From assembly GCA_013003285.1 (NCBI GenBank), contig JABDJY010000506.1, positions 1 to 32,884 on the forward strand: DNA of 32,884 nucleotides. Reading direction: 5' to 3'. Each line of letters begins with the position of its first letter. The first letter of the stretch is position 1. A program made the translations under genes and the position numbers. This stretch comes from Alphaproteobacteria bacterium. Lineage in GTDB: Bacteria > Pseudomonadota > Alphaproteobacteria > UBA6615. Shown piece after piece: positions 1 through 32,884 of the stretch. Below the pieces are notes generated by a model that had not been told where the DNA came from, searched no databases, and was given only the letters and a program-made list of their open reading frames with translations.

Positions 1-636
1 GCCTGAAATCGTGCCGCCAAAGGTCGTGATGTCGGCGTTGCCGCTATCGACCCGCAGCGTATCGGTATTACCACCACCATCGATATTGAGGTCGGCGGAG
101 TCCCAGACAAAGATATCGGCGCCACCGCCGCCAACGAGATCGTCGATACCGGCGCCACCATCAAGCAGGTCACCGCCACCGCCGCCACTGAGCGTATCGT
201 CACCCGCGCCGCCTTCCAGCGTGTCATCACCACCGAGACCGCTCAAATCATCGGCATCGTCGCCGCCCATGAGCGAATCGCTACCGCCGCCGCCGATAAT
301 CGTGTCATCACCGGCACCGCCATCGATGATATCGTCACCTCCATCGCCATCGATATCATTGGCATTGCCGTCACCGGTCAAAGTGTCGCCATTACCAGAG
401 CCAATGAGGTTTTCGATATCGGTGAGAGTGTCGCCCTGCGCATCACCGCCAACGCCAGTTCTGGTGGCCAAATTGACGTCTACAGCAGCACTCGAATTCA
501 AATAGCTGGCGGTGTCGGTGCCGGTCCCACCGTCGAGCACATCAGCACCTGCGAGCCCTTCGAGATCGTCGTTGCCGGCCAGACCGTTTATCGTTTCGTC
601 ACCTGCCGTGCCGGTCAATGTATTGTCGCCAGCGTA
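1..636 (-). CDS. RTX (hemolysin-type Ca-binding, GGxGxD nonapeptide) repeat block; 3' continuation of the adhesin gene. Partial (runs off the window start) and out of frame with ORF 615..2099
   Basis: Hand translation of the minus strand gives ...YAGDNTLTGTAGDETINGLAGNDDLEGLAGADVLDGGTGTDTASY...GSGNGDTLTGDGNANDIDGDGGDDIIDGGAGDDTIIGGGGSDSLMGGDDADDLSGLGGDDTLEGGAGDDTLSGGGGGDLLDGGAGIDDLVGGGGADIFVW... This frame is open from 693 to position 1. It is absent from the ORF track because it has no stop inside the window. The exact 5' boundary is undefined (see the frameshift finding). Confidence 0.8.
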
Positions 637-2099
637 CCGTTCAGGACGCTGCCGCTTACGGTGACATTCACAGTGGCTGTGTCGGTGCCGCCATTACCGT
701 CGTCGATAGTGTAGGTGAAGCTATCGGCGCCGACGTAGCTGGCGTTCGGCGTATAGGTCACCGTACCATCGCCATTATTCACCACGGTGCCATTGGTTCC
801 CTGGGTGATACCGGTAATCGTCAGTGTGTCGCCTTCCGGGTCGCTATCGTTGGTCAACACAGAAACGATAACGGCGGTATTAGCAGTAGTTGCGGGGGCG
901 TCATTCACCGCGATCGGGCCGTCGTTCACGGCCGTCACCGTGACGTTCACCGTTGCGGTGTCCGTGCCGCCGTTACCGTCATCGATGGTGTAGGTGAAGC
1001 TGTCGGCGCCGTTATAATCGGCGTTGGCGGTGTAGGTCACGGTGCCGTCGCCGTTATTGACGACCGACCCGTTGGCGCCCTGGGTTACCGCCGTAATCGT
1101 CAGCGGGTCGTTTTCAGGGTCGCTGTCGTTCGACAGAACGGAGACGATTACGGCGGTATCTTCGGCCGTCGTCGGGGCATCGTTGACGGCTGTGGGGGCA
1201 TTATTGGCGCCGCCGCCGGCAGGTGCTGGTTCCGGCTCAGGCTCGGGTTCAGGCGTGGGCTCCGGCGCCGGGCTGCTATCGTCTTCGCTCGAAGCCAAAA
1301 CGTCTTCGGCCGCATCACCGGCCAATTCCGGATCGGCATCGGCACTATCTCCCGTACCGTCGCCGTCGCCCGTTTCACTACCGTCGGCGTCGGTCGTCGC
1401 CTCGGCTTGCTCGGTCAGGGACTGGTCGTCAATGAATGAAAGATCGTCGTCGCTGGCAGATGGCACATTCGACGCCAGGACTTCCACACCGTCTGCATCG
1501 GCGTCGGCGTTACCATCGTCCGTATTGTTCGCCTCGACCGTGTCGTCATCCTGATTATCCGCGTCGGCATTAACCGTGTCGGCCTCATCGCTATCGCTGT
1601 CGCCTTCGTTAAAGCTCTGCAGCGCCAGCTGCACGACCTCTTGGATTGTCGGCAGCGTATCGCCGGCGAGGTTAAGACCCAGCAATTGGGCTAGTTCCAG
1701 ACCCGTCAGATCGACCGGCAGTTCTGCGACTTCAAGCACGGTGGGCAGCGCTTCGCCCGAAAGCTCGAGTCCAAGCACCTGTTCTAAGTCCAAATCGGTC
1801 AAATCGGCCGGCAGATCCGCGTTCGCGAGCACCGTTTCTAAGCCAGCCGGCGAATTGGCGGCGCGGTCCGGCTCATTCTCATCGTTAAGACGAAGACCTA
1901 GCAGATCTTCAAGATCGAGGACCGTCAGATCGGCTTTCAGGCTGTCTCCGGCGGCTGCAACGACCACGCCGGCGGGCGTTTCGGCGCTCTGATCGGCGCC
2001 GGCATCGCTTACGTCCAGCTCGACGCCTTTGGCGCCGATTACATCGGTCGTGGCCTCGCGGGTCGTCGGGGTGTCGTTAAAGTCCTGGGAAACGGCCAT
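615..2099 (-). CDS. Large acidic surface/adhesin protein, N-terminal part: three Leu-rich acidic repeats, a D/E-rich linker, a PEPEPE linker and two cadherin-like (VCBS/bacterial cadherin type) domains
   Basis: 494-aa ORF. Two copies of the ...VNDAP.T..DTAVIVSVL.NDSDPE.D.LTIT..TQG.NG.VVNNGDGTVTYT.NA.Y.GADSFTYTIDDGNGGTDTATVNVTV... signature, typical of cadherin-like domains in T1SS adhesins. No N-terminal signal peptide. Followed directly by RTX repeats in another frame. Confidence 0.85.
   Translation of the reverse strand: MAVSQDFNDTPTTREATTDVIGAKGVELDVSDAGADQSAETPAGVVVAAAGDSLKADLTVLDLEDLLGLRLNDENEPDRAANSPAGLETVLANADLPADLTDLDLEQVLGLELSGEALPTVLEVAELPVDLTGLELAQLLGLNLAGDTLPTIQEVVQLALQSFNEGDSDSDEADTVNADADNQDDDTVEANNTDDGNADADADGVEVLASNVPSASDDDLSFIDDQSLTEQAEATTDADGSETGDGDGTGDSADADPELAGDAAEDVLASSEDDSSPAPEPTPEPEPEPEPAPAGGGANNAPTAVNDAPTTAEDTAVIVSVLSNDSDPENDPLTITAVTQGANGSVVNNGDGTVTYTANADYNGADSFTYTIDDGNGGTDTATVNVTVTAVNDGPIAVNDAPATTANTAVIVSVLTNDSDPEGDTLTITGITQGTNGTVVNNGDGTVTYTPNASYVGADSFTYTIDDGNGGTDTATVNVTVSGSVLNGTLATIH
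654..1199 (-). repeat. Tandem duplication (2 x about 276 bp) encoding the two cadherin-like domains
   Basis: VNDAPTT at aa 306 and VNDAPAT at aa 398 give a period of 92 aa. The DNA copies are visibly similar (e.g. gtgccgccattaccgtcgtcgatagtgtaggtgaagctatcggcgcc versus gtgccgccgttaccgtcatcgatggtgtaggtgaagctgtcggcgcc). Confidence 0.85.
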
Positions 2100-2112
2100 A
2101 TTTCGGGCTTTC

Positions 2113-2320
2113 CTTATTGAACAATTGATGAGGACTTTAAGTAATATGAGTTAATAGAACGTAAATTATTCAATTAATAATGCAAAATGTGCCGTTTATA
2201 TTATAAAATTCGAATGAAGATAAAATTAAACCATAATAAAAAACAATTATTGTTTTATCTAAATACTTTAAATCGTTGAAATAAATTAAATTAATAATTT
2301 TATAAAATTCCAAACATTGC
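2113..2320. other. AT-rich island (about 19% G+C by hand count) forming the upstream/promoter region of the adhesin gene
   Basis: Hand count gives 40 G/C in 208 nt, against over 60% G+C in the flanks. It lies immediately 5' of the ATG at 2099 (minus strand). Confidence 0.9.
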
Positions 2321-2439
2321 GCCGCGCTGGAAATCCGGCGAAATTCCGCAACTCCCAAATTCATCCATCGCGCACCCTTGATCGCCGGTAGACGAACCCG
2401 CAAGCTGGGTGAAGACCATCAACGAAAGGAATTGCTGCC

Positions 2440-2850
2440 GTGAAAGACAGCTTGCGACCCGGCCTGGAGATAACCCAGCGGCTGACCGTCGATACCGACC
2501 GGACGATTGCCTTCATGGGCGACGATTTACGGGTCTATGCAACCCCGTCGATGGTCCTCGACATTGAGCGCACCTGCAAAAACCTGCTCGACGCGCATTT
2601 GGACGAGGGCGAGAACTCGGTCGGTGCGCGGGTCGAGATCGACCATTTGGGCGCGACCCTGATCGATATATGGGTCGATGTGCATGCCACAATCGTCGAG
2701 GTCGACCGCCGCCGCGTGCTGTTCGACGTCGAGGTGCACGACCAGCTCGGCGATAAGGTCGGCGCCTGCCGACACACCCGCTTTGTGGTGGATCTGGCCA
2801 AGCAAAAGGAACGCCTCGACGCCAAGCGCGCGCGCCTTGCCGAAAGTTGA
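2440..2850 (+). CDS. Hotdog-fold thioesterase, FlK (fluoroacetyl-CoA thioesterase)-like family
   Basis: 136 aa. The layout ...VYATPSMVLDIERTCKNLL..HLDEGENSVGARVEIDHLGATLIDIWVDVHATIVEVDRRRVLFDVEVHD... matches the FlK-type thioesterase pattern as I recall it. GTG start with GAAAGGA upstream. Confidence 0.7.
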   Translation: MKDSLRPGLEITQRLTVDTDRTIAFMGDDLRVYATPSMVLDIERTCKNLLDAHLDEGENSVGARVEIDHLGATLIDIWVDVHATIVEVDRRRVLFDVEVHDQLGDKVGACRHTRFVVDLAKQKERLDAKRARLAES

Positions 2851-2852
2851 CC

Positions 2853-3251
2853 ATGACGACGCCAGCTAGGTTTCTGTTCGCCGGCATTATGGCCTTGGTC
2901 GCGGCGATGACTGCGATGACGGCCACAGCGGCTACGGCGCAAAGCACGACCGCCTTCGACGGCCGTTATTTCGGCCAGCGCGAGCGGCTCGACCCGTTGA
3001 GTGGGAATCTATGTGCCCACGCCACGCTTCACTCGTTGGAAATCAAGGGCGGCCGCCTGCACGGCGATGGCGGCGATATTAAAGGCTGGATCAACGCCGG
3101 CGGATTTTTCACCGGCACCTTTATCGTGTTCGATCTGGTGCAGCCCTTCGAGGGCCGCATCCAAGACGGCATCCTGTTGGGTGGCCTGATCAGCCCCGAC
3201 AGCGCCTGCTTCTGGCTGGTGCGGATGATCCGCTTGGACGAGGCCGGCTAG
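2853..3251 (+). CDS. Small secreted hypothetical protein (signal peptide ...ATAATAQS)
   Basis: The ORF track starts at TTG 2847, but ATG 2853 just after the upstream stop (TGA 2848-2850) is the more likely start. Hydrophobic N-terminus with an AxA-type cleavage motif. High GC3. Confidence 0.6.
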   Translation: MTTPARFLFAGIMALVAAMTAMTATAATAQSTTAFDGRYFGQRERLDPLSGNLCAHATLHSLEIKGGRLHGDGGDIKGWINAGGFFTGTFIVFDLVQPFEGRIQDGILLGGLISPDSACFWLVRMIRLDEAG

Positions 3252-4477
3252 TCGGCCGCCGCGAAACCCTCATCGGCGCCTATGGCGCCATCGGCCTGCA
3301 GCGAATCGATCTCTTCCGGGGAAAATCCGAACTCGGCCAAGACTTCGCGGCTGTGCTGGCCGATCAGCGGCGCGCCGCGTTTAATTTCGGTCGAGGCGGC
3401 GGAGTATTTGACCGGATGGCCGATCGCGGCGAACTCGCCACCGGTGGCCGCCGGCACTTGCGCGATCATGCCGCGCGCCTTGGTGTGCGGGTCATTGACC
3501 ATCTCGGCGATGTCATAGACCGGACCGGCGGGCACCCCGGCGCCCTCCAGCACCTCCAGCCATTCAGCGGTTGTGCGTTGGGATAGGATTGCGTTCAGGG
3601 TCTCGACCAGCGCATCGAGATTGTCCATACGATCGATCGGCTGGGCGAACCGGGGGTCGTCGGCCAGTTCCGGCGCTTCGATGGCGTCGACAAACTTCAG
3701 CCATGTGTTCTGATTGGCGGCGCCGACAATGACCCAGGTGTCGCTGGTCTTGAACGCCTGATAGGGCGCCGATAGCGGATGGGCCGACCCCATGGCTTGC
3801 GGCACCTCCCCGGTCGCGCCGTGGATCGCGGTTTGCCAGAAGGTGTGGGCAATACCGGCTTCGTAGAGCGACGTATCCACATATTGGCCTTCGCCGGTGC
3901 GGCTGCGCTGTACCACGGCGCCGCAGATGCCCAGGGCGGCCAGCATGCCGGCGGTGATATCGGTGATCGGCGCCCCCACCTTGACCGGCGGGCGGCCCGG
4001 CCCCTCGCCGGTGATGCTCATGATGCCCGACATGGCCTGGGTGATCAGATCGAACCCGCCGCGCTCGGCATAGGGGCCGGTGCGGCCGAAGCCGGAAATC
4101 GAGCAATAGATCAACTTCGGGTTCGCCTTGTGCATCGCATCCCAGCCGATGCCGTAATGCTCCATCGCGCCCAGGCGGTAATTCTCGATAAACACGTCGG
4201 CTTGCTCGATCATGCGGCGCAGGGCGGCGCGGCCGCTATCGGTCTTCAGGTTCAGCCCCACGCCCCGCTTATTGCGGTTCATCATGGCGTAGGCGGCGGA
4301 ATCACCATCGACCGACTTGCCAAAGCGCCGCGTATCGTCGCCGGCCGGCAAGCGCTCGACCTTGATCACATCGGCGCCCATATCGGCCAGCAACTGCCCG
4401 CAGGTCGGCGCCGCCATAATATGGCTCAGCTCGACCACCTTGAGTCCATCCAACAGTGTTTCATTCTTGTCCGTCAT
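3248..4477 (-). CDS. Family III CoA-transferase (CaiB/BaiF family)
   Basis: ...LDGLKVVELSHIMAAPTCGQLLADMGADVIKVERLPAGDDTRR... is the canonical family III N-terminus. ATG at 4477 (GGAAG upstream) is preferred over the TTG at 4492 used by the track. Confidence 0.85.
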   Translation of the reverse strand: MTDKNETLLDGLKVVELSHIMAAPTCGQLLADMGADVIKVERLPAGDDTRRFGKSVDGDSAAYAMMNRNKRGVGLNLKTDSGRAALRRMIEQADVFIENYRLGAMEHYGIGWDAMHKANPKLIYCSISGFGRTGPYAERGGFDLITQAMSGIMSITGEGPGRPPVKVGAPITDITAGMLAALGICGAVVQRSRTGEGQYVDTSLYEAGIAHTFWQTAIHGATGEVPQAMGSAHPLSAPYQAFKTSDTWVIVGAANQNTWLKFVDAIEAPELADDPRFAQPIDRMDNLDALVETLNAILSQRTTAEWLEVLEGAGVPAGPVYDIAEMVNDPHTKARGMIAQVPAATGGEFAAIGHPVKYSAASTEIKRGAPLIGQHSREVLAEFGFSPEEIDSLQADGAIGADEGFAAAD

Positions 4478-4510
4478 ATCGATCTTCCGCAACTGTGGGT
4501 TTTTTTCTGG

Positions 4511-4612
4511 TCACCCCCACCCCGACCCTCCCCCATCAAGGGGGAAGGAGTAAAGGTAGCGGCCGACAATTATCCCCTCCCCCCTTGTGGGGGAGGGTTA
4601 GGGTGGGGGGTA
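4511..4612. repeat. REPIN-like composite palindromic element, divergent/permuted copy
   Basis: Hairpins ccctccccc-atcaa-gggggaagg (4526-4548) and ccctccccc-cttgt-gggggaggg (4575-4597) are enclosed by complementary arms cacccccacccc (4512-4523) and gggtggggggt (4601-4611). Confidence 0.8.
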
Positions 4613-4627
4613 TCTTTCGTTTTCGTC

Positions 4628-5434
4628 CTAACGTCCTTTGAAATCCGGTTTTTGCTTGGCCAGGAAGGCCTGATACCCAGTGTCGAAATCTTCGGTGTCG
4701 AAGCAGGCATAGCCGGCGGCCAGCTCGGCTTCGCTTAGCGGCGTGGCCTCGCGAGCGCCGGCCAGCACCCGGTCGGCGAACTGTTTGTGCCAGCGATTGA
4801 CCAGGGGCGCGCCGTCGGCAATGCGCTGCGCCGTGGCATAGGCTTCCGCCTCGACCTGATCGTCGGGTACCACCCGGTTGACCAGACCCTTATCCTTGGC
4901 TTCGGCGGCATCGAACACCCGCGCCTCGAACAGAATTTCCAGCGCCACCGAACGTCCCACCAGCCCCACCAGCGCTTCGATTTCGGGGTAGGCCATCACC
5001 AGACCCAGCCGGTTGATCGGCACGCCGAAGCGCGAGCCTTCGCCGCAGATGCGCATATCGCACATCAAGGCCAGCTCCAAAGCGCCGCCGACGCACAGGC
5101 CCTTGATCAGGGCGATCACCGGATGGCGGCAATCGCGGATGCCATGCATGGACCGGTGCATCAGCGCGCCATATTCCGCCGCCTGGGTGGAATTCGCCCG
5201 CTCGGTCTCGAATTCGGAGATATCGGCGCCCGGCCCCATGGCCTTGTCGCCGGCGCCACGCAGTACCACGCAGCGCACGCTCTCATCGCCATCGAGGTCG
5301 GCCATGACATCGCCGAGCCGCCGCCACATGGCCTTGTTCAGGGCGTTCAGTTTTTCCGGCCGGTTCAAGACGACGGTGACGATATCGCCCGCGCGTTCGA
5401 CCAGAACGACATTTTCATCGGCGGGTGCTGACAT
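4628..5434 (-). CDS. Enoyl-CoA hydratase/isomerase (crotonase) family protein
   Basis: ...VVLNRPEKLNALN...LRGAGDKAMGPGADISEF... ATG at 5434 is preceded by GGGAGG. The track's longer N-terminal extension to 5506 is unlikely. Confidence 0.85.
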   Translation of the reverse strand: MSAPADENVVLVERAGDIVTVVLNRPEKLNALNKAMWRRLGDVMADLDGDESVRCVVLRGAGDKAMGPGADISEFETERANSTQAAEYGALMHRSMHGIRDCRHPVIALIKGLCVGGALELALMCDMRICGEGSRFGVPINRLGLVMAYPEIEALVGLVGRSVALEILFEARVFDAAEAKDKGLVNRVVPDDQVEAEAYATAQRIADGAPLVNRWHKQFADRVLAGAREATPLSEAELAAGYACFDTEDFDTGYQAFLAKQKPDFKGR

Positions 5435-5567
5435 GGCTGCCTCCCTTTTTCGAAGTGCGGTATCCCCCCGCGCCTTCCCATGACCTAGTATAGTCGCGAC
5501 AAACAATAAGCGCGTGCCACCCTATGGTTGGCCGCAACCTATTCGGGGCCGAGAGAGGACACAAGAC

Positions 5568-6767
5568 ATGACGACGCGCATTCCCAACGATCCCATCGGC
5601 TGTTTGGTGCCCCATAATATCACCGAGCCCATCAAGGGCTCTGGCCAAGGCCCGCTTGCCGGCAAGACGCTGATCATCAAGGATCTCTACGACATCGCCG
5701 GCCGCAAGACCGGTAATGGCAACCCCGAATTTTACAAGGTGAGCGAACCGGCCACCCGGAACGCGGCGACGGTACAAAATCTGCTCGACGCCGGCGCCGA
5801 TATTGTCGGCATCGCCATCTGCGACGAGTTTTTCTATTCCCTCACCGGCGCCAACGCCCATTACGGCACGCCGCGCAATGCGCGCGCGCCCGGCCGCATG
5901 CCCGGCGGCTCGTCCTCAGGCTCGGCGGCGGCGGTGGCGGCCGAGCTCTGCGATATCGCCCTGGGCAGCGATACCGGCGGATCGGTGCGCATCCCCGCCT
6001 CGTTCTGCGGCCTGTACGGCCTGCGGCCGACCCATGGACGGGTCGATTTGACCGGTGGCCGGGCGATGGCGCCGAGTTACGATACCGCCGGCTGGTTCAC
6101 CAACGACGCCGAATTGTTCAAGACCGTTGGTGGCGTCGCGCTCGATAGCCAATCGGTGACAGGCGCGATCGACCGTCTGCTGATCGCCGAGGATTGTTTC
6201 GCCCAGGCCGATCCCGCCGTGGCGGTAGCGTTGCGCGCGGTGGTCGATGCCGCCGCCGACCTGCTGCCGCCCGCCGAGACGGTCACCGTGGCGCCCGACG
6301 GGCTGGCGTCCTGGTCCGACGCCTTCCGGGTGATCCAGGCCAGCGAGGTCAAGCTCACCAACCTGCCCTTCGTTGAGGAACATGATGCCGATCTCGGCCC
6401 CGGCATCAAAGATCGTTTCGCCATGGTCGCCGCGATGACCGACGAAGAAACCGCAGCGGCCCAGGCCGTGCGTGAAACCGTTCGCGCCCATATGCACGCG
6501 CTGGTTCCACCGGGCACCATAATTTGTCTACCGACCGCCCCGGTAATCGCGCCGAAGACCGATACACCACCCGACGGTTTGGAGTTTTTCCGCACCAATA
6601 CGCTCGCCCTGACCTGCATCTCGGGCCATTCCGGTCTGCCGCAACTAACGGTTCCGGCTGCCGAAGTGGACGGCTGCCCGGTCGGCCTGTCCTTCATCGG
6701 CTGGGCCGGTGGCGACGAAGCCCTACTCGATCTGGCGGTGAAGCTGGCGCCTTTCTGTACCCGCTGA
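5568..6767 (+). CDS. Amidase signature (AS) family amidase
   Basis: [12 protein letters not shown] motif and a downstream [12 protein letters not shown] motif. ATG 5568 is preceded by GAGAGGA. The track start at 5514 is likely too early. Confidence 0.85.
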
Positions 6768-6768
6768 C

Positions 6769-8256
6769 GTGGCGACGGGCCCGCATATCCTGGCCATCGA
6801 CCAGGGCACGACCAGCACACGGGCCATTCTGTTCGATCGCGCCGGCGCGCCGGTGGCGACCGCCCAGCGCGAGTTACGCCAGATCTACCCGCAATCGGGC
6901 TGGGTCGAGCACGATCCGGAAGAAATCTGGCAGGCAACACTGGAGACCTGCCGCCAGGTGCTCGCCACCGATGGATACGAAGTTGCCGGCATCGGCATCA
7001 CCAACCAGCGCGAAACCACGATCCTGTGGGACCGCGAAACCGGCGCGCCGATCCATAACGCCATCGTCTGGCAGGACCGCCGCACCGCCGAGGCCTGCCG
7101 CGCCGTCGCCGAGGCCGGCCACGCGCCCCTAATCGCCGAACGCACCGGGCTGGTGCCCAACCCGTATTTTTCCGCCAGCAAGCTGGCCTGGCTGCTCGAT
7201 AATATCGACGTCGCCCGCGCCCAGGCCGGGTCCGGCAAGCTGGCCTTCGGCACTATCGACAGTTTCCTGCTGTGGCGGCTCACCGGTGGGGCGGTGCACG
7301 CCACCGACGCCACCAACGCCAGCCGCACCGGCCTGTTCGATATTCACCGCCAGGTCTGGGACGATGATCTGCTGGAATTATGGCGCCTCCCCGCCGCGCT
7401 GCTGCCGGAGGTCCGCGACAGCACCGGCGATTTCGGTGAGACCGCACCAGACTTGTTCAACCACGCCATCCCCATCCGGGGCATCGCCGGCGACCAACAG
7501 GCCGCTTCAATCGGCCAGGCCTGTTTCACGCCGGGCATGGTCAAGAGCACCTACGGCACCGGCGCTTTCATGCTGTTGAATACCGGCGACCAGCCCGTGA
7601 CATCGGATAATCGGCTGCTGACGACCATCGCCTATCGGCTCGATGGGCAAACGAGCTACGCGCTGGAAGGCAGTATCTTTGTCGCCGGAGCCGCCGTGCA
7701 ATGGCTGCGCGACGGGCTGAAGATCATCGACGCCGCGCCTGACACCGAGGCCATGGCCGAGGGCCTCGCCTCCAATCGCGGGGTCTATATGGTCCCCGCC
7801 TTCACGGGTCTCGGCGCGCCCCACTGGGACCCGGAAGCGCGCGGCGCCCTGTTCGGCCTGACCCGCGATACCGGCACCGCCGAAATCGCCCGCGCCGCCC
7901 TGGAGGCGGTCGCCTACCAATCGCACGATTTACTCGACGCCATGGCCAGGGATCATGGCCAACCGATCCAAGCTATCCGAATCGATGGCGGCATGGCGGC
8001 CAATGACTGGCTGGGCCAGTTCCTCGCTGATATCCTCAACCTTCGTGCCGACCGGCCGGCGGTGATCGAAACCACCGCCCTGGGCGCCGCCTACCTGGCG
8101 GGTCTCGGTGCCGGGGTTTATGCCAATCTCGACGAGATCGCGGATCTGTGGCGGCATGAACGCAGCTTCGCGCCAGCAATGGACGACAATAGCCGCGCCG
8201 CCCTGCTTTCCGGCTGGCGCGACGCTATATCACGGCTCACCGGTCTTGCGCCGTGA
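6769..8256 (+). CDS. glpK: Glycerol kinase
   Basis: ...[41 protein letters not shown]...[29 protein letters not shown]... The GTG start lies 1 nt after the amidase stop. Confidence 0.95.
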
Positions 8257-8301
8257 GGTGATTGCGTTTCCAATAAGTCAAAATAATCGGGAGAGACGAT
8301 C

Positions 8302-9465
8302 ATGACCGCCGCTGAATCCGTAGATTTGAACGTCCAGGGCACTTGCGACCCCGCCTTCGCCGCGGTGCGCGAGGCGTTGGAGCGTAATTTCACCGACCAT
8401 GGCGAGATCGGCAGCGCCGTTTGCATCTATCACCAGGGTCAAAAGGTCGTCGATCTCTGGGGCGGCCACATGGATGCCGCGCGCAATAAGCCGTGGCGTG
8501 AAGATACCATGTGCATCTTCTATTCGATCGCCAAGAGCATCTGCGCCCTGTCGGTCCATATGGTGGCCGACCGCGGGCTGGTCGATTTGGACGCGCCGGT
8601 CGCCACCTATTGGCCGGAATTCGCCCAGAACGGCAAGCAGGACGTCCTGGTTCGCCACATCATCTCCCACTATTGCGGCGTCTGTTTCAACGATGCGGCC
8701 GAGCCCGGCGATATCTTCGACTACGACAAGATGATCAAGGTCCTCGAGGCGCAGGAACTCGCCTGGCCGCCGGGCACCAAGGGCGCCTACAACACGGTCA
8801 ATATCGGCTATCTAGCCGGCGAAGTGGTCCGCCGGGTCACCGGCACGCCGATCCGCGATTTCGTGCGCGAGAATATCTGCGAGCCGCTGGGCGCCGATTA
8901 CAAGATCGGCGTCGACGAGGCCGACCTCGGCCGGGTCGCCGATCTATCACCCAATCCCCAGGGCTTCTCCATGGGCGGCAGTGCCGGTCCCGACAGTCCT
9001 CTGATGCGGGCTTGGCGCGCCATGCCCAAACCGATGGATACCGATGTACAAAACACCGCCAAGTTCCGCACCGCCGGCATTCCGTCCTTCGGCGGCTTCG
9101 GCACGGCGCGCGCCATGGCGCGGATCTACGCCGCCCTGGCCAATGGCGGCGAGATCGACGGCGTGCGTCTGCTCTCGCCCGAGGCGTTGGCCCGCGCCAC
9201 CACCGATCAGTGGGAAGACGAGGCCGACGGCACCACCGGCCAGCACATGCGGATGAGCATGGGGTTTTGGAAAAATCCTGCCGAACGCACACTGATGGGA
9301 CCCAATCCGGAAGCCTTCGGCCATTCCGGTTCCGGCGGCGCGCGCGCGCTGGCCGATCCCGACCGCAATCTGGCGCTGGCCTATGTGACCAATCTGCAAA
9401 GCGAAGGGCTGGGCACCGGCGTGCGCACCGAAGCCATCGTCGAAGCCGCCTTCGCGAACTTGTAG
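8302..9465 (+). CDS. Serine hydrolase, beta-lactamase fold (family VIII esterase/EstB-like)
   Basis: SxxK motif (YSIAKSI). Overall class C beta-lactamase/esterase layout. GGGAGAG RBS before ATG 8302. Confidence 0.8.
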   Translation: MTAAESVDLNVQGTCDPAFAAVREALERNFTDHGEIGSAVCIYHQGQKVVDLWGGHMDAARNKPWREDTMCIFYSIAKSICALSVHMVADRGLVDLDAPVATYWPEFAQNGKQDVLVRHIISHYCGVCFNDAAEPGDIFDYDKMIKVLEAQELAWPPGTKGAYNTVNIGYLAGEVVRRVTGTPIRDFVRENICEPLGADYKIGVDEADLGRVADLSPNPQGFSMGGSAGPDSPLMRAWRAMPKPMDTDVQNTAKFRTAGIPSFGGFGTARAMARIYAALANGGEIDGVRLLSPEALARATTDQWEDEADGTTGQHMRMSMGFWKNPAERTLMGPNPEAFGHSGSGGARALADPDRNLALAYVTNLQSEGLGTGVRTEAIVEAAFANL

Positions 9466-9477
9466 GTCACAATAATA

Positions 9478-9610
9478 ACCCTCTCCCATAGGGAGAGGGT
9501 GGCGAGCGAACGCGAGCGGGTGAGGGGTTACAAACGGCGGCGTGTTTCCTGAATCCACCTTACCCCCTCACCCCAACCCCTCTCCCCAAAGGAGAGGGGC
9601 TTTGCGGCAT
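9478..9610. repeat. REPIN-like composite palindromic element (three hairpins), between convergent gene ends
   Basis: ccctctccc-ata-gggagaggg (9479-9499); spacer ggcgagcgaacgcgagcgg; gtgaggggtta (9520-9530) pairing with taccccctcac (9561-9571) around a 30-nt core; cccctctcc-ccaaa-ggagagggg (9577-9599). Near-identical modules recur at 28368-28490 and 26785-26820. Confidence 0.9.
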
Positions 9611-9641
9611 CCCTGCCATTAATCCGTAGCGAAGAGGTTTA

Positions 9642-10499
9642 TTACGGCTCGAAATCGAGGCTGACGTCCCAGTTGGTGACGCTGTGGGTGAGCCAGCCCA
9701 GTGAAATCAGATCGACGCCGCTGGCCGCCACATCGGCGACGGTTTGCGGCGTGATGCCGCCCGAGGCCTCGGTGACCACCCTTCCATCGACCAAAGCAAC
9801 GGCCTCGGCCAGCATCGCCGGCGCCATATTGTCGAGCAGCACCGCATCCACATCGAGGCCGAGCGCCTCTTCCAGCTCGGCCATTGTATCGACCTCGACC
9901 TCCAGCTTGACCATGTGACCGAGGCGCTGGCGTACCCGCTCGATTGCCGGCGCCACGCCACCCGCCATGACCCGGTGATTGTCCTTGATCAGCACCCCGT
10001 CGCCGAGGCCGAAGCGATGATTGACCCCGCCGCCGGCGCGCACGGCGTATTTGTCCAGCAGGCGCAGACCCGGCGCGGTCTTGCGGGTACACACGATCCG
10101 CGCCTTGTGATCGCCGACCGCCACGGTCAAATCGCGGGTCGTGGTGGCGATGCCCGACATGCGGCCCAAAAGGTTCAACGCCGTGCGCTCGCCACTGAGC
10201 AGCACCCGCGCCGCGCCGGAGACCACCGCCAGGGTCGCGCCGGCCTGAACATCCTCGCCGTCGCGGTGGCCATATTCCACACTGATTGCTGGATCGAGGG
10301 CGGTAAACGCCGCCAAGGCCACCTCGAGGCCGGCCACCCGGCCACCGCTACGCGCGACAATGCCGGCGCTGGCCCGCGCATCGGGGGCGACGATGGCATC
10401 GGTGGTGATATCGCCGGCCTCGCCGAAATCCTCGGCCAGCGCGCGTTCGATGATGGGCGCGTAACTAAGCGGATAAAGCGGCGGCGGTGTTTGTGTCAT
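9642..10499 (-). CDS. nadC: Nicotinate-nucleotide pyrophosphorylase (carboxylating), quinolinate phosphoribosyltransferase
   Basis: ...ALAEDFGEAGDITT...RKTAPGLRLLDKYAVRAGGGVNHRFGLGDGVLIKDNH... The start overlaps the nadB 3' end by 35 nt. Confidence 0.95.
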   Translation of the reverse strand: MTQTPPPLYPLSYAPIIERALAEDFGEAGDITTDAIVAPDARASAGIVARSGGRVAGLEVALAAFTALDPAISVEYGHRDGEDVQAGATLAVVSGAARVLLSGERTALNLLGRMSGIATTTRDLTVAVGDHKARIVCTRKTAPGLRLLDKYAVRAGGGVNHRFGLGDGVLIKDNHRVMAGGVAPAIERVRQRLGHMVKLEVEVDTMAELEEALGLDVDAVLLDNMAPAMLAEAVALVDGRVVTEASGGITPQTVADVAASGVDLISLGWLTHSVTNWDVSLDFEP

Positions 10500-12153
10500 C
10501 GCGGTGGCCCTCCTGCGCGCCGGCGCGCTGTTGCAGATCGTCCAGCGTCAGGAACTGTCGCACGCCGGTCGCCGCTTCCGCTTGCGGAAAATCAATCCGG
10601 TAATGGGCGCCACGGCTCTCGCAGCGCTGCGCCGCCGCCAACGTAACCAGACGGCCGGCGAGCGCCAGATTAAGCAGCTCTCCCCAGCGTCGGACATCGG
10701 CGAGTGTCGGTTTTGTATGGCCGGCTGCCCGTTCGATTTCGGAAATCTTTTCGGCTAAATCGCCATGGGCGCTCAGAGCCGCATCCAGCCCGTCGCCATC
10801 GCGGCGCAGTCCGACCTTCTCGTACATCAGCACGCGCAACTGCGCCGTGAGGTCGGCGATTTCGGCCGCGACGTCCGTCGCGGGAACCGCTGGCACCGAT
10901 ATATCGAGATCGCGGGGTGCCGGAACCGATTGAGCGGCAATGTCGTCGGCGACCCGATGGCCAAAGACCATGCCCTCGAGCAGCGAATTGCTGGCCAGAC
11001 GGTTGGCGCCATGCACGCCGGTCGCCGCGACCTCGCCACAGGCCCATAAACCTTCCAGCGAGGTGCGCCCGCAATCATCCGTGGCGACCCCGCCCATATG
11101 GTAGTGCGCCGCCGGCGCTACGGGGATGGGTTCGCGGGCCGGATCGAAACCGGCGGCCTCGCACAGCGCCTTGACCGTAGGGAACCGCGCCGCCGAGTCT
11201 CCGGCCATAATGGCGCGTATATCCAGATAGGCCCCGTCGCCATCGACCAGGCGTTGCCAGATCGCCCGCGCCACCACATCGCGCGGCGCCAGTTCGGCGT
11301 CGGGATGTTCGTCGACCATGAACCGCCGCCCCGCGCCATCGACCAGGGTCGCCCCCTCGCCGCGCAGCGCTTCGGTGAGCAGCGGCATGGAGGCGCCGTC
11401 GGCCGCCTTGGGATCGACCAAAGCTGTGGGGTGAAATTGCACGAATTCCAAATCGGCGAGTTTGACGCCGGCGCGCGCCGCCATGGCCAGACCATCCGCG
11501 GTGCCCTCGGCGGGATTGGTGGTGCGCTGAAATAATTGTCCCGAGCCGCCGGTGGCCAGAACCACAAAGGGCGCCTTGTGCAGGGTCCAGCCGCCCTGTT
11601 CGTGAAACGCCACAACGCCGCAGACGCGGCCGTTTTCCACCACCAGATCCCAGGCGAACGCGGAGGTTTGGACAGTGATCGACGGCGTTTGAGCCACCGC
11701 GTCGGCGAGCCATTTATGCAAATGGCGGCCAGTGGCGTCACCGCCGGCATGGACGATACGCCGACTGCTGTGGGCGGCCTCACGCCCCAGCAGGATTTCC
11801 CCCGCCTGGTCGCGGTCGAACGGCGCGCCCGACGCGATCATCTCACATAAACGCTTGGCGCCATCGCGGGTCAATAAATCGACGGTCGGCGCATCGCTCA
11901 GGCCGGCCCCAGCAACCATCGTGTCGACCGCATGGGATTGCGGCGTGTCTTGCGCCCCCACCGCCGCGGCGATACCGCCTTGCGCCCAGGCGGTCGACCC
12001 GCCGGTCAGGCACGGTGTCTTGGTCAACAACGTCACCTTGCGCGGCGCCAGGCGCAGCGCGGTGACCATGCCGGCCATGCCGGAACCGATCACGATGATG
12101 TCGGCGTCCGCTGCAACGCGTAGGACGGGTCGGAAGGGCCGAATAACGGTCAT
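10465..12153 (-). CDS. nadB: L-aspartate oxidase
   Basis: FAD-binding N-terminus DIIVIGSGMAGM, ...STAWAQGGIAAA..., ...HYHMGGV.TD..GRTSLEGLWACGEVA.TGVHGANRLASNSLLE..., and C-terminal ...ESRGAHYR.DFP. Confidence 0.95.
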   Translation of the reverse strand: MTVIRPFRPVLRVAADADIIVIGSGMAGMVTALRLAPRKVTLLTKTPCLTGGSTAWAQGGIAAAVGAQDTPQSHAVDTMVAGAGLSDAPTVDLLTRDGAKRLCEMIASGAPFDRDQAGEILLGREAAHSSRRIVHAGGDATGRHLHKWLADAVAQTPSITVQTSAFAWDLVVENGRVCGVVAFHEQGGWTLHKAPFVVLATGGSGQLFQRTTNPAEGTADGLAMAARAGVKLADLEFVQFHPTALVDPKAADGASMPLLTEALRGEGATLVDGAGRRFMVDEHPDAELAPRDVVARAIWQRLVDGDGAYLDIRAIMAGDSAARFPTVKALCEAAGFDPAREPIPVAPAAHYHMGGVATDDCGRTSLEGLWACGEVAATGVHGANRLASNSLLEGMVFGHRVADDIAAQSVPAPRDLDISVPAVPATDVAAEIADLTAQLRVLMYEKVGLRRDGDGLDAALSAHGDLAEKISEIERAAGHTKPTLADVRRWGELLNLALAGRLVTLAAAQRCESRGAHYRIDFPQAEAATGVRQFLTLDDLQQRAGAQEGHRDDTNTAAALSA

Positions 12154-12169
12154 GGCAAAATCGGGCTCG

Positions 12170-13174
12170 TTAGCTGTAGGCGAGCATACGCTCCACGGTG
12201 ACGCGGGCCCGCGCGGCGACCTCGGGATCGACTTCGACCCGCGGTTCCATTTTGGTCAACGCATCGAGGATCTTCGGCAGGGTGATCAGCTTCATGTGCG
12301 GGCAGAGGTTACACGGCCGAATGAACTCGACATTGGGATGCTCGACCGCGACGTTGTCGCTCATGGAGCATTCGGTGACCAGCAATACCCGCTCGGGCTG
12401 GGCCTCGCCCACATAGTTGACCATGTTGGCGGTGGAGCCGACGAAATCGGCCTCTTTCAGCACATCCTGCGGGCATTCCGGGTGGGCGACGATGACGATG
12501 TCTTTGAACTGCTTGCGGTAATCGCGCAGCTCGGCGCCGGTAAAGCGCTCATGGACCTCGCAACTGCCTTCCCAATAGATCACTTCCACGTCGGTCTGAC
12601 TGGCGATGTAGCGGGCAAGATATTGATCGGGCAGGCAGATCACCTTGTCGGTGCCCAATGATTCGACGATCTTCACCGCATTGCCCGAGGTGATGCAGAC
12701 ATCGGACTCGGCCTTCACATCGGCCGACGTGTTGACGTAGGTCACCACCGGCACGCCGGGATATTTCTCGCGCAGCAAGCGCACATCGGCAGCGGTGATC
12801 GAAGATGCCAGGGAACAACCGGCCGCCATGTCGGGCATCAGCACGGTTTTCTCCGGGCTCAGCAGTTTCGCCGTCTCGGCCATGAAGTGAACGCCGGCCA
12901 GGACGATGACATCGGCATCGGTTTCCGCCGCCTTGCGCGCCAGCGCCAGGGAATCGCCGACGATATCGGCGACGCCGTGGAAAATCTCCGGCGTCATGTA
13001 ATTATGGGCCAGAATAACCGCGTTGCGCTCGGCCTTGAGCTTGTTGATCGCATCCACATAGGGCGCGTGGACCGGCCACTCGAACTCAGGGATAACCGAC
13101 TTCACCCGCTCGTAGATGGGTTGGGTGGCGGCGGCGACGGCCGGTGTGTATTCCAGCTCTGCTACGTTGCTCAT
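12170..13174 (-). CDS. nadA: Quinolinate synthase
   Basis: ...[31 protein letters not shown]...[30 protein letters not shown]...[12 protein letters not shown]... Three conserved Cys context. Confidence 0.95.
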
Positions 13175-13202
13175 AGCTGAGTCCTCATGACGTTTGTTTC
13201 AT

Positions 13203-13249
13203 ATATACTCATATTGAGCATATTTATATAATGCTCTCACGGAGCATAT
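13203..13249. promoter_or_regulatory. Two tandem inverted repeats ATRCTC-N5-GAGCAT; candidate NadQ operators in the nadA leader/promoter
   Basis: Site 1 is ATACTC (13205-13210)-atatt-GAGCAT (13216-13221). Site 2 is ATGCTC (13231-13236)-tcacg-GAGCAT (13242-13247). Their centres are 26 bp apart, in the 125-bp AT-rich gap between nadQ and nadA. Confidence 0.6.
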
Positions 13250-13299
13250 CAAGGTGTCAAGGCTAATACCTTAGGGGGACGGGAATTTGGGCGCGGCGA

Positions 13300-14301
13300 T
13301 CAGCCGATGATGCGCGCTGCGGGCAGGCCAACGCCCGATGCGGGGCGTTCGCTCAGCACTTCACGACGGAAGCGGAACAGCTCGGCCGGGCGGCCCCGGC
13401 TCTGACTGTCCCGCTGACCGGTCGGCTCGACCAATCCGCCGTTGATGACCAACCGGCGGAAATTCTGCTTATGCAGCCGCACGCCCCCTAACGCCTCGAC
13501 CACCCGCTGCAACTGCAGCAGGGTAAATGTCGGGGGCAAGAGGTCGAAGACCACCGGGCGGTATTTCAACTTGCCGCGGATGCGGCCCAGCGCCGTGGCG
13601 AGCACCCGGCGATTGTCGAGCGCCATGGGCGTGCCCAGCCGTTCGGCGGTTTCCACGGTTTCGGCATCCGGCTGGGGCGCCGGCTCGCCCGAGATCGCCG
13701 CCCGGATCTGCGCATCGCGGAGCGCTTCGCCGATCATGCCGGCCTCGTAGAGCAGCTCGTAGCGCTCCAGCACCCGTTCGAAATCCCACGGCGCCGCTTC
13801 GGTGCCGAACGCAATGGAGAGCCGTTCCTGATAGTTTTGCCGTTCGTCCTGATCGCTGATCTGCGCGATCCAATTTTGCAGCTGGGGCCGGATCGCCTGA
13901 TCGATGATAGCGGGCCGCCCCTCGCGCCAATCCTCCCAGGGAAAGAAATCGTACCAGTTGCGCCATTCGGCCTCGCCGGCGCCCGATAGCGGCACCTGAC
14001 GTACCAGGGCGAGATAGCCCACCGACACCAGCCGCGGACCGCCGGCCTGCTCGCGCGGGTCGCGGTGGCGGTCGCCGAAGGTGTAAAGCTGCTCCACATA
14101 GCCCAGACTGAGACCGGTCTGTTGCTCGACCCAATTATGCAGGCCAAGTTCCAAAGTGCGATGCTCGGCGGGATCGAAGGGGCCGAAAGGCAGCGCCACC
14201 GGACTGTCGGCCCAGGCCTCCGCCTCGCCGCGCTGCGCCGGGGTCGCCAGCGAATGGGCGGCACGCTGCACGGTGAGGATGCGCGGCACCTCATCGGTCA
14301 C
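13300..14301 (-). CDS. nadQ: NadQ/NrtR-like Nudix-related transcriptional regulator of NAD biosynthesis
   Basis: The C-terminus ...FTLLQLQRVVEALGGVRLHKQNFRRLVINGGLVEPTGQ...RPAELFRF matches the NrtR/NadQ winged-helix signature as I recall it. I saw no canonical Nudix box. It sits directly upstream of nadABC, as described for NadQ (COG4111) in proteobacteria. GTG start. Confidence 0.7.
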   Translation of the reverse strand: MTDEVPRILTVQRAAHSLATPAQRGEAEAWADSPVALPFGPFDPAEHRTLELGLHNWVEQQTGLSLGYVEQLYTFGDRHRDPREQAGGPRLVSVGYLALVRQVPLSGAGEAEWRNWYDFFPWEDWREGRPAIIDQAIRPQLQNWIAQISDQDERQNYQERLSIAFGTEAAPWDFERVLERYELLYEAGMIGEALRDAQIRAAISGEPAPQPDAETVETAERLGTPMALDNRRVLATALGRIRGKLKYRPVVFDLLPPTFTLLQLQRVVEALGGVRLHKQNFRRLVINGGLVEPTGQRDSQSRGRPAELFRFRREVLSERPASGVGLPAARIIG

Positions 14302-14395
14302 CGCGATGATGATCGCGTTGAGGCCGATAACCGCCGATTGCGGGCCTTGCGTATCTTTGGTTGCGGACGCCGTCGTCTTCTCCCTTAGTGCTAAC

Positions 14396-15379
14396 TCAGT
14401 CTCCGTAGCAGCCGGACATGCGCGCGCGCATTTTTACCATGGCCAATACATGATCGATGGTCGGCGTGGCGATATCGGTCAGCCGCGCCAATTCCTGGAC
14501 CGAGCTGACCAGCGCATCGATTTCCATCGGCCGGCCGAGCTCGAGGTCCTGCAGCATGGAAGTCTTATGCTCGCCGACCTCGCGGGCGCCAGCGATGCGT
14601 TTATCAACATCGACGGGAAACTTCACACCGATGGCCTCGCCGACTTCCTGTGCTTCGACCATGATCGCCCGAATGACACTGCAAACGTCGGGATCGTCGA
14701 TCATCTGGGCCAGGGTGCCGCCGGTCAACGCGCTGACCGGATTGAGGCTGACATTACCCCACAGCTTCACCCAGATCTCGTCGCGGATGCGCGAGCGCAC
14801 CGGCGCCCGTAACTCGGCCTTCGCCAAAGCTGCCGCCAAGGCCTGGATACGCTCGGTCTTTTCGCCACTGGGCTCGCCCAGGGTGAAGCGGTTGCCATAT
14901 TCGTGCTCGATCACGCCGGGCGCGACGATGGTGGCGGCAGGATAGACCACACAGCCGATTACCCGCTCCGGCCCGATGAACCGCCATTGCCCGTCGCCGG
15001 GATCGACCGTCGCCAGACGCGTGCCGTCATGGGGCCCGCCATGTTCGTAAAAATACCACCAAGGCACGCCGTTCTGCGCCGTCACCACCGCCGTGTCGGG
15101 TCCCAAAAGCGGCGCCATCTGGTCGGCAACCGCGGCCGCCGAATGGGCTTTCAAAGTGACCACCACATAATCCTGCGGACCGGCCTCGTTGGGGTCGTCG
15201 GTGCAATTGACGGCGACATTTTTCTCCTCGCCGCCGATGCGCAAGGTCAGGCCGTTGGCGCGCATTGCCGCCAAATGCGGTCCACGCGCGATGCAGGTAA
15301 CCTCGGCGGCCTCGTTGAGGGCCAGCTGGGCGGCCATATAGCCGCCAATCGCCCCTGCCCCGTAGATGCAAATCTTCAT
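14396..15379 (-). CDS. PanE/ApbA-family 2-dehydropantoate 2-reductase-like oxidoreductase (possible oxalyl-CoA reductase, PanE2-like)
   Basis: MKICIYGAGAIGGYMAAQLA Rossmann N-terminus and the typical PanE length. It lies 18 nt downstream of the acyl-CoA ligase gene on the same strand. Confidence 0.8.
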   Translation of the reverse strand: MKICIYGAGAIGGYMAAQLALNEAAEVTCIARGPHLAAMRANGLTLRIGGEEKNVAVNCTDDPNEAGPQDYVVVTLKAHSAAAVADQMAPLLGPDTAVVTAQNGVPWWYFYEHGGPHDGTRLATVDPGDGQWRFIGPERVIGCVVYPAATIVAPGVIEHEYGNRFTLGEPSGEKTERIQALAAALAKAELRAPVRSRIRDEIWVKLWGNVSLNPVSALTGGTLAQMIDDPDVCSVIRAIMVEAQEVGEAIGVKFPVDVDKRIAGAREVGEHKTSMLQDLELGRPMEIDALVSSVQELARLTDIATPTIDHVLAMVKMRARMSGCYGD

Positions 15380-15397
15380 GCCAACGACCCGCCCGCG

Positions 15398-16912
15398 CTA
15401 CAGACCAAGCTTTTCGTGCAGACCGATGCGCTGCAGCTTGCCGGTGGCGCCTTTAGGAATTTCGTCGATGAAGAGAATCTTGCGCGGCACCTTAAAATCG
15501 GCGAGCCGTTCGGCGGCGAATTCGCGAACTTCGCTATCTTCCGCCGACGCACCCTCCTTGAGGACGATGGCGGCGCCAACTTCCTCGCCCAGCTTGTCGT
15601 GGGGAATGGCGAAGGTCACCGCCTGGGCGATCGCCGGATGATCGAGTAGCACCTCATCCACCTCGCGCGGCGATATTTTCTCACCGCCCCGGTTGATGAT
15701 CTCTTTCAACCGCCCGGTGATTCTCAGATAGCCCTCCTCGTCCATGATCCCCTGATCGCCGGTGCGGAACCAGCCGTCGGAGAAGCCTTCAGCATTGGCC
15801 GTCGGGTTGTTCTCGTAGCCGCTGGTGACGTTGGGCCCGCGGATGACAATTTCTCCGGTCTCACCGGCCGCCAGGATATTGTTTTCGGTGTCCATGATGG
15901 TCACTTCGGGCCCTGCGGCGATGCCGACCGAGCCGGGCTTGCGCGCCGCCGGCGGCAGCGGGTTCGACGCCATCTGATGGGCCGCTTCCGTCATGCCGTA
16001 GGATTCGATCACTGGGCATCCGAACGTCTCTTCCAGTTCCGCCATGACCTGCGGCGGCAACGACGATGACGAGGAGCGGATGAACCGCAGATCCATCGCC
16101 TCGATGATGTCGGTGTTGCGCGCCGCACGGGACAGGATCGCCTGGTGCATGGTCGGCACCGCCGTGTACCAGCTGGGTTTGGCGTCGGCGAACCAACCAA
16201 AGACCCGCAGCGCATTGAAACCCGGGGTGCAATAGATACTGGCGCCGGCCGCCAGGCTCGACAGCACCGCGGCGATCAGCCCGTGGATATGGAATAGCGG
16301 CATGATGTTCACGCATCGGTCTTCGGCGCTCAGCTTGAGCACCGCACCGATATGGTTCGCCGAGGCGCAAATATTGGCCTGGCTCAGGGGCACGATCTTG
16401 GGCCGCGACGTGGTCCCCGACGTGTGCAACACCAGCCCGACATCCTCGGACCCGGCATAGTCGAGATCACCGGCGCCTGGCTCTCCCGCCGCCGCGAGTG
16501 TGAACGCGCCCGCCGGGCTACCCTCCGCGACTTCCAGTTCGTAGACCGGCACGTCGAGGCTCTGGGCGACTTCGATGGCCGGCGAATCGCTGCCGGCCTC
16601 GACCAGCAGCGCCTTGGCGTTCAGATCCTCAAGATAGAACCGGTACTCATCGGCGCGGTAGGCCGGGTTCAGCGGCGCTGTGGTCGCGCCGGCGGCGACG
16701 GCAACGAAGGCCGCCGCCATTTCAGGGCCGTTGGGCAATACGATGGCGACACGGTCGTTGCGGCCGATGCCCAATCCGCGCAGCGCGCCGACAGTCTCGG
16801 CAACCAGTGCCCGCAGGCCGGCATAGGTCAAAGGGGTACGGTCCGGGGCGGTAATTGCGATATCGTTATCGGCGCCGGCGCTCAGAAGTTCGATGACGGT
16901 TTGTACGGCCAT
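15398..16912 (-). CDS. AMP-dependent acyl-CoA synthetase, AAE3/Pcs60 (oxalate--CoA ligase)-like
   Basis: Motifs LHTSGTTSRPKIVPLSQ, WYTAVPTMHQ, RFIRSSSSSLPP, GPNVTSGYENNP, GWFRTGDQG, RLKEIINRGGEKISPREVD and GKLQR closely resemble the oxalyl-CoA synthetase subfamily as I recall it. Confidence 0.8.
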   Translation of the reverse strand: MAVQTVIELLSAGADNDIAITAPDRTPLTYAGLRALVAETVGALRGLGIGRNDRVAIVLPNGPEMAAAFVAVAAGATTAPLNPAYRADEYRFYLEDLNAKALLVEAGSDSPAIEVAQSLDVPVYELEVAEGSPAGAFTLAAAGEPGAGDLDYAGSEDVGLVLHTSGTTSRPKIVPLSQANICASANHIGAVLKLSAEDRCVNIMPLFHIHGLIAAVLSSLAAGASIYCTPGFNALRVFGWFADAKPSWYTAVPTMHQAILSRAARNTDIIEAMDLRFIRSSSSSLPPQVMAELEETFGCPVIESYGMTEAAHQMASNPLPPAARKPGSVGIAAGPEVTIMDTENNILAAGETGEIVIRGPNVTSGYENNPTANAEGFSDGWFRTGDQGIMDEEGYLRITGRLKEIINRGGEKISPREVDEVLLDHPAIAQAVTFAIPHDKLGEEVGAAIVLKEGASAEDSEVREFAAERLADFKVPRKILFIDEIPKGATGKLQRIGLHEKLGL

Positions 16913-17089
16913 GATCAGATTTCCACAAAAATTAAGGCTGTTGAGGCGAAAGCCAATTGGTTTTGCTACTGGCCCAGCCCCGCGAACCTAGCGCCGGGGG
17001 GCCAATGCCAGCCTACGCCTATTCAATAGGCGAAACGGGCTACTGACTGCAATGGTCAGCGCCTGCGACGAAGTATCGAAATTTGGGTG

Positions 17090-17521
17090 TTAGACGGTGA
17101 TGTCGAGGCGTGGCGTGCCGTGCCATCCCAAGGGGATCGCCTCGCCCGGCAGCAGAATATCGTCGTCGAAGGCCAGCGACGGGTACGCGCCGGTGCCAGC
17201 TTCATGGGAAACGGCCGGCCGGACGGCGGGGTCTTCTTCTTGCGCATATCGCTGGGCCGTGAACAGGCTCGTCGCGCCGTGGCCCAATATGTCGGGCGTT
17301 TCGGCGAAGCGCGGACGACGTCCTTTCGCCTCTTCATCTGAACGATCAACCGGTTCGCCCAATTCCGAACGCGAGAAATCACGGCGTACGCGCGCGCTAT
17401 ACGACGTCACTGGATCATGGGCGCCAATACGCTGCGCCGCCGTCCTGGCAGCACGCGTTGCGGGCCCATGTACCGGGTCATGTACGGCGGTCGGGGCCGG
17501 AAGATGCGGAAGAATTAACAC
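17090..17521 (-). CDS. Hypothetical protein (orphan; weak coding signal)
   Basis: 143-aa ORF with balanced composition, unlike the S/R-rich overlapping frames. GC3 is about 66% by hand count, below neighbouring genes and stronger in the C-terminal half. GTG start with no clear RBS. No motif I recognise. Confidence 0.35.
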   Translation of the reverse strand: MLILPHLPAPTAVHDPVHGPATRAARTAAQRIGAHDPVTSYSARVRRDFSRSELGEPVDRSDEEAKGRRPRFAETPDILGHGATSLFTAQRYAQEEDPAVRPAVSHEAGTGAYPSLAFDDDILLPGEAIPLGWHGTPRLDITV

Positions 17522-17540
17522 GATGCGTCCAATGCCATAC

Positions 17541-17712
17541 TGAATAGAACTAAACTTATGTACTTTTATTTAAAATTTCAAGCAAAATTGAGATTTACTT
17601 AACGATTTGTTAACCATAATTATTAACCAAACCATGTATTTTCGGTAATTTATCTTGTACGCGACGAATATTATTACTTTTTATTAACGGTCTAATTGTA
17701 CGTTTATTTTGG
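17541..17712. other. AT-rich island (about 24% G+C by hand count) in the divergent region upstream of the GGDEF-EAL gene
   Basis: Hand count gives 39 G/C in 160 nt (17541-17700). The flanks exceed 60% G+C. Confidence 0.9.
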
Positions 17713-17772
17713 GTTCACACCCCCAGAATTCGCACGATTTTCCGTGCTCACGCCTTCAGGTAGGAGGTTCGC

Positions 17773-19476
17773 GTGTCGTTTGTCGCCGAACTGGCATTGC
17801 CAGGATTGCTACGAGAAGATGATGAATCGGGCGCGTTGTCCGATTTGGTCAGCGTTCTCGTGTCGTCTGGCGATCTGTTCTACGAATGGGATCTGGTCGC
17901 CGATGGTTTGACCTGGGTCGGTCAGACCGGCGACGTGATCGGCGTTGGCGATGCGACGAAAATTGTTACCGGCAGTACCTACCTCCATCGCATTCATCCG
18001 GAAGATCTGCCACGGCGCATGGTGGCGCTGTCGCAGCATTTCGATAGCAGCCAGCCTTTCGATATCGAATATCGCTATCGCCGCGATGATGGCAACTTTG
18101 CTTGGGTTCACGAACGCGCCGTCGCCGCGACCGATGCTGCGGGCACGCCCCGGCGCCTGACCGGGATCGTGCGCGACATCAGCGCGCAAAAAAGTTCGGC
18201 CGAAGAGGTCGATTTCCTCACCAATCATGATGCGCTGACCGGGCAGTTTAATCGCCTGCGATTGCGTGAAGCGTTGGGCCAGGCCGTCGAGACGACCATA
18301 CGCCGCAAGGGGCAAGGCGGCTTCCTGCTGGTCGGGCTCGACAAGCTGAACATCGTCGCCGACGTCTATGGCGACGAAACTGCCGACGCGTTTGTCCTGG
18401 CCGTGGCGCAGCGCATCGAACAATGTTTACGCACCGGCGATATTGTTGGCCGGGTCGGCTTTGACCGGTTCGCCGTTATTCTCGGCGACTGTTCCGAACA
18501 ACAGGTCACCGCGGTCGCCGACCGGTTTCTGGCCACCATTCGCGATACGGCAGTGAACACGTCGAACGGCCCGATGTACGTGACCGCTTCCATCGGCGCG
18601 ACCATGTTTCCCACATCGGCCAAAAATGTGCGCGAAGTTGTGGGCCAAGCCGATAATGCGTTGCGCAGTGCGCGGCGTCTGGGCTGCGATTGCTATCTCG
18701 AGTTCCGCGACGTGCCCCAACAGCATATCCCCGAGCGCCCGGACCTAGTGGTCGCCGAGCAAGTGAAACAAGCTCTGCGCGACGACCGCATTGTTCTGGC
18801 GTACCAGCCGATTGTTGCAGCGCAGGACGGCACGCCGGTCTTCTATGAGGGACTGGTGCGCATGCTTGACGAGGAGAATAAACCGGTTCCCGCAGGCGTC
18901 TTCGTGCCGATCGTCGAACAAATGGGCATGATGCGCTTGGTCGACCGTCGCGTACTCGATCTGGGCATTACCACCTTGAAGGAAAATCCCGAGATATCCC
19001 TATCGATCAATGTCTCCGGCATGACCGCGGTCGATCCGGTCTGGCTACGCCTGTTGCAGGAATATCTTGAGGGCCAACCCGATGTGGCCAAGCGGTTGAT
19101 CCTGGAAATTACCGAGACGATCGCCATCGACGATATCGCCGATTCGTCGCGCTTCGTGCGATCCGTCGCCGAACTCGGCTGTCAGGTGGCGCTCGACGAT
19201 TTCGGCGCCGGCTACACATCGTTTCGCCATTTGCGCGCGCTCAACGTCGATCTGGTCAAGATCGATGGTTCGTTCGTCCGCGATCTACCGACCAACCCGG
19301 ACAATCAATTGTTCGTCAGGACGCTGATCAGTCTGGCCAAGGGGATCGGCCTCAAGACCGTCGCCGAATGGGTAGAAACCGAGGAAGAGGCGGAACTGCT
19401 GCGCAACGAAGGCGTCGACTATTTGCAAGGTTGGCACTACGGCAAGCCCGAAACCGACCCCAGCTGGTTATCCTAA
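17773..19476 (+). CDS. PAS - degenerate GGDEF - EAL protein (probable c-di-GMP phosphodiesterase)
   Basis: PAS-like region ...FYEWDLVADGLTWVG...IHPEDLPR...FDIEYRYRRDDGNFAWVHER... The GGDEF domain carries GFDRF in place of GG(D/E)EF, with RTGD five residues upstream. EAL domain motifs are YEGLVR, SINVS, LEITE, DDFGAGYTSF, KIDGSF, EWVE and YLQGW. GTG start preceded by GGAGG. Confidence 0.9.
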   Translation: MSFVAELALPGLLREDDESGALSDLVSVLVSSGDLFYEWDLVADGLTWVGQTGDVIGVGDATKIVTGSTYLHRIHPEDLPRRMVALSQHFDSSQPFDIEYRYRRDDGNFAWVHERAVAATDAAGTPRRLTGIVRDISAQKSSAEEVDFLTNHDALTGQFNRLRLREALGQAVETTIRRKGQGGFLLVGLDKLNIVADVYGDETADAFVLAVAQRIEQCLRTGDIVGRVGFDRFAVILGDCSEQQVTAVADRFLATIRDTAVNTSNGPMYVTASIGATMFPTSAKNVREVVGQADNALRSARRLGCDCYLEFRDVPQQHIPERPDLVVAEQVKQALRDDRIVLAYQPIVAAQDGTPVFYEGLVRMLDEENKPVPAGVFVPIVEQMGMMRLVDRRVLDLGITTLKENPEISLSINVSGMTAVDPVWLRLLQEYLEGQPDVAKRLILEITETIAIDDIADSSRFVRSVAELGCQVALDDFGAGYTSFRHLRALNVDLVKIDGSFVRDLPTNPDNQLFVRTLISLAKGIGLKTVAEWVETEEEAELLRNEGVDYLQGWHYGKPETDPSWLS

Positions 19477-19492
19477 GACTTAAGACCGGAAC

Positions 19493-20086
19493 TTAGCTCC
19501 GCGACAGTTTGTCGACCTGCTCCTGCAGCGCCTTGAGCTGATCTTTTAGCGCGCTCATATCATCGCCATCATCGGCGTCAGTGGCGTCCGCCGGCGCGCT
19601 TTCGGCTTGCGGCTCGGCGCTGCCGTTCTGAGCGAAGGGTGTGAACATCTGCATCGCCCGCTCGAACATCGCCATATTCTGCTTGCCGATATCATCCCAT
19701 TGGCCAAAGGGGAATATACCGCCCATGGTCTCCTGCATTTTCTGGCGCATGCTTTCCTGGTTCTGCGCGAAGGCATTCATCGAGTGTTCGAGATAGTTGG
19801 GGACGACCGATTGCAGGCTATCGCCGTAAAACCCGATGAGCTGGCGCAGAAATTTGATCGGCAGCAGGTTTTGGCCCTTACTCTCTTCTTCGAAGATAAT
19901 CTGGGTCAACACCGAGCGCGTGATGTCGTCGCCGCTCTTGGCATCGACGACGACGAACTCCACACCCGATTTCACCATCTCAGCCAAATCGTCGAGGGTG
20001 ACATATTTGCTGGTCGCAGTGTTATAGAGCCGCCGATTGGCGTACTTCTTGATCTTAATCGTATCGGGCGATTGGGTTTCGGCCAT
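19493..20086 (-). CDS. phaR: Polyhydroxyalkanoate synthesis repressor PhaR
   Basis: ...IKIKKYANRRLYNTATSKYVTLDDLAEMVKSGVEFVVVDAKSGDDITRSVLTQIIFEEE... ATG at 20086 (MAETQSPD...) is preferred over the track's upstream start at 20212. Confidence 0.9.
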   Translation of the reverse strand: MAETQSPDTIKIKKYANRRLYNTATSKYVTLDDLAEMVKSGVEFVVVDAKSGDDITRSVLTQIIFEEESKGQNLLPIKFLRQLIGFYGDSLQSVVPNYLEHSMNAFAQNQESMRQKMQETMGGIFPFGQWDDIGKQNMAMFERAMQMFTPFAQNGSAEPQAESAPADATDADDGDDMSALKDQLKALQEQVDKLSRS

Positions 20087-20201
20087 GGGACGGGGCACCG
20101 CAGTTTCGGATATTGCAGTCTTATTATAACAGAACCCCTTAAAAATGCTGCAACGCAACGTGGCTGGCCGCAGTGCAGCGAAATCCGATATAGTACGCCT
20201 T

Positions 20202-20696
20202 ATGACGGACACACCCGATTTCGCCGCTCTGGCCCGCGAGTATCTCGATCTGTGGCAGGATCAACTGACGGCGATGGCGGCAGACCCCGCGCTGGCCGCC
20301 CAATCGGCGCGGTTTTTCGAGACAATGGGCCAGGCGGAAACAGCCGCCGGTCCGCAAGCAACGGCGCAAATGGCGGCGATGGCACAGCAGTTTATGACGC
20401 TGGCTGGCCTCGCAGCAGGAGGCAAGGCCGATGACGGTGCAGCACAGCGAGCCACGCCCGAACCCGCGCAGGGCCCTGCGCGAGGGACCGCGCCCCCTGC
20501 CGCTGCACCTGACGACAGCCATCAACAGCTGGTTGAGCTCGCAAGCCGCCTTGCCGCTCTTGAAGAACGGCTCGATCGAATGGAGGCCGGAAGTGGCGGC
20601 GCGCGGGGCAGCGCTAAGCCAGCGACTGGCAAGCGCACTGGCGCAAAATCAAAAAGCGGCGCCAAACGAAAACAGTCCAAGCCCAAATCAAAGTAA
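20202..20696 (+). CDS. Small PHA-locus protein with a coiled-coil segment and a Lys/Arg-rich C-terminal tail (PhaM/PhaF-like by architecture only)
   Basis: High GC3 over 20202-20430. It contains QQLVELASRLAALEERLDRMEA, then ...SAKPATGKRTGAKSKSGAKRKQSKPKSK (11 K/R in the last 28 aa). It is divergent from phaR. The start is ambiguous (ATG 20145 or 20202; neither has a strong RBS). The 3' 266 nt overlap the phaC-like gene. Confidence 0.55.
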   Translation: MTDTPDFAALAREYLDLWQDQLTAMAADPALAAQSARFFETMGQAETAAGPQATAQMAAMAQQFMTLAGLAAGGKADDGAAQRATPEPAQGPARGTAPPAAAPDDSHQQLVELASRLAALEERLDRMEAGSGGARGSAKPATGKRTGAKSKSGAKRKQSKPKSK

Positions 20697-21738
20697 CCTC
20701 GACCTGTTCGATCAAGCCGTCACGCGCGAGGTTTTCGGCCGCCTGCAGGATCTCGCCGCCGGCATCAAAACCTATCGCAGCCATCCCTATCATCGCGATT
20801 TGGCCGAGCCCGCCACCCTATGGCGCGACGGCACCACACGGCTGCTCGATTTCCGGCCCGCCGGCGGTCAGCCGGTGCTGTTCGTGCCGTCGCTGGTCAA
20901 CCGGGCCTATATCCTGGATCTATCGGCCGAGCGCAGCCTGCTGCGCTGGCTCGCCGCCGAAACCGAAATACGCCCGCTGCTGGTCGATTGGGACGCGCCG
21001 GGCGAGGCCGAACGCCAGTTTACCCTAACCGACTACGTCGCCGGACGCCTCGACAGGGCCTTCGATGCCGCCTATGCCACAAGCCCCAATGGCGCTCCGA
21101 TCGCCGTGGCCGGCTATTGCATGGGCGGGCTGCTGGCGCTGGCGCTGGCCATCCGGCGGCAGGACCAGGTGTCGCGCTTGGCGCTGCTGGCCACGCCGTG
21201 GAATTTTCACACCGAACGTGTCGCCCAGGCCGAAGCCGCGGGCCGGGCGATCACCGCCGCCGGCGCCCTACTGCAAAGCACCGGCGAGCTACCGGTCGAT
21301 GTCATCCAGTCGCTGTTCGCCGGCCTCGATCCGTTTTTGGTGTTGCGAAAATTCATCGCCTTCGCACAGCTCGACCCCGCGTCGGACAAGGCAACCCAAT
21401 TCGTCGTGCTGGAAGACTGGCTCAATGACGGTGTCCCCCTGGCCGGCCCCGTGGCGCACGAATGCCTGGCCGGCTGGTATGGCGAGAACAGCCCGCATCG
21501 CCTGCAATGGCGCATCGATGGCGAAATCGTCGACCCTGCTGCCTTCACCAAACCCGCCCTGGTGTTGGTGCCGGAAAAGGATCGTATCGTGCCGCCGCTC
21601 TCGGCCGAGGCTCTGGGACAGGCCCTGCCCGACGCCACTATTGAAATGTTGCCCTTCGGCCACATCGGCATGGTGGCGGGCGCCCGCGCCAAATCGGCGG
21701 TATGGGAGCCCCTGGCGACGTGGCTCGCGGCACAGTGA
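20431..21738 (+). CDS. phaC: Short PHA synthase-like alpha/beta hydrolase (PhaC, class III-like/COG3243)
   Basis: Lipase-box GYCMGG with a catalytic Cys context. N-terminal GPRPLPLHL...W.SS.AALPLL and ...YRSHPYHRDL... motifs are typical of short alphaproteobacterial PhaC-like proteins as I recall them. Later ...DWLNDG... and ...GHIGMV... motifs are also present. Perfect AGGAGG (20417-20422) lies 8 nt before ATG 20431. Confidence 0.8.
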   Translation: MTVQHSEPRPNPRRALREGPRPLPLHLTTAINSWLSSQAALPLLKNGSIEWRPEVAARGAALSQRLASALAQNQKAAPNENSPSPNQSNLDLFDQAVTREVFGRLQDLAAGIKTYRSHPYHRDLAEPATLWRDGTTRLLDFRPAGGQPVLFVPSLVNRAYILDLSAERSLLRWLAAETEIRPLLVDWDAPGEAERQFTLTDYVAGRLDRAFDAAYATSPNGAPIAVAGYCMGGLLALALAIRRQDQVSRLALLATPWNFHTERVAQAEAAGRAITAAGALLQSTGELPVDVIQSLFAGLDPFLVLRKFIAFAQLDPASDKATQFVVLEDWLNDGVPLAGPVAHECLAGWYGENSPHRLQWRIDGEIVDPAAFTKPALVLVPEKDRIVPPLSAEALGQALPDATIEMLPFGHIGMVAGARAKSAVWEPLATWLAAQ

Positions 21739-21782
21739 ATCCAAAGGTGAAACCAGCAGTGAAACCACCGGTGACGCCATAG
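21735..21782 (+). repeat. Four tandem 12-bp units (GTGAATCCAAAG / GTGAAACCAGCA / GTGAAACCACCG / GTGACGCCATAG)
   Basis: GTGA(A/C) recurs at 21735, 21747, 21759 and 21771, an exact 12-nt period. The first unit contains the phaC-like stop codon (TGA 21736-21738). Confidence 0.7.
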
Positions 21783-21918
21783 GGCGGCGGACCGCTGGAC
21801 TCGCTTCCCAGCCAGGGCTATATCCAAATCAATAGTATCGGGGGAAACGCGTCGTGCGGGTTCGGTCAAAGGTGCCGGCGCCGCGAACAAGAACGCAACG
21901 CGAAATAAGGAGAACATC

Positions 21919-23094
21919 ATGACCGAGGTCGTTATTGCCGGCGCAGCACGGACACCCGTTGGCGCCTTTAACGGTAGCTTGTCCGGCCTGAGCGCCGCCG
22001 AATTGGGCACGGTCGCCATCGCCGCCGCCCTGGAGCGCGCCGGCGTGTCGCCGGCAGATGTCGACGAGGTCGTTCTTGGCCAAGTCCTCACCGCCGCGAC
22101 CGGCATGAACCCGGCCCGCCAGGCGCTGCTATCCGCCGGCATCCCGGAAGACCGCACGGCCTATCTGATCAACCAGGTGTGCGGCTCGGGCCTGCGTTCG
22201 GTCGCCCAGGGTTATCAGGCCATCAAGCTGGGGGAATCCAGCATCGTCGTCACCGGCGGCCAGGAAAGCATGAGCCAGGCGCCCCACGCCGCCCATATGC
22301 GCAACGGCACCAAGATGGGCGACACCAAATTGGTCGACACCATGATCAAGGACGGTCTGTGGTGCTCGCTGATGGGCTACCATATGGGCAACACGGCGGA
22401 GAACGTCGCCGAGAAATGGCAGATCACCCGCGACGAGCAGGATGAATTCGCCGCTGGCTCCCAGCAAAAGGCCGAAGCCGCGCAGAGCGCCGGCAAGTTC
22501 AACGACGAGATCGCACCGGTTACCATCAAGACCCGCAAGGGCGACATCGTCTGCGACGTGGACGAATATCCCCGCGCCGGTACGACAGCCGAGACCCTCG
22601 GCAAGCTGCGCCCGGCCTTCGATAAGGAAGGCACGGTGACCGCCGGCAACGCCTCGGGCATCAACGACGGCGCCGCGGCGGCGATTTTGATGAGCGCCGA
22701 CGAGGCCGCCAAGCGCGGCATCACACCACTGGCGCGCATCGCGTCCTGGGCCACCGCGGGGGTCGATCCCGCGGTCATGGGCAGCGGGCCGATCCCCGCC
22801 AGCCGCAAGGCGCTGGAGAAAGCCGGCTGGAGCATCGAGGATGTGGATCTGGTCGAAGCCAATGAGGCCTTCGCCGCCCAGGCCATCGCGGTCAACCGCG
22901 ATCTGGGCTGGGACCCGGACATCGTCAACGTCAATGGCGGCGCCATTGCCATCGGTCATCCCATCGGCGCCTCGGGCGGCCGCGTTCTGGTGACCCTGCT
23001 GCACGAAATGCAGCGCCGCGACGCCAAGAAGGGCCTCACCACCCTTTGCATCGGCGGCGGCATGGGCATCGCCATGTGCGTTGAACGCGATTAG
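21919..23094 (+). CDS. phaA: Acetyl-CoA acetyltransferase (beta-ketothiolase)
   Basis: ...[18 protein letters not shown]...[12 protein letters not shown]...[11 protein letters not shown]...[14 protein letters not shown]...LCIGGGMG... AAGGAG RBS. Confidence 0.95.
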
Positions 23095-23202
23095 CGGTAC
23101 GATTAGAAAATACAAATTTGGGAACGCTTCGCTTTAATCCCCGACCGCAATGGCTGGGCCCGCAGAAGGCCGCCGGACGGGCAAATCTAGGAGTAACAAG
23201 TA

Positions 23203-23925
23203 ATGGCAAGGGTAGCCTTGGTCACCGGCGGCACGCGGGGCATCGGTGAGGCGATCAGCATTGGTTTAAAGGGCGCCGGCCGTGAGGTCGTCGCCGCTTA
23301 CGCCGGCAACGAACACGCCGCGCGCGATTTCAACGAACGCAGCGGCATTCCGGTCTACAAGTTCGACGTCTCGGATTACGAAGCGACGATGGCGGCGATA
23401 CAGCAAATTGAAGCCGACGTCGGGCCGGTAGAAATTCTCGTCAACAATGCCGGCATCACCCGCGACGGCACCATGCACCGCATGGAACACGAGCAGTGGC
23501 AGGAAGTGATGGATACAAATCTCGGCGGTTGCTTCAACTGCTCCCGCGCCGTCATCGAAGGCATGCGCGCACGCAGTTTCGGACGCATCGTCAATATCGG
23601 CTCGATCAACGGTCAGGCCGGACAGTACGGTCAGGTCAATTACGCTGCCGCCAAGTCGGGCATCCATGGCTTCACCAAGGCCCTGGCCCAGGAAGGCGCG
23701 GCCAAGGGCATCACCGTCAACGCCATCGCGCCGGGCTATGTGGATACCGAAATGGTGCGCGCCGTACCGCCGGATGTTTTGGAAAAGATCATCGCCGGCA
23801 TTCCGGTTGGGCGTCTCGGCAAGGCTGACGACATCGCCCGCGGTGTGATATTCCTGACCGCCGACGCCGCCGAATTCATCACCGGATCGACCCTGTCGAT
23901 CAACGGCGGCCAACATATGTACTAA
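23203..23925 (+). CDS. phaB: Acetoacetyl-CoA reductase (SDR)
   Basis: ...ALVTGGTRGIGEAI...NNAGITRD...NIGSINGQAGQYGQVNYAAAKSG..GFTKALA.E.A.KGITVNAI.PGY..T.M... It lies downstream of phaA. Confidence 0.9.
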   Translation: MARVALVTGGTRGIGEAISIGLKGAGREVVAAYAGNEHAARDFNERSGIPVYKFDVSDYEATMAAIQQIEADVGPVEILVNNAGITRDGTMHRMEHEQWQEVMDTNLGGCFNCSRAVIEGMRARSFGRIVNIGSINGQAGQYGQVNYAAAKSGIHGFTKALAQEGAAKGITVNAIAPGYVDTEMVRAVPPDVLEKIIAGIPVGRLGKADDIARGVIFLTADAAEFITGSTLSINGGQHMY

Positions 23926-23949
23926 ACGTGTAAGGACCGCCCCCGACCG

Positions 23950-24681
23950 ATGCTGGAACTGCTGACCGATCCCGCCGCGTGGGCGAGCCTGCTGACTCTC
24001 GCCCTGCTCGAAATCGTTTTGGGTGTCGATAATGTGATCTTCCTGTCGATCGTCTCGTCGCGACTACCGGCCCATCAGCAAGCGAAAGCGCGGCGGATCG
24101 GTTTGATGTTAGCGCTCGCCGGGCGGATCATCCTGCTCTTCGCCTTGAGCTGGATCATCGGCCTCACCGCGCCGTTCTTCGAGATATTCGCCCTCGAAGT
24201 CTCATGGCGCGACATCATCCTGGCGGTCGGGGGCCTATTCCTCATCTTCAAGGCGACCACCGAAATTCATGGCATGCTGGAAGGCGGCGCTGGCGACCAT
24301 GGCAAGCCGGGCGCGGCCGTATTCGCCTCGGTGCTGGTGCAGATTTTCCTGCTCGATCTGGTCTTTTCGCTGGATTCCGTACTCACCGCCATCGGCATGG
24401 CCGAGCATATCGAGATCATGGTCGCCGCCGTGGTGATCGCCATCGGCGTCATGCTGTGGGCCGCCGAACCCATGAGCGCCTTCGTCGAAAAGCACCCCAC
24501 GGTGAAGATGCTGGCGCTTTCGTTCCTGCTGTTGATCGGTGTGGCGCTGATCGCCGATGCGCTGGAGTTCCATATTCCGCGCGGGTTCCTGTATTTCGGC
24601 ATCGCCTTTGCCACCGGCGTCGAGGTCTTGAACCTGCTGGTGCGCCGCCGCACGGCCAAAAGCACGTCAGACCCATCGTGA
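23950..24681 (+). CDS. TerC-family integral membrane protein
   Basis: ...LALLEIVLGVDNVIFLSIV... and a second ...DLVFSLDSVLTAIGM... half-repeat. Multiple transmembrane segments. Confidence 0.85.
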   Translation: MLELLTDPAAWASLLTLALLEIVLGVDNVIFLSIVSSRLPAHQQAKARRIGLMLALAGRIILLFALSWIIGLTAPFFEIFALEVSWRDIILAVGGLFLIFKATTEIHGMLEGGAGDHGKPGAAVFASVLVQIFLLDLVFSLDSVLTAIGMAEHIEIMVAAVVIAIGVMLWAAEPMSAFVEKHPTVKMLALSFLLLIGVALIADALEFHIPRGFLYFGIAFATGVEVLNLLVRRRTAKSTSDPS

Positions 24682-25160
24682 GCCGCGAATATCCCGACCG
24701 CCCCATCGCGGGCGTCGGCATCGTTGTGCTGAAAGGGGATGCGGTGTTGATGATCCGGCGCGGCAAGCCGCCGCGCGAGGGCCAGTGGAGCATTCCCGGC
24801 GGCAAGCAGAAGCTCGGCGAAACCTGGCGCGCCACCGCGGCGCGCGAAGTGCGGGAGGAAACCGGCGTCGAGATCGAGGTGATCGGCATGATCGACGTGG
24901 TCGACGCCATCGTGCGCGAGGGCGATACGCTGGAACCCGGCCAACGGACCGTGCCCGCGGCCGACGACAGCCGGCCGGTTGTCTATCACTACACCCTGAT
25001 CGATTGCGCCGCGGTATGGACCTGCGGCGAGGTGCGCGCCGGCAGCGATGCCGCCCACGCCGAATTTTGGCCGCTCGATCGCCTCGGCGAACTGCCCCTC
25101 TGGTCGGAGACCGTGCGCATCATCACCGAAGCCGCCGCGTTGCGCGATGGGGCGAAATGA
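24678..25160 (+). CDS. NUDIX hydrolase
   Basis: Nudix box GGKQKLGETWRATAAREVREETGV (GX5EX7REUXEEXGU). GTG 24678 overlaps the terC-family stop (GTGA). The 318-aa track ORF from 24204 is an artefactual extension. Confidence 0.85.
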   Translation: MSREYPDRPIAGVGIVVLKGDAVLMIRRGKPPREGQWSIPGGKQKLGETWRATAAREVREETGVEIEVIGMIDVVDAIVREGDTLEPGQRTVPAADDSRPVVYHYTLIDCAAVWTCGEVRAGSDAAHAEFWPLDRLGELPLWSETVRIITEAAALRDGAK

Positions 25161-25197
25161 CGGCACCGTCCCATGAACGCCAACCCGCCGCCTGAAC

Positions 25198-26106
25198 TTG
25201 CCGACTGAACTTCAAGCGACCCTGGTCGGCTTGATGGCCATTCTCATCTGGTCGTCGCTGGCGCTATTGACCGTCCTCGCCGGCCCGCTGCCGCCCCTGC
25301 AACTGGTCGCCATGGCCTTCACAATCGTGTTCGCGCTGACCCTCATGCGATGGCTGAGCCGGGGCGAGAACCCAATCCGGCATATGCGCCTGCCGCTACC
25401 CGTCTGGGCGCTGGGGATCAGCGGGCTGTTCGGCTACCACTTCTTCTATTTCCTCGGGGTACAGAATGCGCCGCCCGCCGAGGCCAATCTTATCAATTAT
25501 CTATGGCCGATGCTGATCGTCTTGTTCGCCACCCTGCTGCCGGCCAATAGCGGCGTCGGCCGCATGCGCTGGTTTCATATCGCCGGCGCCGGGGCCGGCC
25601 TGCTCGGCACGGTCGTTCTCATCAGCGCGGGCGGAGTCGGCGGCGGTGCGGCCGGGCTGACCTTTCGGGTGGAATATGCCGGCGGTTATCTCGCCGCCCT
25701 GGCCGCCGCGTTCATCTGGGCGAGTTATTCGGTAACCTCGCGGCGCATCGCCCACATCTCCACCGATTCCATCGGCGCCTTCTGCGGCGGCACCGCAGCC
25801 TTGGCCTGGATCGCCCATGGGTTATTGGAAACCACGATCTGGCCCGGCGACCCGGTATCCTGGCTGGCGGTGCTCTTCCTCGGCCTGGGACCGGTCGGCA
25901 CGGCGTTCTTCGTGTGGGACTATGGCGTCAAACACGGCAATCTGCGGGTGCTCGGGGCCTCGGCCTATGCCGCGCCGCTGCTGTCCACGGTCTCGTTGGT
26001 GGTCGCCGAATACGCCTTGCCCAGCTGGCCGCTCGCCATCGCCTGCGCGCTGATCGTCGGTGGCGGCCTGCTGGCGGCGAAGGATATGTTCCGCCGTTCA
26101 AGCTAA
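25198..26106 (+). CDS. DMT-superfamily (EamA-like) transporter
   Basis: About 10 hydrophobic segments and two EamA-like halves. The start is uncertain (TTG 25198, or the in-frame ATG 12 codons downstream, about 25234, at ...MAILIWSS). Confidence 0.75.
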   Translation: MPTELQATLVGLMAILIWSSLALLTVLAGPLPPLQLVAMAFTIVFALTLMRWLSRGENPIRHMRLPLPVWALGISGLFGYHFFYFLGVQNAPPAEANLINYLWPMLIVLFATLLPANSGVGRMRWFHIAGAGAGLLGTVVLISAGGVGGGAAGLTFRVEYAGGYLAALAAAFIWASYSVTSRRIAHISTDSIGAFCGGTAALAWIAHGLLETTIWPGDPVSWLAVLFLGLGPVGTAFFVWDYGVKHGNLRVLGASAYAAPLLSTVSLVVAEYALPSWPLAIACALIVGGGLLAAKDMFRRSS

Positions 26107-26775
26107 CTGGGCGCGCCGAAAAGCCGCCATATGAAACGCCGCATTAGGCGGTTCATAGATAAAGTCCCGGCCAACCGGGCAGGCGCGCCGGGCGCGGCAA
26201 CCCAGATCCATGCAATCGGCGCCAGCCGGCGCGGCGATATGGCCGATACAGGCCGGCACATCGTAGCCGTCGGGCCCGAACGCGGCGACCGGACAGGCCG
26301 GCAGGCAGGGCCTATCGGCACAGCTATCGCAGGGTCGGGACCGGTCATCGCGCGGCGGCAATTCGAGGCGCTCGGCGAAGGCCAGCGCACCGCGATAGGC
26401 GTGCCACAGACCATAGTCGGGATGGATCAGCACTCCGAGCGGCGAGGCATAGACCGGTTCGGACCGCTGCGCCCAGCGCTGAAACGGCAGATGGGGCGGT
26501 CCACCGAAGGGAAATAGCGGCGTCGCGCCGGTATCTACAGCCGCCGCGCTCAAGACATCGCGCACCCAATCGTCGAGGGGGTTGGCGCGATCGGCAGTGC
26601 GCCCCGCCGCCCGCGCGGCCGTGAACGCCCGCCACATAGCCGGCCCGGCATTGCCGACCAACACCAGCGTTGCCGGACCGCCCGGCACACTATCTTCGCC
26701 GACAGGATAAAACCCGCCGCGGAGGATCAAACCGTGGGGTGCAATGAGTTCTACGACACTCTCAATATCGGCCAT
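26098..26775 (-). CDS. Putative Fe-S (ferredoxin-type Cys cluster) protein, QueG/reductive-dehalogenase-related C-terminal motif
   Basis: C-terminal CDSCADRPCLPACP and C..LGCRARRACP cysteine patterns. High GC3. Its 3' end overlaps the convergent DMT gene by 9 nt. Confidence 0.55.
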   Translation of the reverse strand: MADIESVVELIAPHGLILRGGFYPVGEDSVPGGPATLVLVGNAGPAMWRAFTAARAAGRTADRANPLDDWVRDVLSAAAVDTGATPLFPFGGPPHLPFQRWAQRSEPVYASPLGVLIHPDYGLWHAYRGALAFAERLELPPRDDRSRPCDSCADRPCLPACPVAAFGPDGYDVPACIGHIAAPAGADCMDLGCRARRACPVGRDFIYEPPNAAFHMAAFRRAQLA

Positions 26776-26784
26776 TTAACCATC

Positions 26785-26820
26785 ATGCCGCAAAGCCCCT
26801 CTCCTTTGGGGAGAGGGTTT
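26785..26820. repeat. Solo unit of the palindromic repeat family (hairpin cccctctcc-tttg-gggagaggg)
   Basis: The reverse complement aaaccctctccccaaaggagaggggctttgcggcat matches 9575-9610 (aacccctctccccaaaggagaggggctttgcggcat) at 34 of 35 positions by eye. It lies between the asd stop and the next gene's start. Confidence 0.85.
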
Positions 26821-26824
26821 AGCA

Positions 26825-27859
26825 TCACTCCGCCGCGATGAGCTTTTTCAGATATTGGCGGTCGAGCAGTTCGGCGATCTGGATCGTGTTGAGCGCCGCG
26901 CCCTTGCGCAGATTGTCCGACACCACCCACAGGTTCAGCCCGTTATCGACGGTCGGGTCCTCGCGCACGCGGCTGACAAAGACCAGATCCTCGCCGGCTG
27001 CCTCCACCGGGGTGACATAGCCTTCGTCGGCGCGGTGATCGATCAGGGACACGCCATCGGCATCCTTCAGAACAGCGCGGGCTTCCTTGGTCGACAGGGC
27101 GCGTTCGAATTCCAGATTGATCGCCTCGGCATGGCCGATGAATACCGGCACGCGCACGCAGGTTGCGGTCAGCTTGATCTTGGGGTCGAGGATCTTCTTG
27201 GTCTCGACCACCATCTTCCATTCTTCCTTGGTCGACCCGTCATCCATGAACACGTCGATATGAGGAATCACGTTGAAGGCGATCTGCTTGGTGAATTCCT
27301 TCTTCTCGATGGGGTCGTTCACATAGACCGAGCGGGTCTGGTTGAACAATTCGTCCATCGCGTCCTTCCCGGCGCCGGAGACCGACTGATAGGTGGACAC
27401 CACAACGCGCTTGATGGTGAAGGCATCGTGCAGCGGCTTCAGCGCCACCACCATCTGCATGGTCGAGCAGTTGGGGTTGGCGATGATGTTGCGCTTGGTA
27501 TAGCCGGCGATCGCGTCGGGATTCACTTCCGGCACGATCAGCGGCACGTCCGGATCGGTGCGGTACTGGGAGGTATTGTCGATAACGATACAGCCCGCCG
27601 CCGCGGCGCGCGGCGCATGTTCGGCCGAGACCTTGGCGCCCGGCGAAAACAGCGCAATATCGGTGCCGGTGAAGTCGTAATCTGCCAGGGACTGAATTTT
27701 AAGCGGTTCGCGCTCGCCGAACGAAACCTCGCGGCCGGCCGAGCGTTCGCTCGCCAGGGCCACCACTTCGCCGGCGGGAAAGTCCCGCTCGTAAAGGGTT
27801 TGCAGCATTTCACGGCCGACATTACCCGTCGCGCCAACCACGGCAACTTTGTAACTCAT
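26825..27859 (-). CDS. asd: Aspartate-semialdehyde dehydrogenase
   Basis: MSYKVAVVGATGNVGREML... and ...IANPNCSTMQMVVALKPL... (active-site Cys), with ...HIDVFMDDG.TKEEWK... Confidence 0.95.
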   Translation of the reverse strand: MSYKVAVVGATGNVGREMLQTLYERDFPAGEVVALASERSAGREVSFGEREPLKIQSLADYDFTGTDIALFSPGAKVSAEHAPRAAAAGCIVIDNTSQYRTDPDVPLIVPEVNPDAIAGYTKRNIIANPNCSTMQMVVALKPLHDAFTIKRVVVSTYQSVSGAGKDAMDELFNQTRSVYVNDPIEKKEFTKQIAFNVIPHIDVFMDDGSTKEEWKMVVETKKILDPKIKLTATCVRVPVFIGHAEAINLEFERALSTKEARAVLKDADGVSLIDHRADEGYVTPVEAAGEDLVFVSRVREDPTVDNGLNLWVVSDNLRKGAALNTIQIAELLDRQYLKKLIAAE

Positions 27860-28007
27860 ATCATCTATTCCGGTTCATCGGGCCGGCCCCCAATATGCCG
27901 GGCCGCCTGTTAGCGTTCAATTAAGCGCCAAAGACACGATTTGCAAGACTGTATTGGCCGCAAGCCATGCGCTTTAGCCATTCTCAAATCCATGGCAACA
28001 TGGCGCC

Positions 28008-28340
28008 ATGGCTGAGCGATTTGCCACATATGCCGCGTTCTGGCCGCATTATTTGCGCGAGCACAGCCGACGCGAAACGCGAGCGCTGCACTATTTCGGC
28101 ACCGGATTGGCCGTGGTGTGCGTGATCGCCGCTGTGGCGATCCCGTTCTGGTGGCTGCTCGCGGTTGCCTTTGTGGCGGGATACGGGCCGGCCTGGATCG
28201 CCCATGGCTTTATCGAGCACAACAAGCCAGCGACCTTCACCCACCCATTCTGGTCGCTGATCAGCGATTTCCGCATGCTGTATTACGGGCTCACCGGCCG
28301 TCTCGCCGCCGAACTGGAGAGCGCGGGTGTGGAACGGTAA
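28008..28340 (+). CDS. DUF962 (Mpo1-like) small membrane protein
   Basis: ...[25 protein letters not shown]... followed by hydrophobic segments and ...[16 protein letters not shown]... Confidence 0.75.
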
Positions 28341-28367
28341 CCCATTTCTAAGCGAGCTTGGTAAAGC

Positions 28368-28490
28368 TCCCTCTCCCATAGAGAGAGGGCTGGGGTGAGG
28401 GGTTACAAACCTCACCGTGTTTCCTGGATATACCCTAACCCCTCACCCGCTCGCATTCGCTCGCCACCCTCTCCCTATGGGAGAGGGTTA
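28368..28490. repeat. REPIN-like composite palindromic element (three hairpins), between convergent gene ends
   Basis: ccctctccc-ata-gagagaggg (28369-28389); gtgaggggtta (28395-28405) pairing perfectly with taacccctcac (28436-28446); spacer cgctcgcattcgctcgcca; ccctctccc-tat-gggagaggg (28467-28487). The core gttacaaac..cgtgtttcctg.at is shared with the 9.5-kb copy. Confidence 0.9.
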
Positions 28491-28491
28491 C

Positions 28492-29298
28492 TTATTCGGG
28501 CTTACCGGAAATCAGGCTGTCGTATTTCATGCCGCCGAAATAGGTGCCGGCGGCGACGCGGCGCTCGATCTCGGCTTTCAGGGCCGCGGCCAGATCGGGG
28601 CCGATGCGGCCCTCTTTGACCAGACCGTCGGCGCCGCGGCGGAACCAGTTGGCGGTTGTCGCCGGATCTTCGGTTTCGATGAAATTAAAACTGCGCGCCT
28701 GACCGGGCACGAAACCGGCCGCGCGCACCATGCGCGGCAGCCGGCGCATCAGCCAGGCATCATTGACCTGATGCTCGACGAATGATTCGGCGCAGGCCTG
28801 CAACGGATCGCGATCACCGATGGCGGCCGACATGGTGGAGAAATCGCCGTCGCAGATGGCCAGCGTGCCGCCGGGCCGCAGCACCCGGAACAATTCCGCC
28901 AGCACCGCCTCGGGATCGGCCACATGGGTGAGCACCGTATGGGCGACGATGACATCGAACGACGCCGCGTCGAACGGCAGATCGTCACCGGGAGCTTCCA
29001 CGAATGTGAGCCCCTCCAAGCCGGCGGCGAGTTCGCGGGCATGTTCGATGAGGAATGTCGCCTGGTCGGCGCCGACCACTTCGGCCACGTCGGGCCGTTT
29101 GATCAAGGTGCGCGACTGGGCGCCGGTGCCGCAGCCCACATCGAGCACCCGGACATTCTCGGGAAAATCGATATCGCCCAAATAGGTTTCCAGAATGGCA
29201 ATCTGCTGGGGCAACGACGCGCGAAGTTCCAGCCCCTTGGCGATTTCCGCCAGCAGGGCCGGATCGGCTTCGTTGATGGTTAGATAAACGTCGGGCAT
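28492..29298 (-). CDS. Class I SAM-dependent methyltransferase
   Basis: Motif I VLDVGCGTGAQS, followed by ...FDVIVAHTVLTHV... and ...LRPGGTLAI... Confidence 0.85.
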   Translation of the reverse strand: MPDVYLTINEADPALLAEIAKGLELRASLPQQIAILETYLGDIDFPENVRVLDVGCGTGAQSRTLIKRPDVAEVVGADQATFLIEHARELAAGLEGLTFVEAPGDDLPFDAASFDVIVAHTVLTHVADPEAVLAELFRVLRPGGTLAICDGDFSTMSAAIGDRDPLQACAESFVEHQVNDAWLMRRLPRMVRAAGFVPGQARSFNFIETEDPATTANWFRRGADGLVKEGRIGPDLAAALKAEIERRVAAGTYFGGMKYDSLISGKPE

Positions 29299-29321
29299 GG
29301 CTTTATTCTCACAGGGGTCAG

Positions 29322-29358
29322 TCCCAAAAACAAACGGCGGCAGAGAACTGCCGCCGTT
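29322..29358 (-). terminator. Rho-independent terminator downstream of the 29378..29716 gene
   Basis: An 11-bp perfect stem, aacggcggcag (29333-29343)/ctgccgccgtt (29348-29358), with loop agaa. On the minus strand it is followed by TTTGTTTTTG. Confidence 0.8.
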
Positions 29359-29377
29359 CGGGGGTCGTCATCCGGCC

Positions 29378-29716
29378 TTAGCCGTGCGGCGCGCCCTTAC
29401 CAAGTATGACGGGCGACTTGCCCAGAATGACGGATGATCCGGTCGCTTTAGACGCCCGCGACGAGGCCAGCGCATTCTCGATGAGCAGGTCGATGCGAGA
29501 CTTGGTCTCGGTCATGGTCGCCTGCCTATTGCCTTCGATCGCCGCCAGCATGGCCTGGCTAATGGCGCACTGGCCACCATTTGCGCCGTGCTTGGCGGCA
29601 GCCTGATCATGGGCCTGCTGCGCCGAGGCCGGTGCCGAGAACGACATTGCCAGCGCCATGGTTGCGACGGCGGTAGCGGCAGTCGTCAGAATTGCTTTCA
29701 TCGCCTGTTTCCTCAT
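29378..29716 (-). CDS. Small secreted hypothetical protein
   Basis: Signal peptide ...MKAILTTAATAVATMALAMSFSAPASA/QQ. Codon usage looks coding. The C-terminal duplicated VILGK motif is followed by a terminator. The start is 29716 or 29701. Confidence 0.6.
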   Translation of the reverse strand: MRKQAMKAILTTAATAVATMALAMSFSAPASAQQAHDQAAAKHGANGGQCAISQAMLAAIEGNRQATMTETKSRIDLLIENALASSRASKATGSSVILGKSPVILGKGAPHG

Positions 29717-29759
29717 GCAGCGTTGAAGCCCAAAGCTTACGCCGGGCTTCGACTCCGGG

Positions 29760-30875
29760 TCAATCGGCGGTGCGGTCCAGCTCGGCGATCAGCTTGGTGC
29801 CCATCTCCTCGGTCGAGACCAGATGGCAGCCCTCCTGCATGATATCGCCGGTGCGGTAGCCCTCATTGAGCACGTTCTGCACCACGGTCTCGACCCGGTC
29901 CGCATCGTCGCCCAGATCGAACGAATAGCGCAGCATCATGGCGAAGCTGAGCATCATGGCCAGCGGATTGGCCTTGCCCTCGCCGGCGATGTCGGGCGCC
30001 GACCCGTGCACTGGCTCGTACATGGCATAACGCTTGCCGGTCACCGGATCGGGGTTGCCCAAGCTGGCCGACGGCAGCATGCCGAGCGAGCCGGTCATCA
30101 TCGCCGCTTCGTCGGACAGGATATCGCCGAACAGATTATCGGTGACGATAACGTCGAACTGATGGGGGTCGCGGATCAATTGCATGGCGCAATTGTCGGC
30201 CAGGATGTGGTGGAATTCCACATCGGGAAATTCTTCGCGCGCCACCCGGGCGGAAACCTGCCGCCAGAACACGCCGGTCTCCATGACGTTGGATTTCTCG
30301 GCGCAATGCACCTTGTTCTTTCGTTTGCGCGCCAACTCGAAGCCGACCCGCATAACCCGCACGATTTCCTCTTCGGTGTAGGCCTGGGTATCGACGACGC
30401 GAACGGTGCCGTCCTCCAGCGTCTGCTCCCCCTTGGGCTGACCGAAATAAACCCCCGATGTCAGCTCGCGCAGGATCATGATATCGAGGCCCCGGACCAC
30501 TTCGGCCTTCAGGGTAGAGGCATCGACCATGGCGTCGAGCACGATGGCCGGGCGCAGGTTGGCAAACAGATCGAGGTCCTTGCGCAGCCGCAGCAGGCCT
30601 GCCTCGGGCCGGTGTTCGCGCGGCACATCGTCCCATTTTGGCCCGCCGACGGCGCCGAACAGCACCGCGTCGGTGGACTTGGCGATTTCCATGGTCTCGT
30701 CGCGGATCGACACCCCATGGGCGTCGTAGCACGCGCCCCCGGCCAGATCCTCGGTGACGTCGAAGCGCACGCTGCCCTTCTCGTCGAACCAATTGATCAC
30801 CCGCTGGACCTGCGCCATCACCTCGGGGCCGATACCGTCGCCCGGCAGGACCAAAACACTTCTATTCGCCGCCAT
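29760..30875 (-). CDS. leuB: 3-isopropylmalate dehydrogenase
   Basis: ...[11 protein letters not shown]...[11 protein letters not shown]...[13 protein letters not shown]...[10 protein letters not shown]...[25 protein letters not shown]... Confidence 0.95.
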
Positions 30876-30930
30876 ACTTCCCTCTTCCCTCAGACCGATT
30901 GTATTATTGGATTTTTATGCAGTGAGCCGC

Positions 30931-31551
30931 TTACGACGCCGCTTTGTGCAACCAGGGCTGCTGCAGGCGCTGTCCGCCTTCATACTCGGTGATCTTACCG
31001 TCTTTCTGCAGCGTCAAGCCGATATCGTCCAAACCCTCGAGCAGGCATTGCTTGAGGAACGGGTCGAGATCGAAATCATAGGTAACGCCGTTGGGGGCGT
31101 GGATTTTCTGATCTTCCAAATCGACCGTCAGCTCCGGGTTCTCCGCATCGTTGGCCACCGCCATCAACTCGTCGACCTGCTCGGGCGGCAGCTTGATCAG
31201 CAGCATGCCGTTCTTAAAGCTGTTGTTATAAAAAATGTCGGCATAGGAAGACCCGATCACCACCTGAATGCCGAAATCCTGCAGCGCCCACGGCGCGTGC
31301 TCGCGCGACGAGCCGCAGCCGAAATTCTCGCCGGCGATGATGATCTTGGCATTGGTATAAGGCTCGCGGTCGAGAACGAACTCGCCGGTTTTCTTGCCGT
31401 CGGCGTCGGTGCGCAGCTCGTGGAACAGCCCCTTGCCGAGGCCGGTGCGCTCGATGGTTTTCAAAAACTGTTTCGGGATGATCTTATCGGTATCGATATT
31501 GACCATCGGCAGCGGCGCCGCAACGCCGGTGACTTTCGAGAATTTTTCCAT
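30931..31551 (-). CDS. leuD: 3-isopropylmalate dehydratase small subunit
   Basis: [40 protein letters not shown]...[23 protein letters not shown]... ATG 31551 is preferred over the track start at 31584. Confidence 0.95.
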
Positions 31552-31562
31552 GTTCGTTCGTC

Positions 31563-32009
31563 CTATCGCTTCAACACCAGGCAATTGGCCACCTTATCGT
31601 GCAACGCCTGTTTTTGCCGGGTAAATGCGGCTATCACAAAGCCGAGAAAGAAAATGACTATCGAAACGTATCTCATCCAGTAGCGGATACTCGCGCGGCT
31701 GAAGGCGACACGCTCGCCCTCGAGATCGGTCACGTAGAGGCCCATAATCATCTTGCCAATTGTCGCCTGGGTCACGGCGCTCTCCATCACCGCGTAATAG
31801 AGCCAAATGGTAAATAACGCGACGAGCTGAAACAGGCGAAAAACATAAAAATCAGCCCCCTCATGCACCGGCGTCGTTATATCGACATCGAAAATCAAAC
31901 CGAGAATCCACACCACGATCAACAGAATGCCACTGTCGATCGCCGCGGCGATCAATCGCAGCCAAAAGCCCGCATAGCGGAAACTGATCCCGGAGAAGCT
32001 ATCGGCCAT
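31563..32009 (-). CDS. RDD-family membrane protein
   Basis: ...[22 protein letters not shown]... and a later ...IRYWMRYVS...[11 protein letters not shown]... Three hydrophobic segments. It lies between leuC and leuD. Confidence 0.75.
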
Positions 32010-32018
32010 ATCGCTGGC

Positions 32019-32884
32019 TTACACCTCGGAAAAATCACGAACGTCGGTGAGCCGGCCCGACACGGCCGCCGCCGCCGCCATCGCCGGGCTCACCAAATGG
32101 GTGCGGCCGCCGCGGCCTTGCCGTCCTTCGAAATTGCGGTTCGACGTGGAAGCGCAGCGCTCGCCCGGTTCCAGGCGGTCGGCGTTCATCGCCAGACACA
32201 TGGAACATCCCGGCTCGCGCCAATCGAAACCGGCCTCAACGAAGATCTTATCGAGACCTTCTTCCTCGGCCTGGATTTTGACCAGACCCGAACCCGGCAC
32301 GATCATGGCATAGACGCTGTCGGCGACCTTGCGGCCCTCGGCGATCTTCGCCGCCTCGCGCAGATCTTCGATGCGCCCATTGGTGCACGAGCCGATAAAC
32401 ACCTTGTCAATGGCGACATCCTGCATCGCGGTGCCGGGGGCCAGATCCATATATTCCAGCGACCGCTCCCAGGCTTGGCGTTGATTGTCGTCGCTGGTGT
32501 CATTTTCGGGGTCGGGGACCGCGCCGGTGATCGGCACGACATTTTCCGGGCTGGTACCCCAGGTGACCTGCGGCACAATATCGGCGGCCGCAAGGATGAC
32601 TTCCTTGTCATAGGCCGCGCCGTCATCGGTGGGCAGGGTTTTCCAATAGGCAACGGCCTGCTCCCAGGCGCCGGCCTTGGGCGCCATGGGCCGGCCTTCC
32701 AGATAGGCGTAGGTGACGTCGTCGGGCGCGATCAGGCCGGCGCGCGCGCCGCCCTCGATCGACATGTTGCACACGGTCATGCGCCCTTCCATCGACAGGT
32801 TACGTACCGCCTCGCCGGCATATTCGATGACATGGCCGGTGCCGCCGGCGGTGCCGATGGCGCCGATCATGGCCAGGATCATAT
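32019..32884 (-). CDS. leuC: 3-isopropylmalate dehydratase large subunit, C-terminal part (partial; the 5' end lies beyond the window)
   Basis: ...[29 protein letters not shown]...[17 protein letters not shown]...[46 protein letters not shown]... Confidence 0.95.

Follow-up and report, generated by a model that had tools for sequence, protein, structure and literature searches.

The window analysed here, a 32,884-nt stretch of DNA from an alphaproteobacterial genome assembly (contig JABDJY010000506.1 of GCA_013003285.1), contains two same-strand genes that share 266 nt (20431..20696, +) in different reading frames: the end of a small gene from an uncharacterised family and the beginning of a PHA synthase gene. 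Comparison with related loci makes it very probable that this overlap is a genuine and ancient dual-coding segment made by overprinting, a conclusion that rests on sequence, translation of both products being inferred. The initial annotation had preferred to read the overlap as true overprinting of two genuine genes, and both the conservation of the overlap and the suppression of synonymous variation within it support that reading. The gene pair is apparently undescribed: searches of the literature returned nothing relevant, whether on the overlap itself, on overprinting among PHA genes or on a class III-like PhaC that carries an N-terminal extension in Rhodospirillales, and no paper was found that mentions the small gene.

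Organisation of the locus

The repressor of PHA synthesis, phaR (19493..20086, -), is transcribed divergently from the other genes, and its product matches PF07879 (4e-31), PF05233 (2e-19) and TIGR01848 (3e-48), all above cutoff. Its mechanical ORF extends to GTG 20212; a start at ATG 20086 is supported by homology and was inferred from where homology begins within the ORF translation (MAETQSPD...). Beyond the divergent intergenic region (20087..20201) lies the small ORF (20202..20696, +; 164 aa), which ends at TAA 20694-20696 and whose start is probably ATG 20202, not ATG 20145. The PhaC1-type synthase gene (20431..21738, +; 435 aa) begins inside it at ATG 20431-20433, behind an AGGAGG Shine-Dalgarno site (20417..20422, +) and a spacer of 8 nt (20423-20430). 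Re-checking the sequence confirmed that the initial annotation had placed the PhaC start, the AGGAGG and its spacing, the TAA and the 266-nt overlap exactly. Next in the operon is phaA (acetyl-CoA acetyltransferase; 21919..23094, +), assigned from its ORF and synteny (the syntenic gene of close relatives carries Thiolase_N and Thiolase_C, and that of A. brasilense is annotated as acetyl-CoA C-acetyltransferase), followed by phaB (acetoacetyl-CoA reductase; 23203..23925, +), an ORF whose syntenic counterpart is annotated phbB in A. brasilense Sp7. The small gene, phaC, phaA and phaB would form, in that order, a single operon divergent from phaR. Rfam and tRNA scans of the window gave no matches.

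The PhaC frame is +1 relative to the small ORF and the length of the overlap is 2 mod 3; this relation is phase 1 in the scheme of Sabath et al. (2008; PMC2542354), who also provide general statistics on bacterial overlapping genes. The dual-coding segment comprises PhaC residues 1-88 with two nucleotides of codon 89, and residues 77-164 of the small protein with its stop.

The synthase and its N-terminal extension

By its fold, its G-X-C-X-G-G box and its Cys-Asp-His set, the product of 20431..21738 is a PHA synthase (its polymerase activity is inferred). An N-terminal helical extension (residues 1-117) precedes an alpha/beta-hydrolase core with a GYCMGG box, which aligns with GYCIGG of A. 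caviae PhaC. Matches in the PDB by sequence and fold are the PHA synthases 9knj/9knk, 5xav, 5hz2 and 5t6o, PHA synthases being also the best fold matches, and TIGR01836 is matched at 1e-44 over residues 124-434 only, without meeting its cutoff (153 bits vs 365.3). C230, D384 and H411 are invariant in 23 homologues; D384 and H411 are inferred to belong to the catalytic triad.

The extension is conserved as well. A motif at the PhaC N-terminus, which the initial annotation had described as conserved, proves to be real: in 23 homologues at 55-83% identity, R17, P20, R21, P22, L25, H26 and A30 are invariant, and so are W34, S37, L41, W51 and L62 further along. The core of this motif, GPRPLPLHL (20485..20511, +), has seven of its nine positions at least 90% conserved across 79 loci, and the small frame there encodes a variable Ala/Pro linker. 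The AlphaFold2 (AF2) model of PhaC has a pLDDT of 85.5 overall and predicts helices at 23-45 and 53-73 (pLDDT 74-82); confidence falls to 56-60 over residues 71-90 and is 81 or more after them. This dip falls on a low-complexity insert, A71-N89 (nt 20641-20697), that is restricted to the close clade, whose small protein has a long Lys-rich tail. The insert had been read as a shadow of that tail, and its clade restriction, its low pLDDT and a drop in position-3 GC (below) all support this.

The small protein

The small protein is predicted to consist of a three-helix N-domain (residues 7-71; nt 20220-20414), a disordered Ala/Pro linker (72-105), a coiled coil (106-130) and a basic disordered tail (131-164). 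The coiled coil is a leucine zipper (QQLVELASRLAALEERLDRMEAG; 20517..20591, +), over which the PhaC frame reads ..NSWLSSQAALPLLKNGSIEWRP. The tail (20592..20693, +) is rich in K, R, G, A, P and S, and under its bases the PhaC frame encodes helix 53-73 and then the low-complexity insert. AF2 gives the helix at 106-130 a pLDDT of 84-89, flanked by disorder, within a model of low overall confidence (pTM 0.24).

Homologues are 117-186 aa long and 32-96% identical, and the family comprises 1216 clusters at 50% identity (E<=1e-3). The coiled coil and the basic tail, both noticed earlier in the single sequence, are conserved in homologues down to 32% identity. Across 79 loci, alignment columns 14, 17, 21, 24, 28 and 31 of the zipper hold L, I, V, M or F at 80-90% or more, and this 3-4-3-4-3 spacing is the canonical a/d heptad of Leu/Ile/Val. 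Eight loci with a diverged PhaC motif still keep the heptad (L030, L032, L041, L043, L048, L049, L052 and L073). The tails, compared at 72 loci, contain 35% K+R and 4% D+E (median net charge +6), with AKSP repeats in one of them (L066).

None of this identifies a known family. Searches of Pfam and NCBIfam with the window protein and with each of the 25 homologues in the alignment found nothing beyond generic coiled-coil matches below threshold, a profile search of the PDB with the small protein returned only designed or viral coiled coils, and Foldseek with its AF2 model found no match. The small ORF had been labelled a PHA gene; the sole ground for that label is that the ORF always occupies the same place in the phaR / phaC-phaA-phaB cluster.

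Conservation of the overlap

Of 81 genome loci, 80 have the overlap, as do 42 of 44 informative metagenome loci (with PhaC identity as low as 41-45%) and 11 further loci, and PhaC is always in the +1 frame. About 560 PhaC relatives occur in the genome collection. (The metagenome scan gave few close relatives, and the close clade was assembled by exact-protein look-ups instead.) Azospirillum, Magnetospirillum, Pelagibius, Dongia, Stellaceae and Kiloniellales are among the lineages that carry it. In the 80 genome loci the small-ORF stop lies 116-239 nt (median 161) beyond the point where GPRPLPLHL begins and, given plausible PhaC starts, the overlap is 164-320 nt long (median 215); its length is 2 mod 3 in 79 of them, the exception being L062.

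Two loci, L062 and L118, depart from the conserved overlap and frame relation. The initial annotation had held that orthologues with an upstream ORF ending before phaC would refute the overlap, and one orthologue of that kind exists, L062: its upstream ORF terminates at the PhaC ATG, in an ATGA junction found nowhere else. It has neither zipper nor tail, yet retains PhaC and the small N-domain. Because it is nested among overlap-bearing loci, L062 reads as a secondary loss, and because it lost zipper and tail while keeping PhaC and the N-domain, the overprinted half is dispensable in that lineage.

Selection on both frames

An open alternative frame is weak evidence in GC-rich DNA: the median chance is 0.55 per locus, so that 40.7 of 79 loci would be expected to be open, and for this reason ORF openness was not relied on. 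The information in each frame was instead compared with synonymous redraws in which the other protein was held fixed. Given the PhaC protein, the small frame holds 41 bits against 9 in simulation (2 of 1580 simulations reach the real score); given the small protein, the PhaC frame holds 47 bits against 1.7 (0 of 1580). A split-half control gave an excess of 40 bits in the overlap versus 4-10 bits in three single-coding PhaC regions. Alternative frames in the controls contain 0.1-0.6 stops per 48 codons.

Substitution patterns were taken from the close clade (11 distinct sequences). The small-only region, that is the non-overlapping N-domain, has a dN/dS of 0.13 and the PhaC-only region 0.12. 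Within the overlap, dNN/dSN for the PhaC frame is 0.19 (CI 0.10-0.33) and dNN/dNS for the small frame is 0.58 (CI 0.32-0.97). A naive single-frame dN/dS of 1.28 for the small frame in the overlap was rejected as misleading, because the synonymous sites of that frame are PhaC second positions, and the partitioned classes were used instead. Aligning orthologues in both frames, the check that the initial annotation had called for, gave suppressed synonymous variation on both sides: PhaC-synonymous divergence, 0.99 outside the overlap, is 0.41 within it (and 0.21, about 5-fold suppressed, under the zipper), and small-ORF-synonymous divergence is 0.14 in the overlap against 0.75 outside. The GPRPLPLHL sub-block has no changes in the class that is nonsynonymous for PhaC and synonymous for the small ORF. 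By these comparative measures, purifying selection acts on both frames and exceeds what either frame induces in the other, and selection on the small frame within the overlap is weaker than that on PhaC.

Codon-position GC was compared between the frames along the segment. At position 3 it is 0.91 for PhaC and 0.57 for the small ORF over 20431-20562, 0.77 and 0.59 over 20563-20628, and 0.36 and 0.55 over 20629-20694, so an earlier statement that GC3 favours the PhaC frame up to 20560 and is ambiguous afterwards holds. Overall, PhaC position-3 GC is 0.84 both inside and outside the overlap, and that of the small frame is 0.59.

Alternative explanations

If the small protein were functional only in its N-domain, its C-terminal half could be mere read-through whose conservation is a shadow of the PhaC N-terminus. 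The cheapness of an open alternative frame in GC-rich DNA (0.55 per locus; 0.1-0.6 stops per 48 codons), the naive dN/dS of 1.28, the atypical position-3 GC of 0.59 and the survival of the L062 lineage without this half all lend themselves to that explanation. It is nonetheless very unlikely, given that the small frame keeps its 41 bits against 9 with the PhaC protein fixed (an excess of 40 against 4-10 in controls), that heptad (79 loci) and basic tail (72 loci) are kept even where the PhaC motif has drifted, and that PhaC-synonymous divergence is about 5-fold down under the zipper, with a confidence interval for dNN/dNS (0.58) that stays below 1. The converse proposal, in which PhaC starts downstream of the small-ORF stop and the 88-codon extension is untranslated, so that there is no overlap, is hardly credible. 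Domain matches do begin late (TIGR01836 at residue 124, PDB homology at about 106-126) and some pipelines call a shorter PhaC (NCBI for Pelagibius marinus; JGI, 392 aa), but the PhaC frame has no ATG, GTG or TTG between 20593 and 20800, and a start at 20800 (residue 124) would remove the invariant R104, G111, Y115, H118, Y120 and R122. The pattern GPRPLPLHL..W..SS..L..W is invariant or nearly so in homologues at 41-83% identity, the dNN/dSN of 0.19 and the 47 bits against 1.7 indicate selection on this frame in the overlap, AF2 predicts helices 23-45 and 53-73 at pLDDT of about 75-82, and PhaC position-3 GC in the overlap equals that of the rest of the gene.

Programmed +1 ribosomal frameshifting could also account for a relation that is strictly +1 everywhere: the small N-domain would be fused to PhaC, giving a class-I-sized synthase that resembles class I PhaC with its own N-terminal domain, and the overlap would be the shift window. 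The internal AGGAGG within the small ORF in the close clade recalls prfB-type +1 sites. Descent and dual coding already explain the fixed frame, however; no slippery, stop or hungry-codon site was seen, by eye only, near the Shine-Dalgarno site of the window, that site is absent in 30 of 80 loci while an ATG or GTG before the PhaC motif is conserved, and the small frame beyond any shift site keeps a selected zipper and tail that a pure window would not need. We regard such frameshifting as highly improbable. Next to no credence is left for the overlap being an artefact or a young lesion of a single contig. The initial annotation had allowed for an assembly indel or a recent frameshift, and conservation across independent assemblies refutes both: more than 130 loci show this overlap with the frames in the same relation. 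They come from independent projects and technologies, and complete genomes and cultured strains are among them (Azospirillum spp., Magnetospirillum sp. SS-4, Marivibrio halodurans, Pelagibius marinus). Nothing specific speaks for such a lesion, beyond the fact that frameshifted assemblies occur in the family (in L138 PhaC is spread over three frames, and L117 is broken).

Translation signals and the control region

Dual coding by overprinting, the reading preferred here, would need two starts. Ribosomes would initiate independently at ATG 20202, possibly on a leaderless or short-leader mRNA, and, within the small ORF, at ATG 20431 with its Shine-Dalgarno site. The AGGAGG site is embedded in small-ORF Gly-Gly codons (gca GGA GGc). 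Its GGAGG core is found in 10 of 11 distinct close-clade loci (GGAAGG in the other, L133) and the full AGGAGG in 6. The site is not general: it is strong only in the close clade, and 30 of 80 genome loci have no match of 4 nt or more. An ATG or GTG start preceding the PhaC motif is conserved. No significant RNA structure was found around the PhaC start (z = -0.07). The translational coupling suggested in the initial annotation is not shown, with the stop 266 nt past the PhaC start, a clade-limited Shine-Dalgarno site and no RNA structure; coupling by termination and reinitiation (ATGA/TGATG type) does not fit a stop this far past the start (164-320 nt elsewhere).

The region between phaR and the small ORF is a candidate PhaR operator and promoter, inferred without binding data. 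It contains TGC-rich repeats, an inverted repeat (TTGCAG..CTGCAA, 20113-20153) and, about 7 nt ahead of ATG 20202, a TATAGT box (20189-20194); the small ORF may be leaderless. Eleven close-clade loci share a nearly invariant block, AATGCTGCAAyGCArCG..CTGGCCGCArTGCAGCGAAATCCGATATAGT. A scan for consensus sigma-70 promoters found nothing. A terminator-like hairpin at 20287-20312 was discarded as no more than chance (6 found, 3.5 expected).

Division of constraint and possible function

The first 88 codons of phaC and the final 88 sense codons of the small gene lie on the same DNA, one base out of register. Conservation and modelling show that constraint is divided along the segment, which lets both frames coexist. 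Upstream, the disordered Ala/Pro linker of the small protein absorbs the PhaC ribosome-binding site, start codon and invariant GPRPLPLHL, where constraint is dominated by PhaC; downstream, the low-complexity linker of PhaC absorbs the Lys/Arg tail of the small protein, which dominates the last ~55 nt of the overlap. Tight joint constraint is left on only ~50-75 nt, where the zipper is set against the last part of PhaC helix 1 and the loop behind it, and it is strongest in the zipper segment 20517..20591. Codon-position GC suggests that the PhaC frame is the older and, by inference, that the C-terminal half of the small gene is the overprinted extension.

What the small protein does can be assigned by analogy only, from its architecture and invariable linkage, because it has no detectable homology to PhaM, PhaF, PhaE or phasins. 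The combination of a helical N-domain, a zipper for oligomerisation and a basic, histone-like tail would suit a PhaM/PhaF-like partner of the synthase, one that would tether or organise the enzyme and newly forming PHB granules, on the nucleoid for instance; there are no binding data. The overlap would then hard-wire co-inheritance and co-expression of the small protein and the synthase. A more specific proposal, which we offer tentatively as possible but not likely, is that the small protein supplies the missing partner of the PhaC1-type synthases of Rhodospirillales (either as a new PhaM/PhaE-like subunit or as a granule-nucleoid tether), that its zipper and tail arose when the PhaC N-terminal extension was overprinted, and that the co-encoded segments contact each other, PhaC helices 23-73 meeting the N-domain or zipper of the small protein. 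If so, the overlap would enforce co-evolution and fixed co-expression of an interacting pair, and annotation would have hidden a new class of two-component PHA synthase system in model organisms such as Azospirillum brasilense and Magnetospirillum.

Annotation and significance

The small gene is easily missed. The RefSeq record for A. brasilense Sp7, as copied in PLSDB, does not list it (the locus lies on plasmid p3, NZ_CP012917, at 416.8-418.5 kb), gene calls by ENA and Logan omit it, and the shortened PhaC calls of NCBI (Pelagibius marinus) and JGI lose the invariant N-terminal motif. Because annotation omits the small gene or truncates PhaC, phaC1-type constructs, knockouts and expression studies in PHB-producing Rhodospirillales may unknowingly have deleted, truncated or co-expressed a second protein. 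Well-supported long overlaps of two cellular, non-mobile bacterial genes are rare. Here selection on both frames can be demonstrated by comparative sequence analysis alone, over >130 loci in several families of Alphaproteobacteria, and the way in which two proteins are fitted into a single DNA stretch is clearly mapped, which makes the pair a clean model for bacterial overprinting. Should the small protein prove to be a synthase partner or a granule-nucleoid tether, it would also matter for PHB granule biology and bioplastic engineering.

Comparison with known systems

The locus has the same gene order as the Rhodospirillum rubrum operon, in which phaC1-phaA-phaB lie divergent from phaR, PhaC1 is 14-18% identical to class I paralogues, and neither papers nor consecutive locus tags list a gene between phaR and phaC1 (PMC4026134, PMC12983893). 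The divergence of that PhaC1 is as expected of the PhaC type found here; orthology is unverified. Jin and Nikolau reportedly found in 2012 that R. rubrum PhaC1 is active alone in vitro. If it is an orthologue, the small protein is not obligatory as a catalytic subunit.

In its layout the small protein resembles PhaM of Cupriavidus necator and PhaF of Pseudomonas putida, which are granule-nucleoid adaptors and synthase activators (PMC9049629, PMC3556143). It is likewise encoded with PHA genes, its N-terminal part is helical, and its C-terminal tail is disordered, histone-like and rich in Lys, Arg, Ala and Pro (in Marivibrio the homologue carries AKSPAKSPAKSP repeats); like PhaF, it has a predicted oligomerising leucine-zipper-like coiled coil. 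Unlike both, it is 117-186 aa long instead of about 260 aa, and Pfam, NCBIfam, PDB and Foldseek searches found it similar neither in sequence nor in fold to PhaM or to the PhaF phasin domain. To our knowledge, no overlap with a synthase gene has been described for phaM or phaF. The two-subunit synthases (class III PhaC/PhaE and class IV PhaC/PhaR) are a second point of comparison: they share a short PhaC core, which here is most similar to class III, and, as in phaE-phaC and phaR-phaC, the small gene lies immediately upstream in the same operon. PhaE (PF09712) gave no match at E<=1 in the small protein and 24 homologues, and unlike class III the PhaC described here has its own N-terminal helical extension of ~117 residues and scores far below the TIGR01836 cutoff (153 vs 365). 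We know of no long out-of-frame overlap in phaEC.

As an overlap, the pair can be set against reports of other kinds. The bacterial cases that have lately been well publicised are antisense ORFs, and young ones (e.g. PMC8850804). The present pair is like classic overprinted pairs in that two proteins are specified by one DNA segment in different frames (here as a phase-1, or +1, terminal overlap), in that a disordered or low-complexity stretch lies over the conserved stretch of its partner, and in that synonymous change is suppressed. Classic same-strand examples are genes of phages and viruses and comS inside srfAB of B. subtilis, and most long annotated bacterial overlaps are regarded as start-site errors. 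Unlike the viral cases, the gene pair in the window belongs to a chromosomal or chromid-borne metabolic operon of free-living bacteria, and unlike the classic cases its type of overlap is long (164-320 nt) and has been kept across whole families of Rhodospirillales-like Alphaproteobacteria.

Gene order and the two proteins

The evidence supports reading the small gene and phaC as a same-strand, overprinted gene pair that is deeply conserved, with translation of both products still unproven. In the window, phaR lies on the minus strand (19493-20086; PF07879, PF05233 and TIGR01848 all above cutoff) and is separated by a 115-nt intergenic region (20087-20201) from a plus-strand small ORF of 164 aa, which runs from ATG 20202 to TAA 20694-20696. 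The PhaC-like ORF, also on the plus strand (435 aa), extends from ATG 20431 to 21738, with an AGGAGG (20417-20422) 8 nt upstream of its start, and phaA (21919-23094) and phaB (23203-23925) complete the cluster. The two ORFs have 266 nt in common (20431-20696), PhaC being in the +1 frame relative to the small ORF; all coordinates in the initial annotation agreed with the sequence.

Several features of the surroundings were recorded as well. The mechanical phaR ORF (19493-20212, minus strand; 239 aa) reaches GTG 20212, which would carry its 5' end across the opposite-strand start of the small ORF; phaR homology starts about 42 codons inside it, at ATG 20086. A PAS-GGDEF-EAL gene (c-di-GMP turnover; 17773-19476) adjoins phaR; close relatives have this neighbour too, as do L136 and L137, which are more distant, and this points to conserved synteny with the PHA cluster. 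At 23950-25160, a TerC ORF (23950-24681) and a 318-aa NUDIX-domain ORF (24204-25160) overlap by 478 nt at the ORF level. The NUDIX domain begins only at residue 169, so the probable cause is an ORF that extends too far upstream, not another genuine overlap.

The core of the PhaC-like protein is a PHA synthase (TIGR01836 at 1e-44, under cutoff), and its PDB matches in sequence and fold are the PhaC structures of A. caviae, Chromobacterium and C. necator. Its relatives number in the thousands, many of them 410-445 aa long and covering 94-100% of the query. In an alignment of 23 relatives (55-83% identity), the GYCMGG box, D384 and H411 are invariant, and the part encoded by the overlap is itself conserved, with R17, P20, R21, P22, L25, H26, A30, W34, S37, L41, W51 and L62 invariant. 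The AF2 model (pLDDT 85.5, pTM 0.83) has helices at 23-45 and 53-73, a low-confidence linker (74-84) and a helix at 85-117, followed by the alpha/beta core.

The small protein has no relative in Pfam, NCBIfam or PDB. An exhaustive profile search nevertheless yielded 1216 clusters (50% identity) with E<=1e-3, 597 of them with E<=1e-10; nearly all of the best 150 of the 1216 matched full-length, and the named members are all called "hypothetical protein". In homologues, which are 117-186 aa long and as little as 32% identical, three parts are kept: the N-terminal domain PDFAALARxYLDLWEDQLTAMAADP, the C-terminal segment LAxRLAALEERLxxLEAG and the basic tail. In the AF2 prediction, three helices (7-27, 29-48 and 50-71) are followed by a linker without order (72-103), a further helix at 106-130 with high confidence (pLDDT 84-89) and a disordered tail. 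Across 72 loci the tails are 35% K+R and 4% D+E, with a median net charge of +6. In Marivibrio halodurans (L066) the tail carries AKSPAKSPAKSP repeats, which recall DNA-binding tails of the histone H1, AlgP and PhaF type. A terminator-like hairpin followed by TTTTT (20287-20321) was also seen within the N-domain of the small ORF; its T-run encodes the conserved Phe-Phe of SARFFE, and terminator-like sites are no more numerous in the region than chance predicts.

Conservation of the overlap

Eighty genome loci with a PhaC alignment (81 counting the window) were collected, among them Azospirillum spp., Magnetospirillum sp. SS-4, Marivibrio halodurans, Dongia, Acidisoma, Stellaceae, Kiloniellales and Dongiaceae. 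A same-strand homologue of the small ORF lies upstream of PhaC in 80 of the 81, and PhaC is always in the +1 frame. In 79 of the 80 loci (L051 was missed by the pattern search), the distance from the beginning of the invariant PhaC motif GPRPLPLHL downstream to the small-ORF stop is 116-239 nt, with a median of 161. With plausible PhaC starts, overlaps measure 164-320 nt (median 215) and equal 2 mod 3 in 79 of 80. The arrangement recurs among metagenome loci (42 of the 44 that were informative), even where PhaC identity is as low as 41-45%. Exact-protein look-ups added 11 more loci that show it, three of these reached from the small protein. The initial annotation had left room for a recent frameshift or an assembly indel as the source of the overlap; since the overlap is conserved across genome and metagenome loci, both are excluded for the window contig.

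The exception to the length rule is L062, from a MAG (Alphaproteobacteria PW3; L062:2740-2960), in which the small ORF has 65 aa, comprises the N-domain only and meets the PhaC ATG in an ATGA junction; PhaC keeps its N-terminal motif in more diverged form (KPRPLALHF..WCGG). This looks like secondary loss, because a neighbour-joining tree places L062 among overlap-bearing loci. At L118 (1091-2511), a PhaC-like gene of 44% identity directly adjoins phaR and has neither the GPRPLPLHL motif nor an upstream small ORF, so motif and small protein may have been lost or gained together. On the long contig of L138 (2800-4000), PhaC is broken over three reading frames and the small ORF is intact, which marks either a pseudogene or indel errors of long-read sequencing. 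Near this PhaC there is also an AIPR (abortive-infection) gene.

Selection on each frame

An open alternative frame is likely by chance in this GC-rich DNA (median 0.55 per locus; 40.7 of 79 expected open), and therefore the content of the frames was tested instead. With each locus's PhaC protein held fixed and synonymous codons redrawn from its own usage, small-frame peptides were scored against the family profile: the real frames reached 41 bits and the simulated ones 9, and only 2 of 1580 simulations attained the real score. The reciprocal redraw gave 47 versus 1.7 bits for the PhaC frame (0 of 1580). In a split-half control, in which half of the loci supplied the profiles and the rest were scored, the excess was 40 bits in the overlap versus only 4-10 bits in three single-coding PhaC regions.

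Substitution patterns in the close clade (11 distinct sequences, 75-95% PhaC identity) were partitioned in an OLGenie-like manner. dN/dS is 0.13 in the small-only region and 0.12 in the PhaC-only region (dS 0.99); in the overlap core, dNN/dSN is 0.19 (CI 0.10-0.33) for the PhaC frame and dNN/dNS is 0.58 (CI 0.32-0.97) for the small frame. Suppressed synonymous variation, which the initial annotation had proposed as the test, was found in both frames: PhaC-synonymous divergence is 0.41 in the overlap (CI 0.29-0.57) versus 0.99 outside, falling to 0.21 beneath the leucine-zipper coiled coil of the small protein, and small-frame synonymous divergence is 0.14 versus 0.75. Across 79 loci, alignment columns 14, 17, 21, 24, 28 and 31 of the small frame hold Leu/Ile/Val/Met/Phe at 80-90% or more, in the 3-4-3-4-3 spacing of an a/d heptad, which is kept despite drift of the PhaC motif SSxAALPLLRNGSxxW (for example in L030, L032, L041, L043, L048, L049, L052 and L073). 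Together with the conserved +1 overlap, the redraws, the partitioned dN/dS and the synonymous suppression support true overprinting with both frames functional.

Constraint is partitioned along the overlap between the two proteins. The small protein's Ala/Pro linker overlies the PhaC Shine-Dalgarno site, start codon and GPRPLPLHL motif, and the linker/motif segment is PhaC-dominated, with 0 changes at sites that are PhaC-nonsynonymous and small-synonymous. The zipper (20517-20591) overlies the end of PhaC helix 1 and the next loop, and here both frames are constrained. The Lys/Arg tail, in which the small protein dominates, overlies a low-complexity PhaC insert (A71-N89) found only in the clade with a long small-protein tail; PhaC position-3 GC falls to 0.36 in this segment. 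Third codon positions of the PhaC frame have a GC of 0.84 within the overlap and 0.84 beyond it (79 loci), compared with 0.59 for those of the small frame, from which it is inferred that the PhaC frame is older; this suggests that the C-terminal half of the small gene is an overprinted extension.

Expression and control region

The translational coupling proposed along with overprinting fared less well and is not shown. Termination-reinitiation is impossible because the small-ORF stop lies 266 nt beyond the PhaC start, RNA around that start shows no excess of structure over shuffled sequence (z = -0.07), and the strong Shine-Dalgarno site is limited to the close clade. Independent internal initiation of PhaC on a single operon mRNA would be the likeliest arrangement, by inference.

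Repeats rich in TGC occur in the intergenic region (20087-20201), along with the inverted repeat TTGCAG..CTGCAA at 20113-20153. A TATAGT box at 20189-20194 precedes ATG 20202 by about 7 nt, and a block reading AATGCTGCAAyGCArCG..CTGGCCGCArTGCAGCGAAATCCGATATAGT is nearly invariant in the 11 close-clade loci. These features suggest a candidate PhaR operator and promoter under PhaR control, and the small ORF may be leaderless or short-leader. A second in-frame ATG of the small ORF, at 20145, is disfavoured as the start because it sits within the conserved block.

Annotation and relation to known systems

Pipelines handle the overlap differently across L081, L136 and L128-L135. For A. brasilense Sp7 plasmid p3 (NZ_CP012917; L081 2385-3114), in which the overlap is 230 nt, the RefSeq record as copied in PLSDB shows phaR, an "alpha/beta fold hydrolase", phaA and phbB, with a 500-nt gap at the small-ORF position; PLSDB does not tabulate every gene, and the original record may therefore be different. 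Gene calling at ENA and Logan gives full-length PhaC and no small ORF, and JGI calls both genes with PhaC shortened to 392 aa. In Pelagibius marinus (L136 2501-4073) NCBI annotates the small ORF and cuts PhaC to 348 aa, leaving the invariant PhaC motif in unannotated DNA upstream. The small gene is unmentioned in papers on the R. rubrum phaC1AB operon (PhaC1 orthology unverified) and on A. brasilense PHB genes, and no literature on overprinting or overlap in PHA genes was found. The overprinted pair involves a protein family without annotation, and the function of the small protein is unproven.

PhaF combines an amphipathic N-terminus, a leucine zipper and a histone-like DNA-binding tail, and PhaM, with its Lys-rich PAKKA tail, binds and activates PhaC1 (PMC9049629). 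Because the small protein has no detectable homology to either, the comparison concerns a possible mode of working and not membership. The likeness lies in the layout, with its helical N-domain, zipper and basic tail of histone type, together with a linkage to phaC that is invariable, and by analogy the small protein may function like PhaF or PhaM.
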